In this document: one piece after another, positions 1-32,000 of the stretch
Layout of the letters: every line of letters starts with the position of its first letter
Position numbering within the stretch: the stretch's first letter is position 1
DNA from: Candidatus Hermodarchaeota archaeon
GTDB taxonomy: Archaea > Asgardarchaeota > Heimdallarchaeia > Hodarchaeales > Hodarchaeaceae
Direction: 5' to 3'
Assembly: GCA_048886185.1 (NCBI GenBank)
Contig: JBHLKY010000006.1
Coordinates: 120,001-152,000 of the forward strand
Length of the DNA stretch: 32,000 bases
Translations under genes and position numbers: made by a program
Notes under the pieces: model-generated
Seen by the model: the letters and a program-made list of their open reading frames with translations, nothing else
What the model was told of the DNA's origin: nothing
The model's database searches: none

Positions 1-273
1 TCTTTTGACTATTTCATTACGTAAAGTAGGATCCCCTGCTGAATCACTATAGTAGTTAGCTTTATCTTTTGTTATTGCTTCAACTAAGGCATCTTTCAGG
101 AAGTCAGGAGTGTCAAAATCAAATTTATCAGGATCACCAATATTAAAGTAAAAGAGTTTTTTTCCCTGTTTTTCGATCTTTTTAGCTAAAATTACAATAT
201 CTCTAATCGCATATTTAATATTGAGAACATTAGGAGAGAGTTCCATTGGTCTACCTTCTTCAACTGCTGACAT
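1..273 (-). CDS. alaA: Alanine aminotransferase (class I/II PLP aminotransferase), N-terminal part; runs off the window edge
   Basis: Manual translation from ATG at 273: MSAVEEGRPMELSPNVLNIKYAIRDIVILAKKIEKQGKKLFYFNIGDPDKFDFDTPDFLKDALVEAITKDKANYYSDSAGDPTLRNEIVKR. The YAIRD..., NIGDP.KFDF and YY.DS.G...LR motifs match the Thermococcales AlaAT/AlaA N-terminus. Not in the supplied ORF track. Confidence 0.85.
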   Translation of the reverse strand, partial: MSAVEEGRPMELSPNVLNIKYAIRDIVILAKKIEKQGKKLFYFNIGDPDKFDFDTPDFLKDALVEAITKDKANYYSDSAGDPTLRNEIVKR

Positions 274-702
274 GCAGTTCTCTAGGTTAAAATGAGACAA
301 AAAAATCTGAAAGAACAGTAAACACGACTTAATTACTTTATTTAATCAACAGTTACTTAAACTCTTCTATTCCTCTAGTCATGATTCCTTCGACTTCCTG
401 ATATTTTATTTCAAGTCCCAATTGATAATATAAGTCTTTTTCTTAATCTGGCACTTTCAATTTTCACAAAAATCTATTAATAGTATTGATAGCTCAAAAG
501 AGATATTTTTAACTCTTCATCAACTAAAATTTTTCTTAAAGAATCATAGAGGGAAAATTCTTATATTTTGTTGGATTATGACTATTATAAAACTAGTGTT
601 GTCCTTACCACAAAAGAATGGATTTTTCTTTTGCAAGCCTTTTTTAATTTTTATAAATTTAGGATGATTAATTAGCAGTAATAGCTGAAGAAGGTAATAT
701 CT

Positions 703-1392
703 GTGAGTACTGATGTAGAATCATTATCTGTACTTATTACGTCTATTGTAGATCTGGGGGCTAAAATTTGTGTTTTATCTGACATTTCAGGGTTACCAAT
801 TGTTACCCGTTCGAAAATAGAGACAGAAGATGTCGAAATCGCGCTTAGTGCTCTCAGTAGTCTTGTTATTTCGACTGGAGACACCATTGGTCGCGAGTTA
901 GATGGAAATTTTGTGAATATGTCTGTTAGAACAAGTGGGGGATTACTCCTTTCTACTGTAATAGATTCAAACCCTAAGGTAGTTCTTACTGCAATTGTAG
1001 ATGAAAATCTCGAAACAACAATCATTCATGAAATGAAACGCTTACAACCCATTATCTCCAATGCGATTGAAGGAGTTGCCATCGAAATTAAAGAACGTGA
1101 AAAACTTCAAGCTCCAGATCAGAGAAAAATACTCACTTTTTTTGATTCATTTCAGTACAAAGTAAAACAAGCTCAAACACCGAGTGATCTAGTCAGTATC
1201 ACACGAGCAGCGAAAGATGACCTATTTACACTTGTAAATTCTGGTACAATATCATATGAAATGAACCAATTCGCCCTTAGATTAGAGAAGCAAGTGCGAA
1301 TTAAATCCATTGATTCGGAAACTCTTTTAAAAATTAAACAGGCAATCAATACAGCTGTTGAAGACTGGAAAAAACGACTTCTACCAATGTAA
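703..1392 (+). CDS. Roadblock/LC7 (MglB-like) domain protein with a C-terminal helical extension
   Basis: LSDISGLPIV ... LSALSSLVISTGDTIGREL ... VRTSGGLLL ... VLTAIVD is the Roadblock pattern. The last ~100 aa are an unassigned helical domain. GTG start with GAAGGT upstream. Confidence 0.8.
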   Translation: MSTDVESLSVLITSIVDLGAKICVLSDISGLPIVTRSKIETEDVEIALSALSSLVISTGDTIGRELDGNFVNMSVRTSGGLLLSTVIDSNPKVVLTAIVDENLETTIIHEMKRLQPIISNAIEGVAIEIKEREKLQAPDQRKILTFFDSFQYKVKQAQTPSDLVSITRAAKDDLFTLVNSGTISYEMNQFALRLEKQVRIKSIDSETLLKIKQAINTAVEDWKKRLLPM

Positions 1393-2287
1393 ACACTTTT
1401 CTAACAGTTTTTCTTAAAAAAAGTTATTAGCTATCTGTTATTAATTGAGAAGTTGCCACATTGATAGTAGTTGGCACTCCATTATTTGATTCTAAAGCAA
1501 ACACCTTTTATTTAGAAGTTCAGCCAACAAGGAAACTCCAAAATGGAAATAAGAGAACTAGCAAATTTAAAATCGCAATAAGAGATATTTTCATATAATC
1601 TAAGTAGTCTCAAAGTGTATTTTTCAAGAACTGGCAGGTAAGATTTTTGTTAGAGGCCAACAACAATATATCTCTAGCTACTTTAGTGCTTGAAAATTGT
1701 TTCAAAGTTCCCCGCCATCTCATGCTTTGGTTATCACTAGGACTTTCCTCATCCATGATTTGAAAGTTCCTCATGAGATATCACTTTCACATACCCTCAA
1801 GTCATTGCCTCATGTTAGGGCATCCACCTGTCAAAGTAAAAAACGATGAAAAAGGCTCTATTTTCGTAAAAAAAAGAATCATTTATACGGGAAAGCTTAT
1901 AATATTGTGTGTAATATTCTTATACAAGAAAAGAAAAGGCTTCAGTTCGTTTAACTATCTTCTTATGGTTATCGCACCTGCCCTTTTCTTTTCTCACCTT
2001 TTCTCTATATTTTTATTTGTTTTATTTAGTTCCTATCATTTTTAGCTATGGTTAGTTTATCTATTCTTAAGTGTCAAGGGTGTGTAGAAGTAATCCAGCA
2101 ATATTTTTTTTGTCGGCTTCATTTCTTTCAAACTATCTCTCTCTGGATTTTTAACCTTATCATAAAACGACAAAAATGATAAAAAATATGTATTAAGAAT
2201 GTTCTCCCTCGGTATTACTAAAAATTTGAAAAATGTATACATAATCATTGTGAAAACCAAGCATTAGCCTTAGAAGATTGAATGGAG

Positions 2288-2992
2288 TTATTCTGCAGCA
2301 AGACCAATCAGAAAGTTCATAATTGAACTAGCATTATCTGCACTTTCTCGCTGGATACCACAATTTGCACAAACAGAATACATTAAGCCATGGCTTTTTC
2401 CCCAGTAGTTAATTTTATAAGTACCCTGCCAATACTTCCCTCCACATTCACAATCATCATTGGGAGACTCCATGAAATTAGTTTCTACCTGTCGTACCTG
2501 ACCAACGACCTTACGAAGATAAATACTGGGATTACTAATTTTGTGAATACTTTCAGGATCGAATCTTGTTTCTAAAAATGTGATTTGGCTTATATGGGAG
2601 TATTGGCTAGTATAATCTATCTGGAGTAATTCTGGCGTTAAAATTCCGTTGGTTACAAATATAAAATGAATCTCTTCCATGTTTTCTACGCGAGTTTTTG
2701 TTAAACTATCATGTAGGGCAATATCTCCTGGAAAGTGAGCTACTAATTCTTCTGACTCAACTGACTTTACAAAAGTTTTTCTACTATTAGGATCTAATGT
2801 AAATATATCTGCAATTTCTCCATTTATCAATGGGATAAATGGCTTTATGTCATCTCGTGAGGCTAATGGGGTGGTTGTTCGTGATAATACATGATGAGCA
2901 ATCCTATGGCTATTCGTTTTTAAATAATCAATTATTACTCTAAGATATAAGAATCGTTTCCTGCCAGAGGAGGAACTTCTAGCTTCAAACAT
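2288..2992 (-). CDS. Hypothetical protein with a C-terminal YgiT/MqsA-type zinc ribbon
   Basis: 234-aa ORF with ATG start. CECGG...CANCG knuckle pair near the C-terminus; the alpha/beta N-terminal part is unassigned. Confidence 0.65.
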   Translation of the reverse strand: MFEARSSSSGRKRFLYLRVIIDYLKTNSHRIAHHVLSRTTTPLASRDDIKPFIPLINGEIADIFTLDPNSRKTFVKSVESEELVAHFPGDIALHDSLTKTRVENMEEIHFIFVTNGILTPELLQIDYTSQYSHISQITFLETRFDPESIHKISNPSIYLRKVVGQVRQVETNFMESPNDDCECGGKYWQGTYKINYWGKSHGLMYSVCANCGIQRESADNASSIMNFLIGLAAE

Positions 2993-3169
2993 GTATATTT
3001 ACTCCTTCTACTCTTATATGAAAACCTTTAGCACTCTAACTTTTCAACGTTTGTTTTTTAAATTGCATATGTAGCAATTCTCCACAAGTACTTAAATATG
3101 AAGAAAAAACCTCGTTCTAATATATTTCAACATTTGATAAAAATAGAAGTATCATTTAGGGTTATTTTG

Positions 3170-4342
3170 ATGTCTTTTTCACAGTCATCAAAGCGAATTC
3201 TAGTTATTGGCAGAGAAGTTGGACCTATCACGCAGTTACTTAAAGAAAGAATTCCCAAGGTTTCAGTAGGCGCGGTTGACGTGTTAGGGAACAGAGAAAC
3301 CCGTTTTTTTGCTGACTGGAAATTTTCAGTCGAAAAACAATCTCCCAATGTTGCGATTTTCCGTCCAAAACATCGGTCGCTTCTTGAGCTATTATATGAA
3401 TTGACCTTAGTTATGTTGGAGGATTTGGAATTTGATTTATTGATTCCTCTAACCCCTTTTCAAACCAAACCGGAATATATCAAAAAATTATCTCGGAAAG
3501 TAGAGGTCTATGCTCCTAATTATTATTCCTTAGAAAAATTTTCTTCTGCTTACTCATTTTTAAGATCTATTCAAGCTATTTTTCCTGAAACTATTCCTCA
3601 AAAAACTACTATCTCTGATTTATCAGAGAAATCTTCAATTAGATTTCCAGTAATTTATGTTTCGATCCATAAAACGCATTTTTTTCCTTCCAAAGAGTCT
3701 TTTCCATCGATTAGAACTTTTAACCAGCCAGGTTTCCTTTTTCCTTATTTTCAAATTTATTGTGCCTTTTTCATTGGCCTACAAAACTGTGTGAGATTCC
3801 TTGGATTACAAATGCTTTCCATTCCACACGATCATACTTTCTTTTTTGACCAACTTGAGAGAAATGCTCTTCTACCTTTTTCTTTACCCAAGGGTTTTAC
3901 ATATCAGAGAATTATAACGTACTTATCAACCATAATAAGTCAATTAAGAGTCACTGGTATGATTACTATTTACTTTGGACTATACAAAGACGATATTTTT
4001 CCTTTATCATGCAATATCCTGCCTGATGAGAATTTTGACCTTTGGGAGAGAAGATCTCTAAATACACTAATAAACTATTTTTTTTCTCCAGAAGATGAAT
4101 CATATCCTCACTCATCATCTCATAATTTCGCATTTAAACTCCCTATATATTCTCAACGATCTATTAGAATTCCTTTCTTACCCGAAACCCTTTGCGTTCA
4201 ACGAAATTTAAAAGGGGGAATTTCACATCCAGATTATCCACTCTGCGCCATTTCAGGATCAGCTTCCTCATCTTTAGAAGCAAATCAGATTCTTCACGAA
4301 AAGAAAAAGGAGCTCCTAAAAATTATTCCTTCTAAAACTTAA
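3170..4342 (+). CDS. ATP-grasp superfamily protein (COG2232-like), apparently degenerate
   Basis: The ORF is open from 3098, but ATG 3170 (MSFSQSSKRILVIG) is the more plausible start. ILVIG...VGAVDVLGNRETRFFAD resembles the COG2232 N-terminus (AVD.FGD.D), and HPDYPLCAISG...EA resembles its C-terminus. The E-x-N-x-R motif is not retained (SCNILPD). Confidence 0.55.
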   Translation: MSFSQSSKRILVIGREVGPITQLLKERIPKVSVGAVDVLGNRETRFFADWKFSVEKQSPNVAIFRPKHRSLLELLYELTLVMLEDLEFDLLIPLTPFQTKPEYIKKLSRKVEVYAPNYYSLEKFSSAYSFLRSIQAIFPETIPQKTTISDLSEKSSIRFPVIYVSIHKTHFFPSKESFPSIRTFNQPGFLFPYFQIYCAFFIGLQNCVRFLGLQMLSIPHDHTFFFDQLERNALLPFSLPKGFTYQRIITYLSTIISQLRVTGMITIYFGLYKDDIFPLSCNILPDENFDLWERRSLNTLINYFFSPEDESYPHSSSHNFAFKLPIYSQRSIRIPFLPETLCVQRNLKGGISHPDYPLCAISGSASSSLEANQILHEKKKELLKIIPSKT

Positions 4343-4627
4343 GATAATAATTATAGCTTATGATAGGTATTGTAATGTTTCTTTCTTTTAGTAAATTGCG
4401 TATGCAGTGAAGAATGATTAATTAGCAGCATTTTCTGGAAAACTAAAGCTTCTTATGATAAATTAGATGTGAAAATTATCAATGGAGTTTTTATTGTGAA
4501 TATTCTCCGTATTATATTGCTTAAGAAAGAAGAAAAAAGACATAGTAGCCTCTATTAATCATTTTAAAGCAATAGAAAAAGGAAACCTTTATGAATCATA
4601 TTTTTCCCAAGACATGTAGGTGTTAAA

Positions 4628-5035
4628 GTGGTTGGAACTGATTCATCAGCTAATTTTGTAGGAGATGCGTTTAAAAAATGCAGTCCTGAACTCGCTTTCC
4701 GATTTTTTGGAAGTAATGGCAAAGTGATAGCAACAATTTCGAATTTATCAGAATTGATCTCTACTTTACCCGAGATTCCAGCCACAATTGCCCAATTTCA
4801 TATCTTTCGTGAAACAACTCAAGATCTTTTTGAATCCAAAGAACTTGATGGGCCTGTTGTACGTTCAGATCTCGCTTTATGGATAAATTATGTCTTGGGT
4901 GACGCAGAACTCTCTCGTAGAGTATATGAAATCGGAAAAACTGAATCTAGTCATCCAGAATCTCTTAAAAAGCAAATTATTGAGTTATTAAAACAGCGAG
5001 AGCGGGAACTAATCAATTTAATACGTCCATCTTAA
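4628..5035 (+). CDS. Small DUF5752-like domain protein
   Basis: AFRF...IATISNLSELISTLPEIPATIAQFH...SDLALWINYVLGDAELSRRV matches the F.F...A.NL.EL...L..VP..S..FH....DF..WI...LGD..LA pattern. Confidence 0.6.
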   Translation: MVGTDSSANFVGDAFKKCSPELAFRFFGSNGKVIATISNLSELISTLPEIPATIAQFHIFRETTQDLFESKELDGPVVRSDLALWINYVLGDAELSRRVYEIGKTESSHPESLKKQIIELLKQRERELINLIRPS

Positions 5036-5242
5036 GATCTACTCCGAAGTAATGGAAATTTTACTGAAATTTTTTCTATAATTATTTGAAATCCTGTTCC
5101 AATAAACAGAGTTTCTTCTCAGAAAATTGTTATTACTTGTAATAGGAGATTAGGCATCTTAGAGGCTAGTAAAAACAATCTGCCAAACTTTCAAAAAATA
5201 TCATAGATTCAATAACTTAAACGCTTTAAGGGAAAAAATGGT

Positions 5243-6487
5243 GTGGATATGTCTATTTTTCGGCGAATATTTCGTATAGATCCTCAACGTGACTTCTCAA
5301 AAGGACGAGAGGCATTTGATCAAGGAATGTATGCTTTGGCTTCTAAAATATTTCAGAAAACTTACAAACAATTTGACACGATCGATATGAAGCTCGTTTC
5401 TCTAGAGAATGCTGCAATTGCCGCAGAATATGCTGATATGTTTGAGAAATCATTAGAGCTGTATTACCAAACTGTTCTCCTAAAATTACAAACAGGCCAA
5501 CCTCCCAAAGAAGTCTTACACGATATTGATAAAGCTATAAATATGGCACGACAAAGCGAAAAATCCTCTTTTCCTATTAATAGACTTTTCTTTATGAAAT
5601 TCTTAATATTACTCTCTGAAAAAGATTTTGATCAGTTAGCATCCTATTATAGAAAATTATCATACGATTTTTCTGACAAATATCAGGATGCTATTGAGAA
5701 AAGTTGGACTTTAATACATTCTACTGAAACGTTTGCGAAAAAAGAATCACTTCCTCAGGTTGACCTTCCAGAAGAATTCTACAGCATTTTAGATGTGGCA
5801 GAGAAAGTTATGCAAAGATGTTCATTATGTGAAATCAGTTTAAGCATTATTGATCAACCCGAGAATATTCAAAAGGGTACTAGTTTTTCAATATCGGCAA
5901 CACTGACCTCACATTCAAATTTATCCATAAAAACGATTAATCTCAAAACAGGAACACGAGGTAGGATTTTAAATTCATCAACGCCTAATCTTCCATTAAA
6001 AATGAGCACAGGTGAAAATTATTCTATTATATTCACTTTAATTCCCAATTTACCTGGGGAGTGGTTGTTAGGTCCATTATCTTTAACTTATTCCATCCCA
6101 TCAGAATCAGGGAAATTTCCTGTAACATCGGAACCAATATCGCTGATGGTTAAAGATGCAGAGCCTGCCTTGAAATTAACAATGGACTCAAAAACTATAG
6201 AAGAAGATCACGAATATATAATAACAATTTCAGTTGAGAATGTTGGAAAAACGTCCCTTCAAAATATTAAAATAATTTCAGACATTCCTGAAGGCATTAA
6301 AATTCATGAAGGTACAAAAGAGAAATATATTAGTGCTTTAGGAGAAGGAGAGTCATTTCAATACGAAATACTTATTCGCTTCGAACTAGATAAAACTCAT
6401 TTTTCAGGGTATATAGTTAAAGCAAATGGATTCATTGAGGATAATCAAAGATTAGCCAAATGCTCTATCAAACTTGGAGGGAGGTAA
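5243..6487 (+). CDS. Cytosolic TPR/alpha-solenoid protein with two C-terminal Ig-like beta-sandwich domains
   Basis: The N-terminal ~190 aa are helical with TPR-like repeats (KGREAFDQGMYALASKIF; ENAAIAAEYADMFEKSLELY). They are followed by two Ig-like units (FSISATLTSHS...FTLIPNLPGEWLLGPLSLTY; ITISVENVGKTSLQNIKIISDIPEG). No signal peptide or TM segment. Confidence 0.7.
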   Translation: MDMSIFRRIFRIDPQRDFSKGREAFDQGMYALASKIFQKTYKQFDTIDMKLVSLENAAIAAEYADMFEKSLELYYQTVLLKLQTGQPPKEVLHDIDKAINMARQSEKSSFPINRLFFMKFLILLSEKDFDQLASYYRKLSYDFSDKYQDAIEKSWTLIHSTETFAKKESLPQVDLPEEFYSILDVAEKVMQRCSLCEISLSIIDQPENIQKGTSFSISATLTSHSNLSIKTINLKTGTRGRILNSSTPNLPLKMSTGENYSIIFTLIPNLPGEWLLGPLSLTYSIPSESGKFPVTSEPISLMVKDAEPALKLTMDSKTIEEDHEYIITISVENVGKTSLQNIKIISDIPEGIKIHEGTKEKYISALGEGESFQYEILIRFELDKTHFSGYIVKANGFIEDNQRLAKCSIKLGGR

Positions 6488-6614
6488 ATCCTCTTCAATG
6501 TTGAAAATACTTGACAAAACCTGAAATGCAAAGTAAAAGCAATCTTCTTGGTTTTTTTCACCAATAAAGATTTCTAATCAATTACGACTGATTGAATTAC
6601 ATCAGTGTAATTAA

Positions 6615-8792
6615 TCAGCCTGATCGAAGGCCAAGTCTAGCAATAAACGTGGAATAAAAGTCAAAGCAGTCAACTGATTCTTTTTCATCTAATGTGATCG
6701 AAGAATGAACGATTCTGTTTCTTAAATTCCGAAAATGGGCTATTTTTTTCTCACTGGGGAGATCAAAACCTCTCTTTCGGAGACTAACTACCTGAAATTG
6801 AAAATCAGGTTTTGAATAAATGGAATTTAGCACTAATTGCTGGAATCGAGTGGATAAAAGATTTTTGACTGCTGCATCAGCTTTTATTACAAATAGCTCA
6901 TAGTTGTTTTCTTTAAAAGCATGTTTAGCTTGATTCCACAGAACTCTGACATAATTTATATTTTTTAACGCTTGGTTGGGATCTAAACTCTGACTAATAA
7001 TCTGTTTATGAGATGACTCTGGATAGTTCAGTATGACATAAGAAATCCTATCAACAACCTGACTATAACTAATATATGAAGAGACATTAACAATTAAGAC
7101 AATAATTGTTAGTATCATTGTTGGGACAATTAATACAATAAACAATGCTGTTGAGTTAGGGACATCAAAAGGAAGCAAGTGGATGGAAAAAAGAGAAAAA
7201 CCAAGAAGATTCAGAACATCAAATATAATTAATCCAATTAGAATATATAAAAACCACTCATATTTTCTGTGAAGACGTTTGGAGATTACAAGTGTTTCCT
7301 TTTCGGACGATTCAATGAAATTTAATATCCCAAATGTTTTAAATGGAATGTTTGTTATTGGAATCAAAATGGATGTGTTTGGAACCTCTTTTATTTTGAA
7401 AATTCCCCGAAGACTGTTTCCTAAGATTTTATATATTTCTGGTAATGAAGTTGGAACAGACCACTGATTCATTCGATACCATTTCCCTTTTGAATCTAGA
7501 TATATTAGATATGATGGAATGAAACCTAATAATAGAATGGTTAGGATGATGGAGGGGAAACTCCATACGAATGGTTTGGGCAAACTGTATTCAAAATAAA
7601 TATAGAATTTTCCTACTGCATTCGATAGAGGAGAGACTTTTAAATAGTATTTACCTGCTTCATTCAGTTTTAAGGAGATGTTAAATTGTTTATCAACAAT
7701 CTGATTGTATTCTTCACCAATATAAGGCCGTTCCTGTTTCCCTCCGTCAAAAATTTCGACCGTGGCGTCTTCTAAAATCCTAGCTTCAGCAGAATCTGGC
7801 CCAAATACTCTAATGAAAACATTTGCTCTACTCGAGTTTACCATAAACCAAAAATAAAAGGGTTTCCTAGGAGAAAAGCCTTGATTAACTCGGATTGATA
7901 CAGTTTGGTTAAAAAATAGCTTTCCTGCTGTTTCAAAACTATATAGATCACGCTCAGCAATTAATGATATGTTATATTCACCTACAGATGAAACATCTTG
8001 TGGATTATGTCTGATCACAACGTAATAAGTATCAGTGCTATATGCATTCCAAGAATAGTTCCAATATCCATCTGAACCCGTCCTGAACTTCGTTTGAGGA
8101 TATACAGGGTTTTGGGGGTGTCCCTGTTGATAAATTGCTATTTCAGCATCATAAAGAACACTGGGTTTTGTTTCTTTTAAAATAATGGTTGCATTTTGAT
8201 TGTCGTGTAAGAATGTTTTCCAATACTGGGTCTCATGATCTACAGTAAAATTTCCAACTGAAATTGATTCATCTAGTCCTATTGCAGAAGTTTCATCAAA
8301 CCCAGTCCTTGGCATACTGACCAAAATGTTATAAGAGACATTTCCATTTCCAATATTATTTGTATAGTCTACCTGTAACTTCCAAGTACCTGTAACCGAT
8401 GCTTTCCATACTCCTAAAAACTTAGTAGGATGGATTTGTCTCTCAATCTCAAATTTAGTTCCTGAAGGATTGAATAGCGTCACATTATAATTTAAATCAG
8501 GAGCAATTGAAAAAAAGATAACTTTCCCTTTAGGGATGTTCTCAAGAAACCAATTATGAGACAAAGAAGTATTAGTAAAGAATGCTATTTTAGGAATTCC
8601 GTGGTTGAGAGTAGTCTGATTTAATGAATTACTTATCTTATTATAGAGATCTAATTCCATATCGGAAGTAGAGTTCGTGGGAAGTGGAGGAACCCTTATT
8701 GCTAAAAATATTAAAACCATTCCTACAACGAGGAGTATTTTAAGCTTTTTATTGATGCCATTCATGGGTTTAAATCCGTAGAAAGGGGTCAT
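6615..8792 (-). CDS. Multi-pass membrane protein with extracellular PPC-like repeats and a C-terminal HEPN domain
   Basis: N-terminal signal anchor (~aa 19-35). About three beta-sandwich repeats, each ending G.Y.L.V...G.Y.I, carry 12 N-x-S/T sequons. TMs at ~408-433, ~513-538 and ~549-571. The C-terminal helical domain has AKHAFKENNY and R691-NRIV-H696 (nt 6722-6705). Confidence 0.8.
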   Translation of the reverse strand: MTPFYGFKPMNGINKKLKILLVVGMVLIFLAIRVPPLPTNSTSDMELDLYNKISNSLNQTTLNHGIPKIAFFTNTSLSHNWFLENIPKGKVIFFSIAPDLNYNVTLFNPSGTKFEIERQIHPTKFLGVWKASVTGTWKLQVDYTNNIGNGNVSYNILVSMPRTGFDETSAIGLDESISVGNFTVDHETQYWKTFLHDNQNATIILKETKPSVLYDAEIAIYQQGHPQNPVYPQTKFRTGSDGYWNYSWNAYSTDTYYVVIRHNPQDVSSVGEYNISLIAERDLYSFETAGKLFFNQTVSIRVNQGFSPRKPFYFWFMVNSSRANVFIRVFGPDSAEARILEDATVEIFDGGKQERPYIGEEYNQIVDKQFNISLKLNEAGKYYLKVSPLSNAVGKFYIYFEYSLPKPFVWSFPSIILTILLLGFIPSYLIYLDSKGKWYRMNQWSVPTSLPEIYKILGNSLRGIFKIKEVPNTSILIPITNIPFKTFGILNFIESSEKETLVISKRLHRKYEWFLYILIGLIIFDVLNLLGFSLFSIHLLPFDVPNSTALFIVLIVPTMILTIIVLIVNVSSYISYSQVVDRISYVILNYPESSHKQIISQSLDPNQALKNINYVRVLWNQAKHAFKENNYELFVIKADAAVKNLLSTRFQQLVLNSIYSKPDFQFQVVSLRKRGFDLPSEKKIAHFRNLRNRIVHSSITLDEKESVDCFDFYSTFIARLGLRSG

Positions 8793-9063
8793 AGAATCAT
8801 CAGTTATTCAATTAATTTCTTTGAGGACTATTTTCTACCGTTTTGAATATAAAACATTCTTTCTAGCTTAAATGAATATAATGATTATCCATATTAACAA
8901 AATACCTTTTATATACTATTGTTAAAAAATGAATCAATATCCCCTTTTGATTAACTTAATATAGTTCTCGGATGACTATTCATAAAGATGATTAGAACAG
9001 AAGTAATTCCAAGTTAAATAAGAAAAAAAAGTTTGAAATAAGCCAATGTGAGTTTGGAAGAGA

Positions 9064-9705
9064 TTGAGTCGAAACGTTCGGATCTTCAAGAAAAGACTTC
9101 AAATTGCTCAAAAGAAATGGAATACAGTTCAAGGCCATTCATTGAGAACTGTAAACAGTATTTTAACCATCCTATCAAGATTAAATTTGATTCAACGTCC
9201 TGACGCTTTTTCTAAAACATTATTAACAAAATTTAATGACATTCCAGAAAGATTAGCCTATCATCTTGCAGAATTAATGAATAAAAGTATAATTGACCTT
9301 TTTTCTTATATTGATCAGTTTGCTGATATTGTTCGCGAAATGAGGAAAATAGAGGAACAATTTCGTTTGGATTTTTCTATAATGGCAAAGAAGCAAGTCG
9401 TTGGAGGAGCTGACGCTTGGCCTCATGATCTTGAGATAATAGATCAAGCTGAAAGAACTATTCAGGAAATTGTCGATATGTACGAGACTGAACTTACATT
9501 AAGAAAGCAATTAATAAAAGAAATTCAAGATTCCATTTCACTACAACCACCATTAATTACTGTTTACCTGATTCTCTGGACATCAGAAGTCTACATTGAA
9601 ATCAACCGAATTCATGAACTTATTGAGGAATTCACTCATGTTGAAAAAGTTTGTGAGAGGGTATTCCAGCAAGATTCATATAATTCAGTCACGAGATCAC
9701 GATAG
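9064..9705 (+). CDS. Helical protein resembling eukaryotic CINP / C1orf109 (AIRIM)
   Basis: Motifs KKW19NT, F57NDIPERL, AWP, DM139YETELTLRKQLIKEI and VYLILW172TSEVYIE align by eye with recalled CINP/C1orf109 motifs. TTG start. Confidence 0.65.
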   Translation: MSRNVRIFKKRLQIAQKKWNTVQGHSLRTVNSILTILSRLNLIQRPDAFSKTLLTKFNDIPERLAYHLAELMNKSIIDLFSYIDQFADIVREMRKIEEQFRLDFSIMAKKQVVGGADAWPHDLEIIDQAERTIQEIVDMYETELTLRKQLIKEIQDSISLQPPLITVYLILWTSEVYIEINRIHELIEEFTHVEKVCERVFQQDSYNSVTRSR

Positions 9706-9744
9706 CTAATATATTTTGCTTATTATGATTTGAACTTATTTCCA

Positions 9745-11196
9745 TCAACTAGCATGAAAATTAGCAACCTTCAAGATACTATTAACTGAACCATCATTAA
9801 ATTTCTTTACTAAGAGGCCTTGAATCTTGTCATTAACCGCGTATTCAGGCTCACCATTATCTAAAAACTGTTTCACTAAACTTAGGGATGCCATTAAATC
9901 ATTACGAGCATTTTTTTCAAAACCAGCAGCACAAATTGCCACACCTCGCAATTGAGAGTTATTAGGGCCAGTTTGGGATGCAAAGACACATCTTTTATCT
10001 CCTGCAGTTAAATGATCTGGTGTATGACCAATTAAATCAAAACTCATTGATTGTATTGCAGAAAAAAGCCCTGTGTAGAGACATACTTCCTGTCCTGCTG
10101 GACGGTGACTTGCGAAGAGGGGAAGACCCCCGTCATCGAAAATATAAATCTCTGAATTAGAAAAAATCTGATTCAATACTCTAAATCTCTCATCTTCCTC
10201 TGATGTTTCAGAAAACACAGTATTTGTTTTTTTAGAATTTTGAGAGGGACCAGCTTCACGGGAGGCAAGTGTTGGTACTACAGAAGTTAAAAAATCTGTT
10301 GACGCTGAATAGGGTATGACACTTTCTATTGGTTGATAATCTGTCAGAATAAAAACGATATTGTACCCAGACACGCGAGAATCAGTCACGTTTGAGAAAA
10401 ATATTTCAAATTCTTTACCAAAGGTTTTTGTAATCAATTCGGAAACATCATTCATCGTTTTGAGACTAAGGGGCTTTTTTGAGGTTATGGATAAAAATAC
10501 AACTTGGAGGTTTTCGAGCTTTTCGGGCATTGTAGTAACTAACTTTTCACCAACTTGATCAATAGAGCCCCCAATTGCACTATTCAAGTCCTTGGAAGAA
10601 GAAATCCCATAAACCATGCTTTGAGAATCGCCAAAAATTCGAATTAAGTTTGAGAATGAAATTCCAAATTCAGAGGATGGGGCGAGGCTTGATATTATAC
10701 TTTCAAAAAAGATTAAGAAATCCCAACGACCCTTATTATTAGAACAATCAAAATGAAAATAACATTCACCAAATAATTCTCTTTGATCATTTGATAATCC
10801 CTTCCCAGTATCAATAAACAAAGGAATGGAGCCAGAAAACTCGATGGATGCTAATATAGCACCCATAATTTTGAAAATTCCCTCTTCTGAAGAATTAAAT
10901 ATAAATAGTAGAAAGAACGAGTTAAGAAGACTATATATTTTTGGAATCATTGTTTCGGAGTTAAAAATGACTACTTGATCACACATATCATTTTTTACGG
11001 TAGTACTAGTAGTTAATAACAGTTGAGGAAGACGAGCTTCATTTTTTAATGCTAAATACTCATTGATAATTTCTAATTCAGTTGTTAAATCTTCTCCAAT
11101 ACAAACTATTTTTCCACGAGGTCGAAAATATTCCAAGATTGAATTTTTTTCAGATTGGGAGCTCAATGCTGATTTCTCTTTCGTTTTATGGGTCAA
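9745..11196 (-). CDS. Degenerate FtsZ/tubulin-like protein fused to a C-terminal longin-like domain
   Basis: aa ~27-287 follow the FtsZ secondary-structure order, and the FtsZ C-terminal domain is clear (VFLSITSKKPLSLKTMNDVSELITKTFGKEFEIFFSNVTDSRVSGYNIVFILTD). The GGGTG and NxDFAD motifs are lost. aa 350-483 (IYIFDDGGLPLF...YTGLFSAIQSMSFDLIG...GDKRCVF) are longin/profilin-like. Confidence 0.7.
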   Translation of the reverse strand: MTHKTKEKSALSSQSEKNSILEYFRPRGKIVCIGEDLTTELEIINEYLALKNEARLPQLLLTTSTTVKNDMCDQVVIFNSETMIPKIYSLLNSFFLLFIFNSSEEGIFKIMGAILASIEFSGSIPLFIDTGKGLSNDQRELFGECYFHFDCSNNKGRWDFLIFFESIISSLAPSSEFGISFSNLIRIFGDSQSMVYGISSSKDLNSAIGGSIDQVGEKLVTTMPEKLENLQVVFLSITSKKPLSLKTMNDVSELITKTFGKEFEIFFSNVTDSRVSGYNIVFILTDYQPIESVIPYSASTDFLTSVVPTLASREAGPSQNSKKTNTVFSETSEEDERFRVLNQIFSNSEIYIFDDGGLPLFASHRPAGQEVCLYTGLFSAIQSMSFDLIGHTPDHLTAGDKRCVFASQTGPNNSQLRGVAICAAGFEKNARNDLMASLSLVKQFLDNGEPEYAVNDKIQGLLVKKFNDGSVNSILKVANFHAS

Positions 11197-11617
11197 ATAT
11201 CCCCTAAGTAATGTTGTTTAGAGAGAGGGGAATTTCAGAAAACATGTGATAATAATCTTCAATAAGCTCTTCAATACCCATAATATGCGGGTTATACAAA
11301 CCCAGCTAGTTTGTCAAGTTGAAATCTCTTTAATTTCAAAATATAAATCAATTATAGCTGAATGAAACCAATAGTTCATCATAATTAGTTTTCTTACAAC
11401 AGAATGATTTCTATGAGAGGGATCCCTATAGTATTTAAATCAATGACCGAATTTTATCCTATAACAGCTGCTTTGAAATAGGATATGTTAAAAACTTTCA
11501 TTAAACCTGTTTTTGTATAGAATTCATCTATAAACCATTGGAAGTAAGTTGAGAACATTGAGTGGAATAGTTCATAAGAGAATTCTCATTTTCTTGCATC
11601 AATTTTGGTAGGCAATA

Positions 11618-13537
11618 ATGACTTTTGAAATCGAAAAATACGAAGGATGGGGGCGAACAGGGCGAGCTTTTGGAAAGGAAGGTTTTATCACGCCAAATAT
11701 AATAATTCCTCGTTTTTTTAGCAATAATTCTCTCCTTACTTCGTTCAAAGACCAGAAGAACACAAACCAATTGCCTTATGAACAGAAGCATCCTAATTAT
11801 GAGATGTTAGGGAAAACTGATCTAGGATTATTACCTTCATGTTTCGTTTATCCTTCTTTACAAACACAGGGAAAGTCACTGGAGGATATTAATTGCTTTG
11901 ATGACTTTTTCCCAGTTGATATAAGTAAGAATTCTACCCAAAAACCATCTTTTCATCTTATCCCTTGGGACCTCCCCATAATATTTCTAAATAGATTTGA
12001 AGTCTACCTTCAAACTTTAAATAAACTAGAAGATCCAAAGCTAGATCCGCATACTAAATTAGTTTTGAATCTTCCACTTACGACTGAAATTCTAGAAAAG
12101 GATCTACCGTACCTAAAAGCTCCTGCTATTTCTGTGATAAGTTTAGGGGACCTTTCATCACTGTTAACGAATCCTAGACTTCTAATAAAATATTTAAAAA
12201 GATTAAAGACTTTGATTCCTCCTGATAGGATGATTTATGCCCCTGGAGTTCCTTCAAGCTTCATACCTATATTAGCTTATCTTGGTATCGATTTATATGA
12301 CTTATTATATATAAAAATGCTCTCTATAACTCCTGACCGACAATTAGATTTTATTCTCGAACAAAAGGTAACTGTAGAATCCTTTTTGCAGGTTTTACAT
12401 TTAGTAAGGAGAGGTCTAGAAATTGGTAAATTAAGAGATTTAACAAGAATTTTTGCAAATTCTTTTCCACCTCTTAAAGCTTTGTTAAGGATTAGTGATT
12501 TACAAATCTCTTTGGAAGAAGGAACACCACTCTATGGATCTCGTACTCTTTATTGCACTGATGAAACAGATTTCTCCCGCCCAGAAGTTTTTCGTTTTCG
12601 TGAGCGTGTGAAGACTCGTTATTATCCACCCTCTCATATAACTGGCGTCATTTTCCTTCCCTGTTCGGCTAAAAAACCCTATTCCCAATCAAAATCACAT
12701 AAACTCTTCCAGAAAGTTCTTCGTCAGACTCTGAAAGGAAGGCGCTATTCAATAGAAGAAATAATTTTAACTAGCCCCTTAGGTGTTGTACCACGAAATC
12801 TTGAGTACTCCTTTCCAGCCGCACATTATGACATTCCAGTCACAGGAAAATGGAGCCAAATAGAGAAAAAACATTTAACAAAAGATCTCACTGAATTTAT
12901 TAAAAAAATTGCCCTATCTGTTCCTCTTGTGGGTTATGTTAAGGGAGTAGAACGAAAAATACTGAAAAAAGTCTGTATTAGCCAAAATCGTTCTATTAAT
13001 CTTATAACTCAGGATATAAAATCCTTGACCTCAGAAGAAGCTTTACAGGAATTTGTAATTCTCCTTGAAGAATCATTCTCTAATTCTACTAATAATATCA
13101 GAATCCCGAATTTATTGGTATTTTTAAGGGCTATAGCTGATTTTCAATTTGGTAAAGGAATTGGAAAATCACTAGTTCCAAAGAATGCTAAAATTTCCGG
13201 AAGAAAAGAACTTGGAATAAAAGTTCAAATTGATGGAAAACATCATCTTATGTTTCGTCCAGACACGGGCTATTTGACTATCTCGCTTACTGCTGGACAT
13301 TTACTCTTAGGTCGCACCAAGAATGAAGTCACATTTGATGGTGAAAAGATTAAAGGTTCTACAATTTTTGCAAACGCCATAATCAAAGCAGACCCCGAGA
13401 TCAGACCAAAAGATGAAGTTCTTGTTACCAATGGAAAAGGTGAATTAATAGCAGTTGGGGTTTCACATCTTCCAGGTAATCTCTTGGTCAAAATGCAGCG
13501 AGGAAAAGGAATCAGTATTCGTCAAAAAGTGAAATAA
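11618..13537 (+). CDS. arcS: Archaeosine synthase alpha subunit (ArcS/TgtA2)
   Basis: TGT-like N-terminus, FLPCSAKKPYSQSKSH motif, PLGVVPR.LE..FPAAHYDIPVTG.W, and a C-terminal PUA domain (IIKADPEIRPKDEVLV). Confidence 0.9.
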   Translation: MTFEIEKYEGWGRTGRAFGKEGFITPNIIIPRFFSNNSLLTSFKDQKNTNQLPYEQKHPNYEMLGKTDLGLLPSCFVYPSLQTQGKSLEDINCFDDFFPVDISKNSTQKPSFHLIPWDLPIIFLNRFEVYLQTLNKLEDPKLDPHTKLVLNLPLTTEILEKDLPYLKAPAISVISLGDLSSLLTNPRLLIKYLKRLKTLIPPDRMIYAPGVPSSFIPILAYLGIDLYDLLYIKMLSITPDRQLDFILEQKVTVESFLQVLHLVRRGLEIGKLRDLTRIFANSFPPLKALLRISDLQISLEEGTPLYGSRTLYCTDETDFSRPEVFRFRERVKTRYYPPSHITGVIFLPCSAKKPYSQSKSHKLFQKVLRQTLKGRRYSIEEIILTSPLGVVPRNLEYSFPAAHYDIPVTGKWSQIEKKHLTKDLTEFIKKIALSVPLVGYVKGVERKILKKVCISQNRSINLITQDIKSLTSEEALQEFVILLEESFSNSTNNIRIPNLLVFLRAIADFQFGKGIGKSLVPKNAKISGRKELGIKVQIDGKHHLMFRPDTGYLTISLTAGHLLLGRTKNEVTFDGEKIKGSTIFANAIIKADPEIRPKDEVLVTNGKGELIAVGVSHLPGNLLVKMQRGKGISIRQKVK

Positions 13538-13538
13538 T

Positions 13539-14636
13539 ATGCAGAGACGAAAAAATAATCTATTAGCCTCTACTATTTTTGATATACGCCAGAAATATTT
13601 TAGACACCGTAATCCAGGTTTTCAACCCAAGTTATGGAGTTCAATAACAGAGACAAAGCTTAAGACAGTTATAACAATGGTTATTCCATCTCGAGGATGT
13701 AGTTGGGCTTTTTCGGACTCTGGAGGATGTTCCGTTTGTGGATATGTGAACGATTCCTCATATAATCAACACATTCCAGAAGAGATGATTCTTGAGAGAT
13801 TTAATCAATCACTGAAACAGGTTAACTCCACTAAACCCATTGAGTACAAACTGTTTAATTCAGGAAGTTTTTTTGATGAAAAGGATATTCCACAAAAATT
13901 GCGTTTAAATCTAATTGAAAATATTAAGAAATCTACAAGTGTATCAAAATTAAGCGTTGAATCTAGGCCTGAATATCTTATTAACAATCTAAATGTTGTG
14001 AAAAAAACTAAAGAATTGCTAGAACCCATTGAATTAGAAATTGGAGTTGGATTCGAAAGTTCAAATAACACTATCCTAATAGATTGTTGGAATAAAGGAT
14101 TTTTAGTCGAAGATTATAAAAGAAGTGTAGAAAAGATTCGAACTTTAGATATTAGGATTAAGACTTATATCTTAATCAAACCCCCATTTTTAACGGAAAG
14201 AGAGGCAATTAATGATACATTAATGACAGTAAAAGATACAATTGATATTGGAACTGAAGTGATCTCTCTTAATCCATGTAATATTCAGAATGGAACCCTT
14301 GTCAAAGATTTATATCAACAAGATCGCTATCAATCCCCTTGGTTATGGTCAATATTGCTTATTGTTAAAAAAATACGAGATCAATATCCTGATTTAGAGG
14401 TTATCTGCGAACCCATAGCAGCAGGAAAACAACGAGGAACTCATAATTGTGGGAAATGTGATAAGTTTGTTTTGAATTTGATTGAAAGAGTTATAAATAA
14501 TGAAGAAATTACAAAAGATCTCTCTAAAATATGTTCCTGTTTCTTGAAATGGAAATTTCTTGTAGAATCCCCAATTGAAAGTTTCCGAACCAGAAATTTA
14601 TCAAAATTAAGAAAATTAAGCCCTTTATATGAATGA
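13539..14636 (+). CDS. raSEA: Archaeosine biosynthesis radical SAM protein RaSEA
   Basis: RGCSW...GGCSVCGY cluster motif, FNSGSFFD, VESRPEY, GVGFES, IKPPFLTE, RGTHNCGKC. Starts 1 nt after the arcS stop. Confidence 0.9.
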   Translation: MQRRKNNLLASTIFDIRQKYFRHRNPGFQPKLWSSITETKLKTVITMVIPSRGCSWAFSDSGGCSVCGYVNDSSYNQHIPEEMILERFNQSLKQVNSTKPIEYKLFNSGSFFDEKDIPQKLRLNLIENIKKSTSVSKLSVESRPEYLINNLNVVKKTKELLEPIELEIGVGFESSNNTILIDCWNKGFLVEDYKRSVEKIRTLDIRIKTYILIKPPFLTEREAINDTLMTVKDTIDIGTEVISLNPCNIQNGTLVKDLYQQDRYQSPWLWSILLIVKKIRDQYPDLEVICEPIAAGKQRGTHNCGKCDKFVLNLIERVINNEEITKDLSKICSCFLKWKFLVESPIESFRTRNLSKLRKLSPLYE

Positions 14637-14648
14637 ATCAGATAGACC

Positions 14649-15806
14649 CTATTTCTTCGAGGAAAGAGATTTAGCTAACTCTTCATTACCTTTAAATACA
14701 TAACTTTTATCAATTGTCCTTTCGAGTTCTTTTAATAATTTTTTCTCTGATTTAGATAATTTAGGAGGGAATTTTACTGTTAAACCAATGTGCATATCGC
14801 CTTTTTGATAACTGTTTGGATAGGGAGCCCCTTTATTGTGCAGAGTAATAATCTTTCCCGACTCAGTTCCAGGTTTAATGGTAATTGTTTCCGTTCCATT
14901 GATGGTAGGAACTTCTACCTTTGTACCCAGAATGGCGTCGATAAAGCTAATCGGATATTCAAGAAGGATATCGGAGCCATTTCTACGGAAAAAAGGGTGA
15001 GGATCTACTAAAATAACCAGATAAAGATTGCCAGGTGGTCCGCCCAATTCGCCTGGTCGTCCCTCACCCTGCACTACCACTCGCATCCCAGTGTCAACCC
15101 CTGCAGGAATTTCAGCATTAACTGTCCTAAACTGTTTTACTTTTCCTATGCCTTTGCAGGTATTACATTCGGCACCTTTGGGTAAGCTATTGCCTTCCCC
15201 TCGACATTGTGGACAAGTGGTAATATTAACTATCTGTCCAAATGCTGACCGTTGAACTCGTCTAATCTCTCCTGTTCCTTGGCATGTATCGCAGGTTTTT
15301 AACGATTTTCCTTCTTTAACTCGTGTACCATGACAAGTTGGGCATTGCGCCCAATTCGGAACTTTTATTTTTTTTTCCAAACCTTTCATGGCATCTTCAA
15401 ATGATATTTCAAGGTTCAGCCGCACATCCTGTCCTCTTCGTGCGCTTGGACGAGAAGTTCTTGCACGAGAACCACCTCCAAATGCACTAAAGAGATCATC
15501 AAAAATCCCAAATCCACTGAAGAGATCCTCGAACCCAATTCCCGAAAAATCCCGGAATTGAGCTCCTGATAATCCACTATGGCCGAATCGGTCATAAGTA
15601 GCTCGTTTATCCGTGTCTGAGAGAACTTCAAATGCTTCAGCTACTTCCTTGAACTTTTCCTCTGCATTTGGATCATCTGGCTTCATATCTGGATGATATT
15701 TTCTCGCAAGATCTCTGAATGCTTTTTTTATTGTTTTAATATCAGCATCTCTTGGTACCCCCAAGACCTCATAGTAGTCTCTTTTGTTCTCACTCAGCGT
15801 GTTCAC
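14649..15806 (-). CDS. dnaJ: Chaperone DnaJ (Hsp40)
   Basis: J domain with HPD, G/F-rich region, four CxxCxGx(G) zinc motifs and a C-terminal substrate-binding domain. Confidence 0.97.
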
Positions 15807-15839
15807 CTAGTTATCTTGCTCGATATTGGAAATCCGTAG

Positions 15840-17705
15840 TTACTCATCATCCACTATTTCATAATCCACATCAACAACTTCAGATTCGTCTGCTCCACTA
15901 GAAGTACCCTTAAATCCAGATGTACCCGCCTGCTGAGCTTGAGCTTGGGCTTGTTGCGCAGCCTGTTGTGAGTAAAGCTTTTGAGTTAATTCATGAGTGA
16001 TTTTCTCTAGTTCTTCACTTTTTTTCTTAATATCTTCGATTATTCCACTTTTAAGTGCATCTTTTAGGTTTTTTATATTTGTCTCAGCCCTAGAACGTGT
16101 ACCAGCATCTACTTGATCACCAAGATCTTTGAGTAACTTCTCTGATTGATATACTAGGGAATCGGCTTTGTTGAGAGCTTCTGCTTCTTCAAGGCGCTTG
16201 GAGTCCTCTACTTCATATTTAGCTGCTTCATCTACCATACGTTGAAAGTCTTTTTCAGAGAGTCCGCTATCACTTTTGATGGTAATTTTTTGTTCATTTC
16301 CAGTTCCTAAGTCTTTGGCAGTAACATTTACAATTCCATTTGCATCAATATCAAAAGTTACTTCAATTTGAGGAATTCCACGAGGAGCTGGCGGGATTCC
16401 AACTAATTGGAATCTCCCAAGTGTTATATTATTAGCTGCCATTTTACGTTCCCCCTGTAATACATGAATTTCAACTGAAGGTTGATTATCTGCAGCTGTT
16501 GAGAAAATTTGACTTTTCTTTGTAGGAATCGTTGTATTTCTTTCTATAAGCTTAGTGAAAACTTCTCCTAAAGTCTCTATTCCTAATGATAAGGGAGTAA
16601 CATCAAGGAGTAAAACATCTTTCACCTCACCTGTAAGAATAGCTGCTTGAATAGCTGCTCCTAAGGCGACACATTCATCAGGATTAATTTCTTTGGTCAA
16701 TTCCTTATTAAAAAAGCTTTTTAACGCTGATTGAACAGCAGGAACTCTGGTTGAACCACCTACTAATAAAATTTTATCAATATCTGAAGGTTTTAATTTT
16801 GCATCAGCCATGGCCTGTCGAGTAGGACCCATTGCGGCTTCAATTAAATCAGCTATCATTATTTCAAATTGGGAACGCGAAAGCGTAAGATTAAGATGTT
16901 TTGGTCCAGTGTTATCGGCATAAATATAAGGTAAGTTAATATTGGCTGATGTCTTTTGAGATAATTCGATTTTTGCCTGTTCTGCGGCATCTTTTAATCG
17001 TTGCATTGCCATAGGATCTTTAGAAAGATCTAATCCCGATTCTTTCTTGAATTCTTCAATTATCCAATCCATTATTCTTTGGTCGAAATCATCTCCACCT
17101 AGCCGATTATTCCCAGATGTGGCTTTAACTTCAAAAACTCCTTCCGATAGCTCTAATATTGAAACATCAAAAGTACCTCCTCCTAAATCAAACACTAGTA
17201 CAGTCTGTTCTTCCTCTTTATCAAGACCATAAGCCAAAGAAGCACTTGTTGGTTCATTAATTATACGAAGAACCTCTAATCCTGCAATTTGTCCTGCGTC
17301 TTTGGTTGCTTGTCGTTGAGAATCAGAGAAATAGGCTGGAACTGTTATAACTGCTTGTTTTATTGACTCACCCAAATATGCTTCTGCATCACGCTTGAGC
17401 TTTTGGAGGATCATGGCACTAATCTCTGGTGGTTTATATATCTTGCCATCTATCGTGACTTTATAGTTAGTACCCATTTCTCTCTTAATAGATCTGATTG
17501 TTCGCTCGGGATTTGAGACAGCCTGTCTTCTAGCTAAAATCCCGACTATTCTTTCCCCTTCTTTAGTAATAGTAACTACAGAGGGGGTAATTCTTTGTCC
17601 TTCAGCGTTAGGAATAATTACTGCTTTTCCACCTTCCATGGTAGCAATACCTGAAAAGGTTGTTCCTAAATCTATACCAATTGGTCTAGGCATCTTATTT
17701 TTCAC
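15840..17705 (-). CDS. dnaK: Chaperone DnaK (Hsp70)
   Basis: [37 protein letters not shown]. Lacks the N-terminal insertion of diderm DnaK (monoderm/archaeal type). Confidence 0.98.
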
Positions 17706-18351
17706 CTTTTTCTACATTTTTTGCCACTACAACTTTTGTTGGTCTAAGTAATTTTGAATTCAATAGATATCCAATCTGGACTTCTTCTAATATTGTATCT
17801 TCTTCAGTACCAGAGTTTGATTTCACGAAAATAGCCTCATGAAAGTTAGGATCAAACTTTTTGCCCAAGGCTGCAACTTTTTCAACACCCTCACTTTGTA
17901 AAATTGTTTCAAACTGTTTACGTATTGCAAGAAAACCATCGATAACAGAATCAAGATTGATCGACTCATTTGAGGTTATGCTTTGTTCTGCTTTCTCAAA
18001 ACTGTCAGCGAGATCGATAAGCTTGAGTAAAAGCCGTTCATTAGCCTGCTTCAAAATGGTGGCATGATTTGCTTTCGTTCTTCTTTCTAAATTTTCATAA
18101 TCTGCAATTGCACGTAAATATTTATTATGAATCTTATCGTATTGACCGTCTTTCTCTTCGAGTTGCTTATAGAGCCCTTTGATTTCATCCAACAGTTCTT
18201 TCTTTGTAGAACTATCTGTTGGAAGTGAAATAGCTGATTGGGATTTAACAGTCTTCGTTGTATCCTCTACTTCTGTTTCCTCAATCTGATAGTCTACATC
18301 AACAATTTCTGTTTCAGTTTTATCATCATTCTTTGTGTTTTTTTGACTCAT
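17695..18351 (-). CDS. grpE: Nucleotide exchange factor GrpE
   Basis: [39 protein letters not shown]. Overlaps the dnaK start by 11 bp. Confidence 0.96.
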
Positions 18352-18361
18352 TGTAATTATC

Positions 18362-19102
18362 TCACTCTGTACTTGCTCTCAATGTTGTTTCAAGATTTTT
18401 CATGAGAATCTGTCCGTGTTCAGGGAGTAATTTTTTATCCTGTAGTCTCCTTAGTGAATCTAAGATCTCAACTCGCTTACTCTTTACTTCTTTCTGGATT
18501 AAATCTATAGTAATTGGTTCAGAACTTGAATAAATGGTGTAAGCCAATTCCCTATCTTTTCGATGTGCGTCACCCTCGAGTTTCAAAGAAATTTCTTCAT
18601 TTAATTCTCCTGTTATTGAAAGCTTTCGGCTTAAAAGAAATGTTTCAATTGAACCAAGTTGTTGAATTAATGTATCTAATTTTCGAATTTGTTCGCCAAA
18701 ATCAATCTTTTTTGCATCAGAAGCTTTAGATAAAATTCTTGCTAGATCTTTACTTAAAGAGTCTAAATGATCCTGTGATATTGCATTATTGATATCCAAT
18801 TCTCCAATTGAGATTTCAAAAACATCAAAATCAAAAGAATGCTGACTTAATGTAATTCTGACAGATATATTTTTTGCAATACGATATAGCTTTCTTGCCA
18901 ATCCTTTTGATCTTTCATCTAACTGATCTTGAACAATCCATCCTTTCTCTAATAGGCTTTGGAGATGTCTTTGTATCGATTGTTGTGATTTTCCTAGTTC
19001 TTGAGCGAGCTGAAAGAGGTATTTTGGTTCATGTGCAATAGATCGTAAAATTTCACGCCGTGTTTCATTACCAATTAGCGAAAAAAACTCTTTTTCATTC
19101 AC
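18362..19102 (-). CDS. ArsR-like winged-helix regulator of the archaeal heat-shock regulator (Phr/HSR1, COG1777-like) type
   Basis: IGNETRREIL...YLFQLAQELGKSQQSIQRHLQSL...RKLYRIAKNISVRITLS matches the COG1777 pattern. First gene of the grpE-dnaK-dnaJ run, 10 bp from grpE. Confidence 0.8.
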   Translation of the reverse strand: MNEKEFFSLIGNETRREILRSIAHEPKYLFQLAQELGKSQQSIQRHLQSLLEKGWIVQDQLDERSKGLARKLYRIAKNISVRITLSQHSFDFDVFEISIGELDINNAISQDHLDSLSKDLARILSKASDAKKIDFGEQIRKLDTLIQQLGSIETFLLSRKLSITGELNEEISLKLEGDAHRKDRELAYTIYSSSEPITIDLIQKEVKSKRVEILDSLRRLQDKKLLPEHGQILMKNLETTLRASTE

Positions 19103-19189
19103 AGGAAGATATTCTCCCTTTTAATTAATTCTATTTGTCTGACTGGGCAATAAAAAAAATGATTTATAATATCAATGCTGTGTTGTATA

Positions 19190-19204
19190 TCAACGTTAAG
19201 TTGA
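19190..19204. promoter_or_regulatory. Candidate heat-shock repressor operator TCAAC-N5-GTTGA
   Basis: Perfect 5-bp inverted repeat with a 5-nt spacer, directly downstream of a TATA-like box. Resembles the Archaeoglobus HSR1 site CTAAC-N5-GTTAG. Confidence 0.55.
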
Positions 19205-19205
19205 C

Positions 19206-19214
19206 TATATTAAA
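19206..19214 (-). promoter_or_regulatory. TATA box of the regulator-grpE-dnaK-dnaJ operon
   Basis: TTTAATATA on the minus strand, ~105 nt upstream of the GTG at 19102. Confidence 0.5.
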
Positions 19215-19273
19215 GTACTACTAGGAGGCTTATATTATTGAAAATAATTTTCAGAAGCAAAGGCTTACTTTAG

Positions 19274-20230
19274 CTACTCCTCTTCGTCACTAGCAGAATT
19301 AATCTCAAGAAAATCGGGATTTTGAGTCATCATAATTCTCATTTCTTCAATTGAAAGGGTTTTCTTTTTTGTCTGGCTTAATTTTTCACGTATCTTCGCA
19401 CTTTGAACCTCGAGCATCTCAGCAGTCGCTCTATCACGCTCAAATTGAACCCGCTCCTTCTGAATGCGACTTTGTTCTTTTAGAATACCCGATTTTTCCC
19501 TAAGAGTTTTATTCAAATTACGAAATTCTTCTCGTAATCCCCGAATTTCTTCAGCTTTTTCCAGAAATTCCTTATGTCTACGATCAGCCTCATCTTTTGC
19601 CCTTTTACCTGCTTCGTATAGTTCACTTAACTGCTGATGTGACTTTTGAGATTTTTCAACTAATTCAGAGAAATCTTTCCAACTATGGTCAAGAAATCCG
19701 CGAAGATTGTTGATTTCGTGATTAAGCTCCTTACGTGCTTTTAGCTTTTCTTCGGATACAGATATTTCCCCTAATTGATTCATTAAACTATTGACTTGTT
19801 CAGTCAACTGCCTTTCTTCTGCTATTCCCATGGAAGGAGTTGTCTGAATTTTCCAATCTAGCTTATCAATTCGCTTACGAATACTTCTAGATTGCCTTAT
19901 CTCTTTTTCATCGATATCCATGGATTTAATTTCTTCTTGTAGTGACTGAGCTTTTATAATAAGATCTTTCATCTCTTCAAGGACACTACGTCTAACCATC
20001 TTTAATTCTTGAATGGCGCGATTATTTTTGTCTCGTAATTCCTTAAGTTCCCTTACTTGAGCAAAATTTTCCGATGCTATTGTATTAAGTTCATCTCTTT
20101 CAGTTCGACTTTGGTTTCGTTCTCGTTCTAGTTTTCGAAGCCTCATCAATAATTGAGATTTCTGGTTACGAAGTTGAATGATTTCATCTTTCAGAATCCT
20201 AAGGTCTTGAGTTTCAAAGGCCTTGGCCAT
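19274..20230 (-). CDS. Archaeal coiled-coil protein (COG1340-like)
   Basis: Continuous K/E/R-rich heptads with the IRKRIDKLDWKIQTTPSMGIAEERQL signature. Confidence 0.75.
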   Translation of the reverse strand: MAKAFETQDLRILKDEIIQLRNQKSQLLMRLRKLERERNQSRTERDELNTIASENFAQVRELKELRDKNNRAIQELKMVRRSVLEEMKDLIIKAQSLQEEIKSMDIDEKEIRQSRSIRKRIDKLDWKIQTTPSMGIAEERQLTEQVNSLMNQLGEISVSEEKLKARKELNHEINNLRGFLDHSWKDFSELVEKSQKSHQQLSELYEAGKRAKDEADRRHKEFLEKAEEIRGLREEFRNLNKTLREKSGILKEQSRIQKERVQFERDRATAEMLEVQSAKIREKLSQTKKKTLSIEEMRIMMTQNPDFLEINSASDEEE

Positions 20231-20569
20231 TTATAATACACCATTAGGAATTAAATTGGTAATGAATGGGATTGATATGAGAGTGACAGCAGAAAAACCC
20301 GTAAAATTGCATGATAAGGAAAAAAAACTCACTATAAAATATCTTTGATTGAATCTAATATAAGATTTTTTTGTAAAAAGTCGATCAGTGAACAATAGTG
20401 CCTGATTTTTGATGATTTGCAACGTTAAAAATTGAATAAAGAAAAATGTGCATTTATTAATCATAACAGTGCTTTCCTCAAAAGATTGTTATCGATAGAA
20501 TTTAATCAATACGAAATTGTAAAAAATAATAATAAAAAAAAGGTAGAAATATGGTACAGTGGAATAACA

Positions 20570-21304
20570 ATGACACTTAGTGAGAGTGGGGTAATTTTTG
20601 ACTTGGATGGAACCTTAATAAATTCAATGAATAGTTTTTATGAATTGGTTATAAATAATCTTCAACGAAGTGGCGTTAGGATCTCTGAAGAGAATTTAAA
20701 GAAAGTTGGTGCTGAATTATTAAAGGATTATCAAACACCACCATCTGGGCAAGGAAGAGTCTTAGTTATTAACCTATTTTGGAAAATTGGGAGGAAAATG
20801 GGTCTTTCTAGAATTAAATCAATGAAGTTCACATTTGAGTGTGTTTTTAAGGCCAGAAAAGTCTATCATTCAGCCCCCTTATTTCCAGATACAAAAAAAA
20901 GTTTGTCTAGACTTCAAAAAGCTGGATTTCAACTTGGTATATACACCATGGCCTCCCGAAAACAGTTAACAGAAACTCTAACAAAACATGAAATTATTCA
21001 TTTCTTTAATCCGAAAGGATTGATCTCTAGAGACGACGTCAAACGAGCAAAACCAGATCCAGAGGGTATTTCTTTAGCCTTAAGAATGTGCTCTATTCAT
21101 CCTTCAAAGGGGTTTTATATTGGAGACATGCCGGTTGATATAATTGCAGGAAACAATGCTGGTACAAACACTATTGCATTGACAACAGGATTGATAAATA
21201 AAAATATATTCAACCAATATTGCCAACCAACTGCTATCTTTGACTCTTTAACACAAGCCTCAAGTTGGATTCTACAAAAAAGGTCTCATTTTTCTCTTTC
21301 TTAG
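20570..21304 (+). CDS. HAD-superfamily hydrolase (phosphoglycolate phosphatase-like)
   Basis: IFDLDGTL (motif I), YT (II), KPDPEG (III), YIGDMPVDIIAG (IV). The ORF is open from 20432, but ATG 20570 fits the domain start. Confidence 0.88.
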   Translation: MTLSESGVIFDLDGTLINSMNSFYELVINNLQRSGVRISEENLKKVGAELLKDYQTPPSGQGRVLVINLFWKIGRKMGLSRIKSMKFTFECVFKARKVYHSAPLFPDTKKSLSRLQKAGFQLGIYTMASRKQLTETLTKHEIIHFFNPKGLISRDDVKRAKPDPEGISLALRMCSIHPSKGFYIGDMPVDIIAGNNAGTNTIALTTGLINKNIFNQYCQPTAIFDSLTQASSWILQKRSHFSLS

Positions 21305-21418
21305 TGATTTTTATAGTAAATTCTATTCAACAAAATCCCACCAAAGCATAATTATTATAAATCTCAACTGTACAGAAACTAGAGTAATAACTATTTATTA
21401 TCTCAACTTTTCCTAGGA

Positions 21419-22477
21419 GTGTTAGAAATGACTGATTTATCGTTGGACGAGGTTTTCGTCAATATGAGTGAGTTAGGAAATTCCGTAGAACCAGTAATGC
21501 GAGAATTTCTTTTAAAAAAAATTCGTCCAGAATTTCAAGACTTAATAATGTGGCAAACACAAACTGGGGGAAAAAGATTACGCCCTGCACTAACGATTAT
21601 CTTCGCTCGGGCATTTGGAGCGTCTCCAGAGGCTCCTGAAGTATTAGCTGCTGCTGCAGGGATTGAGTTAATACACAGCTATTCATTAATTTTAGATGAT
21701 ATAATAGATAGAGGGGAACTCCGTCGTGGAAAACCTACGGTTCGTGCTAAATATGGAGATGAATTTGCTATTCTCTCAGGAATTATTCATCGGGAAGCTA
21801 TTTATGAAGCAGCTAAGGCAACCGGAAAATATATTACAGATGCTATCACTATATTCTCAGAAACTATTAGGGATCTAGTTGAAGGAGAGAGATTAGATAT
21901 CCTTTTTGAACAAAATGATCAGAGAACCCATGAGTATTTCCTTTCTAATCGCTATCACACAGTTACTTTAGAGGATTATAAAGAAATGATTACAGGTAAA
22001 ACAGCTGCACTTATTGCAGCTGCATGTAAACTTGGTGCCATTATTGGAGGGGCATCTCTTGATGATCAAATGCTCGCAGAGAAATTTGGATGGGCAGCAG
22101 GGATAGCATTTCAGATTACAGACGATTATCTCGACATATTTGCCGTTTCAGATAAATTTGGCAAACAAATATACAAGGATATAATTGAGCAAAAATTAGG
22201 AAATTTTGTATGTGTTCAAACGATACGAATGCTTGATAAAAATGAAGCAGTTCAATTTCAGGAGTACTTACGAGATCCTACTCTATCAGATAAGGATCGG
22301 ATTAACAAATGTGTTCCACTTATAGAAAAAGCAGATGTGAGAGATATTGTGATGAAAGAGGCCAAGAAATGGGCTCAAGAAGCGAAAATGGCTTTAGAGA
22401 AATCTGGTTTTGACAAAAAAGAAGATAAATTACTTTTAGAAAAAATGGCTGACTTTATTGTGAAAAGAGCATTCTGA
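21419..22477 (+). CDS. idsA: Geranylgeranyl diphosphate synthase (archaeal short-chain polyprenyl synthase)
   Basis: GGKRLRP, FARM YSLILDDIID..RRG, GKTA, SARM FQITDDYLD. Tyr at -5 from the FARM indicates a short (C20) product. Confidence 0.88.
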   Translation: MLEMTDLSLDEVFVNMSELGNSVEPVMREFLLKKIRPEFQDLIMWQTQTGGKRLRPALTIIFARAFGASPEAPEVLAAAAGIELIHSYSLILDDIIDRGELRRGKPTVRAKYGDEFAILSGIIHREAIYEAAKATGKYITDAITIFSETIRDLVEGERLDILFEQNDQRTHEYFLSNRYHTVTLEDYKEMITGKTAALIAAACKLGAIIGGASLDDQMLAEKFGWAAGIAFQITDDYLDIFAVSDKFGKQIYKDIIEQKLGNFVCVQTIRMLDKNEAVQFQEYLRDPTLSDKDRINKCVPLIEKADVRDIVMKEAKKWAQEAKMALEKSGFDKKEDKLLLEKMADFIVKRAF

Positions 22478-22519
22478 GTTATAATTGTTAATCTGAGTAC
22501 TTGGAATTCCAGAAAATTA

Positions 22520-23149
22520 TTAGTATTTATTTTTCTGGATAGGTTTTTCCATAAGTTCAACTAATTCATTTAATTCATCTAATCCAGTTTTCAGTTCATC
22601 TTCTAATAATTTAATCTTATGTTCCAAAAATTGTATCGTTTTTGCGTTATCCTTCTGCGATAACTCTTCTCCACAAGTATTACAGATAAAACCAAGCTCA
22701 AATGCATCAGAAAAAGTGACAGGTGTGTGTCCTTCATCACAAACATATAAGAGATTTCTTTGTTCGTAATCTAAGCGTTGTCGTAATTTCTTTAGGGACT
22801 TTTTTCTTCGTCCAACAATTAGGTCAAGTATTCTTTCAAAGATTGGGCTCCAATAATAAACGAAATAACCTGTTTCCTTATCCCTGACACGTCGATATCG
22901 AGCTAAAGAACGTTCATTCAATTTGTACAAGGATTTTCGAACTTCTTTTAACGCGATACGTTGAAGATTTTTTTCTTCATCTTCAGTAATAATTTCTTGT
23001 GTCTGATCTATCTCCTCATTGAGGATATTGACCATTTCTTCATCAATTATCTCTTTGTGTTCAAGAAGTACATTAAGAACTTTAACAGTAATCTCATCTG
23101 TTAATTTCAACATAATATTATTGAGTTGAGAGAAGGTCAATGAGGGCAC
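22520..23149 (-). CDS. tfe: Transcription factor E (TFE / TFIIE-alpha)
   Basis: EVRKSLYKL...RVRDKETGYFVYYW winged helix and CDEGH...AFELGFICNTCG zinc ribbon. Confidence 0.93.
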   Translation of the reverse strand: MPSLTFSQLNNIMLKLTDEITVKVLNVLLEHKEIIDEEMVNILNEEIDQTQEIITEDEEKNLQRIALKEVRKSLYKLNERSLARYRRVRDKETGYFVYYWSPIFERILDLIVGRRKKSLKKLRQRLDYEQRNLLYVCDEGHTPVTFSDAFELGFICNTCGEELSQKDNAKTIQFLEHKIKLLEDELKTGLDELNELVELMEKPIQKNKY

Positions 23150-23239
23150 CTTGAAGTAAAAATATGTATTTTATTATTTTCAATCATTAATTACTAGTAA
23201 ACTTAGTAGTAAAAGAAAAAGGCATAAATTGCATATAAA

Positions 23240-23713
23240 TTAAAAATTTTCCAGTTCTTTTAATGCTGCCATAATTGATTGAGATTCTGGTTTCTTTATC
23301 TTAACAGCAGAGGGTTCTGAGATTTTATCCATGAGCGCGGCCAAAGACTCAGACGATTCTTTCATCCGTACACGAATTAGTCCTAGCTGGGCATCAGATT
23401 CGGCCACGACAACGAGAACCCCTCGTTCACCACTTTGTGCAGTAAGAATCTTCCCATCACTAAATTCAGCAAGCATTATTCCTAGCTCCCCTAATGTAAG
23501 AGCACTCCCTTGTTCCGCGGCACCACAAAATACAGCAGAGGCTATTGCTCCAATGCTTTCAAGATCAAAGGCTCCCATAGTTTCTGATACAAGGAGTCTA
23601 GATGCTCGTGCTATTGTCAACCCAGTTCTATCACCCAAGAGAGTGACTTTAATAGAAGTATCGCTTTTTAATAACCTTGTAAGCTCCCTGTGTATTTCGT
23701 CTCTTTGCACCAT
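23240..23713 (-). CDS. Roadblock/LC7 (MglB-like) protein
   Basis: LLGDRTGLTIA...IGAIASAVFCGAAEQGSALTLGELGIMLAEFSDGKIL...LGLIRVRMK. Confidence 0.88.
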   Translation of the reverse strand: MVQRDEIHRELTRLLKSDTSIKVTLLGDRTGLTIARASRLLVSETMGAFDLESIGAIASAVFCGAAEQGSALTLGELGIMLAEFSDGKILTAQSGERGVLVVVAESDAQLGLIRVRMKESSESLAALMDKISEPSAVKIKKPESQSIMAALKELENF

Positions 23714-23841
23714 TCAGTTTTCACCTAACCTTCTATTCACACTTCCACTGATATCACTTTTTAACATTATGTCTTTTAATTCTTTTTCTAATGTTCATTC
23801 GATTGTCAATCCATTTATGGTTTAAGATATTTATACTGCTT

Positions 23842-24561
23842 TTAAAGAATAACAATTACTATAACTAAAGCAATCACTGATCCTGCTAACAAGGCTAACA
23901 AAGTTCTGTTTTGTGTTAACTTTCGTGATATTTTCCCCAATGTAGATTGAACTTTTTGTAGTTTTGAGTCGACTTCAGTGATTTTCTCATCTATCTTATC
24001 TATCTTGACTCCCTGTTCATCAAGTCTTTTAGTTAATGTTGTCAAATTCTGAGATATTTGATTCAACTGGGCGTTCATTTGATCCATTGATGTTAAAAAA
24101 GAATTCTCTAAAATTTGAAGGCGTTCTTCCAATGTCCCAACATTTTGAGATGAAATCGCTTCACCAGGGTAAGCTAACTCATAAATACGATTTCCCATTT
24201 CATCACTTGCAGGTGGTGCAGCTTGCAGATCCATGGATTCTATAGATTCACCTATACTAGCTAATGTTCCCCGTAAAAATTGCATTTTACGTTTTGTCTC
24301 TTTTATTTCTGTTACTTTCTCGTTTTGTTTACGAACGTGGCTTGGTTGAAGAAATGTGGGCATTGATGCTAAAACTTTGGCCGATAATGATCGTTTCTTC
24401 ATAACTTGCTCTGAATAGCCCCCAGAAATATCATCCGCCATTTCTTCCATTGATTCTAGAACTGACTCCAAATCATGGATGAATCCAACAATGAGTTCCT
24501 TTTCACTTGGTTCTTCAGTCTTTTTAAACCATTTTCCTAGTTTTTTTGTTATAACAGACAC
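23842..24561 (-). CDS. Tail-anchored Q-SNARE-like protein
   Basis: Hydrophobic residues at all layers -7..+8 around Gln183 (RLDEQGVKIDKI), followed directly by a C-terminal TM helix with no luminal tail. Helical N-terminal region. GTG start with GGAGA upstream. Confidence 0.75.
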   Translation of the reverse strand: MSVITKKLGKWFKKTEEPSEKELIVGFIHDLESVLESMEEMADDISGGYSEQVMKKRSLSAKVLASMPTFLQPSHVRKQNEKVTEIKETKRKMQFLRGTLASIGESIESMDLQAAPPASDEMGNRIYELAYPGEAISSQNVGTLEERLQILENSFLTSMDQMNAQLNQISQNLTTLTKRLDEQGVKIDKIDEKITEVDSKLQKVQSTLGKISRKLTQNRTLLALLAGSVIALVIVIVIL

Positions 24562-24881
24562 CTTTTGATCTCCAGATCCTCTTTTTCTAGAAATTCCTGG
24601 GTTTAGCCATAAAAATTAACATAAATCCCTTATTACAAATCCATTGTGTATTTTGATTTAATCTATTTAATATCATTTAGTGAGCCTTTTTTTTATAAAT
24701 TATTCCTATTAATGATTAGACGATTAATGGATATTCTTTTCTCACATATTCTAAAGTCATAGTTGAATTTATGAGACCATAGTAATCAGGAACTAAAAGA
24801 ATGAATTCAATCAAAATAAACATAAATCATAAGAATGAATAAACTATCAAATGCTAAGCCCACTATAGAGAAGGATTTTTT

Positions 24882-26204
24882 GTGCAAGATGCAGATAGAG
24901 CTTTAATACTTTCAAATGCGAGTGAAATTGTTACAATTAGAACTTACAATTCAGGCTCATACTTACGAATGAGCGACCAAGAAATAATTCAAATCAAGAA
25001 TGGCTCCTTAATCATCCAAAATGGAATCATTACTGACATTCTTGATTATCCTGTTTCCATGTCCAATAGTCCTATTTCAGAACCCCATATTTTAGATGTG
25101 ACCAATAAAACACTAATTCCTGGTTTAGTTGATTCCCATACACATCTTTCTTTCACTGGAGACAGAGAAGATGAGTTAGATATGAAATTACAAGGAAAAA
25201 CTTATCTTGAAATTCTAAAGCAGGGAGGAGGGATTATAAAAACAGTTAAAGCTACTAGAAGCGCCAATCTAGAGGAATTAATTGAGAGAGGAAAAGAAGA
25301 TGCTAATATTATGTTGAAACATGGAACTACAACAATCGAGGCAAAAAGTGGTTATGGACTTGATGTTGAAAACGAGATAAAGCAATTGAAAGCATTGAAA
25401 GAATTAAATCAAACCTGCTACAGTTCAATTGTTTCAACATACTTAGGTGCTCATGCTATTCCACCAGAATATTCTGATCAAAAAAGAAAATATATTGATC
25501 TAATGATTCAGGAAGCTATTCCTAGAATCTCAGAAAGTAACTTAGCTACCTTTATTGATGTGTTTTGTGAAGAAGGGGTTTTCTCAATTGATGAGAGTCG
25601 TGAGATCCTTTTAGCAGGAAAAAATGCAGGCTTACAACCAAAAATTCATGCTGATGAAATTGTACGAACAGGGGGAGCTCAACTTGCTGCAGAAGTAGGA
25701 GCTATTTCTGCAGATCATTTATTGATGACTGATGATGATGGTTTGGAATCCCTCGCTGAAACAGGAGTTATTCCTGTGTTATTACCTGGAACACCATTCT
25801 CCCTCATGAAAAATGAATTCCCATCTGCTCGGAATATGATTGATACATTTGATCTCCCTGTAGCTCTTGCAACAGACCTTAATCCCAACTGCTATTGCCA
25901 CTCTATGCTAAATATTATCACATTAGCGTGTTTCAAACTATATATGACACCAATAGAAGCTTTACTTGCTGCAACTAATAACTCTGCTGCAGCTATTGGC
26001 CTCCAGCAGAAAATTGGAAGTTTAGAGGTGGGAAAACAAGCTGATTTAGTTATTCTTAATGCTCCTAATTGTAAACATATTCCATATAAGTTTGGTTCTT
26101 CTAGTTTAATAGGAGCGGTTATAAAATCTGGTAAAATAGTTGCAGCAGATAATCCAGCACTTATTTCAATGAATAAAGATTTAAAACTTCCTATTTCGGA
26201 TTAA
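24882..26204 (+). CDS. hutI: Imidazolonepropionase
   Basis: PGLVDSHTH, GTTTIEAKSGYGL, YLGAHA, DVFCEEG, KIHADE, SADHL, ATDLNP. Confidence 0.95.
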   Translation: MQDADRALILSNASEIVTIRTYNSGSYLRMSDQEIIQIKNGSLIIQNGIITDILDYPVSMSNSPISEPHILDVTNKTLIPGLVDSHTHLSFTGDREDELDMKLQGKTYLEILKQGGGIIKTVKATRSANLEELIERGKEDANIMLKHGTTTIEAKSGYGLDVENEIKQLKALKELNQTCYSSIVSTYLGAHAIPPEYSDQKRKYIDLMIQEAIPRISESNLATFIDVFCEEGVFSIDESREILLAGKNAGLQPKIHADEIVRTGGAQLAAEVGAISADHLLMTDDDGLESLAETGVIPVLLPGTPFSLMKNEFPSARNMIDTFDLPVALATDLNPNCYCHSMLNIITLACFKLYMTPIEALLAATNNSAAAIGLQQKIGSLEVGKQADLVILNAPNCKHIPYKFGSSSLIGAVIKSGKIVAADNPALISMNKDLKLPISD

Positions 26205-27680
26205 TTCAACGCATTGACTAATATCGGGTGATAATTCGCGATCATCAGTGAGTACAGGAACTCTCTCTCGAATAGTATTATATTTTTTTAAGGTGAAAGG
26301 AGCTAGTTGAGGCTGAATTCCAGCTAGATCTATAGCTTGTGAAACACACAATAGTTCAATAGCAAGGATATATTGGACATGTTCAATAATTTTTCTAACC
26401 TGTCTTGCAGCGGTGGTTCCCATACTTACATGATCTTCTTGATTGGCAGATACAGGGATTGAATCAACTGATGCGGGAAATGCCAATTGTTTGTTTTCAG
26501 AGACCAATGAAGCTGCAGTATATTGAGCTATCATGAAACCTGAATTTATTCCACTTTTTAATGAAAGAAATGCTGGTAATTTGCTAAGAGTGGGATTTAA
26601 AAGATGCTCTATCCGCCGTTCGGAAATACTTCCGAGTTCTGCAATAGCAACACCTAAGAAGTCCATGGATAGAGCAATAGGCTGTCCATGAAAATTTCCT
26701 CCACTTAGAATCTTGTCAGGAGTAAATATGAGAGGATTATCTGTTGATGAGTTCATTTCAGTTTCAACAATGCCTTTAACAAAATTTATTGTGTCCAATG
26801 TGGCCCCGTGTACTATAGGCGCACAACGCAGAGAATAACAATCTTGATGTGCAATATTTTGACGAGTTCGTTTACTACCTCTTAGAAATCCAAGAATCGA
26901 TCGAGCAGTTTCAATTTGTCCTTTATGAGGACGTGCCTGATGGATACTTGGATTCAAAGCATCAATATTTGCTTGATGAACCTCCATACTCATGCTTGTT
27001 GCAATGTTTGCTACCTCCACGAGATACTCAGCATCTGCAACTGCTAATGCAGCAATTGAAGTCATCACCTGAGTCCCATTGAGAAGAGCAAGTCCTTCTT
27101 TTGCTATTAATTTTATAGGTGTTAGTCCAATTTTTTCTAATGCTTGAAGCCCTGATATTTTCTTTTCTCCTTGATATGCACTACCCTTACCAATTAGGAC
27201 CAAAGCTAAATGTGCCAACGGAGCAAGATCTCCACTTGCGCCTAGGCTCCCTTGAGAAGGTACAGCAGGTGTAACATTTTTATTCAGAAGATTCATTAAA
27301 AGAGAAACCACTTTCAGCCGAATACCCGAGTGTCCTCGTGCAAATTTATTAATTTGTAGTATAATCATGCCTCTTACAATTTCTTGAGAGAAATCTGGAC
27401 CTACTCCAGCAGCATGGCTATGCACCAAATTATATTGAAGTTTTTCAGCTTCTTGAGGTGAAACAGTTTTATCTTGAAGATATCCAAATCCTGTTGTAAC
27501 ACCATATACTCTTCGTTTTTCTTTCAGTATGTCTGCTACAATTTCAGCAGCTTGATTGATCCTTTCCTTGGCCTCATTAGACAGAGTAATTGTCCTGTTC
27601 TCACGGGCAACAGCTACCATGTCTGAAATAGAAAGATTATTTCCATTCAACTCTATAACTGGTTTAATCATTGTTATCAC
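26181..27680 (-). CDS. hutH: Histidine ammonia-lyase
   Basis: YGVTTGFG, MIO-forming GASGDLAPL, KEGLALLNGT, GGNFHGQP, NQEDHVSMG. Confidence 0.96.
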   Translation of the reverse strand: MITMIKPVIELNGNNLSISDMVAVARENRTITLSNEAKERINQAAEIVADILKEKRRVYGVTTGFGYLQDKTVSPQEAEKLQYNLVHSHAAGVGPDFSQEIVRGMIILQINKFARGHSGIRLKVVSLLMNLLNKNVTPAVPSQGSLGASGDLAPLAHLALVLIGKGSAYQGEKKISGLQALEKIGLTPIKLIAKEGLALLNGTQVMTSIAALAVADAEYLVEVANIATSMSMEVHQANIDALNPSIHQARPHKGQIETARSILGFLRGSKRTRQNIAHQDCYSLRCAPIVHGATLDTINFVKGIVETEMNSSTDNPLIFTPDKILSGGNFHGQPIALSMDFLGVAIAELGSISERRIEHLLNPTLSKLPAFLSLKSGINSGFMIAQYTAASLVSENKQLAFPASVDSIPVSANQEDHVSMGTTAARQVRKIIEHVQYILAIELLCVSQAIDLAGIQPQLAPFTLKKYNTIRERVPVLTDDRELSPDISQCVELIRNRKF

Positions 27681-27896
27681 AAAGTAGAAATATGTAATAG
27701 TTATGGGAATCTTATTTTATCTTTTTCTAAGGCACTATTGTTTCTATATCAGAAACTATCTAACAAAAATGCAATTTAATGCTAAGAAACATTTTTTTAA
27801 GTGATGAAATGTATCTTTCCATGTTTACACTTATTGCTTTATTCTTTGAAAATGTTAAAAGCTAGATTGAATTTGGAGTCTATTAATTCATTGAAA

Positions 27897-29783
27897 CTAT
27901 AGTATGTCGATAGTGATTTGTTTCATTGGTGGAAAGAGTTCTATATTTGTACGCTTCTTAACTAGTTGAATAAGTTCTAGATACAAGTCTTCGTAATTCA
28001 TTTCTGTTTTATTGGTTTTTCCTGGTACAATAATCTTGTTATCGTTAGCAATCTGGAGTGATTTGGTGTAACCTGCAGCAGAGTGTCTTAAAATAGCTGA
28101 CATTGGATCCCAGGTTAATACTCGAAAGAGTATTTCTTGGGACACAGGAGTTCCATCAGCAACACACACCTGACCTGCATGAAGTGAATATCCCACGCCA
28201 ACACCACCCCCACCATGATAACTAGTCCAAGTTGCTCCGCAAAGAGAATTTCCTAATAAATTCAGCACAGGATAATCACCAATTGCATCAGAACCATCTT
28301 TCATTCCTTCTGTTTCTCTGTAAGGACTAGCTACTGAACCTCCATCAAGGTGATCACGGCCGATTATTACAGGCGCTTTAATTATACTATCAAAATAAAG
28401 CTTGTTTAGAAGCATCCCAAAAGCAGCCCTTCCTTTGTATCCAGCCCAGAAAACACGTGCGGGTAAACCCCCCTCAAAGGGGATATATTTAGATGCCAAA
28501 TCTATCCAATTTATTAACATTGGATCGTCAGAGAACAGCATTTTAGCATATTTATCCGTAATACGTATATCTTCTGGGTCGTTTGAGAGTGCTGCCCAAC
28601 GAAATGGTCCTTTTCCCTCACAAAATAGCGGCCGAATATAATTAGGTACAAAACCAGAGAAGCTAAACGCTTTTGAAAGCCCTGCATTGTACGCTTGAGC
28701 TCGAATATTATTTCCATAATCAAAAGTTTCCGCACCTCTTTCTTGCAAAGTAATCATTGCTTTTACATGCCGTTTTACAGTCTTAAAAGCAAGACTTTTG
28801 TACTTTTGAGGATCAGTTTTTCTGAGCGTTAATGCTTCTGAAAATGTCATTTCAGCTGGAATATAACCGTTCAACATATCATGAGCTGAAGTCTGATCTG
28901 TTAATATATGAGGAGTGATTTCATGCGTGATTAAGTACTCTAAGAGATCAACAGCATTACACAAAATACCGATTGATAATAGTTCTCCTTTTTCAACAGA
29001 TTGTCGTGCTATCTGCACGCCTTCTGAAATTGAATTAATTTTCACATCTAAATAAGGAGTTCCCTTATCTCTGCCTTGGTGGAAGATTCGGTCAAGGTTA
29101 CTCGGATCAATTTCTGCAACTAGAGCGGTTTTATTTGCCATTTTGATAGCTAACGGTTGAGCTCCGCCCATTAACCCTAAACCAGCTGTTACAACTAGAT
29201 TTTGCTCAAAAGGTTTCAATAGAGAAAAGGATTTTTTACTTTCAGCTGATTTAATTGCTGCAACGACTGTTTCATAAGTTCCTTGAATTATTCCTTGAAG
29301 ACCAATAAAAATCCAGCTACCTGCAGTCATTTGACCATACACAGTAAGTCCTGCATCAACCATCTCCTGGAAAGATTGAACCCAATTTGGTACAATCACG
29401 GAGTTAGTGATAACACAACGAGGAGCTAGAGGATGGGTTATTGTTTTACCGTAAGGAACCCCTGATTGCATGAATAAGGTTTCATTGGGTTGTAAAGTTT
29501 TAAGAAGTTCAATAGTGTCGTAAAAAGCTTTCCAGTTTCGCATAGCTTTTCCGCTACCACCATATATGAAAAATTTTTCCCAGTTCTTTCCATTATGGAG
29601 GTTAGATATAATAGCTCGAATAATTCCCTCAGTTGACCATCCTGCGATAGTTGTGGGAGATAAGGCATCCTCCCCACGAGGAAGTGGGGGAATTTCCTCT
29701 GGTTTAAGATCTAAACGCAGAAGTTCTTCTTCAGGTTTCTTATAAATTCCTTCTAGAATTTCATTTAAACGGGATTTCTTCAT
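27897..29783 (-). CDS. hutU: Urocanate hydratase
   Basis: YGGSGKAMRNW, YGQMTAGSW..IG.QGI.QGTYET, TDQTSAHD, FDYGNNIR, GRDHLD.GSVASPYRETE. Confidence 0.95.
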   Translation of the reverse strand: MKKSRLNEILEGIYKKPEEELLRLDLKPEEIPPLPRGEDALSPTTIAGWSTEGIIRAIISNLHNGKNWEKFFIYGGSGKAMRNWKAFYDTIELLKTLQPNETLFMQSGVPYGKTITHPLAPRCVITNSVIVPNWVQSFQEMVDAGLTVYGQMTAGSWIFIGLQGIIQGTYETVVAAIKSAESKKSFSLLKPFEQNLVVTAGLGLMGGAQPLAIKMANKTALVAEIDPSNLDRIFHQGRDKGTPYLDVKINSISEGVQIARQSVEKGELLSIGILCNAVDLLEYLITHEITPHILTDQTSAHDMLNGYIPAEMTFSEALTLRKTDPQKYKSLAFKTVKRHVKAMITLQERGAETFDYGNNIRAQAYNAGLSKAFSFSGFVPNYIRPLFCEGKGPFRWAALSNDPEDIRITDKYAKMLFSDDPMLINWIDLASKYIPFEGGLPARVFWAGYKGRAAFGMLLNKLYFDSIIKAPVIIGRDHLDGGSVASPYRETEGMKDGSDAIGDYPVLNLLGNSLCGATWTSYHGGGGVGVGYSLHAGQVCVADGTPVSQEILFRVLTWDPMSAILRHSAAGYTKSLQIANDNKIIVPGKTNKTEMNYEDLYLELIQLVKKRTNIELFPPMKQITIDIL

Positions 29784-29809
29784 TGATCATCCTCCACTGA
29801 TTTATTGGA

Positions 29810-29827
29810 AAGATGAGTACGCATCTT
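29810..29827. promoter_or_regulatory. Candidate operator palindrome upstream of hutU
   Basis: AAGATGAGTACGCATCTT is a 16/18 palindrome located between the predicted TATA box and the GGAGG RBS of hutU. Confidence 0.4.
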
Positions 29828-29832
29828 ACTTA

Positions 29833-29900
29833 AGTTTCAAGAATACAGTTCCTCGTATAAAAACTCTGGTTTTAGCATAGAATAATTCTTTCTTGAAACT
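29833..29900. repeat. Perfect 11-bp inverted repeat flanking the predicted hutU TATA box
   Basis: AGTTTCAAGAA (29833-29843) and TTCTTGAAACT (29890-29900). The 46-nt spacer contains TTTTTATA on the minus strand (29863-29856). Confidence 0.6.
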
Positions 29901-29950
29901 GAAGAAGATTTGATTACCAAATGAATAGGAATTAAAGATACTGCCCTAAA

Positions 29951-30658
29951 TTATCCTTTTCGTAGTTCAGAAATTAGGATATCACGAATGACCATTTGAA
30001 TAGGCTGAATGATACGTTGAACAGGTTGAGGCCGAAGTTTAGGATTCCACTCACCTTTACCCCAAGCCTCTTTTAAGGCAACTAATGCCTCTAAACAACT
30101 AACTTCGAAGGTACTAGCGAAGGTATCACGTAATTTATCAGAAATGCCTGCTTCTAACATTAACTTGCCAACATCCGCAGCACTGATTCGTGTATCGGCA
30201 GGTAGATCCATCTTATTAAGCATAATAGCCATCTTAACCTCACGATTATAGAGCTTTTCGCCTAATATTTGAAAAAGTTCAGTAAGACTATCTTTATTCT
30301 CCTCCCAACGGGCTTTCTCAGAATCAATAACCACAATAAGACCATGGAGCCCATTGACAACAATTTTTCGCATAGATTTAAAACGATCTTGCCCTGGCGT
30401 AGTAAAAAGATGATACTTGAATCCCTTTCCTGGGCCGGTACCCAAGCCAAATGTTGCTTGATCAAAACCAATCGTTCGTTCAGTTGCTTTATCCTCGAGT
30501 TTCAAAAACTGATAAACGCTTTCAGGGTCCTCTTTTTTCTTAATAGCATGAAATAAGCTCAATGCAGTAGTTTTTCCAGCTAATGTAGGGCCCCAAAAAA
30601 CAATCTTAATACCTTTTTGAGCCTCTTCAAAAACAAGTTCTTCTTCTTGACTCAACAA
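29951..30658 (-). CDS. Small GTPase, MglA-like
   Basis: G1 GPTLAGKTT, G2 ERTIGFD (intrinsic Arg), G3 TTPGQ lacking Asp as in MglA TVPGQ, G4 NKMD. Confidence 0.85.
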   Translation of the reverse strand: MLSQEEELVFEEAQKGIKIVFWGPTLAGKTTALSLFHAIKKKEDPESVYQFLKLEDKATERTIGFDQATFGLGTGPGKGFKYHLFTTPGQDRFKSMRKIVVNGLHGLIVVIDSEKARWEENKDSLTELFQILGEKLYNREVKMAIMLNKMDLPADTRISAADVGKLMLEAGISDKLRDTFASTFEVSCLEALVALKEAWGKGEWNPKLRPQPVQRIIQPIQMVIRDILISELRKG

Positions 30659-31086
30659 AGCTTCCTCGTGTCATTTGATTGTCCGCAACGAAGAAAATTA
30701 ACCGCTCCAGCAATCAATATGCTAGAGAGAATAACAATTACGTGACTCCAAGCTAACAAGTATGTCTCCTTCATCATTATTATATATTTTATTCTATTTC
30801 TCATTTCCTCATGTTTGACTAGAAATAGGATAAATACTTTCTTGAATAAAAATAAGTTTTTCTATTTATCTCGCATTAAAATCTTACTCGTTTGTAAAAC
30901 CAAGTGCATATTCTCTTAATTATAGATAAACAAATATTTTTTTCACTTATCAGGTTAAAAAAGATATAGGATACATCTTGAAAATTTCAGCAATATTCAT
31001 ATGAAAGACAAATGAGTGACATTAATAACCTCAAATTAAGTGTTTTGAATCCTATATCTAATGTATCAAATCTTTGGAGATAAAGA

Positions 31087-31815
31087 ATGACAGAGAACTT
31101 TGATGTGATTGCTGTTTCTCCTCATCCAGACGATGCTGAAATTGGTTGTGGAGGAACATTATCTCTCCTCGCCAAATTGGGATATCGGGTAGGGATCATT
31201 GATTTAACTGATGGGGAACCCACACCCTTTAATGAAACTCCCGAAATTCGTATTAAAGAATCTTTAAAGGCTGCAAGAATATTAGGTATTGAAAGACATC
31301 TGCTGGATCTGCCAAATCGCCGATTAATGGATAATATTGACACTAGATTGACTTTGGCTAAAATTTTTCGACAAAAAAGGCCTAAAATCGTCATTGGTAT
31401 GCTAGGAAGAACTCCCCAAGGATCACCCGACCACTATCAAAGTCAGTTAATTTTTGATGCTGCGATCTTTTATAGTCGTCTTTCTAAGTGGGAAGATCAG
31501 TTTGATAATCTTCCTCCGTGGAGAATAAAGCATACTTTTTACTACTTCACGGCTCGTGAATTAATCCCATCAGAATTACCCCTTCAATTCATTGTAGATA
31601 TCAGTACTCAGTTTGAAATTAAAAAGCAAGCAATTTTAGCTTATGAATCACAGTTTAAAGCACATTCTGCTTATAATCCACCGATTATTGATTGGATAGA
31701 AGGGATGGGCCGTTATTTTGGATCATTAATCAATAGCAAATACGGAGAGGTTTTCTATGGAGCAAAAATACTAAACCTCGATCTCTTTCAATATTATCTA
31801 AAAAACTCAAAGTAA
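31087..31815 (+). CDS. PIG-L/LmbE family deacetylase (BshB1-like)
   Basis: SPHPDDAEIGCGG, DLTDGE, PDH, VDIS..FEIKK.AI.AY.SQF. Confidence 0.88.
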   Translation: MTENFDVIAVSPHPDDAEIGCGGTLSLLAKLGYRVGIIDLTDGEPTPFNETPEIRIKESLKAARILGIERHLLDLPNRRLMDNIDTRLTLAKIFRQKRPKIVIGMLGRTPQGSPDHYQSQLIFDAAIFYSRLSKWEDQFDNLPPWRIKHTFYYFTARELIPSELPLQFIVDISTQFEIKKQAILAYESQFKAHSAYNPPIIDWIEGMGRYFGSLINSKYGEVFYGAKILNLDLFQYYLKNSK

Positions 31816-31839
31816 AGAGTCTCAGTTTCTACCACAGAT

Positions 31840-32000
31840 TTATTCCTCACTATGATTCTTTGCTATCTTTGCTGCAAATAAAGCGTATTCTAAGAAGTCT
31901 TGAGGTTCCAAACGTTCTATTGAGTTTTTTAAAGCCGATAATATTTGATCTCGCTCATTTTCATTAACAAAGGTTGGCTGAGATAGACACTTTGAATAGA
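31840..32000 (-). CDS. 3' end of an unidentified gene entering from the right edge
   Basis: Open frame ...YSKCLSQPTFVNENERDQILSALKNSIERLEPQDFLEYALFAAKIAKNHSEE with a stop at 31840-31842 and protein-like composition. Confidence 0.5.
   Translation of the reverse strand, partial: YSKCLSQPTFVNENERDQILSALKNSIERLEPQDFLEYALFAAKIAKNHSEE

Follow-up and report, generated by a model that had tools for sequence, protein, structure and literature searches.

The stretch of DNA analyzed here, hereafter the window (32,000 nucleotides), contains an ORF that occupies positions 6615..8792 of the minus strand, the strand of all the features described below. Its translation, 725 aa followed by a stop codon, is free of internal stops. 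As the database copies and all the homologs begin about 9–14 residues downstream, M10 (codon 8763-8765) is probably the true start rather than residue 1; the database form is 716 aa long. The 725-aa protein contains a single RxxxxH motif, RNRIVH, at residues 691–696 (6705..6722). A preliminary description had located this motif, R691-N-R-I-V-H696, in a helical C-terminal domain. Both its position and the helical nature of the domain are borne out, the AF2 model predicting a C-terminal four-helix domain with a mean pLDDT of 84. The overall observation made at that stage, including the ORF, the motif, the sequons, the TM segments, and the beta-sandwiches, is confirmed.

Hydropathy and the AF2 model distinguish four hydrophobic segments, at residues ~17–33, 412–434, 514–537, and 549–571, in agreement with the signal anchor and three further TM helices first proposed. 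TM1 (8694..8744), a signal anchor or signal peptide, is preceded by K15, K16, and K18 and modeled as a helix spanning residues 12–32. Around TM2 (7491..7559), W410 and P426 are nearly invariant across the wide family. TM3 (7182..7253) is separated from TM4 (7080..7148) by a short outer loop (residues 538–548) devoid of K and R and bearing a nearly invariant sequon at N546. Fifteen NxS/T sequons were counted in the whole protein, exactly 12 of them within residues 35–410. Among 27 homologs, sequon density reaches 3.25 per 100 aa in the ectodomain (1.20 expected from shuffles) and falls to 0.05 per 100 aa in the C-terminal domain (1.10 expected). Net charge is −16.8 for the ectodomain, +4.8 for the loop connecting TM2 to TM3, and +7.6 for the C-terminus. 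One homolog possesses an additional TM pair, which leaves the parity unchanged. A predicted four-TM topology with the HEPN domain in the cytoplasm, as initially deduced, fits this evidence: the charge bias, the sequons enriched outside and almost absent inside, and the conserved TM parity.

The cytoplasmic juxtamembrane loop or domain between TM2 and TM3 (residues 435–513; 7254..7490) is net positive and highly conserved, with a mean column identity of 77% and a pattern, W...F..L..N.R...EVP.E.IL, still recognizable in distant members; its pLDDT in the AF2 model is below 50. Beyond TM4, a helical stalk runs on from the membrane and gives way to a linker (residues 572–604; 6981..7079). The modeled helix extends from residue 547 to 592, and the linker is variable in the alignment and of low confidence (pLDDT <50 at residues 586–601). 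A Protein Atlas search with residues 433–725 returned no feature match, and its structure matches were small unnamed bacterial proteins of unknown function.

The ectodomain consists of three beta-sandwiches in the full-length AF2 model (pLDDT ~90). The preliminary description had called them repeats bearing 12 sequons; the three domains and the sequon count stand, and the repetition is one of fold only, BLASTP between the three sandwiches giving nothing significant. Sandwich 1 (residues ~60–160; 8313..8615) matches the PliG and SIDT ectodomains with Z scores of ~9–10. Sandwich 2 (residues ~176–282; 7947..8267) matches GOLD domains, with p24beta1 (Z 11.2, rmsd 2.4 Å over 92 residues) and SPF (Z 11.0) as representatives. 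Sandwich 3 (residues ~283–405; 7578..7946) superposes on the collagen-binding domain (CBD) of ColH (3jqw; Z 14.2, rmsd 1.9 Å, 108 aligned residues, 20% identity), on that of ColG (Z 13–14), and on a Bacillus anthracis prepeptidase C-terminal (PPC) domain (5sv5; Z 12.4), and its best Foldseek match is 5iku (E 8.7e-11). The PPC-like character attributed earlier to the ectodomain is thus upheld for at least domain 3. PF04151 (PPC) is absent from Pfam scans run to a cut-off of E = 10, which excludes only a significant match, as HMMER filters drop most weak ones; the only Pfam matches of the ectodomain are weak, to LtfC (on sandwich 1) and to P_proprotein. The likeness to clostridial collagenase CBD and PPC domains (20–22% identity) was seen in this domain, which here carries no protease and is accompanied by two other domains in an ectodomain anchored to the membrane. 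The ectodomain is also the fast-evolving part of the protein, with 60% column identity versus 81% for the HEPN domain.

The C-terminal domain (residues 605–725; 6618..6980) is modeled as helices α1 (605–627), α2 (631–653), α3 (681–697), and α4 (703–719), with an insert (654–680) that includes a helix at 664–673. Nearly all its best VIA structural matches are HEPN domains, with Z scores of 8.5–11.3, although Z ~11 can be reached by chance for helical bundles. The best is 2hsb (Z 11.3, rmsd 3.0 Å, 118 aligned residues), together with the sacsin HEPN domain (Z 10.3) and TT1696 (Z 9.9); AbiA, Csm6, HepT, and AbiV are also among these matches. HEPN entries similarly head the Foldseek and Atlas lists, with Foldseek E values all above 0.1. 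Subthreshold Pfam matches fall on HEPN families only: HEPN_RiboL-PSP in 25 of 27 members and DUF4145 in 14 of 27, the latter with a best E value of 6e-5 in one homolog. None of the curated HEPN profiles exceeds its gathering score (17.6 bits at best, for HEPN_RiboL-PSP, vs. a cut-off of 28.4), and when the PDB was searched with a profile built from the HEPN alignment, no match was significant (best E 0.034, an unrelated RRM protein). As no curated profile is reached, membership rests on fold and motifs, and these proteins would form a new family within the HEPN superfamily.

Active HEPN domains are defined by an Rx4H motif at the end of helix 3, an N following the R, and an acidic residue in helix 2 (PMC3710099). 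R691-N692-x3-H696 lies at the end of helix 681–697. These R, N, and H residues are invariant in 27 close homologs, where the whole HEPN domain is so nearly invariant that motif conservation is uninformative, and, in the wide family, in each of the 17 full-length members; RNRIVH is kept even in members whose ectodomain is only ~20% identical. The motif H has been lost in two remoter relatives of different architecture. In helix 2, D639-A-A-V-K643 (6864..6878) is equivalent to the E-x3-[KR] of the published motif definition (PMC3710099), with D in place of E, and this D-x3-[KR] is invariant in all the TM members. The preliminary description had correctly read AVK at residues 641–643 and taken it as a caveat, which is largely lifted by the invariant D639 one helical turn earlier; more distant relatives read N-x3-E at this place, which explains the AVE expected there. 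It is therefore well supported, at the level of sequence, that the domain keeps every feature of catalytically active HEPN RNases. The HEPN assignment proposed earlier holds, given the fold and the canonically placed invariant motif, and we predict an intact HEPN-type RNA-cutting domain from these features.

A homodimer prediction for the HEPN domain scored 0.50, against 0.00 for the best control. A score this high was attained by 20 of 30 proteins whose solved structures are pairs, compared with 1 of 23 whose solved structures are single chains. The lower bounds are 73 for the partner pLDDT and 0% for run agreement, and one of the three runs failed. The confident contacts map to the beginning of helix 1, the last part of helix 2, K673–D677, and A718–R723, and these sit at the opposite end of the bundle from R691/H696. 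The conserved K673-R-G-F-D677 loop and the invariant C-terminal tail A718-R-L-G-L-R723 (6621..6638) thus form a predicted self-association surface away from the motif. As these contacts lie opposite the catalytic motif, the dimer model, despite passing its controls, gives no support to the canonical composite HEPN site for which R691 and H696 had been put forward. The preliminary interpretation is upheld in part: the HEPN fold, the motif, the PPC-like domain, and the topology are supported, whereas dimerization by an extracellular ligand or stress, which might turn on RNA cleavage, is a hypothesis.

Hodarchaeales are among the closest archaeal relatives of eukaryotes. The family is restricted to this order: it was found in 19 of 20 genomes of the genus and in both genomes of the sister family, with one full copy per genome, and a genome search did not find it in other families of the class. 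A profile search recovered just 31 relatives among 1.84 billion representatives; the four that were traced are labeled Hodarchaeales, Heimdallarchaeota, or B3_Heim. The nearest out-group HEPN domains are fused to sensor-like modules, namely LRR, a single TM, or a Zn-ribbon with TMs. Conversely, a profile devoid of the HEPN domain, of low sensitivity since it missed distant members, recovered the family alone and no instance of the same sensor with another output. The locus is syntenic and the gene near-universal in the order, not patchy. Its neighbors are housekeeping genes, among them DnaK/DnaJ, ArcS-like, and ribosomal genes. Comparison of six related loci revealed no partner gene conserved across the wide family, a divergent CA109-like neighbor being kept in the closer clade only, and neither these loci nor the window contain an adjacent nucleotidyltransferase gene (HEPN-MNT antitoxin). 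PADLOC gave no match for the protein or five neighbors, and PF11977 (NYN RNase) has no match in the source genome, which is 96% complete. The only runs listed with this stretch are sediment DNA runs, from which the window may itself derive; no RNA dataset is listed for it.

We propose, with evenly balanced confidence, that these proteins constitute an undescribed, Hodarchaeales-specific family of polytopic membrane glycoproteins whose cytoplasmic HEPN domain would be an RNase set by their oligomeric or clustering state. The architecture is well supported: three beta-sandwich domains, PPC/CBD- and GOLD-like, face outward, and four TMs with the conserved 80-aa loop connect them to a cytoplasmic HEPN domain carried on a flexible linker. 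This domain would be a metal-independent endoribonuclease working on the cytoplasmic face of the membrane and controlled by the oligomeric state or clustering of the protein, which might itself be set by what the ectodomain binds, for example a surface polymer, a partner cell, or a state of the envelope. A linker of such variability and low predicted order makes a rigid piston less plausible than regulation through proximity or clustering. Since the gene behaves as a single-copy core gene, a role in regulation or stress is favored over mobile defense. From its sequence and predicted structure, the protein may thus couple the cell surface to RNA cleavage. A more specific form of this proposal, which we put forward tentatively, is a true single-chain receptor-RNase in which an extracellular ligand or surface contact, bound by the PPC-like ectodomain, would change clustering and switch on the HEPN domain, making it an independent, kinase-free analog of Ire1 and RNase L.

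The same features could be read in other ways. The HEPN domain might be active and ungated, a constitutive membrane-localized RNase for the turnover or processing of membrane-associated transcripts, with an ectodomain devoted to anchoring or envelope structure. A single-copy core gene amid housekeeping genes would suit such a function, the flexible and variable linker between TM4 and the HEPN domain argues against tight conformational coupling, and the search showed this sensor with no other output domain. However, HEPN RNases left unchecked are normally toxic, and an antitoxin or a regulator usually accompanies them, whereas no conserved partner gene was found here. Regulation is also suggested by the strong conservation of the 80-aa loop and by that of the self-association surface, and we consider an ungated enzyme unlikely. 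It is likewise improbable that the domain is noncatalytic, serving instead to bind a protein partner, a nucleotide, or RNA, in the manner of MtlR and, according to reports, of the sacsin HEPN domain; the protein would then chiefly be an adhesin or surface glycoprotein whose cytoplasmic module is used for docking. Many HEPN domains are indeed noncatalytic (PMC3710099), HEPN-T and sacsin-type domains are among the best structural matches, the ectodomain resembles the CBD/PPC and GOLD binding modules, and the conserved GFD loop and RLGLR tail lie away from the motif. Yet R, N, and H, together with D-x3-K, are kept in every full-length member while most other positions change.

HEPN RNases are also common defense effectors (PMC3710099), and virus contact at the ectodomain could in principle trigger RNA degradation by the HEPN domain followed by dormancy or death. 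The ectodomain is surface-exposed and fast-evolving, and an LRR-HEPN relative exists. Against such an abortive-infection sensor, which we judge highly improbable, are its housekeeping surroundings, the lack of any PADLOC match for the protein or its neighbors, and a single-copy, syntenic gene that is near-universal rather than patchy in the order; the near-universal distribution and the PADLOC result led us to reject defense as the main explanation.

In eukaryotes, Ire1 and RNase L are established cases in which signaling leads directly from the cell surface to the cleavage of RNA. The prokaryotic counterpart is so far a prediction, drawn in 2013 from bacterial TM-HEPN architectures. The Hodarchaeales family offers a clean test system: one gene that needs no partner, an intact catalytic motif, a well-modeled ectodomain, and a near-universal presence in one Asgard order. 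If the domain is active and gated, it would represent a new type of signal-transduction output for archaea and inform how membrane-coupled RNA control arises without kinases; the receptor-RNase reading, if true, would mean direct surface-to-RNA signaling in an archaeon. If it is inactive, the family would illustrate a surface glycoprotein that puts a HEPN fold to unusual use as its cytoplasmic module.

The closest known counterparts are the membrane-bound HEPN "stimulus-dependent RNases" predicted for bacteria (Anantharaman, Makarova, Burroughs, Koonin, and Aravind 2013; PMC3710099). They form three groups: DUF4145 with a WP-TM, Abi2/Swt1-type with one TM, and HEPN-2TM-Zn-ribbon (PMC3710099). 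The preliminary description, which knew of no system with this architecture, was therefore right in that none of these groups, as described, has it, and too broad in that the logic of TM-HEPN proteins was already predicted in 2013. They share with the Hodarchaeales protein a motif-bearing cytoplasmic HEPN domain with TMs and the proposed route from a surface stimulus to RNA degradation, and DUF4145 is among its nearest Pfam families by score. In contrast, the Hodarchaeales protein is archaeal and has four TMs; its large glycosylated ectodomain comprises three domains, and its 80-aa cytoplasmic loop is conserved. As far as descriptions set the groups apart, it also differs in reaching no Pfam gathering score and in being encoded by a core single-copy gene. 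Compared with the WP-signature TM of the first group, taken from its description alone, W410 and P426 are nearly invariant around TM2 yet lie 16 residues apart. Our literature search found no paper on HEPN proteins in Hodarchaeales or on a HEPN domain joined to both TM helices and an extracellular domain, and no experimental test of prokaryotic surface-to-RNA-cleavage signaling through a TM-HEPN protein; HEPN is mentioned only generically by Vassallo (2022).

Among eukaryotic proteins, C6orf70/ERMARD (DUF4209) is similarly membrane-anchored, a predicted ER-membrane protein with a predicted active HEPN domain, but it has a single TM where the archaeal protein has four; DUF4209 is absent from Pfam scans whose listings extended to E values of 1 to 10. 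Neither the Pfam scans, the structural matches, nor the profile search gave evidence that KEN or ERMARD descends from the Hodarchaeales family, and this idea was set aside. KEN is a circularly permuted HEPN domain that follows a kinase or pseudokinase, whereas here the helix order is standard, the motif lies on the third core helix, the Pfam scan detects no kinase or pseudokinase domain, and KEN structures are absent among the listed Foldseek and VIA matches; no specific link to the KEN domain of Ire1 is seen. In Ire1, the sensor lies across the membrane from the RNase, which is switched on by oligomerization (PMC3710099). With no ancestry shown, the resemblance to Ire1 and RNase L is best regarded as an analogy, that of a sensor domain on one side joined to a predicted RNase output of the HEPN superfamily.

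The TM-HEPN gene, encoding P0001, runs as 725 uninterrupted codons from 6615 to 8792 (−), in a region of 33% GC among ordinary genes. Because the database copy of P0001 and all homologs begin 9–14 residues downstream of the first Met, M10 (8763–8765) is a likelier start than the first ATG (8792), from which residues are numbered here as in the preliminary description. A TATA-like TTTATATT is found ~55–60 nt 5′ of this ATG. Hydropathy and the AF2 full-length model concur on the signal anchor and three further TMs already described (~17–33, 412–434, 514–537, and 549–571), and the model places three beta-sandwiches (~60–160, 176–282, and 283–405) with pLDDT near 90. These had been called repeats, and they are so in fold only, since pairwise BLASTP among them gave nothing significant. 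Fifteen NxS/T sequons are present, exactly 12 of them within residues 35–410, as previously counted. The sole RxxxxH of the protein is RNRIVH, at the reported residues 691–696.

A Pfam scan of the ectodomain gave no significant match. Structurally, domain 3 overlays the ColH/ColG collagen-binding domains (Z 13–14.2, rmsd 1.9–2.0 Å, 20–22% identity) and a pre-peptidase C-terminal domain from Bacillus anthracis (Z 12.4), so the label "PPC-like" is warranted for the fold of this domain. Domain 2 is similar to GOLD domains (Z ~11), and sandwiches 1 and 2 jointly (~57–304) align with the extracellular region of SIDT1/2 (Z ~10). Judging from alignments, evolution has been faster in the ectodomain than in the HEPN domain: column identity is 60% versus 81% among 27 close homologs, and the ectodomain is barely alignable among distant members.

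Charges and sequons were computed over the same 27 homologs, with expected sequon numbers taken from shuffles. The ectodomain has a net charge of −16.8 and 3.25 sequons per 100 aa (1.20 expected), the loop 433–513 +4.8 and 1.33 (0.89 expected), and the C-terminal domain +7.6 and 0.05 (1.10 expected). The short loop 538–548 lacks K/R (−0.4) and has 5.05 sequons per 100 aa (0.94 expected), one sequon being near-invariant. This is the pattern expected from the positive-inside rule and archaeal N-glycosylation for a protein with N-terminus in, ectodomain out, loop in, and C-terminus in, a predicted topology that is well supported. By a crude hydropathy count, 12 of 17 members have three or five hydrophobic segments after the ectodomain, the exceptions being explained by the threshold used. 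In P0038, a 774-aa member, an extra TM pair is inserted between TM2 and the conserved loop, and the predicted topology parity is kept. Charge bias, sequon bias, and parity all fit the four-TM arrangement with a cytoplasmic C-terminal domain proposed earlier.

Folded alone with the 27-sequence alignment, residues 575–725 gave a confident model (mean pLDDT 84, pTM 0.73) with helices at 605–627, 631–653, 681–697, and 703–719 and a short insert helix at 664–673. In a structural search against representatives, almost all top ranks were HEPN proteins: AF0298 (2hsb; Z 11.3, rmsd 3.0 Å, 118 aligned), sacsin HEPN (Z 10.3), TT1696 (Z 9.9), then 4nqf, AbiA HEPN, Csm6, HI0074, HepT toxins, and AbiV. Foldseek placed the same HEPN entries at the top, every E exceeding 0.1, and ESM Atlas matches were HEPN_SAV_6107, DUF4145, and HEPN clusters. 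According to the search tool, helical bundles can reach Z values below ~13 by chance, so the structural similarity of the model is by itself suggestive and not decisive. Sequence profiles reinforce it: among family members scanned singly, HEPN_RiboL-PSP matched 25 of 27 and DUF4145 14 of 27 (best E 6e-5), all under gathering scores, and no rival family recurred. HEPN domains are described as four-helix bundles in which an insert separates helices 2 and 3, an Rx4-6H with a polar N/D/H next after R ends helix 3, and an acidic residue lies within helix 2, typically in E-x3-[KR] (Anantharaman et al. 2013; PMC3710099). P0001 has all four: the bundle, the insert (654–680), R691-N692-x3-H696 at the end of helix 681–697, and D639-x3-K643 in helix 631–653. 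The HEPN identity first proposed is thus borne out by structural ranks, published features, and sub-threshold profiles together. The usual AVE of helix 2 does read AVK here, as had been cautioned; the worry largely falls away, since D...K, with the acidic residue one turn earlier, fits the published motif. More distant relatives carry N-A-A-[VIL]-E at this site. The domain would represent a new family of the superfamily, outside all curated ones.

A word-indexed search with P0001 retrieved 32 proteins of ~700–723 aa (48–66% identity). Every source-named homolog came from an Asgard MAG, labeled Hodarchaeales, Hodarchaeota, Heimdallarchaeota, or loosely Thor- or Promethearchaeota. An exhaustive HEPN-domain profile search of 1.84 billion proteins yielded only 31 representatives, ~18 of them full-length proteins (684–774 aa) that end in the domain and the others fragments or a few proteins of different architecture. 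Although the ectodomain/TM part of distant full-length members is only ~17–23% identical to that of P0001, R-N-x-[IV]-V-H is kept in 17/17 full-length members examined. D-x3-[KR] is likewise kept in distant members, as are a G-F-D-x-P loop, save isolated F-to-Y/L and G-to-A changes, and an R-L-G-L-R tail, with L occasionally M or I. In whole genomes, 19 of 20 species of the window's genus carry the domain, as do both genomes from a second family in this order (frames of ~795 aa), with one full copy per genome; it was absent from the other sampled families of the class, and one other Asgard family has weak, short-frame relatives only. On another contig of the window's genome, non-coding DNA 3′ of a small multi-TM ORF contains a remnant of 34 aa (L002:1501–1602 (−), contig C40:14872–14973) that is almost the same as the P0001 C-terminus from the motif's IVH onward; a duplicated copy was probably its source. 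In another genome of the genus, a second, short match spans the end of the domain. The nearest out-group proteins comprise an LRR-HEPN (P0061) and a 1-TM-HEPN (P0060) with intact motifs, and a Zn-ribbon, multi-TM HEPN (P0063) and a Zn-ribbon-HEPN (P0058) that have lost the H. From these architectures, the related HEPN clade appears to have been repeatedly joined to sensor-like or membrane modules.

The gene is monocistronic, convergent with a 414-aa gene (5243–6487 (+)) and divergent from a CA109-like gene (9064–9705 (+), 213 aa). The latter matches, above cut-off (E 6.4e-12), what Pfam names the C1orf109-like ribosome biogenesis protein family; the former weakly matches nucleoporin Nup120 HEAT repeats, below threshold (E 4e-6, 27.2 bits versus 29). 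A 135-aa gene (4628–5035 (+)) matches DUF5752. A closed 4.9-Mb genome and a more divergent member (loci L003 and L010) share this order, with the 414-aa and 135-aa genes conserved and the CA109-like pairing retained. The pairing is not found in the wider family, nor is the order repeated at four wider-family loci, where neighbors include ATP-grasp, CofG/H, Arf-like GTPase, acyl-CoA carboxylase, and ribosomal genes. The dnaJ-dnaK genes (14649–17705 (−)) lie 5–7 kb away, as they do in the closed relative and at the distant member P0050, where other genes intervene; three other loci lack them. This proximity is likely residual synteny and no more than hints at a connection with protein-folding stress. 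Neither a nucleotidyltransferase nor any antitoxin-like partner adjoins the gene in the loci examined, PADLOC gave no match, and no defence island surrounds it.

The predicted HEPN homodimer had a median score of 0.50 (best control 0.00). Among proteins whose structures were solved as pairs, 20 of 30 attained this mark, against 1 of 23 of those solved as single chains. The pass may reflect likeness, since solved structures include many HEPN dimers. A score of 0.01 came from one of the three runs; the partner pLDDT was 73 or higher, and the runs shared at least 0% of contacts. Confident contacts involve P605, A608, L609, and I612 at the start of helix 1, Q652-L653 at the end of helix 2, K673–D677, and A718–R723. 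In the up-down topology, these sit at the bundle end bearing the N- and C-termini, opposite R691/H696, and not around the composite catalytic site previously envisaged. The model supports a putative self-association via two elements that are among the most conserved of the non-catalytic ones; it does not support a composite active site of the canonical kind.

The architecture, fold, motif integrity, topology bias, and lineage distribution of P0001 are established or well supported. On the mechanism proposed, its HEPN domain would cleave RNA, would do so at the membrane, and would be controlled by the ectodomain. Because the TM4 helix, running on to ~residue 592, is followed by a variable, low-confidence linker (586–604), control by clustering or proximity seems likelier than a rigid coupling. 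The 80-aa loop in the cytoplasm, which is strongly conserved, is a candidate for a regulatory role. It is rather improbable that the protein is instead an RNase constitutively active at the membrane, and similarly doubtful that its HEPN domain is a non-catalytic docking module; a role as an abortive-infection sensor is very unlikely, core-gene behavior arguing against it.

A KEN domain was ruled out for P0001: KEN domains are marked by circular permutation and a kinase, and it has neither. Pfam, the model, and the profile search gave no descent link to eukaryotic HEPN proteins. The surface-to-RNase idea is not new, since a 2013 paper predicted the general TM-HEPN design for bacteria and compared it explicitly with Ire1 and C6orf70 (PMC3710099). 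The preliminary statement that no such system had been described therefore holds for the archaeal four-TM architecture, our literature search having found no paper on an archaeal TM-HEPN family with a triple beta-sandwich ectodomain, and not for the general design. What is new is an archaeal, order-wide, single-copy family that combines a glycosylated triple beta-sandwich ectodomain, four TMs, and a HEPN domain.

Follow-up and report, generated by a model that had tools for sequence, protein, structure and literature searches.

How has an FtsZ/tubulin-type fold come to be joined to a longin-like domain, with the loops that hold GTP in FtsZ replaced, and what might such a protein do? The question is raised by a minus-strand gene (9745–11196) in a 32,000-nucleotide stretch of DNA from an Asgard archaeon of the Hodarchaeales (hereafter the window, that is, the whole stretch analysed), for which an earlier note, made from the sequence alone, had proposed a pseudo-GTPase of the FtsZ/tubulin family fused to a longin-like domain. 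We suggest that the protein is a degenerate descendant of an FtsZ–longin fusion that may act as a regulator or adaptor, and assign this best explanation, taken as a whole, a probability of roughly one half.

Gene, reading frame and distribution

The minus strand carries an uninterrupted open reading frame of 483 codons when counted from a TTG at 11196, and residue numbers follow this 483-amino-acid numbering. A second TTG, at 11166, is the start (MSSQ...) in relatives and in the database copy P0002 (473 amino acids), and position 1 of the family profile maps to it; upstream of 11166 the frame stays open as far as the first TTG. Because the relatives and P0002 begin there, 11166 is the more likely of the two start codons, and the most likely coding sequence (9745–11166, on the basis of the open-reading-frame list, P0002 and the starts of relatives) would encode 473 amino acids followed by a TGA stop. 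We take the gene product to be a cytoplasmic two-domain protein.

Given that the gene is single-copy in all 22 genomes of its GTDB family, that its synteny is conserved at 12 of 12 loci of the family as well as at loci L043 and L044, and that a fast-diverged positional ortholog is present in the sister family, the fusion is not a chimera. The earlier note had named an assembly chimera as what could undo its reading and had proposed a search for the same fusion in other Asgard genomes, where it is indeed present: 68 full-length homologs, all built alike, were found in assemblies from NCBI, ENA, JGI and Logan, on contigs that reach 4.9 Mb and include single-contig genome records, a recurrence well past what chance would produce. 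Internal stops are absent from all the genome matches, and the stretch is complete in contigs of four runs, which may be the source sample; no RNA data set was listed as containing it. The sole weak point that an artefact (that is, a chimeric assembly, a wrongly called frame or a pseudogene in decay) could exploit is the TTG start; set against the homologs from many independent assemblies, the frames free of stops, the strong column conservation and the four runs (possibly the source sample), such an explanation is practically negligible.

The specific C-terminal domain turned up in 24 of 24 genomes from the order, whereas 376 Asgard genomes outside it yielded no instance. A single FtsZ_C match is seen in 46 of the 51 Heimdallarchaeia genomes that are at least 85% complete, and only family f7 has two. 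The possibility that a dead FtsZ replaced a lost second FtsZ was rejected, as the single FtsZ_C match is there whether or not the gene is present.

A predicted FtsZ-fold domain with remodelled loops

For residues 23–290 (10327–11130, minus strand) a complete FtsZ fold is predicted, with the Rossmann-like nucleotide-binding subdomain, the core helix H7 and the C-terminal subdomain all present in the AF2 model (pLDDT mostly 85–95 in this region), in which the DSSP elements follow the FtsZ order S1-H1...H7-H8-S7...S10. All 50 matches listed in a Foldseek search against the PDB are FtsZ (best E = 2.5e-12), and VIA-align places model residues 25–287 on FtsZ residues 8–312 with a Z of 20.5 and an rmsd of 3.2 Å over 251 residues, Z values against FtsZ structures (for example, PDB 2q1x, 2vap and Odinarchaeota FtsZ1 9v7v) ranging from 17.9 to 20.5. 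The assignment of the N-terminal half to the FtsZ/tubulin fold, first made from the sequence alone, is borne out by this model. At the sequence level, homology to FtsZ is limited to T7–S10 (hhalign 86%, E = 4.8e-6); for the N-terminal GTPase subdomain, hhalign found no significant similarity to FtsZ, and kinship is by predicted structure only. Searched by itself against Pfam, NCBIfam and PDB sequences, the protein reached FtsZ below threshold only (PF12327 at 12.7 bits, under its cut-off of 27; NCBIfam TIGR00065 at 11.5 bits, under its cut-off of 295) and gave no match to PF00091 (Pfam Tubulin). The family profile matched FtsZ and nothing else in the PDB (E = 0.0035), and picked up three bona fide FtsZ genes in a different Heimdallarchaeia family (E ~5e-6).

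The window's protein thus has in common with FtsZ the whole globular fold, a recognisable sequence similarity that runs from T7 across the C-terminal subdomain and a disordered linker after the core, whereas it differs in its replaced T1, T4 and catalytic T7 residues, in not reaching the Pfam and NCBIfam thresholds and in carrying a folded longin domain where FtsZ has a short C-terminal peptide. The nearest clusters by language-model features and structure (TM 0.74–0.78) are those of short, uncharacterised bacterial FtsZ-like proteins (Atlas clusters and P0084) of 220–270 amino acids that carry the FtsZ_C Pfam domain only; these share the FtsZ fold and a degenerate N-terminal subdomain but are without a longin domain, and in P0084 T7 is intact.

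In this protein, other sequences stand in for the FtsZ loops that bind and hydrolyse GTP, and these substitutions are conserved throughout the family. In a bridged alignment with canonical FtsZ, the T1 loop (GVGGGGNN in FtsZ) corresponds to CIGEDLTT (11080–11103, minus strand); the glycine-rich pattern GxGGxGxN is absent, four of five glycines being replaced and a single one (G34) retained, as in 33 of 34 relatives. The T4 loop, for which the tubulin signature is GGGTGTG, corresponds to NSSEEG (10879–10896, minus strand); GGGTG[ST]G is absent from the window's protein, no glycine stands at the GGG positions in any of the 34 sequences, and the family instead has N (33/34), S (34/34), S (34/34) and E or D (34/34), with a mean conservation of 0.83. 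The T5 segment is shortened relative to canonical FtsZ. At T7 (NLDFAD in FtsZ) the alignments place GISFSN (10648–10665, minus strand), in which the NxDxxD synergy loop with its catalytic Asp is not kept; almost all of the 34 sequences carry other residues in place of the first Asn and of the first Asp, and the position of the last Asp is D in 20, N in 11, S in 2 and V in 1. The strings from which the earlier note had argued lie at the residues given there (KIVCIG at 29–34, NSSEEG at 101–106 and GISFSN at 178–183), and both exchanges it had read from them, of GGGTG for NSSEEG and of NLDFAD for GISFSN, hold in the alignments with canonical FtsZ. Judging from these sequences, canonical GTP binding has very probably been lost. 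Strands around the former pocket are among the most conserved parts of the N-domain (S1 0.90, S4 0.87 and S5 0.88), in which S102, S103, D73, Q74 and R55 are invariant.

Linker and longin/Roadblock-type domain

Residues 291–332 (10201–10326, minus strand) form the S/T-rich linker that had been noticed between the domains: 42 residues, 36% of them Ser or Thr, with a pLDDT of ~30 and a mean conservation of 0.35. It leads to a domain (residues 333–470; 9787–10200, minus strand) whose predicted structure is of the longin/Roadblock type and which is under the strongest constraint in the protein (mean conservation 0.82 versus 0.67 for the N-domain). The domain had previously been placed at residues 350–483; its longin-like nature stands, and its boundaries lie slightly earlier. 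The domain model (pLDDT 82.7) has the topology alpha0-beta-beta-alpha-beta-beta-beta-alpha-alpha, that is, the longin sandwich beta-beta-alpha-beta-beta-beta-alpha-alpha (DSSP in model numbering: E16–21, E27–30, H39–57, E63–66, E69–77, E83–91, H95–114 and H119–135) preceded by an extra helix (H2–12).

Foldseek matches of the domain are MON1/CCZ1, MglB and Asgard Roadblock proteins (E = 8.6e-5 and weaker), and the high-Z rows of VIA-align are essentially all longin or Roadblock chains (MON1A–CCZ1 10.2, BLOC-3 9.4, TRAPP 8.9 and the VAMP7 longin 7.9), with Z 8.0–8.6 for MglB and Asgard Roadblock. The model has an N-terminal helix, the Roadblock/LC7 topology being alpha-beta-beta-alpha-beta-beta-beta. 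Structure searches of the kind that the earlier note had advised (AF2 and Foldseek) lead to FtsZ for the N-terminal half and to longin/Roadblock domains for the C-terminal half. In the Atlas, the C-terminal domain has a TM of 0.63 to Fuz_longin_1 clusters, and its profile reaches dynein Roadblock in the PDB at a weak E of 0.12; neither PF03259 (Roadblock/LC7) nor PF19036 (Fuz_longin_1) matches the window's domain, and for the distant relative P0069 the PF19036 score of 18.9 bits (E = 0.0019) stays under the cut-off of 26.1. In fold and topology the domain resembles MON1–CCZ1, longin domain 1 of Fuzzy–Inturned, MglB and Asgard Roadblock/longin proteins at Z 8–10 (platform structures compared: PDB 9lol, 5ldd, 6hjm, 9jue and 8yqg); the best structural matches are GEF or GAP subunits, which the window's domain resembles in predicted fold. 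A standalone longin paralog of 145 amino acids (L005) was considered as a partner, and its gene context was uninformative.

The protein ends in a variable tail (9748–9786, minus strand; pLDDT <50) with the terminus [F/Y]-[H/Q]-A-S, in which A482 and S483 are invariant (34/34).

Canonical relatives and descent

Canonical FtsZ, too, is found joined to this specific C-terminal domain, in proteins (P0075, P0090–P0095 and P0099) from related MAGs labelled Hodarchaeales that are annotated only as 'cell division protein FtsZ' (for example, NCBI MFX0113186.1 and MHA2499386.1). Like the window's protein, these consist of an FtsZ-fold domain, a disordered linker, a longin-type domain and a carboxy-terminal A-S; unlike it, they keep the GTP motifs (GGGGNN, GGGTGTG and NLD(F/Y)SD intact), pass Pfam Tubulin (3.9e-40 on P0075) and FtsZ_C, and are ~100 amino acids longer, their linkers including a basic stretch that is conserved. 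The C-terminal domains of the canonical and dead forms are 33–36% identical (E = 3.9e-16). In a tree, the FtsZ portions of these canonical proteins group as sister to the FtsZ that the family itself possesses (support 98/95), a join flagged as a meeting of long branches. Because the same C-terminal domain is carried by canonical FtsZ, we consider the window's protein most likely to be a degenerate descendant of an FtsZ–longin fusion, and its architecture together with this descent can be put forward with high confidence. The earlier structural reading holds in full; the kinship with canonical FtsZ–longin fusions had been missed.

None of the GTDB species representatives searched yielded a canonical fusion with the queries used, neither annotation nor publication of the longin domain of these fusions was found, and the cluster records show no locus tags shared by canonical and dead forms, the assemblies examined being different ones. 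The gene context of the canonical fusions (TFB, Rab-like GTPase, fusion, EamA) differs from that of the window's gene. It also differs from that of the genome's own ftsZ (PRS2-type AAA protein, ftsZ, HypB, HypA), and the canonical fusions were accordingly rejected as positional orthologs of that gene.

At three of three canonical loci, the fusion gene is immediately preceded, on its own strand, by a gene for a Rab-like small GTPase; two of the MAGs share this GTPase at 89% identity, and beside P0092 it lies at 6620–7186 of locus L027. Given the wide shared synteny and ancestry of these loci, the adjacency counts as one evolutionary observation, and the gaps of 256–620 bp give no sign of a tight operon. 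No small-GTPase gene adjoins the window's gene, the nearest being ~18 kb away. P0083 likewise has none beside it, and P0078 and P0081 have theirs at distances of 4.5–5 kb. The best homolog (66%) of the neighbouring GTPase in the window's own genome, which has at least 37 small-GTPase paralogs and a Rab-like gene at contig C2, 105676–106233, was discarded as a counterpart, its context being unrelated. The window's gene is also unlinked to the genome's ftsZ (contig C8, 153944–155287) and to its two tubulin-like genes.

Possible function

FtsZ normally ends in a short, tether-binding C-terminal peptide, and in the protein studied here the longin domain would occupy its place. In the mechanism that we propose, the FtsZ-derived domain would no longer bind GTP or self-polymerise and would instead regulate FtsZ-family polymers or their partners, or serve as an adaptor for them, with the longin domain as a regulated docking module for a small GTPase or another longin/Roadblock protein. 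The earlier note had proposed a non-catalytic adaptor or filament cap between the tubulin-family cytoskeleton and GTPase signalling, a reading that stays inferential here. The closest functional analogy, in architecture only, is ARC3, an inhibitor of Z-ring assembly in plant chloroplasts with FtsZ-like, middle and MORN domains, the first of which is not known to work as an FtsZ-type GTPase. Both proteins join an FtsZ-derived domain to a C-terminal interaction domain, and the logic may be alike, with the C-terminal domain controlling how a dead FtsZ-like domain acts on FtsZ. In ARC3, the C-terminal domain gates FtsZ binding and has a binding partner of its own (PMC12232670). The origin of ARC3 is independent (eukaryotic, in the plastid lineage), and we claim shared homology no further than descent from FtsZ; Pfam and structure searches found no MORN repeats in the window's protein, where the longin domain stands in their position. 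By this analogy, a role as regulator or adaptor of the FtsZ system can tentatively be proposed. A small GTPase as the partner of the longin domain is a possible and slightly more doubtful suggestion, put forward because of the fold precedent and the Rab-like gene beside the canonical relatives. When the genome's own FtsZ core was modelled in complex with the FtsZ-like domain of the family, the score was 0.29 against a mark of 0.32, which counts neither for nor against an interaction.

The conserved former nucleotide pocket may also fit a new ligand or partner that has nothing to do with filaments. The FtsZ-derived domain would then be a neo-functionalised scaffold, and the protein a longin-platform subunit of a small-GTPase regulator (GEF- or GAP-like, as in Mon1–Ccz1 or MglB) or a part of another membrane or trafficking process. 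The best-conserved strands and loops of the N-domain being those of the former pocket, the stronger conservation of the longin domain, its best structural matches to GEF or GAP subunits, the many small-GTPase paralogs and the unlinked ftsZ and tubulin-like genes all speak for such a role; yet Pfam and NCBIfam searches detected no ligand-binding motif of a known family, no small GTPase is adjacent, and with descent from a canonical FtsZ–longin fusion a retained link to FtsZ is simpler, so that we regard the scaffold as on balance unlikely. Far less probable is a protein that still assembles into nucleotide-dependent filaments through a non-canonical pocket, with the longin domain as its attachment to membranes or adaptors. 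Its fold, complete with H7 and the C-terminal subdomain, would permit this, the last T7 Asp is kept in 20 of 34 relatives, and the strictly conserved NSSE loop could in principle contact phosphate; however, four of five T1 glycines and those at the T4 GGG positions are replaced, as are the first Asn and Asp of T7 in nearly all sequences, the T5 segment is shortened, PF00091 does not match, and the remaining T7 position (D, N, S or V) is under no consistent constraint. The degenerate FtsZ–longin descendant with a regulatory or adaptor role thus remains our preferred reading. As a bolder and rather improbable extension of it, Hodarchaeales might possess a small-GTPase-controlled FtsZ module in which the longin domain of an FtsZ paralog is the docking site for a Rab-like GTPase that thereby recruits or switches FtsZ-family polymers at membranes, with the dead paralog as a regulatory or chain-terminating subunit.

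Implications

Asgard genomes commonly fuse longin/Roadblock domains to other modules, and the fusions described involve Ras-superfamily GTPases or TRAPPC3, none of them the FtsZ family (Tran et al. 2024, PMC10933270). The earlier note knew of no described example of an FtsZ–longin fusion, and we likewise found no published description in the open-access literature. The family is a clean natural case of a pseudo-enzyme derived from a cytomotive filament protein, its GTP-dead form occurring in every genome of one Hodarchaeales family and its canonical form beside a Rab-like GTPase. Two eukaryote-like hallmarks of Asgard archaea have so far been studied apart, namely polymers of the FtsZ/tubulin type and small GTPases with their longin/Roadblock platforms, and the lineage concerned is placed near eukaryotes in published phylogenies (as cited in PMC12583498, which also cites a Hodarchaeales culture). 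If the inferred coupling is wrong, a lineage-specific scaffold remains; if a GTPase-controlled FtsZ module is real, it would be a prokaryotic precedent for Ras-superfamily switches that steer the cytoskeleton through longin-type platforms. By joining FtsZ-family and longin domains in one protein, the family offers a testable handle on a cytoskeleton–GTPase coupling that may predate eukaryotes.

Reality of the fusion gene

The minus-strand open frame at 9745–11196 comprises 483 codons (used here for residue numbering) with TTG at 11196 as the first, and a second TTG at 11166 is the likely real start on the basis of the 473-aa database copy (P0002), the MSSQ... N-termini of relatives and position 1 of the family profile. 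When the coordinates were re-derived, the sequence strings quoted in the earlier note were all found at the residue numbers that it gave. The window has a G+C content of ~33%, and the remaining genes in it are typical of Asgard archaea. Among 5.8 billion proteins, a word-indexed search recovered 68 homologs, nearly all full length (~460–480 aa), which share one architecture and carry no precomputed Pfam domain; they derive from NCBI, ENA, JGI and Logan assemblies, some on megabase-sized contigs, and those with names bear Hodarchaeales or Heimdallarchaeota MAG annotations. The family profile found exactly one uninterrupted full-length copy in each genome of the window's GTDB family (22/22) and no copy in the 59 further Heimdallarchaeia genomes that were covered. 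Homologs from many assemblies and the 22 intact single copies exclude an assembly chimera or a pseudogene, and the same fusion, which the earlier note had proposed to look for in other genomes, is indeed there.

A predicted FtsZ fold without GTPase loops

In an AlphaFold2 model that rests on a 34-sequence alignment, residues 25–290 are mostly predicted with pLDDT 85–95 and the secondary-structure elements follow the FtsZ order (S1-H1 ... H7-H8-S7-H9-S8-H10-S9-S10). The fold that the earlier note had read from sequence is thus predicted for the N-terminal half: all 50 matches listed by Foldseek against the PDB were FtsZ chains (best E 2.5e-12), and VIA-align superposed residues 25–287 on FtsZ 8–312 (Z 20.5, rmsd 3.2 Å, 251 residues aligned), so that both FtsZ subdomains are covered. 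By sequence, FtsZ is recognisable only in the T7-to-C-terminal-subdomain stretch, where hhalign matched an FtsZ alignment with 86% probability (E 4.8e-6). Against the PDB, the single sequence reached FtsZ at E 0.048 and the family profile at E 0.0035, with FtsZ as the sole family matched; the profile also matches genuine FtsZ genes of another Heimdallarchaeia family (E ~5e-6), and Pfam FtsZ_C and TIGR00065 match below threshold in the correct register.

Loop register was taken from an alignment bridged by intermediate relatives, and conservation was tallied in 34 relatives. T1 (11080–11103, minus strand) reads CIGEDLTT in place of the canonical GVGGGGNN, with only G34 kept (33/34). At T4 (10879–10896, minus strand), an NSSEEG region stands in place of GGGTGTG (N in 33, S in 34, S in 34 and E/D in 34 relatives), with Gly absent from the GGG positions, and the segment corresponding to PFxxEG of FtsZ (T5) is shortened. 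T7 (10648–10665, minus strand) is GISFSN rather than NLDFAD; its last Asp position varies (D in 20, N in 11, S in 2, V in 1), indicating that catalytic constraint is absent. The bridged alignment and the tallies bear out the T4 and T7 replacements that the earlier note had reported. Pfam Tubulin does not match the protein, though it matches the three true family members of the same genome. Given that the fold is kept but every functional-FtsZ motif and threshold test failed, the protein is FtsZ-derived, not an FtsZ. Its FtsZ-like domain has presumably lost the ability to bind or hydrolyse GTP in the manner of FtsZ, so that it would probably not assemble into dynamic filaments by itself. Even so, the substituted loops and their supporting strands rank with the best-conserved parts of the domain (S1 0.90, S4 0.87, S5 0.88, T4-equivalent 0.83; domain mean 0.67), which argues that the former pocket/top face still does something.

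Linker and longin-type domain

The linker (residues 291–332) is 36% Ser/Thr, has a pLDDT of ~30 and shows the lowest conservation of the protein (0.35). Modelled alone, residues 333–470 (pLDDT 82.7) form an alpha0-beta-beta-alpha-beta-beta-beta-alpha-alpha arrangement, for which the best Foldseek matches were MON1 and CCZ1 longin domain 1, MglB and Asgard Roadblock proteins (E 8.6e-5 and weaker). An exhaustive VIA-align search gave MON1A-CCZ1 (Z 10.2), BLOC-3 (9.4), TRAPP (8.9) and Prometheoarchaeum Roadblock3 (8.6); essentially all matches with Z above 7 were longin/Roadblock chains, with profilin and a penicillin-binding protein further down. An ESM Atlas model reached TM 0.63 to Fuz_longin_1 clusters. 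Sequence support is weak, comprising Fuz_longin_1 at E 0.0019 for one distant relative (P0069) only and dynein Roadblock at E 0.12. Linker composition and these structural matches agree with the earlier reading of an S/T-rich linker followed by a longin-like domain.

Conservation of this domain (0.82) is the highest in the protein. The final two residues, A-S (codons 9748–9753), are invariant, with a [F/Y]-[H/Q]-A-S ending in 34/34 family members, which may be a C-terminal docking motif; the preceding tail is variable and disordered. The A-S end also occurs in canonical FtsZ–longin fusions (see below), P0081 and P0083; P0077, P0078 and P0080 have A-F or A-Y instead, and the P0079/G022 type lacks the motif.

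Relatives and origin

Searched exhaustively with an HMM, 1.84 billion representatives yielded only 18 proteins, one of which (P0075) is a bona fide FtsZ (Pfam Tubulin 3.9e-40, FtsZ_C 1.5e-19) that keeps GGGGNN, GGGTGTG and NLDYSD and has the same C-terminal domain as the window's protein. A targeted search uncovered a small family of such canonical fusions (571–577 aa if complete), which carry the plain annotation FtsZ in MAGs labelled Hodarchaeales; their C-terminal domains are 33–36% identical to that of the window's protein (E 3.9e-16). This specific domain was found in 24/24 genomes of the order and in 0/376 other Asgard genomes. The linkers of the canonical fusions at L027 (7807–9522), L028 (7907–9640) and L041 (5001–6728) share a conserved basic stretch, KKGI(L/I)AGLKAKI(S/T)RKN, which by its sequence looks like an amphipathic membrane-binding helix.

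A maximum-likelihood tree groups the FtsZ parts of the fusions with canonical FtsZ from the window's family as sisters (98/95), a join flagged as a meeting of long branches. The simplest history would be that an FtsZ duplicate gained a longin domain in this lineage and that one descendant then lost GTP binding. P0078, P0079, P0081 and P0083 (479–515 aa) have the same C-terminal domain and even more degenerate N-terminal domains. P0083 sits in a sister-family genome (G023) beside an ArcS-like gene, radical SAM, DnaJ and Hsp70, and these neighbours, shared with the window's gene, mark it as a positional ortholog diverged almost beyond recognition; a P0079-type copy is present in genome G022.

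Many other archaea have an FtsZ1/FtsZ2 pair. Replacement of a lost second FtsZ by the dead gene is rejected: among 51 Heimdallarchaeia genomes with completeness of 85% or more, 46 possess just one FtsZ_C-bearing gene, with or without the dead gene; two such genes occur in one family (f7) only.

Genomic context

The gene is flanked by a divergent ArcS-like tRNA-modification gene (DUF5591, TGT_C2, PUA; 451-bp spacer from the likely start at 11166) and by a convergent C1orf109-like gene 39 bp downstream (9064–9705, plus strand; 213 aa; Pfam CA109-like E 6.4e-12, 46 bits, cut-off 27 bits). This order is kept in 12/12 family loci and in relatives with as little as 48% identity; the C1orf109-like neighbour is conserved in 14/14 loci of the window's type examined and absent at the sister-family locus. 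As the orientations disfavour co-transcription, we draw no functional inference from this context. In eukaryotes, C1orf109 is one subunit of the SPATA5/55LCC complex for pre-60S maturation, and the archaeal protein may be a eukaryotic signature protein that has so far gone unreported.

The canonical ftsZ and two tubulin-like genes of the same genome lie elsewhere, unlinked to the dead gene. The latter two (C10:12996–14330, that is, L002 1474–2808; C6:79238–80602, that is, L003 649–2013, minus strand) encode proteins of 444 and 454 aa with the signature GGGTGCGG; directly upstream of each, on the same strand, is a gene for a 426–484 aa protein, apparently homologous between loci, so that the pairs look like a duplicated two-gene tubulin-family cassette.

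A Rab/Ras-like GTPase gene (188–190 aa) precedes the canonical fusions on the same strand at 3/3 loci with the upstream side visible, and the GTPase is 89% identical between two MAGs. Given the extended synteny among the three loci and gaps of 256–620 bp, this adjacency amounts to a single evolutionary observation rather than a tight operon. No small-GTPase gene adjoins the dead copies at the loci examined.

Trafficking-type genes elsewhere in the window, not adjoining the fusion gene, encode a Roadblock/LC7 protein (23240–23713, minus strand; E 7e-7), an adjacent coiled-coil protein whose C-terminus weakly matches a SNARE domain (23842–24561, minus strand; E 2.8e-4) and, 6 kb beyond this pair, an Arf/Ras-like small GTPase (29951–30658, minus strand). 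A 414-aa protein (5243–6487, plus strand) matches Nup120 HEAT repeats below threshold (E 4.1e-6, 27.2 bits, cut-off 29), probably only as a generic helical repeat.

Proposed function

The best analogy is plant ARC3, which likewise combines an FtsZ-like domain with a C-terminal interaction domain: it directly inhibits Z-ring assembly, and its MORN domain, bound by partner proteins, gates this activity (PMC12232670). If the parallel holds, the role of the archaeal protein would be to modulate or adapt FtsZ-family polymers, controlled by any partner that docks on the longin domain, which would sit on a flexible linker where FtsZ bears its membrane-tether-binding peptide. As the part under strongest constraint, the longin domain probably makes the key regulated contact, and the most favoured binder is a small GTPase, given the precedent of the fold (PMC10933270) and the GTPase neighbour of the canonical relatives. 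We tentatively put the probability of a link to the FtsZ system at roughly 35–40%. The protein could instead be a neo-functionalised scaffold, no longer connected with filaments, that has acquired a new ligand or partner; the conserved former pocket/top face (S1, S4, S5 and the T4-equivalent) is the main support for this alternative, which we consider only slightly less probable.

Dead FtsZ derivatives are already known as a kind (ARC3 and uncharacterised bacterial FtsZ_C-only proteins), and Longin/Roadblock fusions are common in Asgard archaea, although those described involve Ras-superfamily GTPases or TRAPPC3 (PMC10933270), whereas the partner here is an FtsZ-family domain. The open-access literature searched held no published description of an FtsZ–longin fusion, canonical or dead. 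What is apparently new here is the FtsZ–longin fusion, in both its canonical and its dead form, bringing together two elements that were each known separately.

Follow-up and report, generated by a model that had tools for sequence, protein, structure and literature searches.

A Heimdall-Type SNARE Gene and Its Relationship to HPS1

The 32,000-nucleotide stretch of Hodarchaeales (Asgard) DNA analyzed here (herein the window) carries a complete gene for a Heimdall-type SNARE that very probably belongs to the published Heimdallarchaeial family of prototypic SNAREs, as an ortholog of HPS1. The encoded protein adds one more copy to a known, structurally characterized family and is no new kind of protein. 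The gene occupies positions 23842..24561 of the minus strand and, according to the open reading frame list and the translation, encodes 239 residues from a GTG start to a TAA stop, which confirms the complete frame proposed in the initial annotation. A GGAG can be read from the sequence ∼10 to 13 nt 5′ of the GTG; the frame stays open for 18 codons further upstream, and a start in this extension was rejected in favor of the GTG because the homologs begin at the aligned Met. A word-indexed search recovered 67 full-length homologs (58 to 89% identity), nearly all of them 239 residues long and every one (67/67) from Hodarchaeales/Heimdallarchaeota metagenome bins.

HPS1 (PWI47941.1, from Ca. Heimdallarchaeota archaeon B3-JM-08) was named by Neveu et al. 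(bioRxiv 10.1101/810531; 2019/2020). Its SNARE-like region (residues 150 through 216) was expressed in that study and joins neuronal SNARE complexes, taking the R, Qb, or Qc position with the neuronal SNAREs in vitro. Bentahar et al. 2026 (bioRxiv 10.64898/2026.10.19.760048) found HPS1 to be a homotetramer by SEC-MALS, unfolding only above 90 °C, and crystallized the motif (2.4 Å resolution); in the structure, four parallel helices make up a bundle with 16 layers, and in layer 0 four Q183 side chains are arranged around water. The core geometry is SNARE-like, molecular replacement was carried out with syntaxin-6, and an F155W mutant served for detection (bioRxiv 10.64898/2026.10.19.760048). 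In the published HPS1 work, mouse NSF fails to disassemble HPS1 complexes.

The HPS1 sequence, machine-read from the 2019 supplement, is nearly identical to the homologs P0053/P0056. The window protein shares 68% identity with P0053/P0056 over all 239 residues (E about 1e-95); by region, identity is 53% in the N-terminal domain, 79% in the motif, and 96% in the transmembrane domain (TMD). F155 and Q183 fall on the same residue numbers as in HPS1, and a maximum-likelihood tree places the window protein and the HPS1-like sequence in one starred clade. The architecture of the HPS family is present as well, with an N-terminal helical extension, a central motif, and a C-terminal TMD, and is the same in a deep set of 20 diverse family members that are 26 to 68% identical to the window protein. 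Nothing argues against orthology with HPS1. The point that had been left open at the outset, whether this protein is a reported Heimdall SNARE or founds a new family, is thereby answered in favor of the former by the 68% identity to the HPS1-like sequences.

Layers of the SNARE Motif and the Zero-Layer Glutamine

The SNARE motif (residues 150 through 216; 23914..24114, minus strand) coincides with the region expressed for HPS1 and is supported by its layers, by identity to the HPS1-like sequences, and by alignment to VAMP2. Sixteen layers follow one another in alternating 3/4 spacing from M159 (layer −7) to I211 (layer +8). Counted from the translation, layers −7 to −1 consist of M159, M162, L166, I169, L173, L176, and L180; Q183 forms layer 0; and I187, I190, I194, V197, L201, V204, L208, and I211 form layers +1 to +8. 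This series matches to the residue the list read from the DNA initially (M, M, L, I, L, L, L, Q183, I, I, I, V, L, V, L, I). The zero-layer glutamine is encoded by CAG at 24013..24015 (24015-24013 in the direction of the minus strand).

In an alignment of 36 close homologs (A1), Q183 is invariant (36/36), and most of the layer residues are invariant too. The deep set has Gln at the zero layer in 18 of its 20 members and His in the other two; across the same 20 sequences, the 15 nonzero layers are 98% hydrophobic, vs. 15% at the remaining motif positions. The pattern exceeds chance, and layer hydrophobicity together with the zero-layer Gln across the deep members indicates that selection acts on the heptad register and on the one polar layer in it. 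Q183 is thus clearly conserved, which speaks against the possibility, raised in the initial annotation, that it might not be; the core reading given there, of a tail-anchored SNARE-like protein whose zero layer is a Gln, is supported by the layers, by Q183, and by the C-terminal helix. The two deep lineages with His at the zero layer are P0074 (loci L018/L035, genome G070) and P0084, in the sequence contexts EEHG and GDHG.

A phmmer alignment to VAMP2 (3hd7_A) places residues 155 through 238 of the window protein on residues 3 through 86 without a gap (84 residues), with Q183 on R56; the ungapped alignment runs from layer −7 through the TMD.

Membrane Anchor, Basic Linker, and N-Terminal Domain

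The C-terminal transmembrane helix, a hydrophobic stretch of 20 residues in the translation (residues 220 through 239; 23845..23904, minus strand), reaches the last residue of the protein and leaves no luminal tail. It is preceded by the juxtamembrane basic linker SRKLTQNR (residues 212 through 219; 23905..23928, minus strand), in which S212, K214, L215, T216, Q217, and N218 are invariant in alignment A1; the succession of linker and terminal helix had been noted earlier and is present as described. Among close homologs, the TMD and linker together (23845-23928) are the best-conserved part of the protein, with a mean identity of 91%, vs. 84% for the motif. Since both are conserved above the motif, something beyond simple anchoring appears to constrain them, and the pattern argues for specific helix-helix contacts or contacts with insertion machinery in the membrane. 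KLTQN and TLL are invariant in the linker and TMD; conservation above that of the bundle-forming motif is unusual for a mere anchor.

Conservation is lowest in the N-terminal domain (mean identity 63% among close homologs). An AF2 monomer model calculated with a 36-sequence alignment (mean pLDDT 66.5) contains an N-terminal helical domain (residues 20 through 109; 24235..24504, minus strand) with helices at residues 20 through 54, 59 through 65, and 74 through 109 (pLDDT 72 to 87). A low-confidence linker follows (residues 110 through 143; 24133..24234, minus strand; pLDDT <50 over residues 111 through 141) that carries the YELAYPGE block, with Y127, E128, P132, G133, and E134 invariant in A1. 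The motif is modeled as two helices (residues 144 through 182 and 190 through 217) with a break at Q183/G184, and the TMD comes next. Overall, the predicted monomer is a compact four-helix bundle, its N-terminal hairpin being packed onto the kinked SNARE motif.

Searching the PDB with the full-length model, Foldseek returned nothing at E ≤ 0.001, and the matches of a wide VIA-align search were all four-helix bundles of a generic kind (best Z 11.7, in the range of helical-bundle noise), with no SNARE or syntaxin among them. In one distant family member, STX6_10_61_N gives a subthreshold match (23.6; cutoff 29.4). Bentahar et al. called an N-terminal three-helix bundle "likely" (bioRxiv 10.64898/2026.10.19.760048). 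The model supports a helical N-terminal domain, and to that extent the Habc-like layout suggested in the initial annotation holds. The three-helix bundle that it envisaged does not emerge clearly: two of the predicted helices are long (20 through 54 and 74 through 109), the third (59 through 65) is short, and no syntaxin fold was matched.

Relationship to the Eukaryotic SNARE Superfamily

Sequence statistics do not suffice here to show that the protein belongs to the eukaryotic SNARE superfamily. Against the Pfam families SNARE (PF05739), V-SNARE_C (PF12352), Synaptobrevin (PF00957), and Sec20 (PF03908), the window protein scores 21.3, 20.0, 16.6, and 16.2, with cutoffs of 26.8, 27.1, 26.4, and 27, respectively. 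Its top Pfam match is DUF7310 (23.1 bits; cutoff 40), likewise below threshold, and the subthreshold SNARE-type matches are interleaved with generic coiled coils (DUF7310, DUF1664, and Baculo_PEP_C). The initial annotation had cautioned that generic coiled-coil families might score better, which is borne out insofar as DUF7310 lies marginally above Pfam SNARE (23.1 vs. 21.3 bits) with both below threshold; its further caution, that only homotrimers might form, is contradicted by the published oligomer of the ortholog HPS1, a homotetramer and not a trimer. Among 36 family members, SNARE (27/36) and V-SNARE_C (23/36) are among the commonest Pfam matches; the best member reaches 24.5 on PF05739, so that none passes the cutoff of 26.8, and one passes V-SNARE_C marginally (28.8).

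A profile of the family searched against the PDB finds VAMP2 (E = 0.077), syntaxin-6 (2nps_D; E = 0.13), syntaxin-7 (E = 0.14), and SNAP-25 (E = 0.55), with designed coiled coils and viral proteins ranked above VAMP2 and the syntaxins. The profile is unspecific, matching a Thr/Gly/Ser/Asn-rich repeat protein at E = 2e-23. A parallel to syntaxin-6/Qc sequences had been drawn for this protein; syntaxin-6 matches no better than VAMP2 or syntaxin-7, and as a classification the parallel is not supported. Nor does the profile show a preference among the types Qa, Qb, Qc, and R. In the tree of Bentahar et al. (bioRxiv 10.64898/2026.10.19.760048), the Heimdall SNAREs fall within none of the four eukaryotic types.

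These scores bear on an alternative, namely that the protein is a generic tail-anchored coiled coil, a homo-oligomeric scaffold or tether with any polar residue in its core, that resembles SNAREs by convergence and shares no ancestry with them in eukaryotes. Convergence would sit well with Pfam SNARE-type scores of the window protein that all fall below curated cutoffs amid generic coiled coils, with the rank of designed and viral proteins in an unspecific profile search, with His at the zero layer of two deep members, and with the failure to find an SM protein or partner SNARE in the window's genome. It is harder to reconcile with a register that equals that of VAMP2 without a gap up to the membrane anchor, the polar layer occupying the equivalent position among 16 layers, or with a published crystal of SNARE-like core geometry that was solved with syntaxin-6 as the replacement model. 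HPS1 also joins neuronal SNARE complexes in vitro, the family is limited to the archaeal class nearest to eukaryotes, and SNARE-type families are prominent among the Pfam matches of its members, one of them above the cutoff. We therefore regard convergence as improbable. What argues for homology with eukaryotic SNAREs is the structural and biochemical work published on HPS1 and no result computed here: the sequence scores are subthreshold, and of the comparisons made only the shared geometry with VAMP2 holds.

The Downstream Roadblock/LC7 Gene

A Roadblock/LC7 gene (157 residues; 23240..23713, minus strand; Pfam Robl_LC7 29.3 bits, cutoff 23) begins 128 nt downstream of the SNARE gene, and the order on the minus strand is SNARE, Roadblock, and then TFE-alpha. 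Roadblock lies directly 3′ of the SNARE gene in all same-genus loci with enough flanking sequence. The order recurs in one f2 genome, where the SNARE is 38% identical and the other neighbors differ, and on an LC_3-like soil contig, where the SNARE is 39% identical; the two genes are no longer adjacent in the second f2 genome (G069), and the other deep SNARE clade (families f3, f5, and f6) has no Roadblock neighbor. The adjoining gene represents a paralog type found only in f1 and f2. A second Roadblock paralog is widespread: it occurs alone in all other families, including those that lack the SNARE, and in f1 it is located elsewhere in the genome (G000:C8:22153-22509 in the window's genome). 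Within the genus the adjoining Roadblock is 87 to 98% identical, above the conservation of the SNARE, and it ends in an invariant C-terminal tail, KKPESQSIMAALKELENF.

The spacer between the two genes varies from 73 to 456 nt among orthologous loci and throughout retains a conserved BRE/TATA-like block, ATTAGAAAAAGAATTAAAAG (23772..23792, minus strand), which lies ∼60 to 80 nt 5′ of the Roadblock ATG. The block suggests that the Roadblock gene has its own promoter, and because the spacer is so variable and carries this block, the SNARE and Roadblock genes are probably transcribed separately and not as an operon. A complex prediction for the cytoplasmic part of the SNARE (residues 1 through 217) with Roadblock gave a score of 0.00, which counts neither for nor against binding.

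One interpretation of the synteny is a SNARE-Roadblock module in which Roadblock, perhaps with a small GTPase, binds or regulates the SNARE in the way that longin domains act on R-SNAREs. The same-strand order kept in same-genus loci, in an f2 genome, and on the LC_3-like contig is compatible with such a module, as are the restriction of this paralog to f1 and f2 (the widespread one being located elsewhere) and its conservation above that of the SNARE, with the invariant tail. We nonetheless consider the module unlikely, given that the variable spacer with its BRE/TATA-like block points to separate transcription, that the adjacency is lost in G069 and absent from the f3, f5, and f6 clade, and that TFE-alpha is also kept in the block, so that some of the synteny may simply have been inherited within one order. 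Less probable still is the broader proposal that SNARE and Roadblock constitute a regulatory pair, an archaeal forerunner of the logic by which eukaryotic trafficking combines a longin domain or a GTPase platform with a SNARE; the Roadblock role would fall to a conserved 346-residue protein in the other clade.

Other Genes Around the SNARE

The ∼346-residue protein adjoins the SNARE gene at 13 of 14 loci of the HPS2-like clade (f5 and f6), in three orientations (L017:3771-4811, minus strand, and 13 further loci in alignment A3). Homologs are present on other contigs of the window's genome (G000:C13:29447-30430, C20:2732-3487, and C16:105926-106435). The protein has no Pfam family and no usable protein-atlas match; its AF2 model (pLDDT 65) gave no convincing fold match, the best (Z 7.6) covering the N-terminal helical hairpin only. 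Neither the SNARE-Roadblock nor the SNARE-346-residue neighborhood is mentioned by Neveu et al. (bioRxiv 10.1101/810531) or Bentahar et al. (bioRxiv 10.64898/2026.10.19.760048), nor in an Asgard Roadblock paper.

Upstream of the SNARE gene (24882-30658) the window contains hutI (plus strand), hutH (minus), hutU (minus), and then a gene for an Arf/Ras-like small GTPase (235 residues; 29951-30658, minus strand). At orthologous loci the gene immediately upstream is instead one for a large S8 peptidase, and farther out come genes for glutamine synthetase and amidohydrolase, or else hutH. These loci have no GTPase gene within 5 to 6 kb of the SNARE gene, so the link between GTPase and SNARE is not conserved. 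Elsewhere in the window, a 483-residue frame (9745-11196, minus strand) that had been flagged earlier as an FtsZ-like/longin fusion matches no Pfam family at E ≤ 0.001.

Copy Number and Distribution

The window's genome (4.84 Mb, 96% complete) contains a single SNARE copy; searches with the family profile, Pfam SNARE (PF05739), and Pfam Synaptobrevin (PF00957) recovered this gene and no further SNARE. The search for R-type partners suggested in the initial annotation thus yielded no candidate.

In the class, the gene is present in 19/21 genomes of family f1, 2/2 of f2, 1/1 of f3, 3/3 of f5, and 11/12 of f6; it was found in 0/31 genomes of f4, which include single-contig assemblies that are 92 to 93% complete, and in 0/12 of f7. 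Among 332 Asgard genomes with a completeness of at least 80%, a further 23 families gave no credible match to the SNARE family. It therefore occurs in five families, all of one Asgard class, and the other 25 families among the 332 genomes have no credible match (a single one of 28 bits, E = 1.9e-6); this independent result agrees with the published confinement to part of Heimdallarchaeia (bioRxiv 10.64898/2026.10.19.760048). Because the gene is missing from the f4 and f7 genomes, it is not essential to heimdallarchaeial cell organization. An exhaustive profile search added ∼17 deeper lineages (26 to 39% identity). A 2,716-residue protein with 17 matched stretches (P0092; E = 2e-23) was tried as a giant multi-SNARE and rejected; it is a low-complexity repeat protein rich in Thr, Gly, Ser, and Asn, and the match is compositional.

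Tandem SNARE pairs occur in three genomes (L063:2978-4470 in G069; L073:4001-5425 in GCA_048940615.1; L072:3279-4717 in GCA_048938655.1). In the G069 and GCA_048940615.1 pairs the two genes share only about 31 to 37% identity; in the GCA_048938655.1 pair, part of the N-terminal domain is missing from one gene. All copies have Gln at layer 0. Two of the pairs group by lineage in the tree and are therefore independent duplications; the duplications listed by Bentahar et al. (bioRxiv 10.64898/2026.10.19.760048) are confined to two genomes, which bear other accessions. The tandem pair in GCA_048940615.1 (L071/L073, contig JBHLOK010000058.1) is surrounded, within about 9 kb, by four genes for Arf/Ras/Rag-like small GTPases.

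A heteromeric QabcR-type complex with partner SNAREs that went unrecognized in the window's genome would accord with the R, Qb, or Qc positions that HPS1 takes among neuronal SNAREs in vitro and with the strongly diverged tandem pairs of some heimdallarchaeial genomes, but it is highly improbable when the family profile, Pfam SNARE, and Synaptobrevin searches recover one gene only, HPS1 alone is a stable homotetramer, and the grouping of the tandem pairs elsewhere by lineage points to separate duplications.

Proposed Assembly and Function

Because the motif is 79% identical to the HPS1-like sequences, we infer that residues 150 through 216 form a parallel homotetrameric four-helix bundle. By analogy with HPS1, the motif would join with three identical copies in a very stable, left-handed assembly of parallel helices, at the center of which a ring of four Q183 side chains would surround water. 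Judging from the architecture, the C-terminal helix would insert posttranslationally into the membrane, and tail anchoring would leave the whole bundle-forming part facing the cytoplasm; the window's genome encodes a Get3/ArsA homolog (281 bits) and has four genes for Cdc48-like ATPases. Hypothetically, bundles forming between molecules on two membranes could pull these together, leading to tethering or fusion, and a Cdc48-like ATPase might then take the bundles apart.

Trans-assembly that tethers or fuses membranes is hypothetical. A homotetramer of identical tail-anchored chains offers no obvious distinction between cis and trans, which speaks against this function, as do the NSF resistance of HPS1 complexes, the conservation of the TMD and juxtamembrane linker above that of the motif, and the lack of the gene in two sister families (43 genomes).

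Significance and Comparison with Known Systems

Outside eukaryotes, Heimdall SNAREs are the only known candidates for a precursor of the machinery that fuses eukaryotic membranes, and each verified ortholog therefore adds to the comparative set. The copy in the window confirms that there is one gene per genome, that conservation of the zero-layer Gln is strict, and that the membrane anchor is unusually conserved. It also provides leads in the form of undescribed conserved neighbors, the Roadblock paralog and, in the other clade, the 346-residue protein. The independent tandem duplications of some lineages could reveal how a bundle of identical chains gives rise to a heteromeric one.

With VAMP2/synaptobrevin-2 (3HD7) and syntaxin-6 (2NPS chain D) the window protein has in common the 16-layer motif, the polar center, the short basic linker, and the TMD. 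It differs from eukaryotic SNAREs in that the sequence similarity is not significant (E 0.02 to 0.14) and no Qa, Qb, Qc, or R type can be assigned; HPS1, for its part, is an NSF-resistant 4Q homotetramer and not a 3Q:1R heterotetramer. No partner SNARE was found in the window's genome and no Sec1/Munc18 protein was detected there, although Pfam Sec1 was silent in every control genome as well, so that its lack of a match says little.

DUF7310 and FlaC_arch reach comparable or slightly higher subthreshold scores over residues 144 through 216, and several sources label homologs as "archaellum component FlaC"; unlike the window protein, those families lack a defined zero layer of polar character that keeps a constant spacing to a tail anchor, and the score of 23.1 against a cutoff of 40 falls far short of membership. 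HPS2 (OLS22354.1, Heimdallarchaeota LC_2) and OLS23218.1 (LC_3) resemble the window protein in family, architecture, zero-layer Gln, and tail anchor, but are only 26 to 39% identical to it. HPS2-like proteins form the other deep clade (100/100 support) and have a Lys-rich N-terminal extension, and the conserved gene neighbor of that clade is the ∼346-residue protein, not a Roadblock gene.

The closest likeness is to HPS1. The two proteins agree in their length of 239 residues, in the numbering of F155 and Q183, in the position of the motif (residues 150 through 216), in the three-part layout, and in belonging to a Hodarchaeales clade; the TMD of the HPS1-like P0053/P0056 differs from that of the window protein by one residue. 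What separates them is ordinary divergence between orthologs, mostly in the N-terminal domain (53% identity), and the functional residues are all the same.
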